Origin: a virus | Length of the DNA stretch: 43,577 nucleotides | Virus record (IMG/VR): IMGVR_UViG_3300045988_012481 | Location: 1-43,577 of that record | Reading direction: 5' to 3' (one strand) | Part shown: positions 1-43,577 of the stretch, one piece after another | Numbering within the stretch: position 1 is the stretch's first letter | Layout: each line of letters opens with the position of its first letter | Notes under the pieces: generated by a model | What the model was told of the DNA's origin: nothing | Seen by the model: only the letters and a program-made list of their open reading frames with translations | The model's database searches: none | Translations under genes and position numbers: made by a program

Positions 1-55
1 CAGTGCAATGTCAATGGGTGGCATCCCTGCTCCGTAAAGCAAGGATAATGCCACC
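1..55. repeat. Terminal direct repeat identical to 43523..43577 (assembly overlap of a circularly closed genome)
   Basis: The same 55-mer (cagtgcaatgtcaatgggtgg...aaggataatgccacc) is read at both window ends. A minus-strand ORF is continuous across the join. Confidence 0.95.
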
Positions 56-177
56 CATACACGGTCATTATCGCTTAAATTCGGGTCGTCCAGTGCAAGG
101 GAAATCTGAATGCCGATTCTGTAATCCGTGCGAATTAGATACCCCTTGTAAGAGCTTGGCAGGCGGTCGAGCAGCAT
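1..177 (-). CDS. Gp15-like tail protein, N-terminal part; continues into 43166..43577 through the circular junction (non-redundant 534 nt, 177 aa)
   Basis: ATG at 177-175, one nt after the stop (179-181) of the preceding ORF. My translation MLLDRLPSSYKGYLIRTDYRIGIQISLALDDPNLSDNDRVWVALSLLYGAGMPP joins track ORF 43166..43576 in frame. It occupies the slot between tail chaperone and tape measure, as in Listeria A118-type phages. Confidence 0.7.
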   Translation of the reverse strand, partial: MLLDRLPSSYKGYLIRTDYRIGIQISLALDDPNLSDNDRVWVALSLLYGAGMPPIDIAL

Positions 178-178
178 G

Positions 179-571
179 TTAAACACTGCCGGCACGCTCC
201 GCGCTGTACTTGCTCATGTTTGCTGCACGCTTCTCAACGTGGCTGTCAATGATGGGGGTAAGCTGTGCGAAGAAATCAAGGAACTGGTCGGAGGACGGAA
301 GAACCGCGCCAAACACCTTCGCGCAAGTATTTTCGCCAATCAGCGCGTCGATTTTGTCCCTAACGTCTTTGTCAAACGCCACGATATCGTCCAGAGTGTC
401 CAGAACGTCGCCTTTCTTCTCAGAAATAGCCGTTGCCTTGTCTTTGATTTCATTCAGCAGGTCGAAAAAGCCTTTGACAAAGCTATCATCAGACAGCGGA
501 AGGGAGATCGTCTCTCCCTTGTCGTTGACTTCAATAACCTTTACGCCGCTGTTTACGCGGATACTATCCAT
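179..571 (-). CDS. Tail assembly chaperone-like protein (130 aa)
   Basis: AAGGAGG RBS upstream of the ATG. Acidic 130-aa protein located between the major tail protein and the Gp15-like/tape-measure genes. Confidence 0.6.
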   Translation of the reverse strand: MDSIRVNSGVKVIEVNDKGETISLPLSDDSFVKGFFDLLNEIKDKATAISEKKGDVLDTLDDIVAFDKDVRDKIDALIGENTCAKVFGAVLPSSDQFLDFFAQLTPIIDSHVEKRAANMSKYSAERAGSV

Positions 572-585
572 TCCTCGTTACCTCC

Positions 586-1107
586 TTATACGGATACGTT
601 CGCAGTGAATACCGGTGCGCCGCCGGTGATCTTAACAGTGCCCGGAATCGGGTCGCCTACATAGTTCAGCGTATATTCCAGCGTCGGAGATTCGCCGCCT
701 GCGCCGCCGTATGTATCAACCTGTACAGATACTTCCTGTACTTCTGCGACATAAGTCGCAGTGTCGCTGTCACTGGTAGCATTCCACATGTCCACATTCA
801 GCAGCCATGCGTGAGAATCTGCCAGAGTAGCACGAGCGCGACGCTTCTTGTCGATAAACTCAAACACATCGTCGCCCTTGGTGCACTGCTGAGAAACACT
901 CATGGTCGGCTGATAGCCGGTAATCTCAGTAGTTGCAGAATCAGAGATAATATCCTGCTCGGTCTCAGTCTGTGCACCGTAGTCCGTAGATGCTTCGGTT
1001 ACGTTCTTGCCGATTCGTGCCCACTTTGCAGTGGAATACTCGCCCATCTTTTCGGTAGTATCCAGAAAGTGTGCAATCAGAGGACGTTTAATCTTTTCAG
1101 TTGCCAT
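586..1107 (-). CDS. Major tail (tube) protein (173 aa)
   Basis: GAGGTG RBS. Beta-rich 173-aa protein placed after the head-tail joining genes and before the chaperones and tape measure. Confidence 0.65.
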   Translation of the reverse strand: MATEKIKRPLIAHFLDTTEKMGEYSTAKWARIGKNVTEASTDYGAQTETEQDIISDSATTEITGYQPTMSVSQQCTKGDDVFEFIDKKRRARATLADSHAWLLNVDMWNATSDSDTATYVAEVQEVSVQVDTYGGAGGESPTLEYTLNYVGDPIPGTVKITGGAPVFTANVSV

Positions 1108-1109
1108 TT

Positions 1110-1541
1110 TTACACCTCAACTTCATAGTTAATGGTTAAGAGGATTTGGTAATCCTCGGTTAAATCTTCGTATCGAGCGATAAGCCCCGCAGGGGTCGTT
1201 CGCTCAACAGATGTGACGGTCATTCCCTCGCCGAGATCAGGCGGGTTTTCTTCCGCCCATGCTCCCAGCTCATTCAGCAAGGATTCAACGTCGAGACGTT
1301 CCTCGCTGTCGGTCGGCAGGGCGCGATACATCACGCCGAACGGGTACTGTGCAGCATATCCGCCGTCAATGTACTGTGCAGTTTTATACGCGCTCTGTAC
1401 ACTGGTAAGCATCATTCCTGACCGTTCCGGCGGGAGATATTCAAACTCAATTTCGGGAGCATAGCCTTTCAGCCATAAAAGAACAGCCCGTGAAACACCG
1501 TCTTGTTCACGAGCTGTTACCGTGTTCAATTTCTCACTCAT
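1110..1541 (-). CDS. Tail-completion / head-tail joining protein (143 aa)
   Basis: Translationally coupled (ATGAGTGA overlap with the upstream stop). Assigned by synteny in the connector block. Confidence 0.5.
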   Translation of the reverse strand: MSEKLNTVTAREQDGVSRAVLLWLKGYAPEIEFEYLPPERSGMMLTSVQSAYKTAQYIDGGYAAQYPFGVMYRALPTDSEERLDVESLLNELGAWAEENPPDLGEGMTVTSVERTTPAGLIARYEDLTEDYQILLTINYEVEV

Positions 1542-1932
1542 CGGTCAAAATCTTGCGCACTCCTTCCATCCAGCGCGTTTCATTCAACGCCTTGCTTGCC
1601 TCGAACCAGTGAGAACGCGCATTCTTGTGCATTCCCTTGCTGTATTTGAGGTTTCGATCTGTCAATGCCTTGCGTGTGCCCTTGGGTGCAAACGTACTGC
1701 CGGTTGCCGGGTCAATCATCACCTTGCCGTAATACTGAAATCGTGCATAGGGAGAGGCATACACGATGGTATGTCCGTGCCGCTGCACGTTCATAGCCAA
1801 TACGCCGGTGCGGGCAGGCACAAACTGATCTGTATCTTTTATGATCTCCTCTACCAGCCATGCATTCGCCTTTTCAACGCGCTTGCTTAGTACGTTATCC
1901 GGCAGTTTGATGTTTAGAGAGTATCGGATCAT
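1534..1932 (-). CDS. Head-tail joining protein, HK97 gp10-like / minor capsid family (132 aa)
   Basis: GGAGGTG RBS. Sequence ...DTDQFVPARTGVL...YARFQYYG... resembles the tail-attachment family. Assigned also by synteny. Confidence 0.55.
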   Translation of the reverse strand: MIRYSLNIKLPDNVLSKRVEKANAWLVEEIIKDTDQFVPARTGVLAMNVQRHGHTIVYASPYARFQYYGKVMIDPATGSTFAPKGTRKALTDRNLKYSKGMHKNARSHWFEASKALNETRWMEGVRKILTDE

Positions 1933-2240
1933 CGACCGCCCACCTCCAAATGCTGTAGTCCGCCGTAGTCATACAACGAAACGCTTGTAACGCGGTATGT
2001 TTCATGCTTTTCGCGGCATTTCTGGTAACTCCCTTCGTCTGGGACTTCACCACGCGCGAAATAATCCTTTTCCGGCGAAACTATTAAATCGAACGGAATA
2101 GGAATATGCAGAGTGACCGAATCAGCGCTGTTCTGCGCGTTCTTCGTTACTGCCGTGCCTCTCGTGCTTTCCAGTAGCACACCGGTTAAAACGGTTCTGC
2201 CGGACGGCTGAAACAGCGTCACAGTGTGAGGTAATCGCAT
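1929..2240 (-). CDS. Head-closure / adaptor protein (103 aa from ATG 2240)
   Basis: GGGAGGTG lies 6 nt upstream of the ATG at 2240; the track ORF begins at a TTG at 2249. Assigned by synteny between connector genes. Confidence 0.5.
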   Translation of the reverse strand: MRLPHTVTLFQPSGRTVLTGVLLESTRGTAVTKNAQNSADSVTLHIPIPFDLIVSPEKDYFARGEVPDEGSYQKCREKHETYRVTSVSLYDYGGLQHLEVGGR

Positions 2241-2605
2241 TTGCAACACCTCCCACCACGGTAAAGTATACCGGTGTTCGCCAGATACATTTCTGCTGCA
2301 CTGCGTAATTGCGTCTTTGCATCCTGTGCCATCTCTGCGCTACTGCGATAGCTGACCGACCACGAGCCGACGCTTTCGCTTTGCTTTTCCTGCTCGGCAG
2401 AAGCCGCGCGGTTTTGGGACGTATCAATGATCTGATACTGTTCCGCCACCGCGCAGCACGCCATTTTCGCTGCGTCGGAATCATCAATCTTTCCGCGCGT
2501 CAGATAGGTAAGATACGCTTCGGCGCGACTTTCCAGACGTGGAAAATCGTCCTCGGTGATTTGATTGCCGTGATAAGTCGCTTTATAAAATGCGTATTCT
2601 ACCAT
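2219..2605 (-). CDS. Head-tail connector protein, gp6-like (128 aa)
   Basis: AAGGAG RBS. The gene immediately follows the capsid gene. The N-terminus MVEYAFYKATYHGNQITEDDFPRLESRAEAYL is typical of gp6-like connectors. Confidence 0.6.
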   Translation of the reverse strand: MVEYAFYKATYHGNQITEDDFPRLESRAEAYLTYLTRGKIDDSDAAKMACCAVAEQYQIIDTSQNRAASAEQEKQSESVGSWSVSYRSSAEMAQDAKTQLRSAAEMYLANTGILYRGGRCCKCDYLTL

Positions 2606-2616
2606 GTTTTACTCCT

Positions 2617-3849
2617 TTAGGCGAGAGTTACAGAAGAAGTGCCATTCTTGCTTACGTCCTGCTGAGAAGTTGCGGTAACGGTCAGAGAGGACGCGCTCTC
2701 GTTCTTGTCAACGGTCAGCAGACCATCAGCCGTAATCTTGGTGCCGCCCTTTGCGCCGCCGGAAACCGCCCACGTTACATTGTCAGAAACAATGCCGTCA
2801 CCGGTTACAGACGCGGTAAACAGCTTAGAACCGCCCTTTGCCACGCTTGCGGTAGACGGCTTGACGGCTACGGTAGAAACACTGCCGCCGTTGCCGTAAA
2901 CGGAGAACGGGAACGGATTCTCGATGTCCTCGTTGTAAGCAGTCAGCGGGTTTGCAATCTCCCAGCCCAGACGCATAACAGCACGCAGTGCAACCATGTC
3001 GTTCTGCATGAGGTTGTACTGGATTGCCTTGGTGTCGGGGTCCTGAATAACGCCCTCGGTGAAAATCTTGAACGTGATATCCTGACGGATAGCATAAACG
3101 AGCTGCGACCAGTCGCCTACAACCATCTTTGCAATAGTCGGATCAAATGCGCCGTTGTTCGGGAAATACATATCCATTCCGTCCAGAGCATAGCGAGACG
3201 CGCCCTGCATGTCAGTCTTAAAAATCGGCTGACCGGTGGTGTCCACCAGGCCGCGCAGCTTGCCGCGCATCTGTACAGCGGATACAACGCCGTTCGGGCT
3301 ATAACCGTCAAGCTCAACCTTTGCAATCAGACCGTTTTCGCCCATGATATCGCCGAATACGTTTGCGGAAGCCGCTACGCCGTTACCTGCTGCGATTGCA
3401 GACGGAACAACGCCATCACGCCACGTTGCGGGCTTGTCAGCACCGAACAGGATTGCAGCGTCAATCTTCTTGCCGAACGCCTCAACCAGGCGCGGGCGAA
3501 CCTCACCCCAGATGTCGTAATCCGCATCATCCAGAACTGCCTCCGGGATGGGGACGATTACCGCGATTTCCTCGGCGTAAATCTTCTTTTTGTCCCATGC
3601 CATCTTGGTAGTCTGCTTGTACGCTGCGGAGTCAGCCGCGCCAGTGCCGGAAACCTCGCCGTTTACCCAGTAAGCGGTCGGCAGCATATCCAGAACGTTC
3701 ATGGTCTGGGTCTTGCTGGTCATGTTCGGCAGGCGGCGAGCCATACGCAGTACTGCCGACTCTGCAACAGCGCCCTGAAGGATTTCACGAGTTACCGGCT
3801 CCGGGATGAGACCGGAAAGGGAATTGCGGTCAATTACGTTATTTGCCAT
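2617..3849 (-). CDS. Major capsid protein (HK97 fold) with C-terminal Ig-like (Big_2-type) domain
   Basis: 410 aa, AAAGGAG RBS, follows the scaffold gene. The last ~85 aa (VAVKPSTASVAKGGSKLFTASVTGDG...VTWAVSGG...TADGLLTV...LTVTATS) have the bacterial Ig-like pattern. Confidence 0.85.
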   Translation of the reverse strand: MANNVIDRNSLSGLIPEPVTREILQGAVAESAVLRMARRLPNMTSKTQTMNVLDMLPTAYWVNGEVSGTGAADSAAYKQTTKMAWDKKKIYAEEIAVIVPIPEAVLDDADYDIWGEVRPRLVEAFGKKIDAAILFGADKPATWRDGVVPSAIAAGNGVAASANVFGDIMGENGLIAKVELDGYSPNGVVSAVQMRGKLRGLVDTTGQPIFKTDMQGASRYALDGMDMYFPNNGAFDPTIAKMVVGDWSQLVYAIRQDITFKIFTEGVIQDPDTKAIQYNLMQNDMVALRAVMRLGWEIANPLTAYNEDIENPFPFSVYGNGGSVSTVAVKPSTASVAKGGSKLFTASVTGDGIVSDNVTWAVSGGAKGGTKITADGLLTVDKNESASSLTVTATSQQDVSKNGTSSVTLA

Positions 3850-3867
3850 TGTTAAAAGCTCCTTTTC

Positions 3868-4383
3868 TTACTTGATTGCCCCACGAATAAGCGCGTTCAT
3901 TGCCGCGTTGGGGGCGTTTTTCTGGTTGCCATCGCCTACAGGCGCAGTCCAATCAAACGAGGTACGTGGCCGACGTTCCTGCGCGATTGCATCCACAGCC
4001 TGTTCAAAGGTGGTCTTGTCATCTACCATCTTCGCAGCCTTGAATGCGATAAATTCCGCCTCGTCACCGGTGAAACCCTTCGACGAAACGTATCTTTCGT
4101 GCTCGAGCTGTTCGATCTTCGCGTTCGCCGCCGAAAGGTTGCTTACTGCGGTGTCGCGCTCTTTGGTGATGTTGTTCATTCTGTCCTGCTCGGTCTGCTG
4201 ACTGTCTTTCCACGTGCGGAATGCGTTCAGTTCTTCCTCGCTGGGCATTTTCTTCCGTTCACGCTCAAGGCGAGACTGGATCATCTTATCTACGTCCGCC
4301 TGACTGAATGTCTTTTCCTGCTGTGCAGTAGTGTTGCCCGGCTCACCGGTGTTGGTCTGTGCCTGATTGTTAGTGTCAGCCAT
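3868..4383 (-). CDS. Scaffolding protein (171 aa from ATG 4383)
   Basis: AGGAG RBS before MADTNNQAQ. Charged, coiled-coil-like protein (EQLEHERY..., QQTEQDRMNN) lying between the MuF and capsid genes. Confidence 0.7.
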   Translation of the reverse strand: MADTNNQAQTNTGEPGNTTAQQEKTFSQADVDKMIQSRLERERKKMPSEEELNAFRTWKDSQQTEQDRMNNITKERDTAVSNLSAANAKIEQLEHERYVSSKGFTGDEAEFIAFKAAKMVDDKTTFEQAVDAIAQERRPRTSFDWTAPVGDGNQKNAPNAAMNALIRGAIK

Positions 4384-4455
4384 AAAATAATCTCCTTGTT
4401 TAACGTCCTGTCGGACAATTTGGGTATAAAAAAACACCGCTTGCGCAGCGCATTC

Positions 4456-5631
4456 TTATTCAATTACTTTCATTCGTTCTGCCTGTGTCGGAAGCTGCGC
4501 TGCACGGCTGAAATTACGGTATTCTTTGCGCAAGCGCTTTATGCGGATAGATGTTTGTTGTTCTTTGTCTACCATTCCTGCGGCATTGTAGGCGATTCTA
4601 CGGCGCTCCAGCTTTCGCACCGTCCGTTCAATCTTGCGTTGCATTTGCGTTGCTTCATACGCTGTATAAGTAACGCCCTCAAACTCAAACGGTGGTTTAT
4701 CAATGTTTTCAAGCTGTTCGTCGGTGTAAACGCGCTCGGAAACGCCCTCAACAAAGGGGTGCTTGTGGTGTCGGCAGTTCGCACCTTCCAAGCCGTCAAC
4801 TTCACCCAGGCCACAAACCGCGTAAATGCTGGGATACTTGCCGCCGGTCTTGGTGCTGTAAACCTTGCCTTGCCACTTCTTGTGATTTGACCAAACGTGC
4901 GGTTTGTTTACGTCGCGTGCTCCCCTATGCGCTGTAATCTCATACAGTTCAGTTTCAAGCGTTTCTGCGGCGTTCTCCGCATACTTTGCCGTAAGCTGAT
5001 TCAAGCCCGTTAGAACGGCTCTACGCGCCGCAACGTCCGCGTGGTCACGGTGTCCGCTTGCGTAGTCAATGGTGTATATGCCGCTGTCTGCGAGGTCTCG
5101 CACAGCGTCCTCAAACGCCTGCTGCAACGTAAACGCTCCAGACTGCACTTTCACTTCTGCTTTGTCTAACGCTGCTTGATATGCCTTTGCGATTGGCTGG
5201 AATGTGATTCTGCCGTTTGTCTGCGCTGCAAAGCCAAGTGAACGAGTAATGTTTCGATATCCGTCAAGCGTCTGTTCCTGTATCTGCGCAATATCTGCGG
5301 CAGACACCCAGAAAAGCGGTTCGGTTACGCTCGCCTTGGTTGCAAGCTCATCGTAATACTTCTGGTTGTACTCAACTACACGCTCAAGCGCGTTTTGTAC
5401 TTGCGGCGTTGTCTCTTTGCTGTGCTTGGAAATGATATTTTCGATAGCGTCCATATCAAGACCATAGGCGCGTAAGACGCGAATGTCATTCATTGCGACT
5501 TCGTTAAACTCTCCGGTCAGTTTGAACCGTTTACAGATTTCGCGCAGAATATCCTTTTCCAACTCGCGCATCGCAATGGCGATTGGTTCAGGAGCAGCGT
5601 CTAAATACTCCGGTGTGATGGGGAATTTCAT
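4456..5631 (-). CDS. Minor head protein, SPP1 gp7 / Mu F family
   Basis: 391 aa. ATGA overlap with the portal stop. Motif ...AHRGARD...HKKWQGKVYSTKTGGKYPSIY...GLEGANCRHHKHPF. Confidence 0.8.
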   Translation of the reverse strand: MKFPITPEYLDAAPEPIAIAMRELEKDILREICKRFKLTGEFNEVAMNDIRVLRAYGLDMDAIENIISKHSKETTPQVQNALERVVEYNQKYYDELATKASVTEPLFWVSAADIAQIQEQTLDGYRNITRSLGFAAQTNGRITFQPIAKAYQAALDKAEVKVQSGAFTLQQAFEDAVRDLADSGIYTIDYASGHRDHADVAARRAVLTGLNQLTAKYAENAAETLETELYEITAHRGARDVNKPHVWSNHKKWQGKVYSTKTGGKYPSIYAVCGLGEVDGLEGANCRHHKHPFVEGVSERVYTDEQLENIDKPPFEFEGVTYTAYEATQMQRKIERTVRKLERRRIAYNAAGMVDKEQQTSIRIKRLRKEYRNFSRAAQLPTQAERMKVIE

Positions 5632-7049
5632 TCAATTTCTTCTTCCTCCTCATCGGTCATATCCTGTGCTTTCGGCAGCATCTGTTTCGCTGTCTCGTCG
5701 TCCTCATTTAACCATTTGGCTCTGAACTCCCAATCGTTCATGATTCCGGCGTTCAGCAGCTGCATATCGCGCGAAAAGTCAGTGTCCTTGTCCTCGATAA
5801 TGCTATCGTCAAAATCAATACTGATTTCAACATCTTCATCAAGTCCGGCGTTCATCGCCTCATTGCCGAGGTGCAGGATAATCCTGCACAGTTCTGTTAA
5901 TGCCTGCTCCAAGATGATTTCATGCTTCTTGATAGTGCGGAACATTGTACTGTTCTCACTAATGACCTGCGTTGCAGTTGCTACGCTTGCGCCGTTGAAG
6001 CGATAGTAATTCTCGCCGAATCCCGTCTTGCTGGAAAGCAAATCAAGCTGATCTTGAATACCTTGATTGTGCTCCGCTGTACGCAAAGACATATCAATAG
6101 GCTGTACCACATTGCCGTCCTGCGTGTCCTCCGGCAGCACATAATACGCCAGTTCATCCGGGTCAAACACCGGTTCGCCGTCAAGATACTGCGTTGCAGC
6201 AGGCTTGACCATAATGCGCTTTTTGCCGAGCAGAAACTCGTTTACATAGCTGTCGTATGCGATATCAACGCCCTTGAGAACGTCGATAGCGTTTGCATAG
6301 ACCGGAATGCCGAGCGGAATGTAATAATCAAAGTTGTTCGCGATGTTCAAACGATCAATCACAAACTGCCGCTTGTTTGAACCGGTATGCACAACAGGTG
6401 GAATTTTTTCAAACCCCGGCACGCTTGCAAGGCTTTCTTCAAACAAACTTTCATTTGTGATTTTGAAAATGCGGTTTTCGATGTCGTAAAATCCGATTTC
6501 ATTTCGCTTGTGGATTTGCAGATAGCAGTAATCCTCGCCTTTCACGGTGGTTCTGCTGTCGAACGCGCATTCCATGATAACGCCGTTCTGCCATGCCAGA
6601 GGGAAAATGTGCTCTACAGTCACATAATCAATCTGAATGCCGTTTGCTGCGCCCACAATAGGCTGTTCGCCGTCCGACACTGCACCGACAACACGCGGAA
6701 TGTATGCGACCGTACCCAGTGCAGACTTCATTTCCTGCATCTCGTTCGCCTTTACCTCGAAGTTGTTCTCTTCAAAGATGCGGTCGATGAACGCCTGTTC
6801 TTTCTCGCCCTCCAAGGTGATTTTCACCTTTTCGTTCATGAGTAGGTTCGCCCAGTCCTCGGCTAACTTCTTGGCCATACCGAGCGTATATCGCTTGCAA
6901 TGCACGGTTCGGCCGCAGTTCCGCACCTTGTAATGGTGGAATGACTTCACATCACCCACATACCAGCTGCGCCACTCCGCAACCTTACCGTAAAACTCGG
7001 GGGCGATTGTGTTATAGCCGAGCTCTTTCAGTTTTTCAATGATCGTCAA
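5628..7049 (-). CDS. Portal protein (SPP1 gp6-like), TTG start
   Basis: 473 aa immediately after TerL (TTGA overlap), with an acidic C-terminus. Size and position are typical of portals. Confidence 0.9.
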   Translation of the reverse strand: MTIIEKLKELGYNTIAPEFYGKVAEWRSWYVGDVKSFHHYKVRNCGRTVHCKRYTLGMAKKLAEDWANLLMNEKVKITLEGEKEQAFIDRIFEENNFEVKANEMQEMKSALGTVAYIPRVVGAVSDGEQPIVGAANGIQIDYVTVEHIFPLAWQNGVIMECAFDSRTTVKGEDYCYLQIHKRNEIGFYDIENRIFKITNESLFEESLASVPGFEKIPPVVHTGSNKRQFVIDRLNIANNFDYYIPLGIPVYANAIDVLKGVDIAYDSYVNEFLLGKKRIMVKPAATQYLDGEPVFDPDELAYYVLPEDTQDGNVVQPIDMSLRTAEHNQGIQDQLDLLSSKTGFGENYYRFNGASVATATQVISENSTMFRTIKKHEIILEQALTELCRIILHLGNEAMNAGLDEDVEISIDFDDSIIEDKDTDFSRDMQLLNAGIMNDWEFRAKWLNEDDETAKQMLPKAQDMTDEEEEEIE

Positions 7050-8287
7050 GCAATCACTCCCATTCTTCTGTAAACGCGCTCAAGGGCGTATCTCGTGGCG
7101 TCAATCAGATGGTTCTTTTCATCTGGATAGCCGCTGATGATCTCGCCGTCCTTGTCGCGCTCATACTCATAGTTCACAAACTCATCATAGGCGTGCGGCG
7201 TTCGCTTGCGGTCGATGACAAGTGTCCTGCGCTGTAGCCACTTCATGCCGTACTCGACACTGCCGGGGCCCTTCACGGCCTCTTTGGCAGGCAGTCGCAT
7301 AGCGCGGTAGTCTGCAACGCTTTTTGGCTCTGCACTGTCGCAGGTGATAAACGTATCATTATAGCCGCGCTCCATGATAATACCGGCGCTTTCCTCGTTA
7401 CTCAGCTTGTTTTTGTATATCTCATCGATAAAATACACCGTCTCACGCGCCCTGTCGTAGTGAACGCGGATAAAAGCGAACGGGTCGGGGAACCATCCCC
7501 AGTCAGCGCCTTGATAGATATGATCGAACGTTGCCACCTCATCGTCTGTGATTTCTCGCAGTTCAAGGTTTTCAAAGACGTTGCCGCCCGTGCCGACCGG
7601 AATGCCGAGGTATTCATGCTGATACGCTCGCTCGTTCGTCAGTTTTAGGTGCTCCGCCTCATAAATAAACTGATCGCCTAACCACTCGCGCGGCGCTTCA
7701 AGGTACGTGCTGCGGTGGCAGAGACGGTCAGGGCGTTCTTCTAAACTGTCCTTGTTCGCCCAGTTGTCGCGGCTGATCGGAGGGTTATAACTCTCAAAGT
7801 TCCAATACTTATCACCGCCGCGCATTGTAGACTGCAAGATCGTTCGGATTTCCGCGCGTCCTGCGAACTGGTCTTTCTCCTCGAAATGCGTAACAGCAAT
7901 ATAACCAAACGGAACCTTGATTGACTTGATTTTCATCGGGTCATCAGCGCCGCGAAACATGATTTTCTGTCCGGTCGGGCGATATATCAGCTCCATCGGC
8001 GATACCTTCGCGTCCCAGTAGTCAGCCATGCCCAGCTCACCAATTGCCCATACATACTGTGCGTATACACTATCGCGGATGGTGTTTGCAACCTTGCGTA
8101 ACACAAGCGCATGCGTTCCGGGGTTGTGGATAAGCAGTAGCGGAACGACAATCGACACAAACGACGATTTCAGCGAGCCCCGGCCGCCGCTCTCATCGTA
8201 ATGTGTGTGACCATGCTCAAACACATCGTGCGCAACGGCGTAAAATGCCGGTCCGATGATCTGCGAGAGCTTCAACTCAGACATCAA
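7046..8287 (-). CDS. terL: Terminase large subunit (PBSX/Terminase_3-like)
   Basis: 413 aa. Walker A-like GGRGSLKS near the N-terminus and a C-terminal nuclease-type region (...ITCDSAEP...HLIDATRYALE). Confidence 0.95.
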   Translation of the reverse strand: MMSELKLSQIIGPAFYAVAHDVFEHGHTHYDESGGRGSLKSSFVSIVVPLLLIHNPGTHALVLRKVANTIRDSVYAQYVWAIGELGMADYWDAKVSPMELIYRPTGQKIMFRGADDPMKIKSIKVPFGYIAVTHFEEKDQFAGRAEIRTILQSTMRGGDKYWNFESYNPPISRDNWANKDSLEERPDRLCHRSTYLEAPREWLGDQFIYEAEHLKLTNERAYQHEYLGIPVGTGGNVFENLELREITDDEVATFDHIYQGADWGWFPDPFAFIRVHYDRARETVYFIDEIYKNKLSNEESAGIIMERGYNDTFITCDSAEPKSVADYRAMRLPAKEAVKGPGSVEYGMKWLQRRTLVIDRKRTPHAYDEFVNYEYERDKDGEIISGYPDEKNHLIDATRYALERVYRRMGVIA

Positions 8288-8594
8288 TAATCACCTTCAC
8301 GCCTTCGCTTTCGATCTTTTCCTCTACTGCGTCGCGCTGTCCGAGGTACTGCTTGCCCAACCAGATAAGCATCTGGATGTTACCGCCACGAGCAGCGTTA
8401 AACTGCCAGTGCCGCAGGCTCAGCTTCATTTCGGCCATGCCTTTATAATATGCTTCGGTCACATCCTTGCGATTCGCAAAGGTCGCACGCGCGAAGCCTA
8501 ATGCTCTTGCGATTTCCTCTTGCGTGTTGCCCTCGCTTGCCAGCTCGCGCACCGCTTCAAGGTCGATTTGTTTCTTTGGTCTGCCTCTTGGCAT
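8277..8594 (-). CDS. terS: Terminase small subunit (HTH type)
   Basis: 105 aa, GGGAGGG RBS. N-terminal HTH (GNTQEEIARALGFARATF). Overlaps the terL start. Confidence 0.75.
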   Translation of the reverse strand: MPRGRPKKQIDLEAVRELASEGNTQEEIARALGFARATFANRKDVTEAYYKGMAEMKLSLRHWQFNAARGGNIQMLIWLGKQYLGQRDAVEEKIESEGVKVIIDV

Positions 8595-8672
8595 TTACTT
8601 TTCCCTCCCTTTCCCAAAAGAAAACCGGCTGGGACGCTATTCCCGGTCGGCGTACTTTTGAGTGTTTTTTCA

Positions 8673-8780
8673 TCAGGCCGAGGACGACCGCGCGCGGGAA
8701 GCGCCTGCTTCCCGACGACCCGAAACAAAGTTACGGACGCGAGTTCCGATAGATCGTGCTGCTCTTCTGATTGCCTTCAT
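8673..8780 (-). CDS. Small basic ORF (35 aa, MKAIRRAARSIGTRVRNFVSGRREAGASRARSSSA)
   Basis: Strong RBS AAAGGAGGTGA 6 nt upstream of the ATG at 8780. It is the first ORF after the terminator hairpin. Not in the track because it is under 60 aa. Confidence 0.35.
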   Translation of the reverse strand: MKAIRRAARSIGTRVRNFVSGRREAGASRARSSSA

Positions 8781-8807
8781 GCAGTTCACCTCCTTTTATT
8801 TATGCAA

Positions 8808-8841
8808 CGAAAAGGACTATCTTTGCAGATAATCCTTTTCG
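8808..8841 (-). terminator. Intrinsic terminator / attenuator just upstream of the late (packaging) operon
   Basis: Minus strand reads AAAAGGATTATCT-GCAA-AGATAGTCCTTTT followed by CGTTGC: a 9-bp core stem with a GNRA loop and a U-run. Confidence 0.6.
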
Positions 8842-9335
8842 TGTTTAGTTAGTCTCCTATAGTTCTGCCTAAATATTCCTTTGACCCTTTCCCAACCCGC
8901 GCGAATTTCAGATCGCCAGTTTTAATAGGTCTTTTCACCGCCCGGCTCACGCAGCCATCCGGGCGTGTTTGCGGTGTCTGTCGCCCATAGACACCGCATT
9001 CCATTCTCATTCTAGCGTAAATGTTATTACTCCGTCACCCTCATGCAGGCTTTGGAGCATATCGGCGTGCCGCGCAAAAAGACACGCCGAAAGAATAGAA
9101 AGGATAATCAATGCCTTCGTTCCGCGAAAGGCGTTTTGCTCCTCTGCCCTCATGCAGACTTTGGAGCAGGTCAGCGGCAGGTCTCCCCACCGCTTTAAGT
9201 AGGTATTTGGGGTTAAACAGAAAGGCTTGTCACCCGTCAACCCTCACGCAGGCTTCCGGGCGTGTACCCGCCTTTCGGCGGGCTGAAAGCGGAGGAACGA
9301 AACTCCGTGATTCCGCCCTTTAGGGCTTTTATCAC
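8842..9335 (-). ncRNA. Candidate ~0.5 kb structured non-coding leader RNA with four tandem two-element modules
   Basis: No credible ORF. The region is bounded by an extended -10 promoter and a terminator. Four repeats of variable-sequence hairpin plus conserved CTGC(A/G)TGAG motif, with compensatory changes between copies (see findings). Confidence 0.45.
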
Positions 9336-9341
9336 GATATC

Positions 9342-9350
9342 ATTATACCA
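9342..9350 (-). promoter_or_regulatory. Extended -10 promoter element TGgTATAAT
   Basis: Minus strand reads ...AAGAATGGTGGTATAATGATATC...; no good -35. Located 40 nt downstream of the late-regulator stop codon. Confidence 0.45.
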
Positions 9351-9389
9351 CCATTCTTTGTAGTATTGTGTAGCCCGTTTTCCACAGCT

Positions 9390-9662
9390 TTATGCACAGC
9401 CTGTGCGTATATGTTCTACTGCCCGCAACGCCCGCGCGTGCATCTTTCCACGAACGTGCACTTCGTTGTAATTCATTTTCTCGGCGGTTTCTCTCCACGT
9501 CCGACCGTTTACATAGTGCTCGATCAGCAGCGCCCGCAGCGCCGCATCCTGTACCTTAGCCGTTGTGCTGATAATCTCAGCCTTAATCAGTGCAAGCCGT
9601 TCCTGCTCTCGCTGTATCTTCTCGGACAGGGCAAGATACGCATCCGCCTTGTTTGCGGTCAC
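9390..9662 (-). CDS. Late transcription regulator, sigma-70 region-4-like / DUF1492-RinA-like (GTG-start 90-aa version; see frameshift finding)
   Basis: C-terminal ...LLIEHYVNGRTWRETAEKMNYNEVHVRGKMHARALRAVE is a region-4-type HTH. The frame stays open upstream to 9809 with no canonical start. Confidence 0.6.
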   Translation of the reverse strand: MTANKADAYLALSEKIQREQERLALIKAEIISTTAKVQDAALRALLIEHYVNGRTWRETAEKMNYNEVHVRGKMHARALRAVEHIRTGCA

Positions 9663-9792
9663 GTCACCGCCGCCGCCCGGCGTGTCCTTGATCGTCGCTG
9701 TTGCGCTTGTCGCCCGCGTCCACGCCCTTACTCGTGCTTCTTCCAGTGCAGAGATTGATTTTTCAAGGTCAATCCCTCGTCTGAGCCATTCT

Positions 9793-10008
9793 TTAGTCGT
9801 CGTGTGCCACTACCTCCTCCATACCGCGCTGTGTATATCGCCTACGACGGCTGATTCTCGCCGCCTTGCGGACGCAACCCACACCCGGTTCACATCCGCG
9901 CGATTTCCCCGTGTCGATCAAATAATGACACGCCCATAGCTTAGACCCTTGGCTTGTACCCAGTACCCTCCAGTATGCGCACCCAGCGCATTCGCTTTTC
10001 TTTTTCAT
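9793..10008 (-). CDS. Small Cys-rich protein (71 aa)
   Basis: ATGA coupling to the upstream gene. CxxC plus further Cys/His residues (CAGCAYW...CHYLIDTGKSRGC). Confidence 0.5.
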   Translation of the reverse strand: MKKKSECAGCAYWRVLGTSQGSKLWACHYLIDTGKSRGCEPGVGCVRKAARISRRRRYTQRGMEEVVAHDD

Positions 10009-10274
10009 GCTAATGCTATTCCATTCTCCCGCAGTTCTTCAATCAGATCGTCGATTTTAACGTATTTTCGGGCGATACTGTCTGCGAGGTAGTTTGTTTC
10101 GTCCCATATCCGACGTAATCGGTCATAGTCGTACCCTTCTTTATCCCGTAGAACGCTAAACATAATTGCCCATGTAGACGCAACCGCCGTGTTCGTTGCG
10201 TCTCGTTTGGCTTTTTCTATGTCACCCTGCGTCGCCGGTATTCGGTATGGGTTGACTTTCTTTTTCTTCGCCAT
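10005..10274 (-). CDS. Hypothetical protein (89 aa from ATG 10274)
   Basis: GGAGGT RBS before MAKKKKVNPY. Confidence 0.5.
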   Translation of the reverse strand: MAKKKKVNPYRIPATQGDIEKAKRDATNTAVASTWAIMFSVLRDKEGYDYDRLRRIWDETNYLADSIARKYVKIDDLIEELRENGIALA

Positions 10275-10343
10275 TTCCGTACCTCCAATTTTCATACCGC
10301 CGCATCTCGTCCAGATACTGCCGCATCTCCGCGCTGTACTGCT

Positions 10344-10658
10344 TCACTCGTCCATCCGCTCCAACATATCAAGGTACTTTCTCGCCATCGCCGCCACCTG
10401 TATAGCTTCGCAAGCTGCTGCTTCGGCGTACTGCCCAACGAGAGCCACATGCTGCGACGTTGGGATACCGTCACGGATACGGTGCCAGAGCTGCTTCATT
10501 GACATTTCGATACTGTCGCATTCTTCTCGCAGTTCCTCGGCTTCCTCCTGCATTACCGCCCACCCCTCATGCGGGCTATGGAACTGTGGGAACCGCTCAT
10601 TTGCAGCTTCCAGTTCCTTTTCCACGAGCTTTTCAACATCTTCACTCACTGCGTTCAT
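10344..10658 (-). CDS. MazG-like all-alpha nucleotide pyrophosphohydrolase (104 aa)
   Basis: Pattern FPQFHSPHEGWAVMQEEAEELREE is typical of phage MazG-like/dNTP-PPase proteins. Confidence 0.5.
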   Translation of the reverse strand: MNAVSEDVEKLVEKELEAANERFPQFHSPHEGWAVMQEEAEELREECDSIEMSMKQLWHRIRDGIPTSQHVALVGQYAEAAACEAIQVAAMARKYLDMLERMDE

Positions 10659-10818
10659 CGTTTTCCTCCTGCGTAAACGCCGCTCCGCAATTTGCGCAGA
10701 ATCGCGGCTGTCGATACCTTTCGTTCATCGTCATCATCGTATCCGCACTGCAAGATATACACTTGTAAACCTCGGTGTACCATTCCTCCACGCCCATCTT
10801 GATGTACTTAGCCGTCAT
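10642..10818 (-). CDS. Small zinc-ribbon protein (58 aa)
   Basis: My translation is MTAKYIKMGVEEWYTEVYKCISCSADT...RFCANCGAAF (CxxC...CxxC). ATGA overlap with the upstream mini-ORF. Under 60 aa, so absent from the track. Confidence 0.4.
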   Translation of the reverse strand: MTAKYIKMGVEEWYTEVYKCISCSADTMMTMNERYRQPRFCANCGAAFTQEENDERSE

Positions 10819-10934
10819 GCAAATCCTCCTAACGCTGCTTTAAGCAGCATAATCGCCAGTGCTGCTAACGTGCAGCCTGTAAATACCAACAACATTCCGA
10901 TCAATACGCGGAACGCAATTTCTTCAAAATCCAC
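10815..10934 (-). CDS. Mini membrane peptide (39 aa, GTG start)
   Basis: GAGGTGA RBS. (M)DFEEIAFRVLIGMLLVFTGCTLAALAIMLLKAALGGFA is one hydrophobic helix. Confidence 0.35.
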   Translation of the reverse strand: MDFEEIAFRVLIGMLLVFTGCTLAALAIMLLKAALGGFA

Positions 10935-10943
10935 CGTATCACC

Positions 10944-11309
10944 TCAAACACAAATCATCGGCGGGTGCGGAATCTCCGTATCTATCGGTTTCCATAGGTG
11001 CAGGCAGTACGGATAATTGTTGATGTACTCCGACTTAGGCGGGTGGAACTGCATAACGCGTTCGTCCTCGCCGAAAAACATATCCTTAATAGCGCACATC
11101 TCGTCCCACGTCGGGCAGCACTTGCGCTGTGCAGAGCCGGGCGAAACGCTGACGTGCTCCCATCCCATGCCGTTGCTTGCGATCACCCGGAACGACTTGC
11201 CGCCAACATACACCTTAAAAACACCGTTTCCGCTGTCGCCGGTGCAGCCGTAAAACTCGCGTTCTCTGTCTTTCAGCCGGAACTTGTCCAGCTTGTGCAG
11301 GTCAATCAT
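10944..11309 (-). CDS. Conserved phage protein of unknown function (121 aa)
   Basis: Motifs WEHVSVS...CPTWDEMCAIKDMFF...QFHPPKSEYINNYPYCLHLW recur in many phage early regions. Confidence 0.6.
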   Translation of the reverse strand: MIDLHKLDKFRLKDREREFYGCTGDSGNGVFKVYVGGKSFRVIASNGMGWEHVSVSPGSAQRKCCPTWDEMCAIKDMFFGEDERVMQFHPPKSEYINNYPYCLHLWKPIDTEIPHPPMICV

Positions 11310-11703
11310 ACAGGTTCACTCCCTCAATCTCCGCACGGATTTCCAACGTATAAAGATAGTCAGACATGTGCTCACGCTGTGCTTTTAGCAGCTCGATAGG
11401 GCATTTCAGCGTAAAATCAAGCGTGCCCGCCGCGTGCTTAACAAGTAGCCGATTCAGCTTTTCATAGCGTTCCTTCGTCTCGTGGTACTCGCGCTTCATG
11501 CGCTCCTGCCATGTGTTTGTATCGGGGTCAGGCTCGTTTGGTTCACTTCCCAGTTTCGTTTTTTCTCCAAGCGTTTTCATTAGATGCAAAGCATCGGCGC
11601 AAATCATACCGAACTCGCATCTATCCTCGTCGTTATCAAAGTCAAACAGTACCATATTGCGCGACATCAATTCCGCGCATTCAATCGCTCCATCAATCGT
11701 CAT
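11302..11703 (-). CDS. Hypothetical protein (133 aa), C-terminal crAss001_48-like helical region
   Basis: AAGGAG RBS. C-terminal KERYEKLNRLL...LDFTLKCPIELLKAQREHMSDYLYTLEIRAEIEG. Confidence 0.5.
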   Translation of the reverse strand: MTIDGAIECAELMSRNMVLFDFDNDEDRCEFGMICADALHLMKTLGEKTKLGSEPNEPDPDTNTWQERMKREYHETKERYEKLNRLLVKHAAGTLDFTLKCPIELLKAQREHMSDYLYTLEIRAEIEGVNLYD

Positions 11704-11744
11704 TTTTCATTCTCCTTTCTCTGCGTATCTGTTTTACTGCGTCA

Positions 11745-12134
11745 TTAGTCATGCGATGTCACCGTAACCGGAACGATCATCTCTGGCAGGAAATTCACCT
11801 CGTAGTGGAACTTGTCCACGTAAGCTCCGCTGACGTCCTCCACAACGTAGATCGTCCAGTCGTTGAGGTACACAAGGTGTTTCTTGTAAACGCCCTGCCC
11901 GGTCTCGACAGTCACCTCCAGCTCGTTCTCGCTGTTGTTCGAGATAGCGAAGTTGCCGATCAGCTCAAACACCGGCTTGTCCGTACGCGCGTTGATGACT
12001 TCCAGACGGCGCGTGACGTTGAAATTGTCCGCCTCTTTCGAGATGTTGTACGCAACACGGCTGCTTTCCCGGCACGCCGATAAGCTGCACATCATCGCAC
12101 CGCAAAGCAGTGCCGCCGTGATTTTCTTGTTCAT
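11745..12134 (-). CDS. Lipoprotein (beta-sandwich lipoprotein-like, 129 aa)
   Basis: Signal peptide with lipobox MNKKITAALLCGAMMCSLSAC. GGAGGTG RBS. Confidence 0.75.
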   Translation of the reverse strand: MNKKITAALLCGAMMCSLSACRESSRVAYNISKEADNFNVTRRLEVINARTDKPVFELIGNFAISNNSENELEVTVETGQGVYKKHLVYLNDWTIYVVEDVSGAYVDKFHYEVNFLPEMIVPVTVTSHD

Positions 12135-12448
12135 TTCTGTCCACCTCCGTAATGTTCTACAATATACTGGTTCGCCGTGGTTTCCGGCGCAACGTACCAG
12201 TCAACCAGCTCCTTGCACGACATCATAACGCCAAGCAGTGCAATAAAAGCGGCCACAAAGGCAATCGGCGCAATATCGCAGTATTCCACATTCCGCATCA
12301 GCTTAACCGTAGCCACAATCGCGCCCAGCATCAGCACCACGTACAGCGCCGTCAGTAAAATACCGCCCGTCACATGCTTCGCAATCACCTCCTGCACCAG
12401 TGTTTCCGGCGTAACGCCCATCTGGGCGGAGATTTCAGCGATGGTCAT
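12131..12448 (-). CDS. Membrane protein (105 aa from ATG 12448)
   Basis: Two long hydrophobic segments (GGILLTALYVVLMLGAIVATV; IAPIAFVAAFIALLGVMM). Coupled to the neighbouring genes. Confidence 0.55.
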   Translation of the reverse strand: MTIAEISAQMGVTPETLVQEVIAKHVTGGILLTALYVVLMLGAIVATVKLMRNVEYCDIAPIAFVAAFIALLGVMMSCKELVDWYVAPETTANQYIVEHYGGGQK

Positions 12449-12752
12449 TGCGGTAGTCCTCAATCACATCAATACCGTATGCAATAGCGCACTCGTTCTC
12501 GATTTTGCAGCCGCGGTACTTATCCCAGTCCTTCGCAAAATAAGCGACGTCAGCCGTAGACAGCAGTTCCAGCGACTTAGCCAGATACCAAAGCGGACGT
12601 GCGTCATGTGGCGCGTTCTGGAAAAACGAATCAATCACTTCCACTGGCTCACCGAGTTCATGCTCTGCGGATTCGATAGCCTTTGCGCGGACTGCGAGAA
12701 TTTCTTCGTCCGTCTTGTCCTTCATAGGCTGAGAAATAAACAGTTTCTTCAT
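12435..12752 (-). CDS. DUF4406 / nucleoside 2-deoxyribosyltransferase-like protein, copy 1 (105 aa)
   Basis: MKKLFISQPMKDKTDEEILAVRAKAI...LAKSLELLSTADVAYFAKDWDKYRGCKIENECAIAYGI. Clear paralog of 32231..32554. Confidence 0.6.
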   Translation of the reverse strand: MKKLFISQPMKDKTDEEILAVRAKAIESAEHELGEPVEVIDSFFQNAPHDARPLWYLAKSLELLSTADVAYFAKDWDKYRGCKIENECAIAYGIDVIEDYRNDHR

Positions 12753-12961
12753 TCTTCTACCTCCTTAATTTCATCGAGCGCAATGTTCAGCTCTCTCTTG
12801 CCATTCAGTTCGCGCAGCAGCTTGCGCACAATGCGCTTAAAGCAATCATTGCAGTACGACAGATACATATCGGAACGGTCGATCGAGTTGCATACAACAA
12901 TGTGGAGTGCGTAACCGGTGTCCTCTTCCTTTTCTGAGCCGCAAATCTTGCATTTACTCAT
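12749..12961 (-). CDS. Small zinc-ribbon protein (70 aa)
   Basis: CKICG...CNDC. GGAGGT RBS. Confidence 0.5.
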   Translation of the reverse strand: MSKCKICGSEKEEDTGYALHIVVCNSIDRSDMYLSYCNDCFKRIVRKLLRELNGKRELNIALDEIKEVEE

Positions 12962-13157
12962 CAACTTCTACCTCCATCTCATCTTTTAGTGATAGCTTAC
13001 GGCCGCACATAAAACAATAGTTGATTTTGCTGGGTCTACATTCAGCCATAGCAACTAATTCATAACTATTGTCATAAAAATTCCTGTGAATTATAAAGTC
13101 GCCTAAACATTTTGCGTCTGTACGGCAATAGGGACAGTTCTTTTGTTCTTCGGTCAT
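12954..13157 (-). CDS. Small zinc-ribbon protein (67 aa), AT-rich gene
   Basis: CPYC...CFMCG. ATGA coupling. Visibly lower G+C than its neighbours. Confidence 0.5.
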   Translation of the reverse strand: MTEEQKNCPYCRTDAKCLGDFIIHRNFYDNSYELVAMAECRPSKINYCFMCGRKLSLKDEMEVEVDE

Positions 13158-13330
13158 TCTTTTTTATTCTCCAGTTTCATACGCGTAATAGCGTTTTGCA
13201 CGACCGCTACAATCGAACAACACTCACCAATCGTGAGATACGGTGCGATATCTCGTACCGTTGCGATAAGGGCACGCGCCGCCACCGGTTTAATTGGCCT
13301 GTCAAATACCTCATTGTTAATTCGATCCAT
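13154..13330 (-). CDS. Hypothetical protein (58 aa from ATG 13330)
   Basis: AGGAGGG lies 6 nt upstream of MDRINNEVF. Confidence 0.4.
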   Translation of the reverse strand: MDRINNEVFDRPIKPVAARALIATVRDIAPYLTIGECCSIVAVVQNAITRMKLENKKE

Positions 13331-13490
13331 TGTCATCCCTCCTGTTCCACGCTTCTTTTGCCTTTGGATAGGTGTTATAGCAAGGGATTTGTGCGTGACA
13401 CTTCTCGCAAAGGATATAAGGTCTAAAATATAGGTATTCCACCGAGATTCTGTTGCTCCCGCAGAACGGACAGGATTTAAGCTCAATCAT
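13317..13490 (-). CDS. Lar-like restriction-alleviation-family zinc ribbon, copy 2 (57 aa)
   Basis: MIELKSCPFCGSN...CEKCHAQ...AKEAWNRR. Tandem paralog of 13483..13668. Confidence 0.5.
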   Translation of the reverse strand: MIELKSCPFCGSNRISVEYLYFRPYILCEKCHAQIPCYNTYPKAKEAWNRRDDNGSN

Positions 13491-13668
13491 TGCTTGTCCT
13501 CCCGTTCCATGCTTCAATCACTTTTTCGACAGCACTGGTTTTGTAACATTCACTGTCCACCAAAATTTTTGAAGAAGCGTGACATTTAGCACAAAGCACT
13601 CTTACGCCGTCATTTACAAACAACCTCGCTTCTCCACCACAGAAAGGACAAGATTTAAGTTCAATCAT
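13483..13668 (-). CDS. Lar-like restriction-alleviation-family zinc ribbon, copy 1 (61 aa)
   Basis: GGAGGTG RBS. MIELKSCPFCGGEARL...CAKCHAS...VIEAWNGR. Confidence 0.55.
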   Translation of the reverse strand: MIELKSCPFCGGEARLFVNDGVRVLCAKCHASSKILVDSECYKTSAVEKVIEAWNGRTSND

Positions 13669-14029
13669 TGTCTGCACCTCCGTCCATCTTAGCCCCGCAT
13701 ACAGGGCAGTAATTCCAGTTGTTCAGGTGATACTCACTCTCTGTCAGTGCGCAGCCGCAGTTGGTGCACCTGACAGCTGCGTTACCACTCGGGAACGTAT
13801 ATCTCCCGGAATCATCCCACTGCCCGTGCACTACCGGCGCAACATCGGCATTGCGATTCACTTCAAATTCTTCGTTCAGCCACCGCCTTACATTCTCCAA
13901 CTCATACGAGCTGTACCCGATATGCATACCGATTCCATTCCAATACATAATGCTGTAGTACAGCTTTCCCGCGATTTCTTCTACAATTATCTGCGCAAAG
14001 CACGTTTTAATCTTTTTATGGTCAGCCAT
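13661..14029 (-). CDS. Hypothetical protein with C-terminal zinc ribbon (122 aa)
   Basis: RBS GGGGTG before MADHKKIK. C-terminal CTNCGC...CPVCGAKM. Confidence 0.5.
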   Translation of the reverse strand: MADHKKIKTCFAQIIVEEIAGKLYYSIMYWNGIGMHIGYSSYELENVRRWLNEEFEVNRNADVAPVVHGQWDDSGRYTFPSGNAAVRCTNCGCALTESEYHLNNWNYCPVCGAKMDGGADND

Positions 14030-14405
14030 TTTCGCACCCCTTTCCCGAATGAGTTGCACTTTTCTGCTTCTCAAAGTAAAACTCAATCGGCTTTTCATTC
14101 TCGATCACATTCCCGTAAACTACGCCAACCTTATAGATGTAATTTTCGCGCAGCTTTCTCGGAATTTCCGCGATGTAGCGCCGGAATGTTTCCAGCGTAT
14201 TGGCTCGCTTGTAATGATTGCACATTCGACAGGACGGCATGAGATTCGAAATATCATCTGCCCCCGCATCTTCAATCCCCCATGCCCTCAGTGGGAGAAA
14301 ATGATCTACTTGCATATCTTTGTATGCAATCTCTCTGCCGCAATAAGCACAGTGTCCGTCGTATTTGCGGTATACTTCTTCGCGGGTTTTCTTACTTATT
14401 GCCAT
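14022..14405 (-). CDS. HNH endonuclease (127 aa)
   Basis: CAYCG...DHFLPLR...NLMPSCRMCNHYK is the classic HNH pattern. Confidence 0.8.
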   Translation of the reverse strand: MAISKKTREEVYRKYDGHCAYCGREIAYKDMQVDHFLPLRAWGIEDAGADDISNLMPSCRMCNHYKRANTLETFRRYIAEIPRKLRENYIYKVGVVYGNVIENEKPIEFYFEKQKSATHSGKGCENG

Positions 14406-14877
14406 TGGTTTTCTCCTCTGGCAACTCCGGCATAGGCATCCAGTGAGTTACTTCGCAGTCTACCATGCAGTTGTAAACATCGTCTGGCGTGAAGCAGCGG
14501 CTCTCCCACCAGCCCTCCGGGACGAAATAATCGTCATGTTCTTCGTCATAGCGACCGTACTCCCAAATATCAGTCCAAACCCAGCAGCTTTCTTCCGAGA
14601 GCTGCTTTCCGTTTTCGTGGATTGCCGTTGCGATAAATCTACGACCATTGTCATTGCAGACAATCATAACTTCGGTTTCTGGCTCCGGTAGGTGTTCCGC
14701 TATCGGAATCCAGCGCGGTCTTGGAATAACATCGACAGCGAGCAGGCGGTCAATCTCATCGCACATATGGATGGTATCGTCTTCTGCATCAAGGCATTTC
14801 CTGCCCTTGTCGATAGCATGCTTTGCGTAGCCTTTAACGGTAAGAATTGCTTCTTTCCGTTTTATGTATTCAACCAT
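14392..14877 (-). CDS. DUF551-like protein (161 aa)
   Basis: C-terminal ...CEVTHWMPMPELPEE is characteristic of DUF551. Confidence 0.6.
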   Translation of the reverse strand: MVEYIKRKEAILTVKGYAKHAIDKGRKCLDAEDDTIHMCDEIDRLLAVDVIPRPRWIPIAEHLPEPETEVMIVCNDNGRRFIATAIHENGKQLSEESCWVWTDIWEYGRYDEEHDDYFVPEGWWESRCFTPDDVYNCMVDCEVTHWMPMPELPEEKTNGNK

Positions 14878-14902
14878 TCCTAACCCTCCCTAATCTCAAT
14901 TC

Positions 14903-15106
14903 TCATAACTCTCGGCAAATCTCGTCTCTCAGCTTCATTGCTTTCCTTTTGGAAACATCAACCGAGCAGCCTACGCCGTGCAGAATATACCGATTGCAAT
15001 ACTTGCACTTTTTCAGCCAGCACTCATCAACCGCCGGAATAATGCTTTCTCCGCTCGGCTCGTGGATGCCGTACCAACACTTTAGCCGCATTCGTTTTCC
15101 TCTCAT
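14903..15106 (-). CDS. Small Cys-rich protein (67 aa)
   Basis: ATGA coupling. CWYG...CWLKKCKYCNRY. Confidence 0.4.
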   Translation of the reverse strand: MRGKRMRLKCWYGIHEPSGESIIPAVDECWLKKCKYCNRYILHGVGCSVDVSKRKAMKLRDEICREL

Positions 15107-15216
15107 TCCTCGCATCCGCTTTCCGTGTCCACAAAATCCGCCCGGTGCTCACTGTCGCCGTTGCAGCACACACCGCAGAACGGTTCGTACCACTTGCAGG
15201 TCTTGCAGGTTTTCAT
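15103..15216 (-). CDS. Mini Cys-rich protein (37 aa, MKTCKTCKWYEPFCGVCCNGDSEHRADFVDTESGCEE)
   Basis: ATGA overlaps at both ends. GGGGAGG RBS lies inside the upstream gene. Under 60 aa, so absent from the track. Confidence 0.4.
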   Translation of the reverse strand: MKTCKTCKWYEPFCGVCCNGDSEHRADFVDTESGCEE

Positions 15217-15884
15217 GCGTTTCCTCCCCATTGTTCAGCCATAGCTTTTGCAATGCCCGGAAACGTCTTGCTTCTCGCCTTTGCGCGGTCTTTGCCGTTC
15301 ATATCCATTACCCAGCAGGAGCGGCGAACCGTGCCATTCTTCATGTGCAGTTCTCTGCTCTTTTGCGGTTCTACCGCTTCGATTGGAAATAAAGGACTAA
15401 CCCCTTTTATCCATAAGCATGTTTTCTTTGTGAACGGGTGATCTGCACCGTAAAACTGGTATGGATTGATAATCTGCGTGTACTTCGGCAGGCAGAAAAT
15501 GCTTGACGGCACAGGGTTCTCAATTACAATGCGCGGTATATCTGCCCACCAGAACCGCATGAACAAATCACGCGCCCGGATACCGAGCTTTACCCGTTCC
15601 GGCTGTAACTGGTGATGTGCCCACAAGTGCCGCGCTCCTGCATTGGCTAAGTAAGTGCAGGGCGGATGTGCAATCAGCAAATCCCACTTGCCTACCTCGT
15701 GTTCCTTACCATCCATGGTAATTATTACCCCCCCTGCTACCGCTTTCAGTGCGTCGCCGAGGATATGCCACTCTGGATGTCCTCCTGACGGCTCCTGAAT
15801 GTCGCAGGAGTACGCCTCATGTCCGCGTTCCCGAAACGCCTTGCACACCGTCTGCGACTCCTCGCAGGCTATTAAAACTTTCAT
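15213..15884 (-). CDS. C5-cytosine-methyltransferase-like protein with atypical N-terminal motif (223 aa)
   Basis: HPPCTYL (motif IV-like catalytic PC) and IENPV (motif VI-like ENV) are present. The N-terminus reads MKVLIACEESQ instead of a glycine-rich FxGxG loop. Confidence 0.6.
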   Translation of the reverse strand: MKVLIACEESQTVCKAFRERGHEAYSCDIQEPSGGHPEWHILGDALKAVAGGVIITMDGKEHEVGKWDLLIAHPPCTYLANAGARHLWAHHQLQPERVKLGIRARDLFMRFWWADIPRIVIENPVPSSIFCLPKYTQIINPYQFYGADHPFTKKTCLWIKGVSPLFPIEAVEPQKSRELHMKNGTVRRSCWVMDMNGKDRAKARSKTFPGIAKAMAEQWGGNA

Positions 15885-15937
15885 GCCCGCTGCACCTCAT
15901 TCTCCGGTGCAGCGTTCAAAACTGCTTCACTGACCAT

Positions 15938-16756
15938 TCAAATCACGCCCTCCATTTCAATCTGCACGGCTTCCGGCTCTTTCAGCATCTTTTCCACCGC
16001 ATCGCGGTAAAACTCCTTGCAGATTTCAAATCCGTAACTATCGCGCCCCAGCTCCCGCGCCGCTCTGAGTGTCGAACCGCTTCCGGCGCATGGGTCAATC
16101 ACCACATCGCCCGGGTCTGTGAAAATCTCAATCAGCTTTTTCAGCAGCTTCACCGGCTTCTGTGTCGGGTGTAGCTTTGGCACTTCTCTGCCATCGCGTT
16201 CCCAGTCGATATGGTCAAACACCATCTTTCCGCTTCCGCGAACAACCTTGCCGTTCTCGTCATACTGTCTGCCGTTGTTGAACTTCGGCAGCTTGTCCCG
16301 GTACAGTACAACCGCAAACTCAGTTGCGCCTACAATCCGCATATTCGCTTTAAGCACCTGTGCAGAATACGGCTTCGTGAAAAACATCGGATAGCTGTTC
16401 TTGAACCCGTACCGTCTGCCATACTCCATCACCGTCTGCATCTGGTCGAACGCGCAGAATACGATCATCGCCGGCGCAACGTTGCGTTCCTTTGGCTCTT
16501 TCTTCAAAAGCCGGTTGCAGAAGTGCATATATTCGGCAATCTTGAAATAGCCGTCCGTGCGGAAAAAGCTGCTTTTCGCCTTTGCGCTTTCTCCGTTCTT
16601 GTTGTCGCCGCCGACATACCACATTGGATTGCTTCCGTATGCGTCCGCGCCGATGTTATACGGAATATCCGCAATAACAAGCTGCGCTTTCGGGATGCCG
16701 TACCGCTTGTAATTCTGGAAATTGTCGTTGAACAGCTCGCATTTCAGCTCCTTCAT
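15938..16756 (-). CDS. DNA N6-adenine/N4-cytosine methyltransferase (beta class)
   Basis: N-terminal ADIPYN (DPPY-like motif IV) and C-terminal VVIDPCAGSGST (motif I). The order IV...I defines the beta class. Confidence 0.85.
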   Translation of the reverse strand: MKELKCELFNDNFQNYKRYGIPKAQLVIADIPYNIGADAYGSNPMWYVGGDNKNGESAKAKSSFFRTDGYFKIAEYMHFCNRLLKKEPKERNVAPAMIVFCAFDQMQTVMEYGRRYGFKNSYPMFFTKPYSAQVLKANMRIVGATEFAVVLYRDKLPKFNNGRQYDENGKVVRGSGKMVFDHIDWERDGREVPKLHPTQKPVKLLKKLIEIFTDPGDVVIDPCAGSGSTLRAARELGRDSYGFEICKEFYRDAVEKMLKEPEAVQIEMEGVI

Positions 16757-17124
16757 TCTTCGTCCCTCCCAATAATCTCGATCTCCACCCGCGGATTTTT
16801 TGAATCTACATAAAAGTGGTCTTCAAATCCGATAATGTTCTTCCAACCGTCATTCTTAAGGAACCGCGCCTTAACAAGCGCATCCTGAATGACCTTGCGG
16901 CCAAACGCACAAATGTTATCCTTATCCCGCCGCCGGTCTTTCTCGTACCAGCGATAAATCATGTACACCGGCTCTTCAAACTCCACGTTTCCGAGCTGTC
17001 TTGCCGCGTGCATCACAACGGTTTCGCACTGCTTTTTCAGCCGCGCCCCCTCCTGCCGGTGTCGTCTCTCCGCCTCGATCAACTCATTCAGTCCCGGCAG
17101 CGGGCCTTTGATTACAAATTTCAT
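16753..17124 (-). CDS. rusA: RusA-type Holliday junction resolvase
   Basis: 123 aa. ...LPGLNELIEAERRH...RRRDKDNICAFGRKVIQDALVKARFLKNDGW is the RusA-family pattern. Confidence 0.75.
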   Translation of the reverse strand: MKFVIKGPLPGLNELIEAERRHRQEGARLKKQCETVVMHAARQLGNVEFEEPVYMIYRWYEKDRRRDKDNICAFGRKVIQDALVKARFLKNDGWKNIIGFEDHFYVDSKNPRVEIEIIGRDEE

Positions 17125-17846
17125 CTTTCACCTCTGCTGGCTTTCACTCGTGCCGCCCACTCATTTTCCCAGTCACTGGCGGCGGGCGCACCGTTAAACA
17201 TCGGCGCATCCGTTTTGGTTTTCTTCGGCTTGTCTCCGATTCTGTCCCAAATGATACCTTTCCAACCTTGCGACATACTCAGCCGGATAACCTCGGCTAC
17301 TGCCTGTTCGCCGTGCTGCTTTACGCGGTTCTCAATCATCGTGAGAAGGTTTCTGAGGCCAGTTGGCTCGTATGCATCCCTGCGCTCCTTCTTGTATCTA
17401 ATCCAATCTTGAACCGCCGAACATACCGGCTCCGAGAATCGTTCTGTTAGGTCGAGTTTCTTATCGGCTTCTTGGGCTTTGGGCTTCGGTTTAGGCTTTG
17501 GCGAACCTTTTGCCGGTGTCGTCACTTCGTCGCGTTCGGTGCTCTGGTACTCGTCGTACTTGCTAACCGTGATAACTGTATAGCGCCGATTGGTTTCCAC
17601 CGTGATTTCGCCGGTCTTTTTCAGTTTACCGAGCGCCGTCCGTACCTGCTGCACAGACAGCCCACTTTCCGCCGAGAGCGCCGCATAACTTGTTGCAAAC
17701 GCACCACGCGGTATTTCTATACCCTGCCACTCGCAAGTCTTGTAATTGGCTCTCAGCAGGACGTGCAGCCATAGCTTGCAGGTGGGGAGGTCTGTATACC
17801 ATCCCCACTCCGTAAGCGCACGGTGCAGTTTTATGTGCCCGTTCAT
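17121..17846 (-). CDS. Replisome organizer / DnaD-like replication initiation protein
   Basis: N-terminal GHIKLHRALTEWGWY...FATSYAALSAESGLSVQQVRTALGKLKKTGEI (winged helix). KPKPKPK linker, then a C-terminal DnaD-like helical domain. Confidence 0.75.
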   Translation of the reverse strand: MNGHIKLHRALTEWGWYTDLPTCKLWLHVLLRANYKTCEWQGIEIPRGAFATSYAALSAESGLSVQQVRTALGKLKKTGEITVETNRRYTVITVSKYDEYQSTERDEVTTPAKGSPKPKPKPKAQEADKKLDLTERFSEPVCSAVQDWIRYKKERRDAYEPTGLRNLLTMIENRVKQHGEQAVAEVIRLSMSQGWKGIIWDRIGDKPKKTKTDAPMFNGAPAASDWENEWAARVKASRGER

Positions 17847-17857
17847 TCCCCATCACC

Positions 17858-18235
17858 TCAGAACGGAACGTCCGAATCTTCCTCCGGCATATCCGCAAAA
17901 TCGCTGTTCTCCTTCGGCTTGCCTCCGCAAAAGTCGATGCTTTCGCACTGCACTTCCCACGAGCGGCGCTTATTGCCGTTCTTGTCCTGCCAGTCGCGAC
18001 TTTCCAAACGGCCGGAAACAATGCACATATCGCCCTTGTGGAACCATGTGCTTGCGTGCTCTGCCAGCTTGCCCCACAATACGATAGAGCAAAAGTCGCT
18101 CTGATATTCCCCGTTGTTATTCTTTCGGCTGCGTTGTACTGCGAGCGTTCCGCCTGACACAGCAGTACCCGACTGCGTGTGCCGCAATTCGAGATCATCA
18201 GTCAATCTGCCTTGTAAAATAATCTTGTTAAGCAC
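17858..18235 (-). CDS. ssb: Single-stranded DNA-binding protein (GTG start)
   Basis: MLNKIILQGRLTDDLELRHTQSGTAV... OB-fold pattern with an acidic tail ending DSDVPF. Confidence 0.9.
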   Translation of the reverse strand: MLNKIILQGRLTDDLELRHTQSGTAVSGGTLAVQRSRKNNNGEYQSDFCSIVLWGKLAEHASTWFHKGDMCIVSGRLESRDWQDKNGNKRRSWEVQCESIDFCGGKPKENSDFADMPEEDSDVPF

Positions 18236-18800
18236 TTGTATTCCTCCATTTGTTGTAATTTTTCAAATTGTTGTGAAGTTTTGCATGCTCTGCCCTTGTC
18301 AGTACAGCAATGTTTTCCGGATTGTTGTTTGTTTTATTTCCGTCAATGTGATGCACAATATCAGAAGATTTTAGCTTTCTTCCGTATTTCTGCTCAGCAA
18401 CAAGTCTGTGTTCCAGAACAAAACCATGTTTATCCGCCAAATGGCTGTCCGGCCGATATATGAGAATGTATCCGCCCGAATGTTTCTTCCTTCCTCCTGA
18501 CCAGTGATAATTTTTATCCCCGGACATCGCATCTCTCAGCTTCTGTTTGGTTTCGTCTGACATCTTGCGTCCATATGACGGACACAAGCTCCCCGTTTTC
18601 CCGATGTTCGGATGTTTATGATTTTTCCACAGAAACTTCACGCTCTCAATTCTCGTGGGAACACGCATGCCTGCTTTTTTCATCTCTCTTGAGAGCTTTT
18701 TTCGTTCAATTCCGATCTCGTCCTCAAGCATTCGCAAGCTCGCGCCTTCTGCAATTCGGGTCTCGATGTATTCCCGATATTTTTCTAAATCAACTTTCAT
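18228..18800 (-). CDS. HNH homing endonuclease (190 aa)
   Basis: ...HRLVAEQKYGRKL...DIVHHIDGNKTNNNPENIAVLTRAEHAKLH (HNH_3-type). Lower G+C than its flanks. Confidence 0.8.
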   Translation of the reverse strand: MKVDLEKYREYIETRIAEGASLRMLEDEIGIERKKLSREMKKAGMRVPTRIESVKFLWKNHKHPNIGKTGSLCPSYGRKMSDETKQKLRDAMSGDKNYHWSGGRKKHSGGYILIYRPDSHLADKHGFVLEHRLVAEQKYGRKLKSSDIVHHIDGNKTNNNPENIAVLTRAEHAKLHNNLKNYNKWRNTSA

Positions 18801-19102
18801 CTCCCTGTCTCCTTGGTATACTTCTGGTTTTTCTCATCCCACAGTGGGTAGAGGCTTTGCAGGTACTCCCGCATTTCCCGCTTGATTTCCTTGCCGTCGC
18901 CCTGATCCATTTCTCGGTGACAGTCCGGGCACAGCATCACAAGGTTTGTCGTAATACCCATGCCTCCGCGTGCTCTCGATACAAAATGGCACGCTTGCAG
19001 AACACCGCCTTTCCCGCAGTGACGGCAAATGCCGCCGTCCCTCTCCCAGCATTCGCGCCATACCGCCGGACTGATGCCGGTAAACTTGGTCTGCCGTCTC
19101 AT
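18797..19102 (-). CDS. HNH/zinc-finger nuclease-like protein (101 aa from ATG 19102)
   Basis: CRHCG...ACHFVSRARGG...NLVMLCPDCH. ATGA coupling. Confidence 0.6.
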   Translation of the reverse strand: MRRQTKFTGISPAVWRECWERDGGICRHCGKGGVLQACHFVSRARGGMGITTNLVMLCPDCHREMDQGDGKEIKREMREYLQSLYPLWDEKNQKYTKETGR

Positions 19103-19266
19103 TCCTCCATGTCCTTTCTCGCCGCGCGTTCCAGTCTGCGCTTTGCCGTCCGGCGATTTGCTTTTTTCATCTTTGCCCAACCTCTGTGGTTATAAGCCCA
19201 GCACTCGTATTTGTGCGAAAATTCGCCGGGGTTTCTTGCAAATCTCTTGTAGTTTCTCCACTTCAT
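19099..19266 (-). CDS. Small basic protein (55 aa)
   Basis: ATGA overlaps at both ends. MKWRNYKRFARNPGEFSHKYECWAYNHRGWAKMKKANRRTAKRRLERAARKDMEE. Confidence 0.4.
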   Translation of the reverse strand: MKWRNYKRFARNPGEFSHKYECWAYNHRGWAKMKKANRRTAKRRLERAARKDMEE

Positions 19267-19799
19267 ACCCCGCGCTCCTCCGGCTTCCATTTACTCAGCC
19301 AACCAATCACCGTACTCTCCGGTTCGGTTTCAATACCCTGCTCCTTGCAGTCCTGCACGATCAGATTGATAAGCCGACCCATCTGTAAGGTGTTGTAAGT
19401 GCTCGACCCGTAGAAGCACATCAGATAACCGCCATTGCAATCCTGCGTTACCCATCCGAGGCCTTGCTTGCTCCACAGGTCAGCGATAAAGTCTCTCTGC
19501 TGACCGTTCACATACGGCACAAGTCGATAATTGTCCCCGATTTCGGGGATGTACTGCCGGTACACTTCCTCCCGCTTGATTCCCAGCTTTGCAGCCAGTT
19601 TTCCCATGCAAGCCCACGCATAAGCGTTTGCCCGCCCTGAGCGTTTGTCGTACTTCTTCTTGATCTCGGCGATATAGGTCTTGCCCTCTTTCATCTGTTC
19701 GCACTCCACCCGCGCCATAGGCGCGTTCTTGATATGCAAACACAACCAGTTGCCGAGATCGTTATGCACTACCTGTGCACGGTCGAATTCATGCGTCAT
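19263..19799 (-). CDS. NinB/Orf-like recombination mediator (178 aa)
   Basis: RSGRANAYAWACMGKLAAKLG ... YGSSTYNTLQMGRLINLIVQDCKEQGIET parallels lambda NinB (RSLDQNRKLWACLGDV...GQSTSRMRVGEFAELLELIQAFGTERGV). The lambda sequence is recalled from memory. Confidence 0.5.
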   Translation of the reverse strand: MTHEFDRAQVVHNDLGNWLCLHIKNAPMARVECEQMKEGKTYIAEIKKKYDKRSGRANAYAWACMGKLAAKLGIKREEVYRQYIPEIGDNYRLVPYVNGQQRDFIADLWSKQGLGWVTQDCNGGYLMCFYGSSTYNTLQMGRLINLIVQDCKEQGIETEPESTVIGWLSKWKPEERGV

Positions 19800-20523
19800 T
19801 CTGCACCGCCTTGTGCTGTTCTGCCTTGATCGCGTTCCACTTCGGTTCAAGCTCCAAAATCGCAGCATTCATCTTTACAATGTCGTTTTCGTCCTTCTGG
19901 TACTGCTCACGCCACAGTTTAGACGATGTATCCACATCTTTGCCGCTGATATCATAAAGCAGCTGCTTTACGTGTTTTGCTTTCTTCTGGACTTCGGTCA
20001 GTTCGACCGGCGGCGGGACAAGTTCAAACCGTGCTTCTCCATTTTCATCCTCAATCACAAGGCCGGAAATCCTGCGCTTGTCATACTGGATACTGCGCAC
20101 GCGGAACGACTGCTTGCACTTGATTCTGCCGTTTTGCTCGGAATACTCTTTATCCCTGAGCCGAACCCAAATCTTAGGAGCCGTGTACAGTTCTCGGCCA
20201 ATACCCCAGTTGGTGCACGCCCGCTTAAAGCTATCGCTTGCCTGTCCCTTCTCCTTCTCGGTATTGCTTTCCGTTCCTACGTCCTGCTTTACAACCCATT
20301 GTCCTTTTTCTGCATCCCAGACAGAGACATTGCAGTAAAGCCGACCGTCGATGATAACGTGTTCGCGCTTCCAGTTTGTCTGACCGTACACCTCGTCCAG
20401 AATGGACATATCGCAACGTGCGTCCTTGTAGAGTAGCAACGAACACGATACGCCATGCTGAGACTTTGACACCTGCGCTACGCGGCACTCGATCTCGTCT
20501 GCATTAAGCAACCTGATGTTCAT
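19789..20523 (-). CDS. Rad52/Sak-type single-strand annealing protein
   Basis: 244 aa. ...GQASDSFKRACTNWGIGRELY... is typical of the Rad52/22 (DUF1071/Sak) family. Confidence 0.75.
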   Translation of the reverse strand: MNIRLLNADEIECRVAQVSKSQHGVSCSLLLYKDARCDMSILDEVYGQTNWKREHVIIDGRLYCNVSVWDAEKGQWVVKQDVGTESNTEKEKGQASDSFKRACTNWGIGRELYTAPKIWVRLRDKEYSEQNGRIKCKQSFRVRSIQYDKRRISGLVIEDENGEARFELVPPPVELTEVQKKAKHVKQLLYDISGKDVDTSSKLWREQYQKDENDIVKMNAAILELEPKWNAIKAEQHKAVQNDA

Positions 20524-20524
20524 A

Positions 20525-21013
20525 TCACTTCACCTGCAAATTCATGTTTTCTACCAGCTCCGCGCCCGGTACGGCCTCACCGGATTTCAGCAGCTTGCCG
20601 ATTGCCGTCTTGTCTGGCTTGCGGTCGATAACCACCTTGCACAGGTCGTCCGGAACCATTACGTCGCTCGTAATGTTCACCTGCATACTCTTGCGGAACG
20701 ACAGCGCCGCCTTGGCCGTGCTGATCTTGTCTTTGCCTACAGCAAGCATACTGTCCGCAAGGTGCTGCTTCATGTACTCCATGCGCTTCTTGGTCGCATC
20801 CTCTCGCGCCTTGAGATTGTCCCGCTCGTTCTTGAGCGCCTTAATCTCTGCGTCAAGGTTCTTGATGGTGACGGCATACGCTTCGGCCTTGTCCTCAAAC
20901 GCCGCATCCAGACCGTCTACAGCCTCAAAGCCGCTGACTTCGCCGGTCTCCGGGTCTACCGTGATAGCCTGCATTGCAGTCGCAAATTCCTGCGTCAATT
21001 CGTATAAATTCAT
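20525..21013 (-). CDS. Siphovirus Gp157 family protein
   Basis: MNLYELTQEFATAM...AFEDKAEAYAVTIKNLDAEIKALKNERDNL...KPDKTAIGKLLKSGEAVPGAELVE matches the Gp157 pattern. Confidence 0.85.
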   Translation of the reverse strand: MNLYELTQEFATAMQAITVDPETGEVSGFEAVDGLDAAFEDKAEAYAVTIKNLDAEIKALKNERDNLKAREDATKKRMEYMKQHLADSMLAVGKDKISTAKAALSFRKSMQVNITSDVMVPDDLCKVVIDRKPDKTAIGKLLKSGEAVPGAELVENMNLQVK

Positions 21014-21228
21014 GGTTCGTCCTCCTGTTCAAAGTCCTGCACAGCAATTCGTAAATCAAGCAAGAAGTTCTTAATCTCGATGCTGAACAGGTGTTTATAA
21101 TCCTCCAGATACAGGCCAATAGCAGTTTCGGCTTCCCGCATATCCTGCAACCTGTTCCTCCGCTCCTGGTCTTTCCGCTCCGGCGGCTCAAGCGCCCGCT
21201 CGGGGCAGCCGGTCAGCGCGTCACGCAT
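21010..21228 (-). CDS. Hypothetical protein (72 aa)
   Basis: GGAGG RBS, coupled to the neighbouring genes. Confidence 0.45.
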   Translation of the reverse strand: MRDALTGCPERALEPPERKDQERRNRLQDMREAETAIGLYLEDYKHLFSIEIKNFLLDLRIAVQDFEQEDEP

Positions 21229-21472
21229 TGTTTACCGCCTCCATCGCCCGGATAACCTCGGCTTCGGGGACTTCTTCCAGTCCCTCATACCACACATTTT
21301 CTTCGGTGCTCTTGTGGCGGTAAAAGCGGCGGTCTACCTGATACGTTCCGTTTCTTTTGCTCATGATCCATACCAAGCAGGTCGTGTTACTGATCGTTAC
21401 CTCGGTAATCTTGTCTTCCGGCTTTTCCTCCAAACTGAGGTCCAACAGCTTGTGCAGTGTTTCCTTCAACAT
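21221..21472 (-). CDS. Hypothetical protein (83 aa from ATG 21472; alternative start up to 21547)
   Basis: GGAGAGGAG lies upstream of MLKETLHKL. Confidence 0.45.
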   Translation of the reverse strand: MLKETLHKLLDLSLEEKPEDKITEVTISNTTCLVWIMSKRNGTYQVDRRFYRHKSTEENVWYEGLEEVPEAEVIRAMEAVNNA

Positions 21473-21563
21473 CTTGCTTTTTCTCCTCTCCGGTGCTATA
21501 ATCACCGTGTAATGTTTTTGCATGCCGCTGATTGGGTATCCTACCACCCGTCAGCGGCTTTTC

Positions 21564-21845
21564 TCATTCCTGCAGGTATTCCAGCTCACCGCTGAGCGGT
21601 GCGAAACACTGTGGGAACACATTGCCATAAGCATCCCGCAGGAGCAGGAACCGCCATCCCATGCGATCTACTGTCCAGACGCGCTCCATGCACTCAGCGT
21701 GCACCGTGATGCGCTGCTGAATCCGTTTCAGCTCATCCAGTGAACAAACCTCGTTGTCCCTGAAATCTAAGCCGTCCTTCTTCCGCGGTGCAAACCGCAG
21801 CACCCGCGCCGTGTCAATCGGCGTACCATTGATTTTCACAATCAT
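21564..21845 (-). CDS. Hypothetical protein (93 aa)
   Basis: GGAGTGGAGG RBS before MIVKINGTPI. Confidence 0.5.
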   Translation of the reverse strand: MIVKINGTPIDTARVLRFAPRKKDGLDFRDNEVCSLDELKRIQQRITVHAECMERVWTVDRMGWRFLLLRDAYGNVFPQCFAPLSGELEYLQE

Positions 21846-21846
21846 G

Positions 21847-22101
21847 TTATCGCCTCCACTCCGTCCAGAAACAACCATCACCGATGCCGCAAGTACGGCT
21901 CATGAGAACCGGCTCGCCGTCATCGCCCTCGAAGATTTTGTCCTCGAAGGAATACTCCGGCTTGTCCTCGGTGCCGAACCATCCCTCGCCCTCGCAGGTT
22001 TCCGGGTTGTACTGGGTGAAGTACCAGCCTAACCCCTGCGGGACTTCTCGCTTGTCCCAGTCCGGCAAGCTAAACTGTCGGAAATATTCGTGCTTTGTCA
22101 T
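21847..22101 (-). CDS. Hypothetical acidic protein (84 aa)
   Basis: ORF with coupled neighbours; Trp/acidic-rich. Confidence 0.45.
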   Translation of the reverse strand: MTKHEYFRQFSLPDWDKREVPQGLGWYFTQYNPETCEGEGWFGTEDKPEYSFEDKIFEGDDGEPVLMSRTCGIGDGCFWTEWRR

Positions 22102-22241
22102 TTTCGTTCCTCCGTTCTCATGCTGATCGTCTTTGCGCTCTCGCGCATCTGCAAGCCGTACTTAGCAGCGTGCATCGCCTTGCCGATAACCCGGCGCTGC
22201 ATGTCTTTGACTTTCAGCGTCTTGCGTCTTGCTTCCGTCAT
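22098..22241 (-). CDS. Small basic protein (47 aa from ATG 22241)
   Basis: GAGGGGAG lies upstream of MTEARRKTLKV. Confidence 0.3.
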   Translation of the reverse strand: MTEARRKTLKVKDMQRRVIGKAMHAAKYGLQMRESAKTISMRTEERK

Positions 22242-22257
22242 ATCCTGTTTTCTCCCC

Positions 22258-22467
22258 TCAGCGATAACGACCGCGATATCTCTGCCGGTGTTCATAGGCC
22301 GCAAGCAACACGCTTGCCCTTGCGGCTACAAATCCGACCGCCAGCAGCGCCAGCATGATAACCGCACCGCTGAACAGGTCAATGCGGCCATTCTCAGTCA
22401 TGCCACCAGAGAGCAGGACACCGAGGAAACACATTCCTGCAAGCCAGCCACAGCGTTTGTAGGTCAT
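22258..22467 (-). CDS. Small two-TM membrane protein (69 aa)
   Basis: AAAGGGGA lies 9 nt upstream of the ATG at 22467. Hydrophobic segments GWLAGMCFLGVLLSG and GAVIMLALLAVGFVAA. Confidence 0.45.
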   Translation of the reverse strand: MTYKRCGWLAGMCFLGVLLSGGMTENGRIDLFSGAVIMLALLAVGFVAARASVLLAAYEHRQRYRGRYR

Positions 22468-22497
22468 TGGTTTCAATCCCCTTTCGCAGTTTCTTGT

Positions 22498-22621
22498 AAC
22501 CCTCGAACGTAGTGAGAGGGTTATTCTTTTCTTTCTTTCTTAGAAAGTTAAATTAATATATATTCGACCGTAGGGAGAATATATATATACTTCTTTTCTT
22601 TCTTTGTTACTTTCTTTCTTA
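22498..22621. repeat. Origin-like AT-rich region: hairpin, two polypyrimidine/polypurine direct repeats, and an AT palindrome
   Basis: Hairpin AACCCTC/GAGGGTT (22498-22522). ttcttttctttctttctta (22524-22542) and ttcttttctttctttgtta (22591-22609) flank the inverted repeat atatatattc/gaatatatat (22556-22565 / 22577-22586). Confidence 0.8.
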
Positions 22622-22627
22622 CGCCTC

Positions 22628-22657
22628 GGTGTGTTGATGGTTTGTTATCGGTCTGTT
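22628..22657. repeat. 30-bp direct repeat, copy 1 (ggtgtgttgatggtttgttatcggtctgtt), within a G/T-rich tract 22628-22713
   Basis: Exact copy at 22964-22993 and a 21-bp copy at 22999-23019. Sub-motifs TGTTATC and GTGTGTTG recur. Confidence 0.9.
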
Positions 22658-22710
22658 ATCGGTGTGTTGATTGTGTGTTATCTGTGTGTTGGTGGTCTGT
22701 TGTTGGAGTG

Positions 22711-22932
22711 TTACGCAGACGCTTCCGCCTGCACCAATCGGTTAGCCACATCGGCCACATGATAGCGACCGCCAGTTAAACGTGGAACACCATCTAAATA
22801 CCTCTGCACGGTACGATAACTAACGCCAAACCAGTCTTTTAACTGCTTTGTGGTAATATATTCGCACCCTGCGAACGTGCGTAAACGGCCTTCAACCGTG
22901 CGCCTGCGGTTGCTTAATTCTGTTGCTGTCAT
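22711..22932 (-). CDS. Small HTH DNA-binding protein (excisionase/MerR-like HTH; 73 aa)
   Basis: ...EYITTKQLKDWFGVSYRTVQRYLDG...GGRYHVADV is the pattern of Xis/HTH_17-type proteins. Flanked by the 30-bp repeats. Confidence 0.55.
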   Translation of the reverse strand: MTATELSNRRRTVEGRLRTFAGCEYITTKQLKDWFGVSYRTVQRYLDGVPRLTGGRYHVADVANRLVQAEASA

Positions 22933-22963
22933 TCGTTCAACCCTCCGCTTTCTGTGTGTTATT

Positions 22964-23019
22964 GGTGTGTTGATGGTTTGTTATCGGTCTGTTGCTTAGT
23001 GTGTTGATGGTTTGTTATC
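22964..23019. repeat. 30-bp direct repeat copy 2 (22964-22993) plus 21-bp copy 3 (22999-23019)
   Basis: Read directly; identical to 22628-22657. Confidence 0.9.
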
Positions 23020-23125
23020 TCTCATCATCATCGTTGCCGCAACGCAGCATCGCACACACAATAAGCAGCGCCATTTCTACGCCCAGTGTTGCCAGCACTC
23101 CGGCAACAAAAGGTGGAATATACAT
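23015..23125 (-). CDS. Mini membrane peptide (36 aa, MYIPPFVAGVLATLGVEMALLIVCAMLRCGNDDDER)
   Basis: GGAGGTGA RBS 6 nt upstream of the ATG at 23125. Under 60 aa, so absent from the track. Confidence 0.4.
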   Translation of the reverse strand: MYIPPFVAGVLATLGVEMALLIVCAMLRCGNDDDER

Positions 23126-23196
23126 CGGTGTTCACCTCCACTTGTTCTCCCCTTCCTGACCGTGGTATAATAGCCGAGAAAGGAGCATTCAGCACA

Positions 23197-23355
23197 TCAT
23201 CGGGTTTCTCTTCGCTTGGGAAACGCTCGTCTGATTTCAGCGTCTATATACACGTCGTAGACCTTGCAAAGCAGTGTGCAAACGCCGAATCCTAAAGCGA
23301 ACCCAGCAAGCGCCGTGCCAAAATCGCCTGATGAACAAACTCTTTTTACATTCAT
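23197..23355 (-). CDS. Small membrane protein (52 aa, MNVKRVCSSGDFGTALAGFALGFGVCTLLCKVYDVYIDAEIRRAFPKRRETR)
   Basis: AGGGTGA RBS. One hydrophobic helix and a basic tail. Competes with plus-strand track ORFs that lack RBSs. Confidence 0.35.
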   Translation of the reverse strand: MNVKRVCSSGDFGTALAGFALGFGVCTLLCKVYDVYIDAEIRRAFPKRRETR

Positions 23356-23585
23356 TGCTTTCACCCTATTTCAGAAAGGATTGTTTTTATTGTTTCGTCC
23401 AACTAACCCGCAAAACAAAGCGCAAACACAAGCTGAATTACGCGATTGGGAAATGAAACGCGCCCATCGCGCTAAGCTCGAACGGCGAGAAAATTTCCAT
23501 TATTGGATAACTACCATCCTCGCTGTGCTTGCCTTTATCCTGTCTGTCGCATCGTTGTCATGGCAGGTATACAAAGACCTGCACC

Positions 23586-23675
23586 CTACCGCTTGTACCA
23601 CTTGCGCATCAACACAATCAGCACAGCCAGAATAACCATCGTTGCGATGTTAAGCGACATCAGTACTGGATCCAT
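23586..23675 (-). CDS. Mini hydrophobic peptide (29 aa, MDPVLMSLNIATMVILAVLIVLMRKWYKR)
   Basis: GGAGGTGA RBS directly after the cro-like stop. Hydrophobic helix plus basic C-terminus. Confidence 0.4.
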   Translation of the reverse strand: MDPVLMSLNIATMVILAVLIVLMRKWYKR

Positions 23676-23690
23676 TGCTCTCACCTCCGC

Positions 23691-23900
23691 TTATGCGCTC
23701 TTAGGATTGATCGGTTCGGTGCTGAAAAGGTACTTGTATTCGCACTTGTACAGATCGCACAGTTTGTTGACTTCTTCCATCGTGAAACGGCCGCTGCGCT
23801 TCTTGGATTCATAGGTGCACCGGTTCAGGCCGAGATAATCGGCGGTGTACTGGTTAGAGTGGCTATATCTTGCCTGCTCTGCATTCAGGTTTGGAAACAT
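23691..23900 (-). CDS. Cro-like XRE-family HTH regulator (69 aa)
   Basis: NLNAEQARYSHSNQYTADYLGLNRCTYESKKRSGRFTMEE...YLF. Divergent from the repressor across the operator region. Confidence 0.75.
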   Translation of the reverse strand: MFPNLNAEQARYSHSNQYTADYLGLNRCTYESKKRSGRFTMEEVNKLCDLYKCEYKYLFSTEPINPKSA

Positions 23901-23920
23901 TTCATCACCTCCGTTTCAAA

Positions 23921-24010
23921 ATTAGCATTTTGCTGATTACAATATTATAATATCAGCATTTCGCTAATTTGTCAATAGCATTCCGCAAATAAAATTAGCA
24001 TTTTGATAAT
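23921..24010. promoter_or_regulatory. Four 17-bp operator-like imperfect palindromes plus the leftward promoter
   Basis: attagcattttgctgat (23921-37), atcagcatttcgctaat (23952-68), aatagcattccgcaaat (23974-90), attagcattttgataat (23994-24010). Minus-strand TTGACA (23975-70), 17-nt spacer, TATTAT (23952-47). Confidence 0.75.
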
Positions 24011-24017
24011 TTTAATC

Positions 24018-24046
24018 TTGACACAGATAGACGCATACTATATAAT
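24018..24046 (+). promoter_or_regulatory. Consensus sigma-A-type promoter for the repressor operon
   Basis: TTGACA (24018-24023), 17-nt spacer, TATAAT (24041-24046); 25 nt upstream of the repressor ATG. Confidence 0.8.
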
Positions 24047-24071
24047 CAAAATAAAGAAAGGGGTGAACGAT

Positions 24072-24470
24072 ATGACGCTTGGTGAGCGAATCGTTGCCAT
24101 CAGAAAAGAAAAAGGCATTACCCAAAAAGATTTTGCTGAACAATTAGGCATTACTGCTACTCGGTTAAATTACTGGGAAAAAGACAAACGATTCCCGCCT
24201 GTTCCTATGCTCAACCTGATTGCGGAATGTCTCGATGTAGATAGCGATTATCTGATTGGGCGAAAAGAAAGTCCTGAAATAAAAAAAGCCCCCACTCCAG
24301 CAAAAGCCGGAGCAGGGAAAGTGACTGTAGGACAGATCAGGCAGACGCTTATTCAGTTAGGTATTCTCCGCGACGGAGAGGATTTAACAGATGCCGATTT
24401 ACTGTTCTTGCGCATCGCTTTTAAGTCCATTGCTGATTGGTTCGCACAGCGCGGCAAAGGTACGCAATAG
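24072..24470 (+). CDS. cI-like repressor, XRE-family HTH (132 aa, no peptidase domain)
   Basis: AAAGGGGTGA RBS. MTLGERIVAIRKEKGITQKDFAEQLGITATRLNYWEKDKRFP. Confidence 0.85.
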   Translation: MTLGERIVAIRKEKGITQKDFAEQLGITATRLNYWEKDKRFPPVPMLNLIAECLDVDSDYLIGRKESPEIKKAPTPAKAGAGKVTVGQIRQTLIQLGILRDGEDLTDADLLFLRIAFKSIADWFAQRGKGTQ

Positions 24471-24722
24471 ACGCTGCGGATCATCAAAAGTATTGAGATA
24501 GGTGGCGAGCTTTTCGCAGTTGGGATATTTATTATTTTCCATGTTTTGTTCCCTGCCTTTCTTGATACTATGGTATTACCAATATAAGGCAATATCAAGC
24601 AAAACCGTCCGTCAAGTTATGACAATATTATAAATCGAACACTTGTTCGATTCAAGGACGAGTTTTCGGATTACAAGTAAAGTCCAATAAACAGGACTTA
24701 TGCAACACGGGAGAGTGTCAAA

Positions 24723-25808
24723 ATGAGTTACGAGGTTTGCTTTTACAATGGACGTATATCATTCATCTTTCCCAAACCTGCTGGCGCTCTTTATGACAAT
24801 CGAGATATTATCTACGATGCAGAAAGAATATCCGTAGATGGTGAAGCGCATGATTTAACATCTATTTCGTCCATTGAATCTATTCCGGTTCCTACTTTTG
24901 ACACTTCAATATCGGTGCACGATGGTTTAGGTGTCACCGGTTCGTTGGAATATGTTCTAAGGATGCATGCAAGCAGGCTGTGGAAAATTGAAAAGTACGA
25001 CTTAGCACTTGCATGTATAGAGAAAGCAACCGAAATCATGTTTGAATCGCCCATCGGTTGGAGTGAAAACGATTTCTACCGCGTCGTGCAATGGTACGAG
25101 GAAATCGGAAGATTTTCCAAAGCCTTAGAGTGGCAGCATAAAATCGAGGAAAACTCAAATAAAATCTCGGTTGGTGCTGCACTCAGAACCCGCATCTACA
25201 ATGAGGTAAAGATCAACTGTCTGGCCATGGGCACAGATCTTGTTTTGATTCCATGGGAAAACGGAAGAAGTGCAGTGTCTGCCAAATATCAAGGGCGTGT
25301 GTATACCATGCACGGAAATGATTGGCGTTTTCCTAAACTCCCGAAATTCATTCTAAAGACCGGATATGTAGAGCCAGACGGCGCGTTCGTTCGATTCCCT
25401 ATAGTCTTTTTCGACGACAGAAACCAGGATAGGATTTATTATAAAGGCGAAGAACAGCCTATGCTTCACACAAGCTGGAGGCCGTTTGTTGATGATCGAG
25501 ACGAAGACGAGATCGAAGTATACAACGAATTGCAGCGCAGGATTCGTAACGACAAAGAGCGTAGGTTAAATCACAGTATATATTACCGTGTAAGGTATCT
25601 TCTTCCTGACCTATGTCCTAAATCTCTCAGCGGATTTACTCGTATAAAAAATCAGAACTCCGCCAAATATCAAAAGCTGGTAGAGGAACTAAGCGATCTG
25701 GGTTTTGCGATTCCAGATACTACAATAGCGATTGAAGAACCAATAGACCCGGAACCAAACTACCACGGAGGACGGATTATAAAACCGTTTATTCTGCCGT
25801 GGAAGTGA
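24723..25808 (+). CDS. Unknown 361-aa protein (TPR-like helical region plus MuF-like motif), low-G+C island
   Basis: GGGAGAG RBS. Helical repeats (KYDLALACIEKATEIM; FYRVVQWYEEIGRFSKALEWQ). SAKYQGRVYTMHGNDWRFPKLP resembles HKKWQGKVYSTKTGGKYPSIY of this phage's own MuF protein. Confidence 0.7.
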   Translation: MSYEVCFYNGRISFIFPKPAGALYDNRDIIYDAERISVDGEAHDLTSISSIESIPVPTFDTSISVHDGLGVTGSLEYVLRMHASRLWKIEKYDLALACIEKATEIMFESPIGWSENDFYRVVQWYEEIGRFSKALEWQHKIEENSNKISVGAALRTRIYNEVKINCLAMGTDLVLIPWENGRSAVSAKYQGRVYTMHGNDWRFPKLPKFILKTGYVEPDGAFVRFPIVFFDDRNQDRIYYKGEEQPMLHTSWRPFVDDRDEDEIEVYNELQRRIRNDKERRLNHSIYYRVRYLLPDLCPKSLSGFTRIKNQNSAKYQKLVEELSDLGFAIPDTTIAIEEPIDPEPNYHGGRIIKPFILPWK

Positions 25809-25923
25809 TAAGCGAAATAAAAAGGGTGTAACGTTTTGTTACGGCCTTAAAGTGGTACTAAATAACGTTTCGTTATCGAGTTAGTCCTCAAATTTTGAAG
25901 CAAATAAAAGGGAAGGTGAAATT

Positions 25924-26556
25924 ATGTTTTGCACGAATTGTGGCACGGAATTCGAGGGAAATTTTTGCCCGAACTGCGGAACAAAGGCTGGTGAACAACT
26001 ACCTGCACAAACCGTTGCCCCAAAGGAAACGCACGAGTATTACGATAAAGAGGGCGATTTAATCGACCTCTCCACGATCTACGGCGTTTACAAGGACAGA
26101 ACCGGCATGTCTGCATTCTTCCGCAAATGCACCGATTACGATTCTGTCACTATCGGTAAAGCGTTAGACTATATCGAGGATAACGTAAAGCCGAAGGAAT
26201 ACGGCATGCTGGATGCAATCCGCATGAAGCGTCAGATTGAAGCACCGATTGAGAAGATCATAAAAGTGCAAGCAGTGAACGACCCTTCGGTTAAATTGCA
26301 AAAGGCGCAGCTTTCCGAACTGAAAAAAGCGAACAAACTACAGCAAAAAGAAATGAACGCACAAGCGCGTTGTCCGCGTTGCGGCTCCACTTCCCTTTCT
26401 GCACACAAGAAGGGATTCGGCATCGGCAAGGCCGTGGTAGGCGCAGCCGTGACCGCGCCGCTGGGGCTGGGATTGATCGGTGCCGTAGCCGGAAACAAGG
26501 GCGCGAAAAAAGTCCGCGTCACTTGTTTGAAATGCGGAAAACAATTTTGGGCATAA
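25924..26556 (+). CDS. Double zinc-ribbon protein with glycine-zipper hydrophobic segment (210 aa)
   Basis: AAGGGAAGGTGA RBS. N-terminal CTNCG...CPNCG. C-terminal CPRCG...CLKCG interrupted by GFGIGKAVVGAAVTAPLGLGLIGAVAG. Confidence 0.7.
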   Translation: MFCTNCGTEFEGNFCPNCGTKAGEQLPAQTVAPKETHEYYDKEGDLIDLSTIYGVYKDRTGMSAFFRKCTDYDSVTIGKALDYIEDNVKPKEYGMLDAIRMKRQIEAPIEKIIKVQAVNDPSVKLQKAQLSELKKANKLQQKEMNAQARCPRCGSTSLSAHKKGFGIGKAVVGAAVTAPLGLGLIGAVAGNKGAKKVRVTCLKCGKQFWA

Positions 26557-26596
26557 AAAACGCCCACCGGCGGCAACCGGCGGACGTTATACGGGG

Positions 26597-26637
26597 GGGT
26601 AGAAATCTTGTGCAACGGAATTCTACCCTCTTATTAT
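26597..26637 (+). terminator. Terminator-like hairpin after the 210-aa gene
   Basis: GGGTAGAA (26597-26604) / TTCTACCC (26621-26628) followed by TCTTATTAT. Confidence 0.5.
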
Positions 26638-26660
26638 ATCGAAAATAGGAGGAAAATGCA

Positions 26661-27839
26661 ATGCCACGTCGAAAAAAAGACCCTCGCGGCTTTGTCCGTG
26701 AGACCGGAACGTATATGGGAAAGCATTACGACCTGAGAGCAAAAACCGAAAAGGAACTCAACGAGAAAATCAGGGCAAAACGCGCAGAGATCGAATCCGG
26801 AAGTAAACTCATTGAAGCCGGTGTTACCGTAAAGGAATGGGGGAAACGCTGGGTAGAAACCTACAAGTCCGGCGTGAAGGAATCCACGCGCAGGCTGATT
26901 GAGGGACGACTTGTGAACTACGTCTATCCTTACATTGGGGATATCCCCGTAAGCAAAGTGCGGCCGCTGAACTGTCAGGAAGCGCTTAACTCTGCGGAAG
27001 GACGTGCGCCGGACACCGTAAAGAAGGTGCAGCAGGCAATCGAGCAGATGTTCCGCGCAGCCAAGCAGAACGGCTTGTGCGTCAATAATCCTGCGGAAGA
27101 TTTGAAAATGCCCCGTACTGGCAAGCAGACGAGCCACAGGAGCATTACAGACCGCGAACGTGTTATTTTACTGGAAACTGCAAAGACGCATACTGCGGGG
27201 CCGTGGGTGCTTACTCTGCTGTATAGTGGCTTGCGTCCGGCGGAAAGCCTTGTGCTGACATACGCCGATATTACAGGCGGTATGATTACTGTTGACAAGG
27301 CGTACGACCGGGACACCCGCGCCGAGAAATACCCCAAGTCAGACGCAGGCGTTCGCAAAATCCCGATCATCCCCCAGCTTGCCGCAGTCCTGCCGAAAGC
27401 CGGTTCGTTCGGTGAATTGGTTTTTCCGCGTAACGGGCACTTGTACGATGATAAGTCCATGCGTGCCATGTGGCAGGGTTTCCGCGCCGCTATGGATGAT
27501 ACCGAACGTGAGTTGATCGCGGCGGGGAAAATCTCACCCATTGCCGAGCAGCTGCCGCCTATCGTTCCCTACGATCTGCGCCACACGTTCTGCACAGATT
27601 TAGAGCGCGCGGGCGTACCGCTCAACGTCGCAAGCAAACTCATGGGACACGCATCTATCGAGATTACCGCCAAGATTTACACGCATACCGGCGAGGATAT
27701 GATCGAGCGTGCAGGTGAGCAATTAGCCGCCTTGTTCAGTCCCACATTTAGTCCCATTAACGAAGTGCAAAAAACGCCTATGGCTGACATTATGCGAGAG
27801 CTGCAAGAACTTCGTGCAGCAGTGCTCAAAGCCGTATAA
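26661..27839 (+). CDS. int: Tyrosine recombinase (phage integrase)
   Basis: 392 aa, AGGAGG RBS. C-terminal catalytic pattern ...YDLRHTFCTDLERAGVPLNVASKLMGHASIEITAKIYTH. Confidence 0.95.
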   Translation: MPRRKKDPRGFVRETGTYMGKHYDLRAKTEKELNEKIRAKRAEIESGSKLIEAGVTVKEWGKRWVETYKSGVKESTRRLIEGRLVNYVYPYIGDIPVSKVRPLNCQEALNSAEGRAPDTVKKVQQAIEQMFRAAKQNGLCVNNPAEDLKMPRTGKQTSHRSITDRERVILLETAKTHTAGPWVLTLLYSGLRPAESLVLTYADITGGMITVDKAYDRDTRAEKYPKSDAGVRKIPIIPQLAAVLPKAGSFGELVFPRNGHLYDDKSMRAMWQGFRAAMDDTERELIAAGKISPIAEQLPPIVPYDLRHTFCTDLERAGVPLNVASKLMGHASIEITAKIYTHTGEDMIERAGEQLAALFSPTFSPINEVQKTPMADIMRELQELRAAVLKAV

Positions 27840-27850
27840 AATAACAAAAA

Positions 27851-27892
27851 AGCCTTGTTTCAATGGATTTACCAAAGAAACAAGGCTTTTTA
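27851..27892 (+). terminator. Intrinsic terminator after int
   Basis: AGCCTTGTTTC (27851-61) / GAAACAAGGCT (27877-87) followed by a T-run; an A-run lies upstream, so it may act in both directions. Confidence 0.8.
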
Positions 27893-27895
27893 ATA

Positions 27896-27950
27896 TGGAG
27901 CTGCTAACCAGATTTGAACTGGTGACCTCATCCTTACCAAGGACGAGGTG
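27896..27950 (-). other. attP core: 3' ~53 nt of a tRNA-Thr(GGU) gene (partial tRNA, not a functional gene)
   Basis: Minus strand reads CGTCC-TTGGTAA-GGATG (anticodon arm, GGT), AGGTC, ACCAG-TTCAAAT-CTGGT (T arm), TAGCAGC-T-CCA. No matching 5' acceptor strand or D arm lies upstream. Confidence 0.8.
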
Positions 27951-28071
27951 AAATTTCGAAACCCCACAGTATGTCTGAACTTTTGACACTTCAAAAATTT
28001 TAGTCCCATGTTTAGTCCCACTTGACCTATACATTGTACCACAGATAGCGTGGGACTTCAACACCGCAATG

Positions 28072-28095
28072 AAGGGAGGGCATTTGCCCTCCCTT
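28072..28095 (-). terminator. Hairpin terminating the accessory cassette
   Basis: AAGGGAGGGC / GCCCTCCCTT 10-bp stem immediately after the stop of 28099..28800. The U-tract is weak on the minus strand. Confidence 0.5.
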
Positions 28096-28098
28096 TAT

Positions 28099-28800
28099 TC
28101 AATGCTTCACAACATACCGGTAGTATGCCGCTTCCTTATTTTTCACTGCGTCCTTGTCTTCGAGCCAGAACGCACAAGCAGCGTCAACATAGTAATCAAT
28201 GTTGCGGATGCCGTGTTTCTCGTTGACCTTGCCAAAGTCGGAGTATACAGCGTTCATTGCCACCCAGAATTCTACCGGGTCGTAATTCAAGTTGTGCTGC
28301 TGCATTACCTGCTTGCACTGTTCAAACGTCCAGTGCGGGCCGGTCGTGCCATCAGCGTTCTGCATGTTGTGCAGCCATTCGTCCGCCATGTCCTTAGTCA
28401 TACGCCCGGTGTGCGTGCTGGACGCATAGCCCATAGTGCGCTCAGAACCGTGCGTCTTGTCGCCTACATAAGAAGTATCCCCCATGTAAGCATCATCGTC
28501 ACGAAAGCCAATAGGGCGCATCTCGTCATCGTAATCGGGGTACTCGTCATACTCCGGATATTCCATGCTGCTTTTCGGCGCAAAGCGTCCGTCAGAATAA
28601 CGGCGATAATTCCGCATCTCCGGTTCGCCGCCGTGAATACGCTCATCATAGTAACCGTAAGGCTCAATATGATTGTACCGATACCGCACGCCGTAATGCT
28701 GGCGATCTTCGGGATACGTCTTGCGGATTCTCCATTCCTCCGGCGAAGCATTCTCTCGGCGGGTGTGCTGCATCAACAGCATTCGGGTTCCTCGTTTCAT
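28099..28800 (-). CDS. Cassette protein 7: Tyr/Asp/Glu/Arg/Pro-rich N-half plus conserved helical C-domain (233 aa)
   Basis: AGGGGG RBS. N-half YPEDRQHYGVRYRYNHIEPYGYYDE...EYPEYDEYPDYDDE. C-half MTKDMADEWLHNMQNADGTTGPHWTFEQCKQVM...FWVAMNAVYSDF. Confidence 0.7.
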   Translation of the reverse strand: MKRGTRMLLMQHTRRENASPEEWRIRKTYPEDRQHYGVRYRYNHIEPYGYYDERIHGGEPEMRNYRRYSDGRFAPKSSMEYPEYDEYPDYDDEMRPIGFRDDDAYMGDTSYVGDKTHGSERTMGYASSTHTGRMTKDMADEWLHNMQNADGTTGPHWTFEQCKQVMQQHNLNYDPVEFWVAMNAVYSDFGKVNEKHGIRNIDYYVDAACAFWLEDKDAVKNKEAAYYRYVVKH

Positions 28801-28812
28801 GATGATACCCCC

Positions 28813-29199
28813 TTACACCGTCGGCGCTGTGCCGTTAATAGACCGCAGCGTGTCAGAATGAGAGCAGCAGGAATTACCGAGCATTCGGAAACTGCCGCCG
28901 CTGGACGAAGTGACAACGCGACACAGGTATTTGTGGCGGGTGTCCAGATTAAACACTGTCGCCTGTGCGCCGTTGCATTTCAGCAGCGGATACGTTACCG
29001 TTCCGTCGCCGATTGTGATTACTACCGGTGCGCCGATGATCGTTGTGCTCGGAATGTTCTGAGCGATTACGATTCCGTATACGCAGCCGTTCTGGTAATC
29101 TCCCGCCGGAATGTTCACCGTCAGCACGCCGCTTGCGTAAGTCACGCCCTGTGAGATACGCAGGTTCGGACACAGTTTTTGTACAGGCTTGCAAGCCAT
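28813..29199 (-). CDS. Cassette protein 6: beta-rich Cys-containing protein (128 aa)
   Basis: AGGAGGG RBS. MACKPVQKLCPN...GVLTVNIPAGDY...VVITIGDGTVTYPLLKCNG...YLCRVVTSSSGGSFRMLGNSCCSH. Confidence 0.7.
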   Translation of the reverse strand: MACKPVQKLCPNLRISQGVTYASGVLTVNIPAGDYQNGCVYGIVIAQNIPSTTIIGAPVVITIGDGTVTYPLLKCNGAQATVFNLDTRHKYLCRVVTSSSGGSFRMLGNSCCSHSDTLRSINGTAPTV

Positions 29200-29255
29200 A
29201 ACTATTCCCTCCTATCAAAGGCAGGGGGATTGCTCCCCCTCCTGAATATCGTATC

Positions 29256-30068
29256 TCAGCAGCCGCAGGTGTTGCAGCCACAGCCGGAAAACTGGTAAGG
29301 TGCCGGAACCGGGAACGCCGGAACGGGAGCCGGGCGCAGAGCGTTTACCAGATAATTGTTCTGTGCTTCCTGAGATGCGGCAAACTTCAAAGTCTGGTTC
29401 TCCGTCTGGAGCGCCGCAATCTTCTCTGCCTGACGTGCAGTTTCCATCTGGTCAATCCGCGCAATGATACGGTCGGTATCGTTGTGGGTGGACTGGATAA
29501 TGTCGCGTGCGTTGGTAGCGGCATTGTAGTTGGTATCGCAGAAACCACGCTCCACCTGTCGCTGAGTATCGCAGCAGCAATTTGCCATCTGCGTACCCAG
29601 AGCAGTAAGGCCAGCAGTTACGCCGTTAAAGCCAGTGTTCATGTTCTGGTTTACGCCGTTGATAAGCTGTGCGTTCTGGTAGCCGAGCTGACAAATTGCG
29701 TTGTCTACACCGTGGAAGCCGTTAGAAACCGCGCTGCCGAGCGTGTTGAAGCCGGTAAGCATTCCGTTGTTCATACTGTAAAAGCCGTTGCACAATCCGT
29801 CCTGAATGCCGAGAACGGAACGGGACAGGTTGTTGAAGTTGAACTCACTGCACAGATCGGAGCGAGTAACCGCGCCCTGATACCCTGCGCCGTTCGCACC
29901 GTTGCCGCCGTTGTTGCCCCAGCCCCAGCCGTTGCCGCCGAAAATCAGTGCAATAATCAGAAATGCGAAAATCCACGAGCCATCGCCGCCCCACATACCG
30001 GAGCCGTTGTTGCTACCGTTGCTGTCCTGACCCAGTGCATAGCCCAGAGCCATCGAATCGTCACTCAT
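29256..30068 (-). CDS. Cassette protein 5: Gly/Asn/Trp-rich single-TM protein with coiled coil and Cys-rich C-terminus (270 aa)
   Basis: AAGGAG RBS before MSDDSM. GMWGGDGSWIFAFLIIALIFGGNGWGWGNNGG. Repeated NGF/TGF motifs, CCC, coiled coil AEKIAALQTENQTL, and ending SGCGCNTCGC. Confidence 0.75.
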   Translation of the reverse strand: MSDDSMALGYALGQDSNGSNNGSGMWGGDGSWIFAFLIIALIFGGNGWGWGNNGGNGANGAGYQGAVTRSDLCSEFNFNNLSRSVLGIQDGLCNGFYSMNNGMLTGFNTLGSAVSNGFHGVDNAICQLGYQNAQLINGVNQNMNTGFNGVTAGLTALGTQMANCCCDTQRQVERGFCDTNYNAATNARDIIQSTHNDTDRIIARIDQMETARQAEKIAALQTENQTLKFAASQEAQNNYLVNALRPAPVPAFPVPAPYQFSGCGCNTCGC

Positions 30069-30208
30069 AGTGTAATTCTCCTTTTCAGTTATATTTGATC
30101 GGAACCGTACGCTTTCCGAACATGACAAATTCACGTCGGATTTTCATCAAGATTCCGTAACTGAAAAGGGAACCGTAAAAAATCGTCTGTTTTTTTACAG
30201 TTTCGTAT

Positions 30209-30436
30209 TTACTTGATGTTCATGCCGAACTGCTGTGCAAACTGATCGAGGTCGATTCCTCGTTCCTTTGCAATGTTCATTGCCATCTGCCGCAGCGCGT
30301 CTGGGCTTTTGCCCTGCATGGATTTCATTAGGGTGCTCACCATAGGATTATTGCCAGTCATTTGGTTCAGCATCATCATAGGATTTCCGCCGTTCCTCAT
30401 AAGCTGCAACACCTGCATCATCGGATTATTTACCAT
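30209..30436 (-). CDS. Cassette protein 4: Met-rich small protein (75 aa)
   Basis: GGGAGGTG RBS. MVNNPMMQVLQLMRNGGNPMMMLNQMTGNNPMVSTLMKSMQGKSP... Confidence 0.6.
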   Translation of the reverse strand: MVNNPMMQVLQLMRNGGNPMMMLNQMTGNNPMVSTLMKSMQGKSPDALRQMAMNIAKERGIDLDQFAQQFGMNIK

Positions 30437-30824
30437 CGTTTGCACCTCCCAGTTGTTCACATAACTTGTTAAACCGTCGGATAAGCTCGTTGAATTCCGT
30501 TCTCGGAACATAATCTGACAAATCTATTTCCGCAGGTTTATTCGTTTCCGGCTCCTGTGCTCTGCGATACATCACAAAGTCGGCACAGCCGGTTTGCAAA
30601 TTAAGCTGTTTAGTGTAAATCGCGCCGTGTGCCGTGTCCGGCATGATAGTAAGCGCACCGGAAAAGTCCGTCTGTACCGCACGCGCTTCCTCCACGCTTG
30701 CCACAGGTCGTACAATATGCTGTGGAGATTGCACCTGCTGTTGCATTGGTGTCTGCATTGGCTGTTGCGGGTACTGCTGTTGATACTGCGGCGTGTAGCC
30801 AGTGTAACCATAAGGATATGCCAT
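30426..30824 (-). CDS. Cassette protein 3: Gln/Pro/Tyr-rich N-terminus plus small conserved domain (132 aa)
   Basis: MAYPYGYTGYTPQYQQQYPQQPMQTPMQQQVQSPQ..., then VASVEEARAVQTDFSGALTIMPDTAHGAIYTKQLNLQTG. Confidence 0.7.
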   Translation of the reverse strand: MAYPYGYTGYTPQYQQQYPQQPMQTPMQQQVQSPQHIVRPVASVEEARAVQTDFSGALTIMPDTAHGAIYTKQLNLQTGCADFVMYRRAQEPETNKPAEIDLSDYVPRTEFNELIRRFNKLCEQLGGANDGK

Positions 30825-30825
30825 T

Positions 30826-30996
30826 TTAACCCAGCACCTCCGTAACGTGTTCGCTGATGGATTTACTTACCGCCTCTTTGTAGGATATATACTCCTCTAA
30901 GCAATCTGTATTGCCTGCGTTGCGGTAAACTGCTACAATGCGACGAGCGCACTCAGGGTCATACCCCATGCGTTCAAGTCTCTGTTCGTAACTCAT
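30826..30996 (-). CDS. Cassette protein 2: small protein (56 aa, MSYEQRLERMGYDPECARRIVAVYRNAGNTDCLEEYISYKEAVSKSISEHVTEVLG)
   Basis: AAGGAAGTGA RBS. Its stop lies 1 nt before the next ATG. Under 60 aa, so absent from the track. Confidence 0.5.
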   Translation of the reverse strand: MSYEQRLERMGYDPECARRIVAVYRNAGNTDCLEEYISYKEAVSKSISEHVTEVLG

Positions 30997-31006
30997 GCGA
31001 TCACTT

Positions 31007-31073
31007 CCTTATACTTTCAGTATAAGGTCTGCCGGGCGTGAAAACCTGTCACAAATCTGTCAACTTGCTGTCA
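31007..31073 (-). promoter_or_regulatory. Three helically phased TGACAG repeats plus an RBS-sequestering hairpin
   Basis: Plus-strand ctgtca at 31046-51, 31057-62 and 31068-73 (exact 11-bp period). Inverted repeat CCTTATAC/GTATAAGG (31007-14 / 31020-27) includes the AAGG of the downstream RBS. Confidence 0.55.
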
Positions 31074-31271
31074 CAGCACGCGCAGCATTTTGCATTTGAT
31101 GCTGTTCAACCGACGATGCACCGTGCTTTCGCTCATGTGCAGCGTCATGCAAATCTGAGTAATAGAGCGCGCCGATGTTCGCAGGTCAAACACGGCGCGC
31201 TCTTCTGGTGTAAAATTGCACTCACGCCGGAAGTATTCCACCTCCGGCCTTGTAAATTCCGTTAATTTCAT
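31071..31271 (-). CDS. Cassette protein 1: small sigma-70 region-4 / LuxR-type HTH regulator (66 aa)
   Basis: GAGGGGA RBS. MKLTEFTRPEVEYFRRECNFTPEERAVFDLRTSARSITQICMTLHMSESTVHRRLNSIKCKM. Confidence 0.65.
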   Translation of the reverse strand: MKLTEFTRPEVEYFRRECNFTPEERAVFDLRTSARSITQICMTLHMSESTVHRRLNSIKCKMLRVL

Positions 31272-31318
31272 GCGGTATCCCCTCGTTATGGTGTCACCGC
31301 ATATCTTTCCCCTTGTAT

Positions 31319-31357
31319 AAAAAAATCGGGTGCGACACACTTACGCGCTTCGCACCC
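31319..31357 (-). terminator. Strong intrinsic terminator after the endolysin / before the cassette
   Basis: Minus strand reads GGGTGCGA-14 nt-TCGCACCC followed by GATTTTTTT. Confidence 0.85.
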
Positions 31358-31458
31358 TATAAAAACACACCGTCCCGTGCCCTCTACGTCAATACCCTAT
31401 GTAGGTTCATAAGGCTTCGAGGAGCGCAGGAACAATGCGTTTTTTCAATCCTGATAGT

Positions 31459-31486
31459 ATTATACCTCTTTTATGTCCGTCCGCAA
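31459..31486 (-). promoter_or_regulatory. Candidate promoter upstream of that terminator
   Basis: Minus strand TTGCGG (31486-81), 16-nt spacer, TATAAT (31464-59); starts right after the endolysin stop. Confidence 0.4.
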
Positions 31487-31487
31487 C

Positions 31488-32225
31488 TTAGCCGTAAAGG
31501 TGTGCACGGTCGTTGATAACCAGCAGGCGCAGCAGGTCGGTCGTCAGTGCCAGTTTGCCCTGATCGTCGCCTTGCAAAAAACCCTTGTTCACCAGCTTCT
31601 GCACGGTGTCTTTCGCCCACGCCGGGCATTCGGCAACGCTGTTGTATACTTTCTTTGCGCTTTCCGCTTTGCTGATCTCCTGCTTTGCGATTGCGCGGGT
31701 CTGTGCTTCCGTCATATCTTCAACCTCTTTCTCTGTCAGCATGGTTTTGAATTTCTGCCACAACTGTGGATTGCGTACCCACGGTTCGGGACAATTTTTC
31801 CTCGTCACATCATAGTGACGGCACACGCGCGATACCGGAATATGGTACTTTGCCATCAGCTCCCGTGTCAGCTTTGCTGCACGCTTCATGGTCTCTTCCG
31901 GGATAACGTACACGCCATTACGGATGACGCTGCACATTTCAATTCCAATAGAATTAGCGTTCCGGCAGTCGTTGTAGTAACTGCCGCCGCGCTCCCTGCC
32001 GCAATGCCATGCCGTGTCGCTGTCCTTTACGCTCTGCACAACGCCGTTCGGGTCTACAAAGTAGTGTGCACTGGCACGCAGTCCGCTTTCTCTTGCAAAA
32101 AAGTCTGCATTGTTCTGTGCCGTATCGCCGTTGTTGGACGTAAAGTGTAAGCAAATCCAGTTGATCGGGAACGAACGTCCCTTCTGATAGTTGCTCGGGT
32201 TGCAGCCTTTAAAAGTGATTTTCAA
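31488..32225 (-). CDS. Endolysin: N-acetylmuramoyl-L-alanine amidase (Amidase_2/PGRP type) with C-terminal wall-binding-like module; TTG start
   Basis: GAGGAG lies 8 nt upstream of the TTG at 32225. ...CLHFTSNNG...ASAHYFVDPNG...TAWHCG...NSIGIEMC. The C-terminal ~60 aa (AWAKDTVQKLVNKGFLQGDDQGKLAL) is SLH-like. Confidence 0.85.
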   Translation of the reverse strand: MKITFKGCNPSNYQKGRSFPINWICLHFTSNNGDTAQNNADFFARESGLRASAHYFVDPNGVVQSVKDSDTAWHCGRERGGSYYNDCRNANSIGIEMCSVIRNGVYVIPEETMKRAAKLTRELMAKYHIPVSRVCRHYDVTRKNCPEPWVRNPQLWQKFKTMLTEKEVEDMTEAQTRAIAKQEISKAESAKKVYNSVAECPAWAKDTVQKLVNKGFLQGDDQGKLALTTDLLRLLVINDRAHLYG

Positions 32226-32230
32226 TCCAA

Positions 32231-32554
32231 TCACTCCTCGTAAATAATCTCGATACCGTAGGCTTTTGCTGCCTCGTGTTCCAGTTTGCAGCCGCGTGCG
32301 TTCTCCCACCCTTTGCAGAAGTACGCAGCGTGGCACAGGCTCATGTTTTCGAGTGACTTTGCAAGGAAACACAGCGGGATTTGCACTACACCGCGCTCCG
32401 CCATGCTCTCTTTGCTGTACCACTCGTCCGTAAACAGGGTGTTGATAATCTCAAAGCCGCGTTCTGTCAGTGCTTTGATAGCACGTTCACGCGTTGCAAC
32501 AATTTCTTCATCCGTCTTGCCGGCCATCGGCTGAGATAACATAGCTTTCTTCAC
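32231..32554 (-). CDS. DUF4406 / nucleoside 2-deoxyribosyltransferase-like protein, copy 2 (107 aa), inside the lysis cassette
   Basis: MKKAMLSQPMAGKTDEEIVATRERAI...LAKSLENMSLCHAAYFCKGWENARGCKLEHEAAKAYGI. Paralog of 12435..12752. Confidence 0.6.
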   Translation of the reverse strand: MKKAMLSQPMAGKTDEEIVATRERAIKALTERGFEIINTLFTDEWYSKESMAERGVVQIPLCFLAKSLENMSLCHAAYFCKGWENARGCKLEHEAAKAYGIEIIYEE

Positions 32555-32555
32555 T

Positions 32556-32825
32556 TTATTTATCCTCCTTTTTCGGTTTCACATAAGTCAGCGCCGCCGC
32601 GCTGTCCGTCACGCCCGCCGTCGTCGGGTCGATGAACACCGCCAGCACCGCAAGGCACATGGTGCAAAGCTGCACCGGATTAGACAGCACCGAAACAATG
32701 CCGTCCCACACAGCCGCCCAACTCGTAAACGTCTGCGGGTCAACACCAATTGCCGTAATCGCCACGGACACCACGCCAACCCAAAACCACGGATTCTTCA
32801 TTCGTACAGGGATATTTACCTTCAT
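32556..32825 (-). CDS. Holin (phi LC3-type family as I recall it)
   Basis: MKVNIPVRMKNPWFWVGVVSVAITAIG...LAVLAVFIDPTTAGVTDSAAALTYVKP: two TM segments and the DPTTxGxxDS...Y motif. Confidence 0.75.
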   Translation of the reverse strand: MKVNIPVRMKNPWFWVGVVSVAITAIGVDPQTFTSWAAVWDGIVSVLSNPVQLCTMCLAVLAVFIDPTTAGVTDSAAALTYVKPKKEDK

Positions 32826-32829
32826 ACTC

Positions 32830-33156
32830 TCACCTCGCAATATGGTCTATAGCAATTCCTTCTAAGAACTGCTCGTATTCCTTCGTTGTCTTTTCAATAG
32901 CCGCAAGTCCTGCCTCTACCTCTCCGTTGCAGTGACCGCGCTTTAATGCCATTGCTACGCCAACGGTAAGCTGACAGTTTGCGTTAATCATTGCAAGCTG
33001 TAAGCGTCCCTCTTTGGCTCGTTGTTCCGCCCTCCGGTTTACCCGCTCCGATTCTTCCTTTGCTCTCTTATCACGCTTGCCGGACTGCGCCGCCATAGCA
33101 GCGCAGATAATTCCGGCAGCACCTGTGATAATGGTGCAGATAACTTCCGTCGGCAT
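32830..33156 (-). CDS. N-terminal-TM protein (holin-associated / XhlA-like?), 108 aa
   Basis: TEVICTIITGAAGIICAAMAAQ TM segment followed by a charged helical region. Located in the lysis cassette. Confidence 0.45.
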   Translation of the reverse strand: MPTEVICTIITGAAGIICAAMAAQSGKRDKRAKEESERVNRRAEQRAKEGRLQLAMINANCQLTVGVAMALKRGHCNGEVEAGLAAIEKTTKEYEQFLEGIAIDHIAR

Positions 33157-33158
33157 AA

Positions 33159-33365
33159 TCAAATCCCCAGCAGACGCTTATCCTCAACGCTGAGAAGTTC
33201 AGGCACGCCGGTCTGCTGTGCGCGCCAGTGCTTGTACTGAGCGCGCGAGAGCGCGTCATGCTTGAGGTTGTGGGCGTTATCGAACTTATCGAGCTGCACG
33301 CCCATGTCTCCGTGGTACTTCTTCACTTCTGCGTAGTTCTTGATGTAGATGTTGTTGGGATACAT
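33159..33365 (-). CDS. Hypothetical protein (68 aa)
   Basis: AAAGGAG RBS. Confidence 0.45.
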   Translation of the reverse strand: MYPNNIYIKNYAEVKKYHGDMGVQLDKFDNAHNLKHDALSRAQYKHWRAQQTGVPELLSVEDKRLLGI

Positions 33366-33400
33366 AACTTTACTCCTTTTCCGTTGTGTTTATCGTGTGC

Positions 33401-33556
33401 TTACTCCGCCGTACCGCCGAACTCAGCAGGCACAAGCTCCGGCATACCGCACTCGTCGATCAGGATTTCCGCTACCTGCTTCCGCAACTTCTTCGGCACC
33501 TGCTCAAACTCACACTTGCCGAGGATTACTCTCTGCGCGAACAAAATTGCCATCAT
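33401..33556 (-). CDS. CD1375-like small protein (51 aa from ATG 33556)
   Basis: MMAILFAQRVILGKCEFEQVPKKLRKQVAEILIDECGMPELV. This pattern is common next to tail-fibre and lysis genes of Firmicutes phages. Confidence 0.5.
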   Translation of the reverse strand: MMAILFAQRVILGKCEFEQVPKKLRKQVAEILIDECGMPELVPAEFGGTAE

Positions 33557-33599
33557 AATAACCGTCCTTTCAAAACGTTCTCGAATATTGTTGATTAAC

Positions 33600-33977
33600 T
33601 TACGCATAAACAATTTGCGCCATTTCCACGATGCAGTCCTCGTAAAAAGACTGCTGATCGGTCAGCGCAGCCACCTGCTGCTTAAGCATTGCGTTCTGCG
33701 CCGCCAGTTCTTCATTTTCTGCCACGAGGTCAGCCTTGCTTTTCTCGTTCGCCTTGGCTTCCCGCAGCAGATTGTCGTAGTTGGCTGTTACCTCGTCTAA
33801 CAGACCGGGTGTGTCATCCACCTCAGTAATGTACTCATCGTACACCCAACCGGTATGACCGTCCTTGTCTTTCTCCTGCTTGGCATTCTGGGTCAGCCGT
33901 ACCCACGCCCTGCCGGGCTTGTTTGGCATACTGCCTGCCGCAACCTCAGGCGGTTTGACATCTCCGTGCACTCTCAA
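33600..33977 (-). CDS. Hypothetical protein with C-terminal coiled coil (125 aa, TTG start)
   Basis: AGGAG lies 9 nt upstream of the TTG. ...GWVYDEYITEVDD...AENEELAAQNAMLKQQVAALTDQ. Confidence 0.5.
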   Translation of the reverse strand: MRVHGDVKPPEVAAGSMPNKPGRAWVRLTQNAKQEKDKDGHTGWVYDEYITEVDDTPGLLDEVTANYDNLLREAKANEKSKADLVAENEELAAQNAMLKQQVAALTDQQSFYEDCIVEMAQIVYA

Positions 33978-34204
33978 TTCGTACCACTCCTTTCAAATTT
34001 TGCACGCCCACTGGACGTACATATTTAACCATTATCGTTTTGCTGGCACACCATTTCAGCCGCCCAAGCCGACTAAGCAGTGCTTGTGCCATCTTTACCG
34101 ACACGCGCTCCGCGACGCGCAGACAGTCCCTGCTTAGATTAAAATTTATACTTTGAAACATGCCGGGGGTTGCGACCCCCGGACCCCCGGAGGGGATTGC
34201 GAGG

Positions 34205-35902
34205 CTACGCCTCGCACAGGAGACGCGCGGAGACGTTCGAGTACGAATCCGAAGAGGCGCCGTCCGCATAGAAGCACAACAGACCTGCATACGAGCCATT
34301 GCTCCAATCGCCACCAACATACAGCACGCGCCAGTCAGACGAGGAATAAACGTAGTCCGGGACGTAGGTTGTTCCCGAGCCACCAGACGTTTTCGGAATC
34401 AGTAAACCATTGTCGGTAACAGTCAAATCCTTAATCCAACCAGAGCCGGAAAGCGTGCCAATATTGGTGTAGCCGCTCGAGGTATTGTCCGCGTACTCAC
34501 TTGGGTCAGTACAGTAATACGCCGTTGTACCATTGGCGTTAAAGCCGTCAATAAACTGGTATACATTGCCCCACAGGTTTTCGATCCAACGGTACTGCAC
34601 TGCGGTTTTACCGTCTGTGCCGCTCGCGCGTCCCGTGTGATAGGTCATGCTGTCTGTGCCGCCAGAATTGATTGAAGAGGAATTATTAGTGCATCCTTGT
34701 CCAATCTTACTCTGACAGTTCCAATCCGCAAATTCGACGATATACAAAAAGATAATCGCACAATACGTTGCGAAATCGTACAAATGGAACTTTTGTCCAA
34801 TGCTTTTAGCTTTGTTTCTTGCCGTATCGCGAGTTATAGAGACAACAGGCTCTCCGACGCTGATGCTGTACCCTCCACGGGTCATGTGATACTTACCGAT
34901 ATATTTATTTGAACCAGGATGCTTTGTAAATCCACTTTTCGGCTTGTCCGAAACGTAGAAATACTGCTTTGTGCCGTTACGTTTCGCCGCAATATAGAAC
35001 TCCGGAATAAACACCATGGTAAAGTTATTAGAACGTGAGAACCCGCTGTCACCTTTCCATGCTGTCACAGCGCCTGCATTGTTCAGATTGCACTCTTTCA
35101 TGCCGCTCCATGGCATAAAGCTGTCAAACAAGCTGCTTCCAGAGCCAGTTCCGACAGCTGGAATTGGCTCAGTCGTCACCGACCGCGTAACCAATCCGTA
35201 AGGGTCGGTGCTCGGAGTTAAGCGCGTCAATGCGGTGCTGCTGTTGCTCGTATCCCACATCACACCGAACACGTTAGCATAACTCAGCGTCAGCGACTTA
35301 CTCTGACCGCTGGCGGTAATGCTTACCGTGCCCTCTGCTGTCTGATCACCCTTGATAGCCTTAATTGTCCAAGTACCCGCCTTACCGACGGTAAACACAG
35401 CCGTACCATTGCTTGTCTTGGTCAATACCGTACTGCCGAGCGTAGCCGTTACCGTTGAACCACTATCTACGGTTACGGTAATCGTACTCTGGAATTTCTC
35501 AAGCGTTACTGCAAGCGCCGTGTAATACGCCTTGGTCGTCACCTCGGCGGTGTAGGTCACGCCGTCCAGCACGCACGACAGCGTGTAGGTGGTATTGATA
35601 CCGAGTACGCTTACAGTTGCCGTCTTGCTGCTGTCCACTGTGCCGGTGTAGGTTTCACCGCCGCCCTTGAGCGTCCATGCCTGACCGACAAAATCAGCCG
35701 CAAACGTGATGGTGATGATTGAACCACCGCCAGAACTCGGAGCATTTACAGCGCCAAGTACATTGTCTTCTGTAAAACCTGCATACTGCCCTTTCTTGCC
35801 CTTGATTTTATCTTGCTTGTTATCCCATGTTCCCGACTTTTCAATTACTTTACCGACCGCAGAATCAATCTGTGCGCCGGTATGAGAGGAATTATAAGCC
35901 AT
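34205..35902 (-). CDS. Tail fibre / receptor-binding protein (565 aa)
   Basis: AAGGAGTGA RBS. N-terminal MAYNSSHTGAQIDSAVGKV is typical of fibre proteins, followed by Thr/Val-rich beta repeats. Last large structural gene. Confidence 0.7.
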   Translation of the reverse strand: MAYNSSHTGAQIDSAVGKVIEKSGTWDNKQDKIKGKKGQYAGFTEDNVLGAVNAPSSGGGSIITITFAADFVGQAWTLKGGGETYTGTVDSSKTATVSVLGINTTYTLSCVLDGVTYTAEVTTKAYYTALAVTLEKFQSTITVTVDSGSTVTATLGSTVLTKTSNGTAVFTVGKAGTWTIKAIKGDQTAEGTVSITASGQSKSLTLSYANVFGVMWDTSNSSTALTRLTPSTDPYGLVTRSVTTEPIPAVGTGSGSSLFDSFMPWSGMKECNLNNAGAVTAWKGDSGFSRSNNFTMVFIPEFYIAAKRNGTKQYFYVSDKPKSGFTKHPGSNKYIGKYHMTRGGYSISVGEPVVSITRDTARNKAKSIGQKFHLYDFATYCAIIFLYIVEFADWNCQSKIGQGCTNNSSSINSGGTDSMTYHTGRASGTDGKTAVQYRWIENLWGNVYQFIDGFNANGTTAYYCTDPSEYADNTSSGYTNIGTLSGSGWIKDLTVTDNGLLIPKTSGGSGTTYVPDYVYSSSDWRVLYVGGDWSNGSYAGLLCFYADGASSDSYSNVSARLLCEA

Positions 35903-35906
35903 GCCA

Positions 35907-36284
35907 TCACTCCTTCATGCAAAGAAATTCGTTTCCGTCCGCGTCGAGCATGGTTTCGTTGCTGTCAGACGGGATAAAGCCCCAGTTGTCGTTCCAACTG
36001 CCATCCATACCCTGCGCGTAGAGGGAAATGCGATATTCGCCATCGCCAGAGAGTAGGAAATCATCGTAGACCTCGAACTGACGTTGTGTTGCGGCAGGGG
36101 TCTGAGAGAAGGACGCAATGAGCGTCCCTCTCCCTCTGCCCCATTCCTCGCCGGACATCGTAGCGCGACATTCAAATGCCTTGTACGGAATGTCCGACTG
36201 AAATGCAACAATCACCTTGTCGAAGCCAGAAACCGCCGAAATCCTCTCTCCCGTGATGGAAAAAGTCAGATTCGGAGCTGCCAT
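35907..36284 (-). CDS. Tail fibre-associated beta protein (125 aa)
   Basis: TAAATG coupling. Domain style resembles the C-half of 36285..36947. Confidence 0.5.
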   Translation of the reverse strand: MAAPNLTFSITGERISAVSGFDKVIVAFQSDIPYKAFECRATMSGEEWGRGRGTLIASFSQTPAATQRQFEVYDDFLLSGDGEYRISLYAQGMDGSWNDNWGFIPSDSNETMLDADGNEFLCMKE

Positions 36285-36947
36285 TTACGCCACGCTCCAA
36301 GTACCGGCGGCGTTCTTTACGAACACCTTGACGATCTTCACGCCGTCGCCAGCGGATGCAGTTTCGAGGTCTGCGCCGTTGATAGTGACATTGATTGCAG
36401 TGTCGGCCTTGTAGCCACCTGCAGTACCGCTGGTGTTGGTAGAACCGGCAGTAACCGGAATCTGCGTACCGGCATTTTCAAGGCTGGATTCGCTCGGAAC
36501 AACCTTGATCTTGTATTCCTCGAAGTCCACGTTTGCAGAGAACGAGAACGCAGATACATTGAAGGTTGCCACCTTAGAAATCTTGCTCTTGTCCGGGCCG
36601 GTAATCGTAACAACCGGAACAGCGGTATCCAGCGTGATCTTCGCGGTAACAGTTGCGGTTTCGTTGCCTACGTCGTCTCGCACCTTAATAGATACGGTTT
36701 TCTGGCCGTCGCCAGTGGTCAGCGTGATCGCCTTAGACTTTACAAACGTAGCCCATGCCGCTTCGGCTTCCGTTTCCGCACCAGCCACGCCCCAAATCTT
36801 CATCTGGTAGCCGGTAGTTTCGGTATCCGTCAGACCGATCGTTGCCGTTACTGACGTACTGGTTGCATAAGCAGCACCGTTGTTCAGTTTGAGGGTAAGC
36901 CCGGCAGGAGCGGTCGTGTCCAGTGTTAAGTTAAAGAAAGATGCCAT
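36285..36947 (-). CDS. Ig-like/beta-sandwich tail structural protein (220 aa)
   Basis: AAAGGAGTG RBS. Two beta-rich repeats (TTAPAGLTLKLNNG...; TAVPVVTITGPDK...). Confidence 0.55.
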   Translation of the reverse strand: MASFFNLTLDTTAPAGLTLKLNNGAAYATSTSVTATIGLTDTETTGYQMKIWGVAGAETEAEAAWATFVKSKAITLTTGDGQKTVSIKVRDDVGNETATVTAKITLDTAVPVVTITGPDKSKISKVATFNVSAFSFSANVDFEEYKIKVVPSESSLENAGTQIPVTAGSTNTSGTAGGYKADTAINVTINGADLETASAGDGVKIVKVFVKNAAGTWSVA

Positions 36948-36950
36948 GTT

Positions 36951-37088
36951 TTACACTCCTTTTGTGTTTAATTCAAGGTAAAGGTAGGAACTCTTGCGGC
37001 GATAGAGCAATTCATCGCCCAAATACGCCTCGTAAATTCCCATCTTTCCTAAGAAATACGCGATAATGCTTTTGTCTCCGATATACAT
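36951..37088 (-). CDS. Small ORF (45 aa, MYIGDKSIIAYFLGKMGIYEAYLGDELLYRRKSSYLYLELNTKGV)
   Basis: GGGGTGA RBS. Fills the gap between two tail genes. Under 60 aa, so absent from the track. Confidence 0.35.
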   Translation of the reverse strand: MYIGDKSIIAYFLGKMGIYEAYLGDELLYRRKSSYLYLELNTKGV

Positions 37089-37092
37089 TCCG

Positions 37093-37734
37093 TCACCCCG
37101 TTATCAGATAAAGCACAGTTTCATCGTGCTTTTCGATTGCGTCATACTCTACACGGGTCAAGACGCGAATAGCGGAAACATCATTTGAAAACACGTTGCC
37201 ATGCCCACCGCCCGATGCAGGTACACCGGTATCTTCTTCGCCAATCCACCAGTTACCGTTGTCTCCGATGAAAGGCGTTAAGCCCTTGGCGGGAACGCCA
37301 GTATCTTCACCAGCGATAAACCAGTTGCCGTTTTCACCTACGGTCGGATAAGTGTTTGCAAGCTGCTGCATACGCTTTTCCAGCTCCGTAAATTCGCTTG
37401 GAATCTCAGCCCAATGCGCGTCTCCCGACATACTCGACGGCACAAACACCGTGATTTTGTTCGTGTGCTGTACCTTATCGCCTTGCGTTCCGCGCAGCTG
37501 CATGGTGTATACACCGGAGATAGCAAGCATTGGGGCGGTCAGAACAATAGACGCTCCGTTTTCGTCCGGAGTAAGCCGTAAGATGTCAAAATACGGTCCG
37601 ACGCTTACAAACATATCCCAGTCATATCCTGCGGGCAAATCACCGTGTACCGACAATTTTCTTGTGAGATTGTCATACTGCATAGCGAGGAAATCACAAG
37701 TTGATGTTAATTTCCAATCGTTGAAAAGAATCAT
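37093..37734 (-). CDS. BppU-like baseplate/fibre protein (213 aa)
   Basis: Internal repeat GENGNWFIAGEDTGVPAKG / GDNGNWWIGEEDTGVPASG. ATGA coupling. Confidence 0.6.
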   Translation of the reverse strand: MILFNDWKLTSTCDFLAMQYDNLTRKLSVHGDLPAGYDWDMFVSVGPYFDILRLTPDENGASIVLTAPMLAISGVYTMQLRGTQGDKVQHTNKITVFVPSSMSGDAHWAEIPSEFTELEKRMQQLANTYPTVGENGNWFIAGEDTGVPAKGLTPFIGDNGNWWIGEEDTGVPASGGGHGNVFSNDVSAIRVLTRVEYDAIEKHDETVLYLITG

Positions 37735-37886
37735 GTTCCGCCACCCTCCAATGCCGCGACACGCGCAGTCAGTGCGTCTAATGCCGCTTTGAGTGCATCG
37801 TTTCCGGCTGAGGTGTCGTTTACTTTATCGACTGCATTATCAATGTCCTCACCGCCGTACCGGCTTGTATAGTAAGTATCAGCCAT
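37731..37886 (-). CDS. Small ORF (51 aa, MADTYYTSRYGGEDIDNAVDKVNDTSAGNDALKAALDALTARVAALEGGGT)
   Basis: TAATG and ATGA overlaps with the flanking tail genes. Under 60 aa, so absent from the track. Confidence 0.5.
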   Translation of the reverse strand: MADTYYTSRYGGEDIDNAVDKVNDTSAGNDALKAALDALTARVAALEGGGT

Positions 37887-40015
37887 TAAACAACCAACCT
37901 CCTTCCGTATTTGTCTGAAATGATTTTGCCGTTCTTGTCATGGACTGCGCCGGAATCAGAAAGTGCTTTAGGCAGGCGATAATAAATAAGGACGCAACCC
38001 GGTGCACCGTCAGTCCCGCTTGTTCCTGCTCCGCCTGCTCCTCCAGATTCTGATGAATAAGTTGCGTTGAGCGTTACAGCGCCTACACCGCCGCCGCCAC
38101 CGCCACCGTGTCCGCCGTGTCCACCAGCGCCGTATATAGTCGGTGCTATAATTGCATCTGGAGTTCCACCGTTTCCTCCTGTATAGCCATGAATTGTTCG
38201 CAGGCCGCCACTGTTCATAATGGCATTTCCGCCATCCGAACCATTTATGCCATACGCAGCGCCACCACCGCCACCGCCAGAACCGCCTACAACGGTTCCA
38301 TCTCTTTTGGTTCCACGAACGCCAGTTCCACCCTTTCCTCCGAGATATGTTAAAACATCGCCTCCCGAATTGCCGCTCACCTTTTCGTCGGTGCTTGGAG
38401 CACCTCCATCACCGCCATCTGCGCCTGTGATTCCATCGGTTCCCCATACACCATACGTTATTCCCATTGTCGGTTCAAAAAATCCCTCAGAAGATGATGC
38501 GCCATCTTGCGATGTATATCCCGCGAAAGAAGTGTCCGTGCCAGCTGTTCCTGCATTCACAGTATCAGAGGAATATTCTCCGCCTACTCCTTTAACGCCG
38601 ATTTTTGCATTGAATTGATCGTTTGGAGTTACTTTCAGTTCGATAGTATAAATTTTTCCGCCCTTGCCTGCGGTTCCTCCTTTTCCTCCTTTTCCTCCTT
38701 TTCCGGGGCGTATTCCGTGGGTATTGGTAGCTTCATCTGTACTTTCGCCGTTTTCACCGCGTTCGCCTGAATCGCCGCCTGCACCGCCGCCAATCAGAAC
38801 AATACGGACACTTGTAACTCCATCCGGCACAGTCCACGTCCCGTCTTTGGTCAGAACCTCAACCGTATCGTAATACTCCTGTTCGCCGATATCCTGCGGC
38901 TTATAGCCGACCAGCACGCTTTCTTGCGCTGCCAGTCTACCGGACACGGTAACGTCTGCACTTTCAATACATCCGCTTACTTCACCGCCGTAAGGGTGCG
39001 TAATCTGCACTACATCGCCGGGAATTTCGCGCTTGATGGCGATTTTGTTGTTGATGCGCTCATTGTGGCTGTAATATTCGGCAAGGCGTTCCGCAACAGC
39101 GTTTGCGTTTACCAGAGATACAAGCGTTGCGTTCTCAACCTTTACCGTGTTGTCAGACTGTTTAACCAGACTGCGGCTGCGGGTGTTTGTCGGGGTGATA
39201 ATCTGTCGCGTAACGTGAGTGTACTTCTTGCCATTCAGCACGCCGGAACCGGCGGTAACGATAGCATAGTTTGCGCCGCTTTCTGTGATTTCAAAGCCTG
39301 TGGCTTCGAGATCATAGCACGGGTCTTCAAACGTGATCTTATCGCCCGCTGAGGTAGTGCCGTTGAACAGTTCCGTAACTTCCGTTGTGCTCTGCGAATA
39401 GGCGTGCTCAGTAACGATAACCTCCGTAACCGGAGTTGCATATTCTACCGAGCCGCCCGCATACATTTCACTTGCAGTGATTTCGCTGGACTGTCCGTCC
39501 CACAAACCCTCAATGCGGATTGCACCGTTATAGTCCACTTTAAGCGTTGCACCGATAGCAAACAGCACTTGCGCAAGGTTTTCGCGCCGCGTTGCAATAG
39601 GAAGCCAACCGTACAGCTTGATGTTGGCAATGTTGGACTTCACATAACAGGTCAGCGGCTTGCAAATGTCCGTACACACTTCGCGCACAGTTTCGCCGGT
39701 ATAAATACCGCCATCGTGGTAGGTTTCATCCAGCAAGCCAACGGTCGAGGTGCAAGTAAAGTGGTAAGTGTTGATAGAGGTGCGTGAGATTGTCTGCACA
39801 TAAAAAATCCCCATCTGATTTCCGTCATGGTAGAAAGTCAGTGGGGTGTTACGGATAAACTCCGTTAAACTGGTATCATCCGACTGCACATCAAAGGAAA
39901 ACGTGTCGATTTCCAGCGAGGCACTGTTCAGCGGACGCGCATAGTACGCATTTCCGCTGATTACATCGTGTGCATCGAACGTGCGGTCAAGATATGTGAT
40001 TGTATTGGTTCCCAT
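37886..40015 (-). CDS. Tail tip/baseplate protein with C-terminal glycine-rich domain (709 aa)
   Basis: Follows the tape measure and a small tail protein. The C-terminal ~300 aa is dominated by GGxGG tracts (GGGAGGDSGERGENG, GKGGKGGKGGTAGKGG, GGHGGHGGGGGGG). Confidence 0.7.
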   Translation of the reverse strand: MGTNTITYLDRTFDAHDVISGNAYYARPLNSASLEIDTFSFDVQSDDTSLTEFIRNTPLTFYHDGNQMGIFYVQTISRTSINTYHFTCTSTVGLLDETYHDGGIYTGETVREVCTDICKPLTCYVKSNIANIKLYGWLPIATRRENLAQVLFAIGATLKVDYNGAIRIEGLWDGQSSEITASEMYAGGSVEYATPVTEVIVTEHAYSQSTTEVTELFNGTTSAGDKITFEDPCYDLEATGFEITESGANYAIVTAGSGVLNGKKYTHVTRQIITPTNTRSRSLVKQSDNTVKVENATLVSLVNANAVAERLAEYYSHNERINNKIAIKREIPGDVVQITHPYGGEVSGCIESADVTVSGRLAAQESVLVGYKPQDIGEQEYYDTVEVLTKDGTWTVPDGVTSVRIVLIGGGAGGDSGERGENGESTDEATNTHGIRPGKGGKGGKGGTAGKGGKIYTIELKVTPNDQFNAKIGVKGVGGEYSSDTVNAGTAGTDTSFAGYTSQDGASSSEGFFEPTMGITYGVWGTDGITGADGGDGGAPSTDEKVSGNSGGDVLTYLGGKGGTGVRGTKRDGTVVGGSGGGGGGAAYGINGSDGGNAIMNSGGLRTIHGYTGGNGGTPDAIIAPTIYGAGGHGGHGGGGGGGVGAVTLNATYSSESGGAGGAGTSGTDGAPGCVLIYYRLPKALSDSGAVHDKNGKIISDKYGRRLVV

Positions 40016-40018
40016 GTG

Positions 40019-40396
40019 TCACGTCCTTTGCGGTGCCATTGCGATAAACTGAACGGAAAGTCCCGTCCAGTATGATTCTCCGGGTTTCTTGCGGATGAGA
40101 TTGTCTTGTCCGGCAGTAACATATGCGTTAAACGTAAGCGTGCTCTGTGCATACGGAACAACAATTCTGTGACTGTCCTGCGGTGCACTCAGAACCTCGT
40201 ACAGCGCATCGTAGTCGCCGTACTTGCCAACTGCGGGAAGAATCGTAATCTCGTAGTTGTAAAACGTACCGATAATGTCGCGAATCATTGCGCCGCTGAG
40301 CGTTCGCTCTGCGTTCTCGCCGTCAAGCACCTGAAATTTACGGGTAAGGCTTGTAACAAGGACGTTGTACTTCTTTCCGTCTACGGTAAGTTCCAT
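40019..40396 (-). CDS. Small distal-tail-like protein (125 aa)
   Basis: TAAATG coupling to the tape measure stop. Assigned by position only. Confidence 0.5.
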   Translation of the reverse strand: MELTVDGKKYNVLVTSLTRKFQVLDGENAERTLSGAMIRDIIGTFYNYEITILPAVGKYGDYDALYEVLSAPQDSHRIVVPYAQSTLTFNAYVTAGQDNLIRKKPGESYWTGLSVQFIAMAPQRT

Positions 40397-43150
40397 TTAT
40401 GCACCTCCTGTTACAAGACTTACGCCGCGCCGCCGCGTTTCGCCGCTGTTGTACGGGCCGGTAATGCGTGCAAACTTCGCGCCGTCGATGTAAAGCTCGA
40501 TAGGTTGACTGCTGTTGCCCGTGCCGCCGCGTGCGTCCAGTGCCGCGTTAAACGCATCAATCATGGTAGACAGCGGGGTTTCCACGTTCACGCCGCTTTT
40601 CTGATCGCCCAGCAGAGCGAGAAATTCACTGTTCGGACTGATAACCGCGCCGTTTGCAAGGGCGGGGATATCAAGTGCATACGCAGCAGTAGGAGAATCC
40701 AGCGAAAATGCGCTTAATCCGCCACCCAATGCGCCAACAAGCGACGAAATACCACTTCCAATGCCACTTCCAATTTTGCTAATCAGATTAAGGACAAAGG
40801 AAATAGCGTCACCCAGTTTCGTAATGGTATCTGTCAGTCCCTTGATAATAGAAATAACAGAAAAACCGATGAACTGAACGATAGGTTTGATAATGCTCCA
40901 AATCGTTTGCAGAATCGGAGCCAGCGCAGATACTACCTTATATACTGCCTGCAACGCCGCCGCAAGAAGATTGAGGATTGCCGGAACAGCTTCTTCGATA
41001 GTCCAGCTCGCAAGTGGAAGTAAAACGTTCTCCCATGCCCACGCAAGGCCGTTCATAATCAGGTCTACAACCGGTTCGAGCGCTGCCATGAAATTGTTAA
41101 ATGCCGTGACAAGAGGTTCAAAATTCAAACCGCTTGCCCAATCTGCCGTTGCCTGTGACATTTTATCAATTCCGGCTAATACATCATCAATGATTTTGAG
41201 GATGCTCTCCCAAACAGCTACGCCATTCCCGTTGTATTCCCACGCAGATTGCAGGTTTTCAGCCAGTGATTTTATCGTATTCTCAATATTCGTGATGATG
41301 GAAAGAATATTCGAGAAGATACTTTCGCCTAATCCTGCGTCAGACCACGCCGCAATAAACGCTTGACCGATAGAATTAACGAGGTTTACAACCGCCGTAA
41401 TCATTTGTATCAAGGTGTTTATCATCGTTTGTCCAGCATTACCATCGTTCCACGCAGCTAAAAACGCTTGACCGATTGCGCTAATTGCCTGAACCACCGT
41501 AGTAATGAGGGTCATAATGCTTTGCAGCATGATTTGTCCCGCATTACCATCGTTCCATGCCGCAATGAACGCCTGACCAATAGATGTGATAATCTGAATG
41601 ATCGTGTTCAGCAAGTTCATAATTGCTTGCAACATCTGTTCGCCCGTGTTGTTCGTGTTCCACGCATTGGTAAATGCCGTTGCAATGGCGGTAATCAGAT
41701 CGAAGATGGTTTGCAACAGCAGTTGAATATTGTTCAGCGTTTCAAGTCCGGTTCCGTTCGTCCAGATTGCCATAAACGACTGACCGATAGCGGAAACCAT
41801 GTCTTTCAGCGCAGAAAGAGCGTTCTTTGCGCTTTCAATAGTCTGCTGTCCGTACTGCGCCCACGAATCCTGAAATACTTTCCAGAAGTCAGTGAGCCAT
41901 TGCGGTGTCTGATTTTTTACTGCGGAATAATCCGTATCAAACTTAGGTGCGCTCGGGTCGGTCGTGTTACTGCTGTTATTGGTTAATTTCTGGACTGTAT
42001 CGAACGATGCAAGAGCCTTTTCAGCTTTCTTCGCAGACGATGCCGTGGAATCCAGTGCATCCGTTTGCTTGTTCAGTTCCGTTGCATTTTCCTGTGCCTG
42101 CTGTGCGGTCGTACCGAACACAGACGCGATAAACTGCGCCATCTGTGCCGTTACCTGTGCAAGAGCCTGCATCAGCTTATTCAGCCACGGAATAATAGAT
42201 TCATAGATAGGCTGAAACGCCGTCAGCAGGTTACTTTTCACCTGTCCAAACGACTTTGCAAACGTTTGGTTCGCAAGCAGAGCCTTGCCCAAACGGTCAG
42301 CCATTGCCGTAAGCGCTTTGGAAATCAAGTTGAAGAACAACGCGCCCGCAACGATAGATCGCAGACGCACACCGAACGACTGTACGCCGCCCGTTGCTTT
42401 CTTCATGGACTTTTGGCTGGAACGTCCGAAATTGGCGAATTTGGCTTTGAGCTTGTCAATCGCTGCGCCCAATTTGCCGCCGAGAAAATTTTGCAGACTT
42501 CCGACAGACGTTTTCAAGCCAGCGCCCAAACCCGCAATAACTCGTTTCAGCTTAGCCATTTTGGAATTTGTCTGACTTACGAAGTCATTCATTTCCGACT
42601 TGGACTGTTTCAGCCCGGCCTTCATGTTCTCTAACTGCGTGGTCTCATTGGCAAGGCTTTGCCGCACATTCTGACCGGCGCTGCTCATCGTGGATGATTG
42701 CTTGATCTCGGCAAGCTGTTGTTTCAGTTGTGCCGCTTTATCATCTGCGTTTCGCAGAGCTTCGCCCAATTTATCCGATTCAGCAACAAGCGAATTCAGC
42801 TTTTGCGCCGATTCCGAGAATTCCTCCTGTGGGATTGCGCCCGTTGCCGCCTGTTTCAGTTTGGTGTTGTAATCGCTCTGAGCCTTTTCAATCTCAGCGT
42901 TTACTTCATCCAACCGAGCAGCCAGACGTGCGGCTTCTTTCTCCGTTGCTGCAAGGTCGGCTTGCATTTTAATGCCCTTCGTGCCTCCAGCAGCTACCTT
43001 GTTCCACTGTTCAGCAAGTTTTTGTACCTTTGCGGCTTGTTTATCTACGGCGGCTGATTGCTTCTCAATGTCTTTCGTCATTTGTGCAATCTGCTTTTTC
43101 GCTTGTTCGTCGCTTACAGTAGCGTCGATTCTGATAGAGCCATCCGCCAT
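40397..43150 (-). CDS. Tape measure protein (917 aa)
   Basis: Largest gene. N-terminal coiled coil, long helical/hydrophobic middle with internal repeats, located after the chaperone genes. Confidence 0.9.
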   Translation of the reverse strand: MADGSIRIDATVSDEQAKKQIAQMTKDIEKQSAAVDKQAAKVQKLAEQWNKVAAGGTKGIKMQADLAATEKEAARLAARLDEVNAEIEKAQSDYNTKLKQAATGAIPQEEFSESAQKLNSLVAESDKLGEALRNADDKAAQLKQQLAEIKQSSTMSSAGQNVRQSLANETTQLENMKAGLKQSKSEMNDFVSQTNSKMAKLKRVIAGLGAGLKTSVGSLQNFLGGKLGAAIDKLKAKFANFGRSSQKSMKKATGGVQSFGVRLRSIVAGALFFNLISKALTAMADRLGKALLANQTFAKSFGQVKSNLLTAFQPIYESIIPWLNKLMQALAQVTAQMAQFIASVFGTTAQQAQENATELNKQTDALDSTASSAKKAEKALASFDTVQKLTNNSSNTTDPSAPKFDTDYSAVKNQTPQWLTDFWKVFQDSWAQYGQQTIESAKNALSALKDMVSAIGQSFMAIWTNGTGLETLNNIQLLLQTIFDLITAIATAFTNAWNTNNTGEQMLQAIMNLLNTIIQIITSIGQAFIAAWNDGNAGQIMLQSIMTLITTVVQAISAIGQAFLAAWNDGNAGQTMINTLIQMITAVVNLVNSIGQAFIAAWSDAGLGESIFSNILSIITNIENTIKSLAENLQSAWEYNGNGVAVWESILKIIDDVLAGIDKMSQATADWASGLNFEPLVTAFNNFMAALEPVVDLIMNGLAWAWENVLLPLASWTIEEAVPAILNLLAAALQAVYKVVSALAPILQTIWSIIKPIVQFIGFSVISIIKGLTDTITKLGDAISFVLNLISKIGSGIGSGISSLVGALGGGLSAFSLDSPTAAYALDIPALANGAVISPNSEFLALLGDQKSGVNVETPLSTMIDAFNAALDARGGTGNSSQPIELYIDGAKFARITGPYNSGETRRRGVSLVTGGA
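41225..41800. repeat. About six tandem ~105-nt (35-aa) repeats inside the tape measure gene
   Basis: Protein repeat IGQAF(I/L)AAWNDGNAGQ...; DNA gcattaccatcgttcca(c/t)gc at 41436 and 41541. Degenerate copies lie on both sides. Confidence 0.8.
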
Positions 43151-43165
43151 TTATTCACCGCCTTT

Positions 43166-43577
43166 CTAATTGATCTGCGCCCAAAAAGCGTCAATAGCTT
43201 CCTTTTCCTCTTCTGAAAGTGCGGGTGCAGGGGTTAAATTACGTTTGAGACGTTCGTATTCCTGTTTCTGTTTTCCCTTCATTTTGCTTGTGTCCGTGCC
43301 TCTGATTTGCAGGGCATGAGACATTGCCGAATCTTCGTTAAGGCTTTCCATCATTGCCATAAACTCAAACCAGTGCAGATTGACCTTGTGCAGCTCAATG
43401 CCGAACGTCTGCCGAAACGATGCGTACAACCGTGCAGAATCGAAATCGAACCACATCATGCGTTTACCGCCGGGTTCAATCTCTCTATCGTCGCCACAGC
43501 GAATAAACCACTGCAAACCTTCCAGTGCAATGTCAATGGGTGGCATCCCTGCTCCGTAAAGCAAGGATAATGCCACC
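43166..43577 (-). CDS. Gp15-like tail protein, C-terminal part (N-terminus is at 177..56 across the circular junction)
   Basis: The ORF is open to the window end, and the identical 55-nt overlap links it to 1..177. ...GLQWFIRCGDD...MMWFDFDSARLYASFRQTFGIELH... is the Gp15-family style. Confidence 0.7.
   Translation of the reverse strand, partial: VALSLLYGAGMPPIDIALEGLQWFIRCGDDREIEPGGKRMMWFDFDSARLYASFRQTFGIELHKVNLHWFEFMAMMESLNEDSAMSHALQIRGTDTSKMKGKQKQEYERLKRNLTPAPALSEEEKEAIDAFWAQIN

Follow-up and report, generated by a model that had tools for sequence, protein, structure and literature searches.

What occupies the half kilobase that separates a late regulator gene from the packaging genes of this phage? 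In the window, the whole stretch of 43,577 nucleotides analysed in this study, this gap holds a fourfold repeat of hairpins between a promoter and terminators, which an earlier note made from the letters alone had read as a functional RNA. Comparison with relatives supports that reading and enlarges it: on sequence evidence, the element is a large structured RNA, not catalogued before, that heads the late genes in a group of human-gut phages. The features, from the regulator towards the packaging genes, are as follows.

9390..9797, minus strand: late regulator gene, a predicted sigma-region-4-like activator of the DUF1492/LtrB superfamily (translation, alignment).
9359..9373, minus strand: CTACA-N5-CTACA, a direct repeat of 10-nt period that overlaps the place of a -35 element.
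9350-9342, minus strand: extended -10 promoter TGgTATAAT, TGGTATAAT (read from the sequence; conserved in relatives).
9306..9336, minus strand: 5' hairpin P1, CGTGAT...GCCC-TAAA-GGGC...ATCACG (MFE fold).
9229..9282, minus strand: module 1, called D in the earlier note (R1 match 9264-9227, 46.9 bits; Pa fold).
9135..9194, minus strand: module 2, previously C (R1 match 9170-9133, 50.4 bits; Pa fold).
9026..9089, minus strand: module 3, previously B (R1 match 9061-9024, 49.6 bits; Pa fold).
8932..8998, minus strand: module 4, previously A, chimeric (R1 match of 25.2 bits with deletions; BLAST segments; three-way alignment).
8946..8953, minus strand: deletion junction with the 8-nt microhomology TGCGTGAG (BLAST segments and three-way alignment with relatives).
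8843..8945, minus strand: spacer, identical to L114 4513-4620.
8807..8842, minus strand: terminator-like inverted repeat with 16-nt arms, 94% complementary, and a GCAA loop (repeat search and fold).
8673..8780, minus strand: ORF for 35 aa, rich in arginine, behind a strong RBS (AAAGGAGGTG); only relatives with the window's terS type have it, and not all of those do.
8612..8650, minus strand: second terminator-like hairpin with UUUUCUUUU (8650-8625, then a U-run), ending about 18 nt before the terS start codon.
8277..8594, minus strand: terS, HTH-type small terminase.
7046-8287: terL, next after terS.
5628-7049: portal, next after terL.

The repeats of the modules and their folds are real and strand-specific. 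A module of 94-109 nt in four copies had been proposed, and the window indeed carries four direct copies of a 41-nt core (8933-8973, 9027-9067, 9136-9176 and 9230-9270), 61-78% alike and spaced by 94, 109 and 94 nt, in repeat units of 94-109 nt; three modules are intact and the fourth is a deletion chimera. A covariance model of the second hairpin of the module found only these four sites in the 43.6 kb window, all on the minus strand, with 47-50 bits for three modules (E about 1e-10) and 25 bits for the fourth, and folding of the 546-nt region gives z = -7.5 for the gene strand versus -4.5 for the opposite strand. The four upstream hairpins (Pa) are all present as first written, with CCCGCC-GAAA-GGCGGG in module 1, AGCGGUGGG-GAGA-CCUGCCGCU in module 2 and CGGCGUG...CACGCCG in module 3, each followed by the second hairpin (Pb/Pc), whose hexaloop is GCGUGA in module 1 and GCAUGA in modules 2 and 3. 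The absence of a credible ORF was likewise borne out, since the array holds only unconserved ORFs of 30-77 aa without RBS, whose frame would be shifted by a 1-nt indel that separates near-identical relatives in the loop of the module-3 hairpin. A tRNA/tmRNA search of the window found none.

Upstream of the array, the mechanical ORF call for the regulator covers 9390-9662, and conserved N-terminal coding sequence extends up to about 9797 with no canonical start codon. The window regulator by itself scores below Pfam cut-offs; among 25 aligned homologs, 15 match DUF1492 (best E 6.6e-8) and 14 match Sigma70_r4_2. In an AF2 model searched with Foldseek, its C-terminal domain superposes at TM 0.66-0.75 on sigma4 domains, the -35-binding part of ECF sigma factors. 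As judged from these alignments, the regulator is homologous to Ltr late activators (DUF1492/LtrB, sigma70_r4/LtrA). A Q-like regulator was considered and rejected: no Q structure occurs among the 249 Foldseek matches, the top 50 listed being dominated by sigma-factor chains and sigma4 domains, and PF06530 (Phage_antitermQ) reaches 20-22 bits against a cut-off of 26. A PDB sequence search with the regulator profile returned nothing.

The promoter lies where it had been proposed, about 40 nt beyond the regulator stop, and combines a good extended -10 with a poor -35; TGnTATAAT, TATACT or TACAAT is retained in all clades, down to 41% regulator identity. The CTACA repeat over the -35 position, replaced by ACCACA-N4-ACCACA at the equivalent place in relatives, is a candidate activator binding site, and Ltr proteins are known to bind direct repeats just distal to their own gene, with the whole late operon of the tested members driven from one promoter beside that gene (PMC3753634). 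The first module follows about 55 nt after the inferred transcript start, and P1, the hairpin before it, shows a compensatory switch in clade II to CGTGG...GCTCC-AAG-GGAGC...CCACG. The regulator gene stands directly upstream of the RNA in 134 of 134 loci, which had been found by the RNA pattern alone. Hexaloop modules were not found with the distant regulator homologs L330-L336 (about 30-38% identity), and since phages with a homologous regulator of about 30% identity do without the RNA, the regulator does not need it. In L332, promoter and initial transcribed sequence are nevertheless similar, and the leader, of 514 nt, contains a tRNA.

The 0.5 kb array had been taken for the whole element, which proved wrong. 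About 780 bp (0.78 kb) found in relatives 96-99% identical are absent from the window, namely the rest of module 4, module 5, the entire 3' domain and the terminal hairpin of that domain. Module 4 takes its Pa and the 5' half of Pb/Pc from the ancestral module 4, and its 3' half from a site that in relatives sits beyond the RNA's 3' hairpin, about 780 bp further on; the spacer 8843..8945 also lies downstream of that hairpin in full-length relatives. By this comparison, the window array is the 5' third of a structured RNA of 0.8-1.2 kb, with the 3' two-thirds lost by deletion. Assembler collapse was rejected because the 8-nt microhomology appears too short for it. The junction 26-mer is absent from IMG/VR and metagenome contigs, so the truncated form is not a recurrent variant. 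All fetched relatives keep the 3' domain and no other contig has the deletion junction, which suggests that the 3' domain is under selection.

Loci of the RNA family were mined by exact-pattern scans, and the full element was recovered on about 150 related human-gut phage contigs; the one match in a host genome is a Subdoligranulum variabile MAG. The full-length RNA consists of the 5' hairpin, 2-5 modules (1-2 in a distant clade) and a 3' domain of about 400-620 nt. Each module, about 52-70 nt long, comprises Pa, a linker of 2-5 nt and the Pb/Pc hairpin. Pa is variable in sequence, often with a GNRA or UUCG loop, and stands ahead of nearly all of the 143 distinct modules, and in the second hairpin a purine-rich internal loop separates the 6-bp stem Pb from the stem Pc, which is 3-5 bp long, has C-G and U-G as closing pairs and carries the near-invariant hexaloop GCRYGA. 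Covariation in this hairpin, which had been proposed from the four window copies, holds family-wide, with 95.6% of cells paired versus 81.5% in shuffles and about 45% when slid; in four of ten pairs both partners have changed, and G-U pairs, which would be A-C on the opposite strand, make up about one fifth of the paired cells. One of the proposed examples falls away, since module A is chimeric and its GCCCGG/CCGGGC pairing is thus a deletion product and not evolved covariation. A competing CACGC/GCGTG helix, also said to covary, does so in the window only: across 50 distinct family modules it is 85.6% paired versus 85.2% in shuffles. The 3' domain, with 165 pairs, is 91.9% paired versus 85.4% (about 40% when slid) and has 49 double-changed pairs versus 28.6 +/- 2.9; it closes with a terminal hairpin whose conserved loop ATGGCTTYGG sits on a covarying stem, and which is trailed by just 3-4 U in the main clades and is thus a weak terminator. 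Pairing kept by compensatory and G-U changes, on the gene strand only, supports a functional RNA and not a DNA repeat. The diversity of the element is modest (three main clades, 55-97% identity), and module number varies by unequal recombination, as hybrid modules in L075 and L110 indicate. In L276 the structured region is split in two by a protein-coding ORF with RBS in the same orientation, so the RNA there is part of an mRNA; in L332 and the distant clade, tRNA genes sit where the structured region ends.

The array had been assignable to no known family, and Rfam 15, whose families include EAR/epsC, ribozymes and riboswitches, gave no match at the gathering score when searched with the whole window and with four full-length relatives. 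Lenient Rfam searches (E <= 5-10) yielded chance-level matches only, plus a tRNA in L283; the GOLLD, ROOL, OLE, HEARO and raiA models showed no similarity even at E <= 5, and blastn of the array and the full RNA against GenBank phages in distant mode found no match. A ToxI-like type III toxin-antitoxin RNA array was also rejected on unit size and neighbouring gene, the units being 94-109 nt long and not near-identical repeats of about 34-45 nt, and the next gene being the 35-aa arginine-rich ORF or terS in place of an endoribonuclease toxin.

Downstream of the RNA, the terminator that had been placed at 8841-8808 is present as a GCAA-loop hairpin, GGATTATCT-GCAA-AGATAGTCC then TTTTCGTT at 8835-8806, within a full inverted repeat (8842-8807) flanked by an A-tract and a U-tract, of the bidirectional type. 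The proposed layout of regulator, promoter, structured RNA, terminator and late operon is real and conserved, to which the second terminator-like hairpin and the arginine-rich ORF before terS have to be added; the ORF occurs in 12 of 149 loci (tblastn, E <= 1e-5) and has no match in Pfam or PHROG. In the three other terS contexts, the place of the second hairpin is taken by terminators that are stronger and not homologous to it. An intrinsic terminator is found 20-40 nt upstream of the terS start in all four contexts, with unrelated hairpin sequences, and so short a distance leaves no room for a promoter between terminator and terS. RNA and terS are co-directional in 73 of the 73 loci with terS found, 738-5919 nt apart, and relatives carry reverse-strand genes, an ORF or tRNA genes as cargo in this interval, with 1.5-5 kb of reverse-strand genes in many of them. 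The terS genes belong to two unrelated families, HTH-type and Terminase_2, that occur mixed across both RNA/regulator clades. A terminator scan of the late operon gave no enrichment over shuffles and missed the 8842-8807 hairpin, and is thus uninformative; a sigma-70 promoter scan of the spacer 8843..8945 recognised none. Anti-terminator pairing of 9099-9109 with the 5' arm of the 8842-8807 hairpin (11 nt) was rejected, being about what chance gives by estimate and disfavoured further by relatives that keep the same spacer without this hairpin.

What might such an RNA do? The presence of a non-homologous terminator before terS in every context makes a cis-acting antitermination leader our best guess: an RNA that would render late transcription terminator-resistant, like put or conAn2, a reading which we hold tentatively and at a little short of an even chance. 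Late transcription would start from this promoter and require the activator, and the RNA would form the leader of the transcript; nascent RNA would act in cis on the transcribing RNA polymerase, directly or via a host elongation factor, and polymerase would then read on through embedded cargo cassettes and past the intrinsic terminators that stand between leader and terS. The iterated two-hairpin modules would be the units presented to polymerase, as in HK022 put, and three intact modules could leave the truncated copy of the window at least partly active. Several observations are circumstantially in favour, namely the invariable regulator linkage, the co-direction with terS, the Ltr-type regulator, a promoter with a poor -35 and direct repeats, the embedded cargo, and the put-like size and build of the modules. 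In conAn systems, antitermination lets embedded cassettes be expressed differentially (PMC8191782). Against the leader reading, the conserved, covarying 3' domain has no role in the model, the element exceeds every known antiterminator RNA 2- to 15-fold in size, and where reverse-strand genes precede terS late transcription would have to run antisense through them; moreover, an activator-dependent promoter nearer terS, upstream of the last terminator, may have gone unrecognised, the regulators of more distant phages do without the RNA, and the sequence diversity behind the comparison is modest. The fuller proposal, in which iterated put-like modules plus an ornate 3' domain form an RNA that alone would make the host polymerase terminator-resistant across the late operon, coupled to an Ltr-type activator in Clostridia-type gut phages, is possible but seems to us unlikely.

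Alternatively, the element may be a large "ornate" phage RNA that stands alone and acts in trans, filling the niche of GOLLD and ROOL, a possibility that we regard as conceivable though on the doubtful side. Such an RNA would have its own strong promoter, would end at the 3' hairpin or by processing, and would serve as a scaffold, cage, decoy or ribonucleoprotein core, the repeated hexaloop hairpins providing tertiary or quaternary contacts or multivalent binding sites and the window copy being a crippled remnant. The size of the full element, the many covariation-supported helices of a 3' domain that all relatives keep, its terminal hairpin with conserved loop and covarying stem, and the uniqueness of the deletion junction all fit this, as does an extended -10 promoter that requires no -35. 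Adjacency to tRNA genes is typical of GOLLD and ROOL, and tRNA genes end the structured region here in the distant clade and L332. At its centre, CRYG, the hexaloop is in most cases self-complementary (CAUG, or CGUG with wobbles), so that loop-loop contacts might form; however, the GCACGA loops of clade II modules 1 and 2 are not self-complementary. The stand-alone RNA also leaves the terminators directly before terS in all contexts and the strict linkage to the late activator unexplained, its weak terminal hairpin and the mRNA context in L276 speak against it, and no similarity to the GOLLD, ROOL, OLE, HEARO or raiA models was found.

An improbable alternative is a multivalent platform or sponge for an RNA-binding protein, of the phage (for example the arginine-rich 35-aa peptide) or of the host, with one protein copy per GCRYGA hairpin, like boxB/N, MS2-type operators or CsrB-type sponges. 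A near-invariant loop on a covarying stem, iterated 1-5 times in variable copy number, is what such a platform might look like, and a 12/13 core match (CTGCATGAAGGCA) over the start codon of the arginine-rich ORF would fit a factor that binds modules and start site alike; but the covariance model gave no score at that start-codon site, and an ORF with so restricted an occurrence cannot be the general partner. Further, no candidate RNA-binding protein is linked to the RNA, and the linked regulator has a DNA-binding sigma4 fold.

It had also been proposed that the cores are double-stranded DNA boxes, either a pac/cosB-type array for the small terminase or extra operators for the late activator. 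An 11-bp core at about 100 bp spacing near the packaging genes, an HTH-type terS in the window and a regulator with a DNA-binding sigma4 domain would suit this idea, which we nevertheless consider highly improbable: linkage of all 134 loci to the regulator, a terS at a variable distance of 0.7-5.9 kb and two unrelated terS families argue against a pac or TerS-box role, the arms around the core covary with about one fifth G-U, which matters only for a single strand of this polarity, the Pa hairpins keep structure while their sequence differs, and the cores lie within the predicted transcribed region, downstream of the promoter. Equally hard to credit is a recombination-prone, decaying duplication without function of its own, for although module number changes by unequal recombination (the L075 and L110 hybrids) and the window copy is itself a deletion product, promoter, hexaloop and pairings persist across clades that share about 55% identity, and also in a clade with a regulator only 41% identical.

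To our knowledge, few structurally conserved RNAs longer than about 500 nt are known from bacteria and phages, and every new class has led to new biology. Contigs of human-gut phages carry the present RNA in abundance, at a fixed address behind a late-activator gene, and the modular build of the RNA, its natural copy-number variants and the natural 3'-domain deletion of the window allow simple structure-function tests. If the leader reading with read-through control into terS were true, the element would join put, EAR and conAn2 as only the fourth processive antiterminator made of RNA, and none before it would serve the late operon of a phage of Gram-positive hosts; it would also explain the terminator in front of terS in these phages. 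For annotation, "gene-free" gaps of 0.5-1.6 kb ahead of terS in gut phages can be RNA genes.

The locus shares features with several known systems. In lambda late control (Q/PR'/6S RNA/tR'), regulator, strong promoter, non-coding transcript, terminator and late genes follow one another, and lambdoid and Stx phages sometimes have cargo and tRNA genes inserted after the terminator. The order of elements here is the same, but the regulator is not Q-like by fold and the leader is 3-6 times longer and structure-conserved. GOLLD and ROOL are likewise encoded by phages or prophages of Firmicutes, are very large and highly structured, and often have the tRNA adjacency seen here in the distant clade, yet the present RNA differs in its tandem hexaloop modules, its fixed place behind a late-activator gene and the lack of a match to an Rfam model.

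Similar in build is HK022 put (putL and putR), a cis-encoded phage RNA that lies between promoter and terminators, in more than one copy per genome, and whose unit consists of two adjacent stem-loops in about 70 nt (PMC9378689). The two-hairpin modules of 52-70 nt resemble it in build only: put, a single unit per operon, belongs to early operons in a lambdoid coliphage, and its target is the zinc-binding domain of E. coli beta', whereas here 1-5 tandem units and an extra domain of about 400-620 nt head a late operon in Clostridia-type gut phages. The conAn system of pLS20-type plasmids, in which the ConAn1 protein and the cis-acting conAn2 RNA head a very long Gram-positive conjugation operon with terminators and cassettes (PMC8191782), offers an analogy of layout and not homology: a small protein gene, then a large RNA, then a long operon with terminators. 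ConAn1 carries a pXO2-34 domain (PF17362), in contrast to the sigma4-like DUF1492-type activator here, and conAn2 is about 300-380 nt long, with a GC-rich tract and two stem-loops and no module array, in a plasmid conjugation operon and not a phage late operon. ConAn1 homology was rejected, as PF17362 matched neither the regulator, nor its homologs, nor two upstream small proteins, and the fold is sigma4-like; tblastn against plasmids gave one record, unrelated. In regulator family and position, the locus is like the Ltr/terS units (RinA, ArpU, LtrA, LtrB = DUF1492, LtrC), where the regulator gene also precedes the late promoter and packaging genes and where direct repeats and the one late-operon promoter lie just distal to it (PMC3753634). 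In staphylococcal and streptococcal units, the intergenic region is short, an ltr terminator followed by the promoter, with no large structured RNA described, whereas in the gut phages studied here the promoter is followed by a structured RNA of 0.5-1.2 kb and by terminators.

The element between the late regulator and the terminase genes is a conserved, strand-specific structure at the RNA level, and belongs to a family of 0.8-1.2 kb RNAs that is absent from Rfam 15. All of the sequence elements listed in the earlier note, including the four upstream hairpins of unrelated sequence, were located in the window where it had placed them. The 546-nt stretch gave a fold z of -7.5 on the gene strand and -4.5 on the other strand relative to shuffles, and Rfam and ARAGORN gave no match on the window. 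The features of the region are as follows.

9390-9662, minus strand: regulator, a sigma4-like late-activator gene (mechanical ORF), followed by a gap
9350-9342, minus strand: promoter with extended -10 TGGTATAAT
Minus (gene) strand: 41-nt core in four copies, spaced 94, 109 and 94 nt
8842-8807, minus strand: 16-bp inverted repeat with GCAA loop, lying before the terminator
8780-8673, minus strand: 35-aa ORF (ORF call)
8650-8625, minus strand: terminator hairpin plus UUUUCUUUU, within 8612-8650, preceding terS
8594-8277, minus strand: terS, small terminase (HTH-type)
8287-7046, minus strand: terL, large terminase
7049-5628, minus strand: portal

Relatives were collected in three steps. An exact-pattern scan for two cores returned many related IMG/VR contigs together with chance matches in GC-rich coding DNA, a protein-based scan with the regulator added more contigs, and further DNA patterns yielded additional IMG/VR loci, 63 loci in human-gut metagenomes and a match in one GTDB genome, a Subdoligranulum variabile MAG. 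The full element is non-coding and measures 818-1187 nt in 39 distinct full-length copies (L114 and L121 read, four representatives aligned). It comprises the promoter and 5' hairpin (P1) seen in the window, 2-5 modules, a 3' domain of ~400-620 nt with conserved blocks ATTCTGnCnGnnCGGAAAGACG...CTGTTTcCGAAC, GGTAAAAGCCCGACG, CATACC and GCTGAAAGCGGGTGC, and a terminal hairpin with a covarying stem and a conserved loop, ATGGCTTYGG. Two, three, four and five modules were present in 3, 8, 12 and 16 of these copies, respectively. No similar DNA was found in GenBank phages by blastn, and full-length copies had no Rfam match even at E <= 5. Module count shifts via recombination between modules (L075 320-1190; L110 about 5994, minus strand; L159 3316-4212), and hybrid modules occur, such as the fusion of module 2 to module 5 in L075.

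The earlier note had read the window as carrying a complete four-module leader of 0.5 kb, which proved wrong: the window copy is a deletion remnant of this family, lacking ~780 bp that are present in relatives with 96-99% identical flanks. Compared with L114, window positions 9935-8938 align to 2728-3725 and 8956-7191 to 4505-6270, and a three-way alignment placed the crossover at window 8953-8946, within 8 nt of microhomology, TGCGTGAG. Left of this point the window matches module 4, and on the right it is identical to the L114 site beyond the terminal hairpin of the RNA; therefore the module called A in the earlier note is a chimera, and its GCCCGG/CCGGGC stem arose through the deletion. The 26-mer spanning the junction was absent from every IMG/VR and metagenome contig scanned, thus the window form is a rare allele.

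On the RNA strand, each module runs from a strong hairpin (Pa), which differs in sequence from module to module, through a linker of 2-5 nt to a second hairpin (Pb/Pc) topped by the hexaloop GCRYGA. Pa loops are GAAA, GAGA or longer in the window and UUCG or GAAA in relatives. Pb is a 6-bp stem followed by a purine-rich internal loop whose 5' strand reads AAAG, GAAG or GGAU, and Pc is a stem of 3-5 bp whose closing pairs are always C-G and U-G; the CTGC(A/G)TGAG element described previously is therefore the top of this hairpin, reading C, U, [GCRUGA], G, G. A Pb/Pc covariance model built from eight modules matched only the four modules in the 43.6 kb window, all on the minus strand, with 47-50 bits for three of them and 25 bits, with deletions, for the fourth.

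The earlier interpretation as RNA is supported by pairing that is kept through compensatory and G-U changes. Across 150 Pb/Pc module matches (50 distinct), 95.6% of cells were paired, against 81.5 +/- 1.1% with shuffled partners (0/500) and about 30-52% with the partner slid, and 4 of 10 pairs showed double-sided changes (CG 29/GC 20; GC 25/CG 14/AU 4/UG 4; UA 21/CG 17/UG 10; UA 35/CG 5); these figures lend support without amounting to a formal test, since the modules are in part paralogous and were aligned by fitting to the model. G-U or U-G pairs make up about one fifth of the paired cells and would be A-C mismatches on the other strand. Nearly all of 143 distinct upstream 50-mers contain a Pa hairpin ending just 5' of Pb, with a mean energy of -17.8 kcal/mol in sense versus -15.2 in antisense and z < -2 in 83%, and orthologous Pa variants are compensatory or connected by G-U intermediates (GUCU/AGAC, GCCU/AGGC and GACUG/CAGUC; GAGGCGG/CCGUCUC, GAGACGG/CCGUCUC and GAGGCGG/CCGCCUC). 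Likewise, in clade II the P1 pairing CGTGAT..GCCC/GGGC..ATCACG is replaced by CGTGG..GCTCC/GGAGC..CCACG. For the 3' domain (28 sequences, three main clades, 55-97% identity), RNAalifold predicted helices in which 26 of 61 pairs have double-sided changes. In a fuller consensus of 165 pairs, 91.9% were paired versus 85.4 +/- 0.2%, and about 40% when slid, with double changes in 49 pairs versus 28.6 +/- 2.9 in shuffles (0/500); because the structure came from the same alignment, the paired fraction is overstated, whereas the surplus of double changes relative to shuffles is unaffected. The competing helix proposed earlier, between the 5' flank and the hexaloop, was paired no better than composition (85.6% versus 85.2%). 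No conserved ORF was found in the element, and 1-nt indels are present in hairpin loops.

Among 149 loci found by RNA pattern alone, the regulator lies directly upstream on the same strand in every one of the 134 whose upstream sequence is long enough. Of 25 homologs of the regulator, 15 match DUF1492 and 14 match Sigma70_r4_2. Its AF2 model (pLDDT 85.8) combines a long helical hairpin with a C-terminal domain that can be superposed on sigma4 domains of ECF sigma factors, which bind the -35 element; the structure matches included no Q protein. DUF1492 represents the LtrB family of late activators. As Quiles-Puchalt et al. showed (PMC3753634), Ltr proteins recognise repeats located immediately distal to the gene that encodes them, and a single promoter under their control serves the entire late operon. 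The promoter here combines a conserved extended -10 with a poor -35, and a CTACA-N5-CTACA repeat occupies the -35 position; we infer that this is the Ltr-dependent late promoter. The true length of the regulator is about 135-137 aa, the conserved N-terminal part extending upstream of the called GTG start. In the window, the codons for the N-terminal ~45 residues (TKEWLRRGIDLEKSISALEEARVRAW...) lie 5' of the sole ATG/GTG/TTG start at 9662 (9663-9809, minus strand, beside ORF 9793-10008), in a stretch preceded by an in-frame stop and without a canonical start codon (...*WHTTTKEWL). In clade II relatives the corresponding position is an ATG (MTAKEWL) that overlaps the stop codon of an upstream Zn-ribbon-like ORF. 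This suggests that translation in the window clade relies on a non-canonical start (possibly ACG), on coupling or reinitiation, or on a recoding event.

Downstream, terS is co-directional with the RNA in all loci where it was found, 738-5919 nt from the anchor hairpin of the RNA. Two terS families without relation to each other, Terminase_2 and the HTH type present in the window, are mixed with both RNA/regulator clades. The interval holds nothing in the window and L114 type, reverse-strand gene blocks in L121, L159 and L026, and an ORF or tRNA genes in L266, L276 and L283. A canonical intrinsic terminator stands 20-40 nt before the terS start in four of four terS contexts (window 8612-8650; L003, L026 and L283), with hairpin sequences unrelated across the four, and therefore no room is left for a promoter between. 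The 35-aa ORF, MKAIRRAARSIGTRVRNFVSGRREAGASRARSSSA, is rich in arginine and has a strong RBS. It matched no family, and tblastn picked it up in only 12 of the 149 loci. The region around its start, CTGCATGAAGGCA (8772-8784), agrees with the module core at 12 of 13 positions, which puts the start codon at the position of the hexaloop AUG of the modules; the Pb/Pc covariance model gave no score at this site. An 11-nt spacer segment between modules 2 and 3 (GAUUAUCCUUU, 9099-9109) is complementary to 8828-8838, the 5' arm of the 8842-8807 hairpin, and could form an anti-terminator pairing, the complementarity being by estimate about chance level in 750 nt and the spacer also being kept in relatives without that hairpin. 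In L026, three ATTGAGCAATGATAA-like boxes surround a TGTATAAT promoter (9100-9182) upstream of a 60-aa ORF, guessed from its sequence to encode a ribbon-helix-helix-like protein, and then a strong terminator before terS; this looks like a small autoregulated cassette embedded between RNA and terS. In the distant clade the structured region is split (L266 3450-4290; L276), a first part of 1-2 modules being followed by inserted genes, which are reverse-strand in L266 and a forward 77-aa ORF with RBS in L276. The second part opens with another hexaloop module and a CGGAAAGACG hairpin. The structured region of this clade ends in a tRNA gene (L266 4750-4823, L276 7620-7693, L283 4267-4340), tRNA-Met (CAT) in two loci and a tRNA without assigned anticodon in L283. 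In L332, which is another phage (regulator identity 33%), the promoter and the initial transcribed sequence (TATAATGATAGTGTGAGAATAG) are similar, and the non-coding leader, of 514 nt, includes a putative tRNA-like sequence at about 4570-4645.

The RNA follows the late-activator gene and precedes the late operon, with terminators between it and terS. Our best explanation, a tentative one, is that the late transcript would start at the activator-dependent promoter with the RNA as its leader, which would act in cis on RNA polymerase so that terminators and embedded cassettes are read through. Against this, the model gives no role to the large 3' domain, whose universal retention suggests selection; reverse-strand cargo would be transcribed antisense; and distant phages have homologous regulators without the RNA. 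The main rival, an independent ornate RNA that would act in trans, occupying the same niche as GOLLD and ROOL, is possible though rather doubtful: it is favoured by the size and complexity of the element, by the loop conserved in its terminal hairpin and by the neighbouring tRNA genes of distant clades, but it leaves both the linkage to the activator and the terminators before terS unexplained. A protein-binding platform seems improbable. Double-stranded DNA boxes for TerS or the activator are very improbable, being disfavoured by the linkage data and the G-U-rich covariation, and we give scarcely any credence to functionless repeats.

For the cis-acting leader, the antitermination idea of the earlier note is plausible. 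HK022 put and conAn are precedents by build and layout only, and no match was found here to the PF17362 protein that conAn features. HK022 put, of about 70 nt and two stem-loops, acts in cis and binds the beta' zinc-binding domain (PMC9378689). In conAn of pLS20-type plasmids, a small protein gene is followed by a large cis RNA heading a long terminator-studded operon, and the system also lets embedded cassettes be expressed differentially (PMC8191782).

Follow-up and report, generated by a model that had tools for sequence, protein, structure and literature searches.

A MuF2-like gene and a putative membrane-anchor gene, inherited separately, in the lysogeny arm of a temperate siphophage of gut Clostridia

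Which roles do two genes play that lie between the repressor and the integrase of a temperate phage, and do they work as a pair? The window (the whole 43,577-nucleotide stretch analyzed here) represents a temperate siphophage of ~43.6 kb from gut Clostridia, with tRNA-Thr(GGU) as its integration site. The attP core equals the 3' 48 nt of that tRNA (27896 to 27943, minus strand; homology to integrated copies ends at 27943), and an intact tRNA-Thr(GGT) was found at the junction in prophages L045, L047, and L049. The original prediction had placed two co-oriented plus-strand open reading frames between repressor and integrase, and coordinates and Pfam matches agree: a cI-like repressor (132 aa; 24072 to 24470; Pfam HTH_19, E = 6e-15; HTH_3, E = 1e-12), gene 1 (361 aa; 24723 to 25808), gene 2 (210 aa; 25924 to 26556), and a tyrosine integrase (26661 to 27839; Pfam Phage_int_SAM_3, Phage_int_M, and Phage_integrase) follow one another, all four on the plus strand. 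The repressor has an XRE-type HTH without an S24 peptidase domain, and its gene exists as at least five different alleles in sister prophages. Three operator-like repeats (AAAATTAGCATTTTGCTGATTA type, family D1 of the repeat search; 23918 to 24019, with copies at 23918, 23949, and 23991) sit in the cro-repressor intergenic region. A blastn search ("distant") with 23900 to 27900 against 50,697 phage records returned no match.

A consensus scan located a candidate rightward lysogenic promoter upstream of the repressor (24018 to 24046, plus strand; TTGACA-17-TATAAT, 12/12), the likely source of a transcript running through repressor, gene 1, gene 2, and integrase; the same kind of scan found no plus-strand promoter specific to gene 1. 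From this promoter to 27399 there were no terminator-like sites on the plus strand. The lysogeny arm ends in a strong bidirectional terminator hairpin (27847 to 27891; −23.2 kcal/mol; z, −7.2; 0/200 shuffles folded equally well), upstream of which no hairpin in the arm was significant; the candidate terminator after gene 2 (26559 to 26588; z, −0.08) was no better than shuffled sequence. Gene orientation, together with the missing terminators, makes the repressor promoter the probable source of transcription of both genes in the lysogen, and the prediction that they are placed for lysogenic expression is upheld by the 12/12 promoter and the absence of a significant hairpin before 27847 to 27891.

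The two genes had also been described as a low-G+C island acquired as one piece. G+C content was 0.505 for the genome, 0.431 for gene 1, 0.381 for its spacer (24471 to 24722), and 0.454 for the repressor, compared with 0.499 (GC3, 0.56) for gene 2, which equals the genome average, and 0.538 for the integrase; low G+C is limited to gene 1, its spacer, and the immunity region, and the island does not extend to gene 2. Because the sister loci were picked for having exactly this gene-2 protein, pN/pS of gene 2 is uninformative. Alignment to these loci (blastn) divided the locus into two recombination blocks. The first (24477 to 25842, plus strand) comprises the spacer, gene 1, and 34 bp; it is ~98 to 99% identical in six sister prophages (L045 to L047 and L050 to L052), absent in L049, and represented in L048 by the spacer alone (70% identity). 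The second (25902 to 27943, plus strand) comprises gene 2, the integrase, and attP, with 98 to 99% identity in 8/8 sister prophages. L048 and L049, which lack gene 1, have an identical gene 2 and an identical integrase, and their gene-1 slot is filled by AntA/ANT/Bro-N antirepressor-like genes. One gene-1 cassette (about 98 to 99% identical) occurs together with at least three repressor HTH alleles that are unrelated to one another. We call gene 1 accessory because it is absent from L048 and L049 and because the same cassette occurs with these different repressors, and we conclude against joint acquisition because the two genes fall into separate recombination blocks with different G+C. Gene 2 is inherited together with the integrase, and the comparison of sister prophages indicates that genes 1 and 2 are independent accessory genes ("morons"), inherited separately.

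Purifying selection acts on gene 1, with a pN/pS of 0.19 across the sister prophages. The AlphaFold2 model of gene 1 (pLDDT, 87.4; pTM, 0.76) has an N-terminal domain (aa 1 to 150; 24723 to 25172) made of a small beta unit and then TPR-like helices, followed by a core resembling MuF2. The TPR-like repeats noticed originally are seen as helices in the model, and their Foldseek matches to TPR structures in the PDB are weak (E, 0.2 to 1; probability, up to 0.97; ~70 to 110 residues). The gene 1 protein has no Pfam TPR match; one relative matches TPR_1 (E = 2.7e-4), and IMG names the gene 1 protein "TPR repeat protein." On its own, the N-terminal domain is shared with WAK79202 of Blautia phage Montmirail (E = 3e-22), which adjoins the integrase of that phage.

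The core and the helices after it (aa 159 to 332; 25197 to 25718) were aligned by hhalign, as a gene-1 family alignment, to 17 MuF2 proteins, taken as genuine because their genes immediately follow SPP1-type portal genes (probability, 99.7%; E = 5.8e-26; residues 159 to 332). The minor head protein of TVCOM_ph1 was matched by BLASTP (E = 6e-16) and PHROG 4611 was matched as well (E = 5e-8). PF06152 scored 18.2 bits on gene 1 (E = 1.3e-3; model positions 207 to 270 of 366), below its cut-off of 26.3, which relatives P0133 (50.2 bits) and P0091 (37.6 bits) exceed; Foldseek gave no PDB match for the MuF-like half. On these alignments, the core is a true MuF2 (Phage_min_cap2) homologue and not a chance likeness. 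As had been predicted, it is degenerate and lacks the Cys/His ligands: in the gene 1 subfamily, SAVS and KTGY stand at the positions that CxxC and FxC occupy in relatives.

Resemblance to MuF thus stood, and the parallel drawn originally with the MuF of the phage itself did not. The resident MuF2 minor head protein (4456 to 5631, minus strand; PF06152, E = 2.9e-81), encoded directly after an SPP1-type portal (5628 to 7049) and TerL (7046 to 8287), showed no significant similarity to gene 1 (BLASTP, E = 0.37), and the gene-1 family HMM, which scored other MuF2 proteins at 72 to 89 bits, left it undetected at E ≤ 10. These comparisons indicate that the core derives from a MuF lineage other than that of the resident phage, and on the same grounds gene 1 as a decoy of the phage's own MuF was rejected. 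Two further candidates were discarded: an ImmA-like protease, for want of an HExxH motif on direct reading, and an RRNPP/arbitrium-type peptide receptor, given a helical region of ~100 residues with generic and weak TPR matches.

Gene 1 belongs to a family of 287 clusters (E ≤ 1e-30), which is found nearly always in lysogeny arms beside XRE-type genes and, in the sampled loci, exclusively in prophage contexts. In L001, L002/3, L013, L014, L019, L020, L024, L053, L055, L057, and L062, full-length homologues are co-oriented with a tyrosine or serine integrase and lie no more than about 2.3 kb upstream of it. This large family has no name and is characteristic of the lysogeny modules of Clostridia prophages. 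Among its best 150 representatives, 17 have N-terminal hydrophobic hairpins, 5 zinc ribbons, 3 FtsK_gamma, and 2 TM2; about 90% are without a membrane anchor. Relative P0061 combines a zinc ribbon (MNCKNCG...CPNCG), resembling the N terminus of gene 2, with a TM2 domain. Public virome annotations label gene-1 relatives "minor capsid protein."

Gene 2 encodes a zinc ribbon, a helical middle, a coiled coil, and a LITAF-like anchor, and is matched over its full length by PHROG 2546, a set of phage proteins of unassigned function (E = 1.3e-38; residues 1 to 210 against model positions 1 to 180 of 180). The zinc-ribbon motifs and the hydrophobic split that had been read from it are both there: CxxC occurs at residues 3, 15, 150, and 201, and the pairs C150/C153 and C201/C204 flank a Gly/Ala-rich hydrophobic stretch (164 to 190; best 19-residue Kyte-Doolittle mean, 1.99) in a CxxC-hydrophobic-CxxC arrangement. 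This C-terminal module (aa 146 to 207; 26359 to 26544) is a predicted monotopic membrane anchor. PF10601 (zf-LITAF-like) scored 20.6 bits on gene 2 (E = 4.9e-4), below its cut-off of 23.8, and reached E < 0.01 on 4/12 relatives (best, 3.4e-4); the Pfam DZR match was also below threshold. In the AlphaFold2 model (pLDDT, 68), residues 40 to 118 are confidently helical and residues 161 to 194 have pLDDT below 40 and are unreliable; Foldseek found nothing in the PDB below E = 2. Conservation of the C-terminal module extends to many Firmicute phages with differing lifestyles, and in streptococcal and lactococcal prophages the module adjoins integrases. It is also present in Leuconostoc phages, which we take to be virulent, and full-length relatives of gene 2 are found by themselves in Javan202 and in the tail module of phiC2; with members in the phiC2 tail module and in Leuconostoc phages, it is therefore not strictly a lysogeny function. 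The exact gene-2 protein occurs on about a thousand public contigs, and any phenotype would therefore concern a very common gut prophage.

An inverted repeat (AATCGAACA-CT-TGTTCGATT) is present at 24633 to 24652, upstream of gene 1, as originally noted. Its assignment as the operator of gene 1 does not hold. The core of the repeat, CGAACACTTGTTCG (24636 to 24649), is the sole perfect CGAAC-N4-GTTCG in 43.6 kb, which is the consensus of the Firmicute LexA (Cheo) box (PMC4551915), and its sequence is unrelated to the operator-like repeats of the cro-repressor region. Because this consensus is kept in 8/8 sister prophages, including the two without gene 1, and is absent upstream of other gene-1 homologues, the repeat is not specific to gene 1. 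It fills the 17-nt spacer of a candidate leftward promoter (24627 to 24655, minus strand; TTGAAT-17-TATAAT, 10/12 in the consensus scan), whose elements L048 retains as TTGAAA-17-TATACT on reading of the alignment. Downstream lies a 47-aa open reading frame (24399 to 24542, minus strand), convergent with the repressor gene and overlapping its 3' end. It is kept at the protein level, with conservative changes, in L045-type prophages, has a 59-aa variant in L048 and L049, and is annotated as a gene in 220 public contigs. It has no Pfam match, and homology to known antirepressors was not detected. By position and motif, we read the inverted repeat as a LexA box in the leftward promoter toward the 47-aa frame and not as a gene-1 operator; the product is a candidate SOS-controlled small antirepressor, and the box would probably control an SOS-inducible antirepressor or antisense switch.

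What the two genes do has to be judged against known defense functions, and the statement that the pair matches no known system was confirmed with PADLOC-DB 2.0: gene 1 matched no defense-system model, and gene 2 gave weak zinc-ribbon noise alone (best, DrmB; E = 1.4e-3; 16 bits). NCBIfam gave no match for either protein, neither protein matched a superinfection-exclusion family in Pfam or PHROG, and literature searches on MuF with exclusion or defense, on LITAF with phage, and on Phage_min_cap2 turned up neither family in such a role. Our best explanation as a whole, which we advance tentatively and would give somewhat less than even confidence, is that the lysogeny arm carries two independent accessory genes, both directed against other phages. 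An anti-phage role is plausible. The probable site of action of both proteins on other phages would be the cytoplasmic face of the membrane, in the manner of superinfection exclusion. Gene 1 would be an unpackaged MuF mimic that binds MuF targets (the portal or phage DNA ends) in heterologous phages, and such binding would disturb their DNA entry or head assembly. Gene 2 would be a membrane-anchored exclusion factor and might in addition hold soluble partners, gene 1 among them, at the membrane. The mimic reading is an analogy, because the biochemical role of the conserved core of MuF proteins, which occur in about a third of tailed phages, is still unknown (PMC5576092). A more specific proposal, which we regard as doubtful, is that the whole gene-1 family is a MuF core copied out of the virion module by temperate gut-Clostridia phages and expressed from the prophage, in some members anchored at the membrane or joined to DNA-binding domains, as a decoy, poisoning the portal/DNA-end complexes of competitors with the corresponding MuF lineage and sparing a resident phage of a different MuF lineage. 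If true, it would be a new class of defense by virion-protein mimicry and would provide a first means of finding the binding partner of the MuF core.

One alternative, which we hold to be rather unlikely, makes one or both genes lysogenic-conversion factors that act on host physiology (envelope, competence, or stress) and have no anti-phage role. Morons at prophage ends serve many kinds of function, neither protein here matches a defense family, and the gene-2 module is widespread across Firmicute phages of different lifestyles; but a domain taken over from the virion protein MuF argues for a target in phages, and among sampled loci the gene-1 family keeps to prophage contexts.

Gene 1 as part of lysis-lysogeny control (an induction sensor or repressor modulator, placed like ImmA beside ImmR) strikes us as improbable. 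A specific partner would be expected to co-vary with its repressor, but the same cassette accompanies at least three unrelated repressor HTH alleles; gene 1 is also dispensable in sister prophages and has neither a protease motif (no HExxH) nor a DNA-binding domain. The setting does suit such a role, with XRE-type genes next to nearly all family members in lysogeny arms, AntA/ANT/Bro-N antirepressor-like genes filling the slot in L048 and L049, and the LexA-box switch adjoining it; the ANT genes of those two prophages, however, lie on the opposite strand.

We give still less credence to the reading of the original prediction, a single two-component abortive-infection or exclusion system in which gene 1 senses incoming head proteins and gene 2 damages the membrane. 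The two genes are adjacent in 10/10 places that carry the exact gene 1, no strong terminator separates them, and some gene-1 relatives have fused N-terminal membrane anchors, P0061 having, besides TM2, a zinc ribbon that resembles the N terminus of gene 2. Against this, identical gene 2 persists without gene 1 in L048 and L049, the genes differ in G+C and in the recombination block to which they belong, about 470 bp of spacer parts them in L047, L050, L052, and L073, full-length relatives of gene 2 stand alone in the phiC2 tail module and Javan202, and no toxin or pore domain was detected. Genomic co-occurrence had been proposed as a check, with genes never linked elsewhere as evidence against a pair; outside this phage lineage that was the outcome, and none of 14 distinct loci with a full-length gene-1 homologue had a gene-2 homologue nearby.

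It is very improbable that gene 1 serves this phage as a second MuF paralogue in the virion or in morphogenesis: its core is truly homologous to MuF2 and relatives are annotated "minor capsid protein" in public viromes, but it lies in the lysogeny arm in the orientation opposite to all lytic genes, lacks PF06152 model positions 1 to 206, and is absent from sister phages, and a complete MuF2 is already present directly after the portal gene.

Two separate accessory genes acting on other phages remain our preferred reading. A large family (287 clusters) that moves a MuF core into the prophage lysogeny arm suggests a second, prophage-expressed use of that core, most simply against rival phages. 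As a soluble and tractable protein, gene 1 could be used to search for the MuF ligand, and the hosts of its family are prophages of abundant human-gut Clostridia. For annotation, adjacency inside one phage lineage is no evidence of a two-gene system: here the mosaic comparison with sister prophages split the two genes and reassigned the "operator" to an SOS switch.

Among known systems, the MuF superfamily (SPP1 gp7 and Mu gpF; Pfam PF04233 and PF06152, the latter being MuF2) shares with gene 1 residues 159 to 332 the motifs KYQGRVY, FPKLP, and S-x-RPF-x-D, and many gene-1 relatives retain the CxxC and H/C-x-C zinc ligands. Of muf genes, 85 to 87% lie near a portal or terminase gene (Jamet et al. 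2017; PMC5576092). Gene 1 differs in lying in the lysogeny arm on the opposite strand with no portal neighbor, in having a beta/TPR-like domain in place of PF06152 model positions 1 to 206, and in scoring below the Pfam cut-off, with the zinc ligands of its subfamily lost. Unlike polymorphic MuF toxins (e.g., the TVCOM_ph1 deaminase fusion), it has no C-terminal toxin domain. Gene 2 is like the LITAF/SIMPLE-like domain (PF10601) in its two CxxC knuckles around a hydrophobic stretch too short for two membrane crossings, and unlike it in a sub-threshold score and in a bacterial stretch that is rich in Gly/Ala and contains a Lys.

Sie2009 of phage Tuc2009, a superinfection-exclusion gene of a temperate phage of Gram-positive bacteria, is encoded between repressor and integrase in the lysogeny module. 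So is Ltp of TP-J34, which is expressed from the prophage (PMC3952083). Genes 1 and 2 are likened to them by map position, co-oriented between repressor and integrase, a position that recurs for relatives of both genes, and gene 2 is likewise predicted to be membrane associated; no PHROG match of either protein is labeled superinfection exclusion, and Ltp, an extracellular lipoprotein, differs from genes 1 and 2, whose products look cytoplasmic or monotopic. For the switch beside them, LexA boxes occur in phage promoters such as that of GIL01 (PMC4551915), and Gifsy GfoA/GfhA are LexA-controlled small antirepressors of prophages with noncleavable repressors (PMC3121763). The window resembles both in a perfect CGAAC-N4-GTTCG in the spacer of a candidate promoter for a very small open reading frame, and resembles the Gifsy prophages in a repressor without a self-cleavage domain. 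It departs from GfoA/GfhA in that the 47-aa frame runs toward the repressor gene and extends into the 3' end of that gene, and because of this arrangement antisense interference may also be at work.

The window represented a temperate siphophage genome, circularly permuted, with a G+C content of 0.505. Lytic genes were on the minus strand, among them TerL (7046-8287) and an SPP1-type portal (5628-7049) immediately followed by a complete MuF2 minor head protein (4456-5631; Phage_min_cap2, PF06152, E 2.9e-81). The lysogeny arm, on the plus strand, comprised an XRE-type repressor (24072-24470; HTH_19, E 6e-15), gene 1 (24723-25808; 361 aa) and gene 2 (25924-26556; 210 aa), both where the original prediction had placed them, and a tyrosine integrase (26661-27839), and was ended by a strong bidirectional terminator (27847-27891; z -7.2). 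The peptide motifs quoted for the two proteins and an inverted repeat upstream of gene 1 (24633-24652) were likewise present. Because homology with integrated copies ended at 27943 (blastn) and an intact tRNA-Thr(GGT) stood at the junction in those copies, the attP core was placed at 27896-27943, a 48-nt sequence equal to the 3' end of tRNA-Thr(GGU). In the host, these copies lay within a Thr-Trp-Asn tRNA cluster, beside dihydroorotase, peptidase M18, and CoaE genes. The first gene beyond attP encoded a DUF7841 protein (28099-28800, minus strand; E 3e-30), a family that occupied the equivalent place in prophage locus L005 and in the sister prophages. Two of the eight sister prophages (L045 to L052), L045 and L046, were lysogeny-arm copies on one 110-kb metagenome scaffold, 43,258 bp (one phage length) apart, with host genes after one copy and phage genes after the other, an arrangement that might reflect either a tandem prophage or concatemer assembly. 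The exact gene 1 protein (named "TPR repeat protein" in IMG/NCBI) was found on 70 public contigs and the exact gene 2 protein ("RPC12/RpoP" or "zinc-ribbon containing domain protein") on 979, many from human-gut metagenomes.

Gene 1 was modeled confidently with AlphaFold2 (19 sequences; pLDDT 87.4, pTM 0.76). In the model, residues 1-170 form a small beta unit plus TPR-like helices, and an alpha/beta core (residues 173-250) leads into long helices. Foldseek returned only weak TPR matches from the PDB and, from BFVD, matches auto-named "minor capsid protein." The resemblance to MuF proteins first noticed by eye proved to be true homology: gene 1 matched PHROG 4611 ("minor head protein"; E 5e-8), residues 172-319 aligned with the minor head protein that Terrisporobacter phage TVCOM_ph1 encodes beside its portal (BLASTP E 6e-16, 34% identity), and hhalign matched the gene 1 family (aa 159-332) to 17 genuine MuF2 proteins encoded right after SPP1-type portal genes (probability 99.7%, E 5.8e-26). 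The parallel originally drawn was with the window phage's own MuF2, to which the gene 1 core had no detectable relation (BLASTP E 0.37); the family HMM did not match that protein at E<=10, whereas other MuF2 proteins scored 72-89 bits. As predicted, the core lacked the Cys/His residues, the CxxC and H/C-x-C ligands of MuF2 being replaced in the gene 1 subfamily but kept by more distant relatives. Among sister prophages, gene 1 was under purifying selection (pN/pS 0.19).

Relatives of gene 1 were collected with a word-index search (18 proteins), and family size was taken from an exhaustive profile search (1,314 cluster representatives at E<=1e-3; 287 at E<=1e-30). Both domains were present in 137 of the 150 best representatives, and the full-length form occurred in GTDB species representatives of Oscillospiraceae, Lachnospiraceae/Blautia, Ruminococcus, and Gemmiger. 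Fusions among these top 150 were to N-terminal hydrophobic hairpins (17, both ends predicted from charge to be cytoplasmic), zinc ribbons (5), FtsK_gamma DNA-binding domains (3), and TM2 domains (2); no enzymatic domain was found in them. Neighborhoods were read for the word-index proteins, out of ~1,300 family members. Homologues lay in the lysogeny arm at L001, L002/3, L013, L014, L019, L020, L024, L053, L055, L057, and L062, at most ~2.3 kb upstream of and co-oriented with a tyrosine or serine integrase, usually opposite a cro-like gene; the exceptions (L005, L059-61) had a lone plus-strand homologue amid minus-strand early genes. Blautia phage Montmirail (L006 3438-5002) encoded, directly before its integrase and downstream of a bPH_3 and SHOCT protein, the gene 1 N-terminal domain alone with an unrelated C-terminal half, which makes this domain a module that moves on its own.

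A Cys-containing branch of the family had a conserved ~145-aa protein 4-28 bp after the gene 1 homologue (L002 7033-7467; L053 1788-2231; L062 3931-4374; 57% identity between L002 and L053, no Pfam match), which may be its real operon partner. Several prophages also carried related XRE-like proteins (133-186 aa) abutting or overlapping the start of a Tyr- or Ser-type integrase, the slot of gene 2 in the window (L001 7230-7790, with two C-terminal hydrophobic helices; L002 7875-8276; L013 7328-7864, ending ~60 bp upstream of the integrase; L053 3074-3541; L055 5257-5670).

Gene 2 matched PHROG 2546 over its full length (E 1.3e-38). It had an N-terminal zinc ribbon (DZR, below threshold), a confidently helical segment (residues 40-118, AlphaFold2 model) followed by a coiled coil, and a C-terminal module in which a 27-residue Gly/Ala-rich hydrophobic stretch separates two CxxC knuckles, matching zf-LITAF-like at a score just below threshold (20.6 versus 23.8 bits). 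The natural reading of this module is a re-entrant or monotopic membrane anchor, because the knuckles must meet for one metal and the stretch is five residues shorter in most relatives. Foldseek found no solved structural relative. Full-length relatives were encoded in the tail module of Clostridioides difficile phages phiC2, phiMMP01, and phiMMP03; Streptococcus phage Javan202 encoded another in its repressor-integrase interval. The C-terminal module alone adjoined integrases in TPW22, PLg-TB25, O1205, and many pneumococcal, pyogenes, and agalactiae prophages and was also found in Leuconostoc phages, which we take to be virulent.

Since a perfect sigma-70-type promoter lay upstream of the repressor (24018-24046), with no plus-strand promoter found directly before gene 1 and, from the repressor to the end of int, no convincing terminator, all four genes of the arm are likely to be co-transcribed in the lysogen. 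The function that we tentatively favor, as possible rather than probable, is prophage-expressed interference with other phages. The data show which domains the genes contain, their homology and map position, their inheritance as modules, and purifying selection; function is inferred. Interference is favored because the slot between repressor and integrase is the classical position of exclusion genes in Gram-positive temperate phages; because both genes are dispensable, swappable, and independent of immunity type; because gene 1 is built on the core of a virion protein belonging to a foreign MuF lineage and has no catalytic domain; and because family members are recurrently tethered to the membrane or to a DNA-binding domain. 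Expressed in the lysogen, the MuF core of gene 1 could compete with the MuF proteins of other phages for portal- or DNA-type partners. DNA binding and a role in efficient infection have reportedly been ascribed to SPP1 gp7. This protein, the sole MuF studied, binds the portal (PMC5576092). Conversion directed at the host is unlikely, the virion-protein core of gene 1 favoring interference.

That gene 1 serves in the switch of the phage itself is distinctly unlikely. The gene 1 block, which begins seven bases past the repressor stop codon, was combined with repressor alleles of at least three unrelated kinds. The immunity region (23186-24476) was a swap zone relative to L045-L052, in prophages otherwise ~95-99% identical, with at least five repressor alleles that had unrelated HTH domains and a similar C-terminal segment (…PAPAKA…GEDL..DL.FL…WF). 

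The inverted repeat, proposed earlier as a gene 1 operator, is a LexA box: its core, CGAACACTTGTTCG (24636-24649), is the sole perfect match in the window to the Bacillus-type consensus CGAAC-N4-GTTCG (PMC4551915). The box was kept in all eight sister prophages, including two without gene 1, and was absent at every other gene 1-homologue locus, which argues against the operator. A leftward promoter-like site, TTGAAT-17-TATAAT (24655 to 24627; TTGAAA-17-TATACT in L048), has its 17-nt spacer filled by the box and is aimed at a 47-aa ORF (24542 to 24399, minus strand) that is convergent with the repressor and overlaps its 3' end. This ORF stayed open across divergent repressor alleles, with conservative substitutions, and was called as a gene on 220 contigs. 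The window repressor had no S24 self-cleavage domain, and its three operator-like repeats (23918-24019) were unlike the inverted repeat in sequence. The best reading of box and ORF is a putative SOS-controlled small antirepressor and/or antisense induction switch, likened to the small antirepressors of Gifsy prophages (PMC3121763), and not a gene 1 operator.

An obligate sensor-effector pair, as originally proposed, is very unlikely. Genes 1 and 2 were adjacent in 10 of 10 places within the lineage, because gene 2 stays joined to the integrase and attP as a single constant block: in blastn comparisons with the eight sister prophages, which had been found by exact match to the gene 2 protein, 25902-27943 was 98-99% identical in all eight, and 24477-25842 (spacer and gene 1) was present in six. 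In the other two (L048 and L049), AntA/ANT/Bro-N genes on the other strand took the gene 1 slot. Outside the lineage, none of 14 distinct full-length gene 1 loci had a gene 2 homologue (tblastn E<=1e-3), and the downstream neighbor varied. Four loci (L047, L050, L052, and L073) had ~470 bp with a 57-aa ORF between the genes (L047 4510-4979; no Pfam match), the window equivalent being only 59 bp (25843-25901). The prediction of a low-G+C two-gene island was borne out in part: gene 1 (0.431), the spacer (24471-24722; 0.381), and the repressor (0.454) were low, and gene 2 (0.499; GC3, 0.56) lay outside the low stretch, with the integrase at 0.538. Evidence for cooperation is solely indirect: some gene 1 relatives have their own zinc ribbon or membrane anchor, which is compatible with gene 2 supplying an anchor to gene 1 in trans.

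That gene 1 is a second virion MuF is barely credible, the phage having a complete MuF2 directly after its portal. Neither gene matched a known defense family in PADLOC, in line with the original prediction, and we found no paper describing either family in an exclusion or defense-type role. We rate the finding as one of lysogeny-module accessory/exclusion genes and of the MuF superfamily. Within that superfamily, the portal-adjacent MuF2 of TVCOM_ph1 (L007 2870-4384) ended in a deaminase toxin domain of the BURPS668_1122 type (E 1e-21), which places it among the polymorphic MuF toxins described by Jamet et al. Compared with MuF2, gene 1 misses the N-terminal two thirds of the model and scores below the Pfam cutoff (18.2 versus 26.3 bits); it has the MuF core but departs from the MuF family in context and in threshold score.

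Follow-up and report, generated by a model that had tools for sequence, protein, structure and literature searches.

The window (the whole stretch of 43,577 nt that was analyzed) contains a cassette of seven minus-strand genes, g1 to g7, located between the endolysin terminator (31319-31357, minus strand) and a hairpin behind the last gene (28072-28095, minus strand). Genes of a holin and an amidase endolysin lie upstream of the cassette. Its hairpin end adjoins a tRNA-type attP (a partial tRNA, the 3' part, at approximately 27905-28031) and the integrase gene, and a repressor is encoded beyond it as well. All seven open reading frames are present where the preliminary description had placed them, and the internal start codons chosen there for g1, g4 and g5 are backed by the N-termini of homologues. 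The protein motifs and compositions quoted in it are also correct (g4 has 19% Met, g5 and g6 contain 11 and 7 Cys, respectively, and g7 is rich in Tyr, Asp, Arg and Glu). The G+C content of the cassette is not distinct from that of the neighbouring DNA.

Both bounding hairpins fold as had been claimed. With -21.7 kcal/mol, z -4.6 and U7 behind it, the one at 31319-31357, which closes the lysis and late unit, is a canonical intrinsic terminator; the one at 28072-28095, the right boundary of the cassette (-20.8 kcal/mol, z -3.8), has a weak U-tract (UUCAUUG), and neither was picked up by the generic scan tool. Canonical terminators are found directly 3' of g7 in many distant loci. The terminator at 31319-31357 also marks the point of recombination on the left side of the cassette: in relatives with a different leader, the common sequence consists of only the 57 nt 3' of the T-run.

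Among the smaller proteins, g2 (30826-30996, 56 aa) is a helical, lineage-restricted member of the cassette, having homologues in just 6 ORFs of the 87 distant loci and no match in family searches. In the g3 protein (30426-30824, 132 aa), an N-terminus rich in Tyr, Gln and Pro precedes a conserved domain of some 55 aa, and the C-terminal part is a coiled-coil helix. Its family comprises 75 ORFs in the same 87 loci, in every case just upstream of g4/g5; no match was found in Pfam or the PDB, and distant members match PHROG 21718, of unknown function. The first 11 nt of g4 (30209-30436, 75 aa) are shared with the end of g3. This gene encodes a Met/Asn/Gln-rich helical protein without matches in family searches, whose homologues immediately precede g5 in 59 ORFs of distant loci, including 130-kb phage contigs.

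For g6 (28813-29199, 128 aa), the AF2 model (pLDDT 76.6, pTM 0.68) is an eight-stranded beta-sandwich that resembles tail-fibre tip domains. A Foldseek search of the model against BFVD retrieved stand-alone phage homologues and C-terminal domains of tail fibres (TM about 0.5, E from 3e-4 to 5e-3), as well as a crAss-like protein annotated as containing DUF7841. Against the PDB there was no match at E<=1e-3, the best one being a baseplate/tail-fibre chain of Pa193 (E 0.013). The relatives of g6 (353 representatives at 50% identity) are nearly all stand-alone; their N-terminal Cys3 and Cys10 are nearly invariant, and a Cys pair is located at the C-terminus. The last protein, g7 (28099-28800, 233 aa), has a disordered, Arg/Tyr/Asp/Glu/Gly-rich N-terminal half and a C-terminal helical domain that belongs to Pfam DUF7841 (PF25223; E 3.3e-30, 105 bits with the cut-off of 25.2), and it closes the cassette in 34 ORFs of distant loci.

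The core protein, g5 (29256-30068, 270 aa), matches PHROG 16490 (E 1.8e-40) and 4651 clusters, and it alone among the seven has a hydrophobic anchor. An acidic tail is followed by this Trp/Gly-flanked anchor (approximately residues 32-48), a Gly/Asn linker and about 165 helical residues, among which the Cys residues C93 and CCC164-166 are invariant and C126 nearly so. Next come the conserved motif ASQxAQNxYL, a stretch rich in Pro and Tyr and, at the C-terminus, the cluster GCGC...CGC. In the family, the N-tail has a median length of 29 aa and is acidic (K+R 0.30, D+E 3.98), and positive charge is higher C-terminal to the anchor. The number of helical repeats varies in the alignment of homologues, and the AF2 model, though of low confidence, consists of long helices. 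A natural deletion-fusion (P0103) joins residues 1-126 of g5 to DUF7841, and identity between g5 proteins of unrelated phages is 42-45%. Only 11-13 residues of the anchor form a strongly hydrophobic core, and homologues of crAss-like and archaeal-virus origin have N-tails of 53-76 aa, which makes the topology of g5, and even its membrane insertion, uncertain.

The cassette had been described as uncharacterised, and no characterised match was indeed found for its proteins: Pfam, NCBIfam, PADLOC, the PDB and the literature yielded nothing beyond one DUF and PHROGs of unknown function. Still, g5 and the C-terminal half of g7 fall into already catalogued families, PHROG 16490 and DUF7841, respectively.

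The leader and the g1 region suggest how the cassette may be controlled. A candidate sigma-A-type promoter (TTGCGG, 16 nt, TATAAT; 31459-31486, minus strand), read from the sequence and scoring under the threshold of the scan tool, overlaps the endolysin stop codon and would start a structured leader (z -6.3 for the whole fold). The long leader hairpin (31364-31444, minus strand) has a match to Rfam RF03075 (DUF3800-VIII RNA) that is marginal, being sub-threshold (34.6 bits, gathering score 40.2), and the motif was not detected in the five relatives where it was looked for. The g1 product (31071-31271, 66 aa) is a stand-alone HTH protein resembling sigma-70 region 4 and LuxR-GerE domains; its Pfam matches (Sigma70_r4_2, GerE, AraC HTH) are weak and all below the cut-off, while PHROG 36, 'transcriptional regulator', is matched with E 3.7e-5. 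Homologues of g1 lie upstream of g3 in most distant loci, and g1 is presumed to be the switch of the cassette. Three TGACA direct repeats with 11-bp phasing (31047-31073, minus strand), overlapping the g1 stop codon, are the single match of this kind in the window (0.01 expected) and are candidate g1 binding sites; other phased repeats occur 3' of g1 in loci L177 (TACAA x4) and L214 (ACACT x4). Just upstream of the g2 ribosome-binding site, the palindrome CCTTATACTGAAAGTATAAGG (31007-31027, minus strand), also read from the sequence, includes a -10-like TATACT; similar TATA(A/C)TGAAA elements lie 3' of the post-g1 terminator in L150, L162 and L169.

An intrinsic terminator follows g1 in 29 of the 42 distant loci, compared to 37 of the 840 random windows, which implies a g1-gated, delayed operon. 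That the cassette is a separate, compact module, bounded by hairpins and equipped with a small HTH protein of its own, is supported, but since in most relatives a terminator splits g1 from the rest, the seven genes probably do not form one simple transcription unit. The spacer between g4 and g5 (30069-30208, minus strand; -46.7 kcal/mol, z -5.1) folds into an A/U hairpin and a long stem pairing with the g5 Shine-Dalgarno sequence; it is not a general element, as the spacer length is highly variable in relatives. Predicted hairpins sequester the ribosome-binding sites of both g1 and g5. Such tight gating is typical for products that are harmful when made early.

All seven genes are found together in 121 of 149 close IMG/VR loci, and prophages of 80 bacterial species retain the order g1-(g2)-g3-g4-g5-g6-g7 with 30-50% identity; order and sequences co-diverge with the phages and are not patchy. 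The co-linear block was found again in hundreds of independent contigs and is thus beyond chance; far from being confined to this genome, the genes co-occur widely, always inside phage or prophage DNA. In ten sampled distant loci, an endolysin gene lies upstream in nine and an integrase gene downstream in six. Anaerotruncus colihominis and many further genomes likewise have the cassette at the prophage end, the position noted earlier, with the endolysin gene on one side and a tRNA or the integrase gene on the other. The cassette is directly 3' of the endolysin gene also in Bajarodcaudo virus 5, Vescimonas and A. colihominis, some 1 kb behind the genes of the holin and a carboxypeptidase in the crAss-like cr116_1, and at the end of the tail genes in 130-kb phage contigs. 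In the crAss-like phages as in the 130-kb contigs, the core is thus located where the late genes end.

By homology, the cassette core recurs in thousands of phages of gut anaerobes, from Clostridia to crAss-like Bacteroides phages. In particular, g5 (PHROG 16490, >4,600 clusters) is present in 130-kb, crAss-like, Bacteroides and C. perfringens phages and in viruses assigned to Methanomassiliicoccales; a plaque-isolated Bacteroides phage carries the core, and crAss001 was not among the matches within crAss-like phages. Among deposited phage genomes, 34 of 50,697 carry the cassette, nearly all from gut samples, towards which the searched databases are biased. No integrase was seen in the stretches read of the crAss-like phages and 130-kb contigs, so the cassette probably serves the lytic cycle. 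Phages whose hosts do not sporulate (Bacteroides, Negativicutes, wall-less Bacilli) have homologues as well, as do viruses assigned to archaea, the host envelopes being monoderm, diderm, wall-less and possibly archaeal. These hosts and carriers exclude a spore-coat module and weaken a pure lysogenic-conversion reading. The analogy to spore coat and exosporium proteins, drawn in the preliminary description, has failed also in direct comparison, where neither sequences nor folds of the Cot, Exs, Ena or BclA families were matched. The overall interpretation given in that description is supported in part.

Our best guess, a tentative one, is that the cassette encodes a late envelope or egress complex. 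The g1 protein would be made from transcripts that run through to the end of the lysis genes, or from the weak leader promoter. It would then bind the phased repeats just 3' of its own gene and open expression of g2/g3-g7, whether through activation of a -10-only promoter or by letting transcription pass the terminator that most relatives have behind g1. The products would assemble around g5, held in the cytoplasmic membrane by its short hydrophobic segment and carrying a long coiled-coil stalk that is knotted by Cys and ends in a Pro/Tyr-rich tip with the Cys cluster. Met-rich g4 may be a holdase or insertion partner for the hydrophobic segment, while soluble partners, namely g3 (prion-like N-terminus, small domain, coiled coil), g6 (the beta-sandwich with its N-terminal Cys pair) and g7 (disordered region and DUF7841), would join the stalk in the cytoplasm or once holin holes open. 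The complex would work on the host envelope just as the lytic cycle closes, not in the lysogen, either assisting egress or lysis or remodelling membranes. In its layout, with an N-terminal anchor, a coiled coil, Cys and a Pro-rich end, g5 resembles lysis accessories such as i-spanins and XhlA. Moreover, the g6 homologues in BFVD are labelled Myo-, Sipho-, Podoviridae and crAss-like, so the module is independent of virion type, which favours a target at the cell level. On the other hand, no detected homology ties any cassette protein to lysis, the hosts have very different envelopes, the window already encodes a holin and an endolysin, g5 is far more conserved than holins and spanins usually are, its anchor is short with doubtful topology, and the g6 model looks like a virion fibre tip. 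Spanin and antiholin genes, unlike the cassette with its terminator and dedicated regulator, are normally co-transcribed with lysis genes, which also speaks against such a role.

The main rival, though itself doubtful, is an accessory virion fibre, in which g5 would be a trimeric coiled-coil shaft plugged by its hydrophobic N-terminal segment into the capsid or neck (similar to reovirus sigma1 and adenovirus fibre), g6 the distal knob, and g3, g4 and g7 assembly chaperones or adaptors, with an optional adhesion function for gut phages, e.g. to mucus or the cell surface. The tail-fibre likeness of the g6 model, including its best PDB match, the long helices and variable repeat number of g5, its hydrophobic core, short for a transmembrane helix, and the depositors' annotation of crAss-like homologues as 'spike' or 'outer capsid protein/viral fiber' agree with it, as do the location at the late-operon end, the presence in virulent-type phages, the restriction to gut samples and the accessory status within crAss-like phages. 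However, genes encoded after the lysis genes, behind terminators and with a dedicated regulator, are unusual for structural proteins, and carriers of every morphotype share only the HK97-fold capsid as an attachment site. The Trp/Gly-flanked segment of g5 and Met-rich g4 look membrane-related, disordered Tyr/Arg/Asp- and Gln/Pro-rich partners are atypical as fibre chaperones, and the g6 fold match is moderate.

A classic moron, expressed from the prophage under g1 control for lysogenic conversion or superinfection exclusion, with g5 in the host membrane blocking the entry of competing phages or altering the cell surface, is unlikely. The extreme prophage end beside attP/tRNA in the window, A. 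colihominis and L218, the integrase just beyond in six of the ten sampled loci, the flanking hairpins, the cassette's own HTH and candidate promoter, the recombination breakpoint at the left boundary, and the single-pass membrane nature typical of exclusion proteins fit it. But the core is present in crAss-like phages, in the plaque-isolated Bacteroides phage and, at the late-gene end, in 130-kb contigs, it co-diverges with phages over 80 species, its G+C is like that of its neighbours, PADLOC gave no match, and five to seven genes, four of them for soluble proteins without an export signal, far exceed what known exclusion systems need. Highly improbable, finally, is a cross-linkable matrix without spores, which takes the coat analogy of the preliminary description at its word: very late, abundant Cys/Tyr/Gln/Gly-rich proteins would encase progeny or cell remnants in a redox-hardened coat or occlusion, helping phages of strict anaerobes to survive transit outside the gut. 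Compositions, invariant Cys clusters of g5 and g6, seemingly delayed, gated expression and the near restriction to viruses of gut anaerobes across host phyla suit this idea, but it is built purely on composition, the databases lean towards gut samples, comparisons of sequence and fold matched no coat, exosporium or polyhedrin-type protein, and to our knowledge no such structure has been described for phages.

With a late envelope or egress complex as the preferred reading, the cassette may provisionally be regarded as a 'post-late' operon, self-contained and with a switch of its own, that many phages of strict gut anaerobes carry where their late genes end on the 3' side.

All seven minus-strand open reading frames of the cassette were found where the preliminary description had placed them, namely g1 (31071-31271, a 66-aa HTH protein), g2 (30826-30996, 56 aa), g3 (30426-30824, 132 aa), g4 (30209-30436, a 75-aa Met-rich protein), g5 (29256-30068, the 270-aa core protein), g6 (28813-29199, 128 aa) and g7 (28099-28800, 233 aa). 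The internal start codons chosen there for g1, g4 and g5 are backed by the N-termini of homologues, and the motifs and amino acid compositions it quoted are accurate. Its account of the surroundings holds as well: upstream of the cassette lie genes for a tail protein (34205-35902, minus strand), a holin (32556-32840) and an amidase endolysin ending at 31488, and beyond it the 3' part of a tRNA (about 27905-28031), an integrase (26661-27839) and a CI-type repressor. As a whole, the window is the genome of a temperate siphophage in circularly permuted form. Of the two hairpins said to bound the cassette, the one at 31357-31319 (-21.7 kcal/mol, z -4.6) has U7 directly behind it and qualifies as a canonical terminator, while the one at 28095-28072, though stable (-20.8 kcal/mol, z -3.8), has a weak U-tract; in many distant loci, that is, diverged cassettes, g7 is directly followed by canonical terminators.

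Two features of the neighbourhood are recorded here. The position between holin and endolysin, odd for nucleotide metabolism, is occupied by a nucleoside deoxyribosyltransferase-like gene (32231-32554, minus strand, 107 aa; PHROG 355, nucleoside 2-deoxyribosyltransferase, E 4e-22). Two overlapping terminator-like hairpins (26548-26588, minus strand), the stronger with 13 pairs, are located between the integrase gene and a zinc-ribbon gene (25924-26556, plus strand); neither gene is encoded on their strand.

Relatives are numerous in IMG/VR, where 172 were found with g5 as bait and 66 with g7, the two sets sharing contigs. The seven genes do co-occur as a block outside this genome, standing together in 121 of the 149 fetched loci. 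The g5 family comprises 4,651 clusters at 90% identity, none of them named and none with a Pfam domain. In a scan of one genome per species, g5 homologues were identified in 80 loci, with hosts from Oscillospiraceae, Acutalibacteraceae, Ruminococcus, Lachnospiraceae, Christensenellales, Erysipelotrichaceae, "Bacilli" and Anaeroplasmatales MAGs, and Negativicutes; monoderm Clostridia predominate, and the cultured strains represented are Anaerotruncus colihominis DSM 17241 and Enterocloster hominis. For metagenomic contigs, host and lifestyle were called from record titles and from the lack of an integrase in the stretches read.

Iterated HMM searches of the distant loci detected 91 ORFs for g5, 75 for g3, 59 for g4, 46 for g6, at most 50 for g1, 34 for g7 and six for g2, in the invariable order g1-(g2)-g3-g4-g5-g6-g7. 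Where g4 is undetected, the gap between g3 and g5 is about 250-300 nt, leaving room for a diverged gene of the g4 size. The upstream neighbour is an endolysin in nine of ten sampled distant loci, its type varying among Amidase_2, Amidase_3, GH25, CHAP, NlpC/P60 and C39-like, and six of ten have a serine or tyrosine integrase next to the cassette on the downstream side. In A. colihominis and in locus L218 g7 borders directly on a tRNA gene, and a prophage on the Vescimonas fastidiosa megaplasmid has the same cassette layout. In E. hominis and a Dorea MAG, RAGATH-21 and GP20-b RNA motifs, scoring above the Rfam gathering score, are found 1-3 kb downstream of the cassette (L211, 10281-10437; L220, 11309-11395 and 11889-11953), hence more phage DNA follows there, not an attachment site.

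The core of the cassette is also carried by phages other than the temperate phages of Clostridia. In two contigs of 130-138 kb, which have genes for NrdD, dUTPase and flotillin and no integrase in the stretches read, g3-g4-g5 close the tail genes, with a terminator ahead. In the circular 58-kb Bajarodcaudo virus 5 the order is holin, peptidase, HTH, g3, g4, g5, g6 and then divergent early genes, and in the C. perfringens phage CPD1 cassette genes are found downstream of the lysis module. The crAss-like g5 homologues have the same architecture, with the anchor, the CCC motif, an ASQxAQ-type motif, PxPxPAY and the C-terminal Cys cluster; in the crAss-like phage cr116_1 the g5 gene is about 1 kb past the holin and carboxypeptidase genes, behind a small HTH gene. 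The plaque-isolated Bacteroides phage C3_41T2LP has a g5 homologue and, nearby, a weakly DUF7841-like ORF (E 9.5e-5). Further homologues come from viruses assigned by their depositors to Methanomassiliicoccales, among them vir215, in whose record the g5 homologue is filed under PHROG 16490. Among 50,697 deposited phage genomes just 34 contain g5 matches, nearly all of them from gut samples. According to hhalign, the proteins encoded behind g5 in cr116_1 and the 130-kb phage have no homology to the g6 family, nor has the 168-aa protein of cr116_1 to the g3 family, and such proteins appear to be positional analogues only of g6, g7 and g3.

Small ORFs resembling HExxH metallopeptidases recur beside the cassette in A. 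colihominis, cr116_1 and C3_41T2LP (L160, 6145-6474; L230, 4162-4509 and 6742-7137; L231, 7431-7895); they show a weak SprT-like match, are called "PolyVal metallopeptidase" in deposited annotation, and have no counterpart in the window. The tail protein of the window (565 aa) belongs to PHROG 5302, which also labels a tail protein beside a reverse transcriptase in vir215 (L232, 1052-2755), and an RT-18 RNA motif (57 bits) occurs at 1223-1297 of L021, a close relative of the window. PHROG 5302 and RT-18 together give hints of diversity-generating retroelements in this phage group.

The core protein g5 matches PHROG 16490 (function unknown; E 1.8e-40). Members of its family begin with an acidic tail (median 29 aa, K+R 0.30, D+E 3.98), followed by a hydrophobic core of 11-13 strongly hydrophobic residues with Trp/Gly flanks inside an uncharged stretch of about 22 residues, and then by a Gly/Asn linker and a nearly invariant TR. 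The helical part of about 165 residues, with repeats varying in number across the family, contains invariant C93 and CCC164-166 and nearly invariant C126, and the C-terminal part consists of a conserved ASQxAQNxYL, a Pro/Tyr-rich stretch and a terminal Cys/Gly cluster. The AF2 model comprises two long helices at low confidence (pLDDT 49). The charge balance favours a predicted N-out/C-in topology, a call weakened by the crAss-like and archaeal-virus homologues, whose N-tails are 53-76 aa long. No consistent Pfam family emerged among 24 members of the g5 family, and profile searches against PDB sequences with g5, g6 and g3 returned coiled-coil noise only. A natural in-frame deletion protein, P0103 (233 aa, from an 81.5-kb contig), has residues 1-126 of a g5 homologue fused to the DUF7841 domain of g7, thus keeping the anchor and first helix of g5; the remainder of g5, the whole of g6 and the disordered g7 half are missing.

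The model of g6 is an eight-stranded beta-sandwich (pLDDT 76.6, pTM 0.68). Foldseek found no PDB match to it at E<=1e-3, for which reason an Ena, BclA or C1q identity was dropped; the best PDB hit was a chain of the Pa193 baseplate/tail fibre (E 0.013, TM 0.42). In BFVD, the model matched proteins that stand alone in Myo-, Sipho-, Podo- and crAss-like viruses, the C-terminal domains of many tail fibres (TM 0.45-0.57), and a 294-aa crAss-like protein annotated as containing DUF7841. A profile search revealed no sequence similarity of g6 to tail-fibre tips in PDB. Its family (353 representatives at 50% identity, with Cys3 and Cys10 nearly invariant) consists almost entirely of stand-alone proteins, the longer "fusion" proteins being chimeras or truncations, and the gene lies after the lysis genes, outside the tail module; g6 thus does not appear to be the C-terminus of a tail-module fibre protein. 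No consistent Pfam family was found among 44 family members.

Residues 126-227 of g7 form the Pfam domain DUF7841 (PF25223; E 3.3e-30, 105.1 bits at a gathering cut-off of 25.2), which is present in all relatives found and is preceded by a disordered N-half rich in Arg, Tyr, Asp, Glu and Gly. A search for informative fusions of DUF7841 gave none, only 16 proteins with DUF7841 alone. In g3 a conserved domain of about 55 aa stands between an N-terminus rich in Tyr, Gln, Pro and Met and a coiled-coil tail, with no consistent Pfam family among 50 family members, and g4 is helical, rich in Met, Asn and Gln, and encoded directly upstream of g5 wherever detected. No hydrophobic segment was found in g2, g3, g4, g6 and g7, and inspection showed no signal peptide or lipobox in them. 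In a subset of loci (L217, 6682-7071; L175, L206, L207, L219, L228) an extra conserved protein of about 130-160 aa is encoded between g1 and g3; with the motifs GDCxVRA...MPSxNxVWGxYL...GHVVxV..G.YYDxW it looks like a Cys/His peptidase, and has no Pfam match.

The matches of g1 to HTH families are weak (Sigma70_r4_2, 18.7 bits at a cut-off of 25.7; GerE, 16.7 bits at a cut-off of 23.5), and it is also matched by PHROG 36, "transcriptional regulator" (E 3.7e-5). It is likely a stand-alone HTH protein of the sigma region-4/LuxR type, the match to HTH in general being firmer than that to any subfamily. A canonical terminator within 130 nt past the g1 stop was observed in 29 of 42 distant loci, as against 37 of 840 random windows (terminator and repeat statistics were obtained with simple custom scripts), hence in most relatives the upstream unit ends with g1, and g2/g3-g7 are a unit of their own. 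The window differs from most relatives in having the terminator upstream of g1. All that relatives with a different leader share is the 57 nt past the T-run of this terminator, which makes it the left recombination boundary.

The spacer between g1 and g2 in the window contains TGACA three times with a phase of 11 bp (one match, with 0.01 expected), and also a palindrome that includes a -10-like TATACT. In L177 and L214, g1 is followed by other phased repeats; exact phased 5-mers are present there in just two of 42 distant loci (p 0.007), so that this evidence is suggestive only. The g1 leader is strongly structured (z -6.3) and pairs with the g1 start region. The 140-nt spacer between g4 and g5 (30069-30208, minus strand; -46.7 kcal/mol, z -5.1), a stem of which pairs with the g5 Shine-Dalgarno sequence, may act as a translational gate; as a general element it was rejected, since the spacer length in relatives varies from -4 to about 300 nt. 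The cassette promoter is a weak candidate only, read from the sequence, the scan tool having found none, and the geometry "TTGAYA, 21-23 nt, TATAMT", observed in just three of 42 distant loci, was discarded as a general one. The leader hairpin between the endolysin stop and the terminator (31364-31444, minus strand) is matched over its full length by RF03075, the DUF3800-VIII RNA, at 34.6 bits with a gathering score of 40.2; the motif was not detected in five related loci, and the hit is taken as marginal, not as a riboswitch. As a small, presumably nucleic-acid-binding protein encoded just upstream of a blocking terminator or structured RNA, with hairpins sequestering ribosome-binding sites, g1 resembles lambda Q with tR' and Mu com-mom, but Q and Com are unrelated to it, its HTH being of the sigma region-4/LuxR type. 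By this arrangement g1 would gate a delayed, "post-late" operon as an activator or antiterminator.

Scans of the seven proteins against Pfam, NCBIfam, PADLOC and PHROG gave only DUF7841 for g7, PHROG 16490 for g5 and the weak HTH of g1. As PADLOC models matched g1 alone (weakly, through its HTH) and nothing in g2-g7, a known anti-phage defence system was rejected. The literature on DUF7841, the crAss spanin/"spike protein", archaeal gut viruses and C. perfringens virion proteomics yielded nothing on the cassette proteins.

The evidence singles out no one function for the cassette. Our tentative preference is for a late, g1-gated complex that would be assembled on membrane-anchored g5 and do its work at the envelope as the lytic cycle ends. 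This reading is based on the position beside the lysis genes, the confinement to phages, the presence in non-temperate phages, the independence of morphotype and the heavy gating, and is weakened by the strong conservation, by the varied envelopes of the hosts and by the likeness of the g6 fold to a fibre tip. In lambda-type lysis canonical endolysins reach the cell wall via holin holes, so an extracytoplasmic role is compatible with partners that have no export signal. The i-spanin Rz, XhlA and BhlA resemble g5 in the predicted N-proximal membrane anchor, long coiled coil, conserved Cys and Pro-rich end, as well as in presumed late expression and in location by the holin and endolysin genes, but no sequence or profile similarity links them to g5. 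Moreover, a spanin pair needs a lipoprotein partner, whereas g6 and g7 have neither lipobox nor signal peptide; this, together with the mostly monoderm hosts, led us to reject a canonical two-component spanin (Rz/Rz1). The g5 family is also much more conserved than spanins, and the cassette stands behind a terminator, with its own regulator and three or four further soluble partners. Somewhat more doubtful than the envelope complex is an optional virion fibre with g5 as the shaft and g6 as the knob. Its model would be reovirus sigma1, the adenovirus fibre, T4 fibritin and the P22/Sf6 needle, in which a short N-terminal anchor, a variable coiled-coil shaft and a small beta-sandwich knob are combined as in the cassette, the predicted g6 fold resembling tail-fibre tips. 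In the cassette, however, shaft and knob would be separate polypeptides encoded outside the tail and head modules, and its proteins have no significant PDB match by sequence or fold.

An exclusion or conversion cassette, toward which the preliminary description leaned in calling the place of the block the classic moron position, is rather unlikely. The position beside attP and the flanking hairpins agree with that proposal: lambda bor/lom and the staphylococcal conversion genes between lysin and attP occupy the same place, and the cassette is likewise terminator-flanked, with its own regulator and a modular recombination boundary. The sporadic, temperate-only distribution and the atypical composition did not hold, and a classical moron was rejected on these grounds, as the cassette core is found in crAss-like, Bacteroides and 130-kb phages, the multi-gene order is kept over 80 host species, and the G+C content is ordinary (0.48-0.55, against about 0.51 in the neighbouring genes). 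A cross-linkable matrix is least probable among the specific readings. The cassette proteins share Tyr-, Cys-, Gln- and Gly-rich compositions with CotC/U, CotY/ExsY, Ena/DUF3992 and the BclA C-terminal domain, and g1 is a stand-alone HTH of the GerE size, but the suggested spore coat or exosporium analogy failed: no Pfam coat family was hit by g3-g7 or by 44 members of the g6 family, no coat structure was among the Foldseek PDB hits, and homologues occur in Bacteroides, Negativicutes and wall-less Bacilli contexts, that is, in phages of non-sporulating hosts. The remaining probability goes to some other function.

The claim that the module is uncharacterised stands, with no characterised homologue for g3, g4, g5, g6 and g7. 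We know of no system with this set of components, and rate the cassette as categorically new at the system level; functionally it may yet prove an atypical case of a class already known, for example fibres, lysis accessories or exclusion systems. We consider it improbable, if a little less so than the matrix, that it represents new late machinery common to phages of different host phyla in the anaerobic gut, either as a redox-sensitive coat of Cys-knotted coiled coils and knobs, protective or adhesive, around the progeny, or as a universal device for egress at the membrane level, whatever the envelope; the coat would presumably be the phage counterpart of very-late occlusion proteins.

The scale of the phenomenon is considerable: the g5 family alone counts more than 4,600 clusters at 90% identity, and prophages from no fewer than 80 gut species carry it. 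So do crAss-like phages, which rank with the most abundant viruses of the human gut. The existence of cultured lysogens (Anaerotruncus colihominis DSM 17241, Enterocloster hominis, Vescimonas fastidiosa) makes the question directly testable, and plaque-forming carriers of the core are available in C. perfringens CPD1 and Bacteroides phage C3_41T2LP. A role in egress or at the envelope would extend the textbook holin-endolysin scheme by one step in Gram-positive and other gut hosts; an optional virion fibre would bear on the adhesion and persistence of gut phages; and, if active in lysogens, the cassette would provide commensal Clostridia with a conversion function of very wide occurrence.
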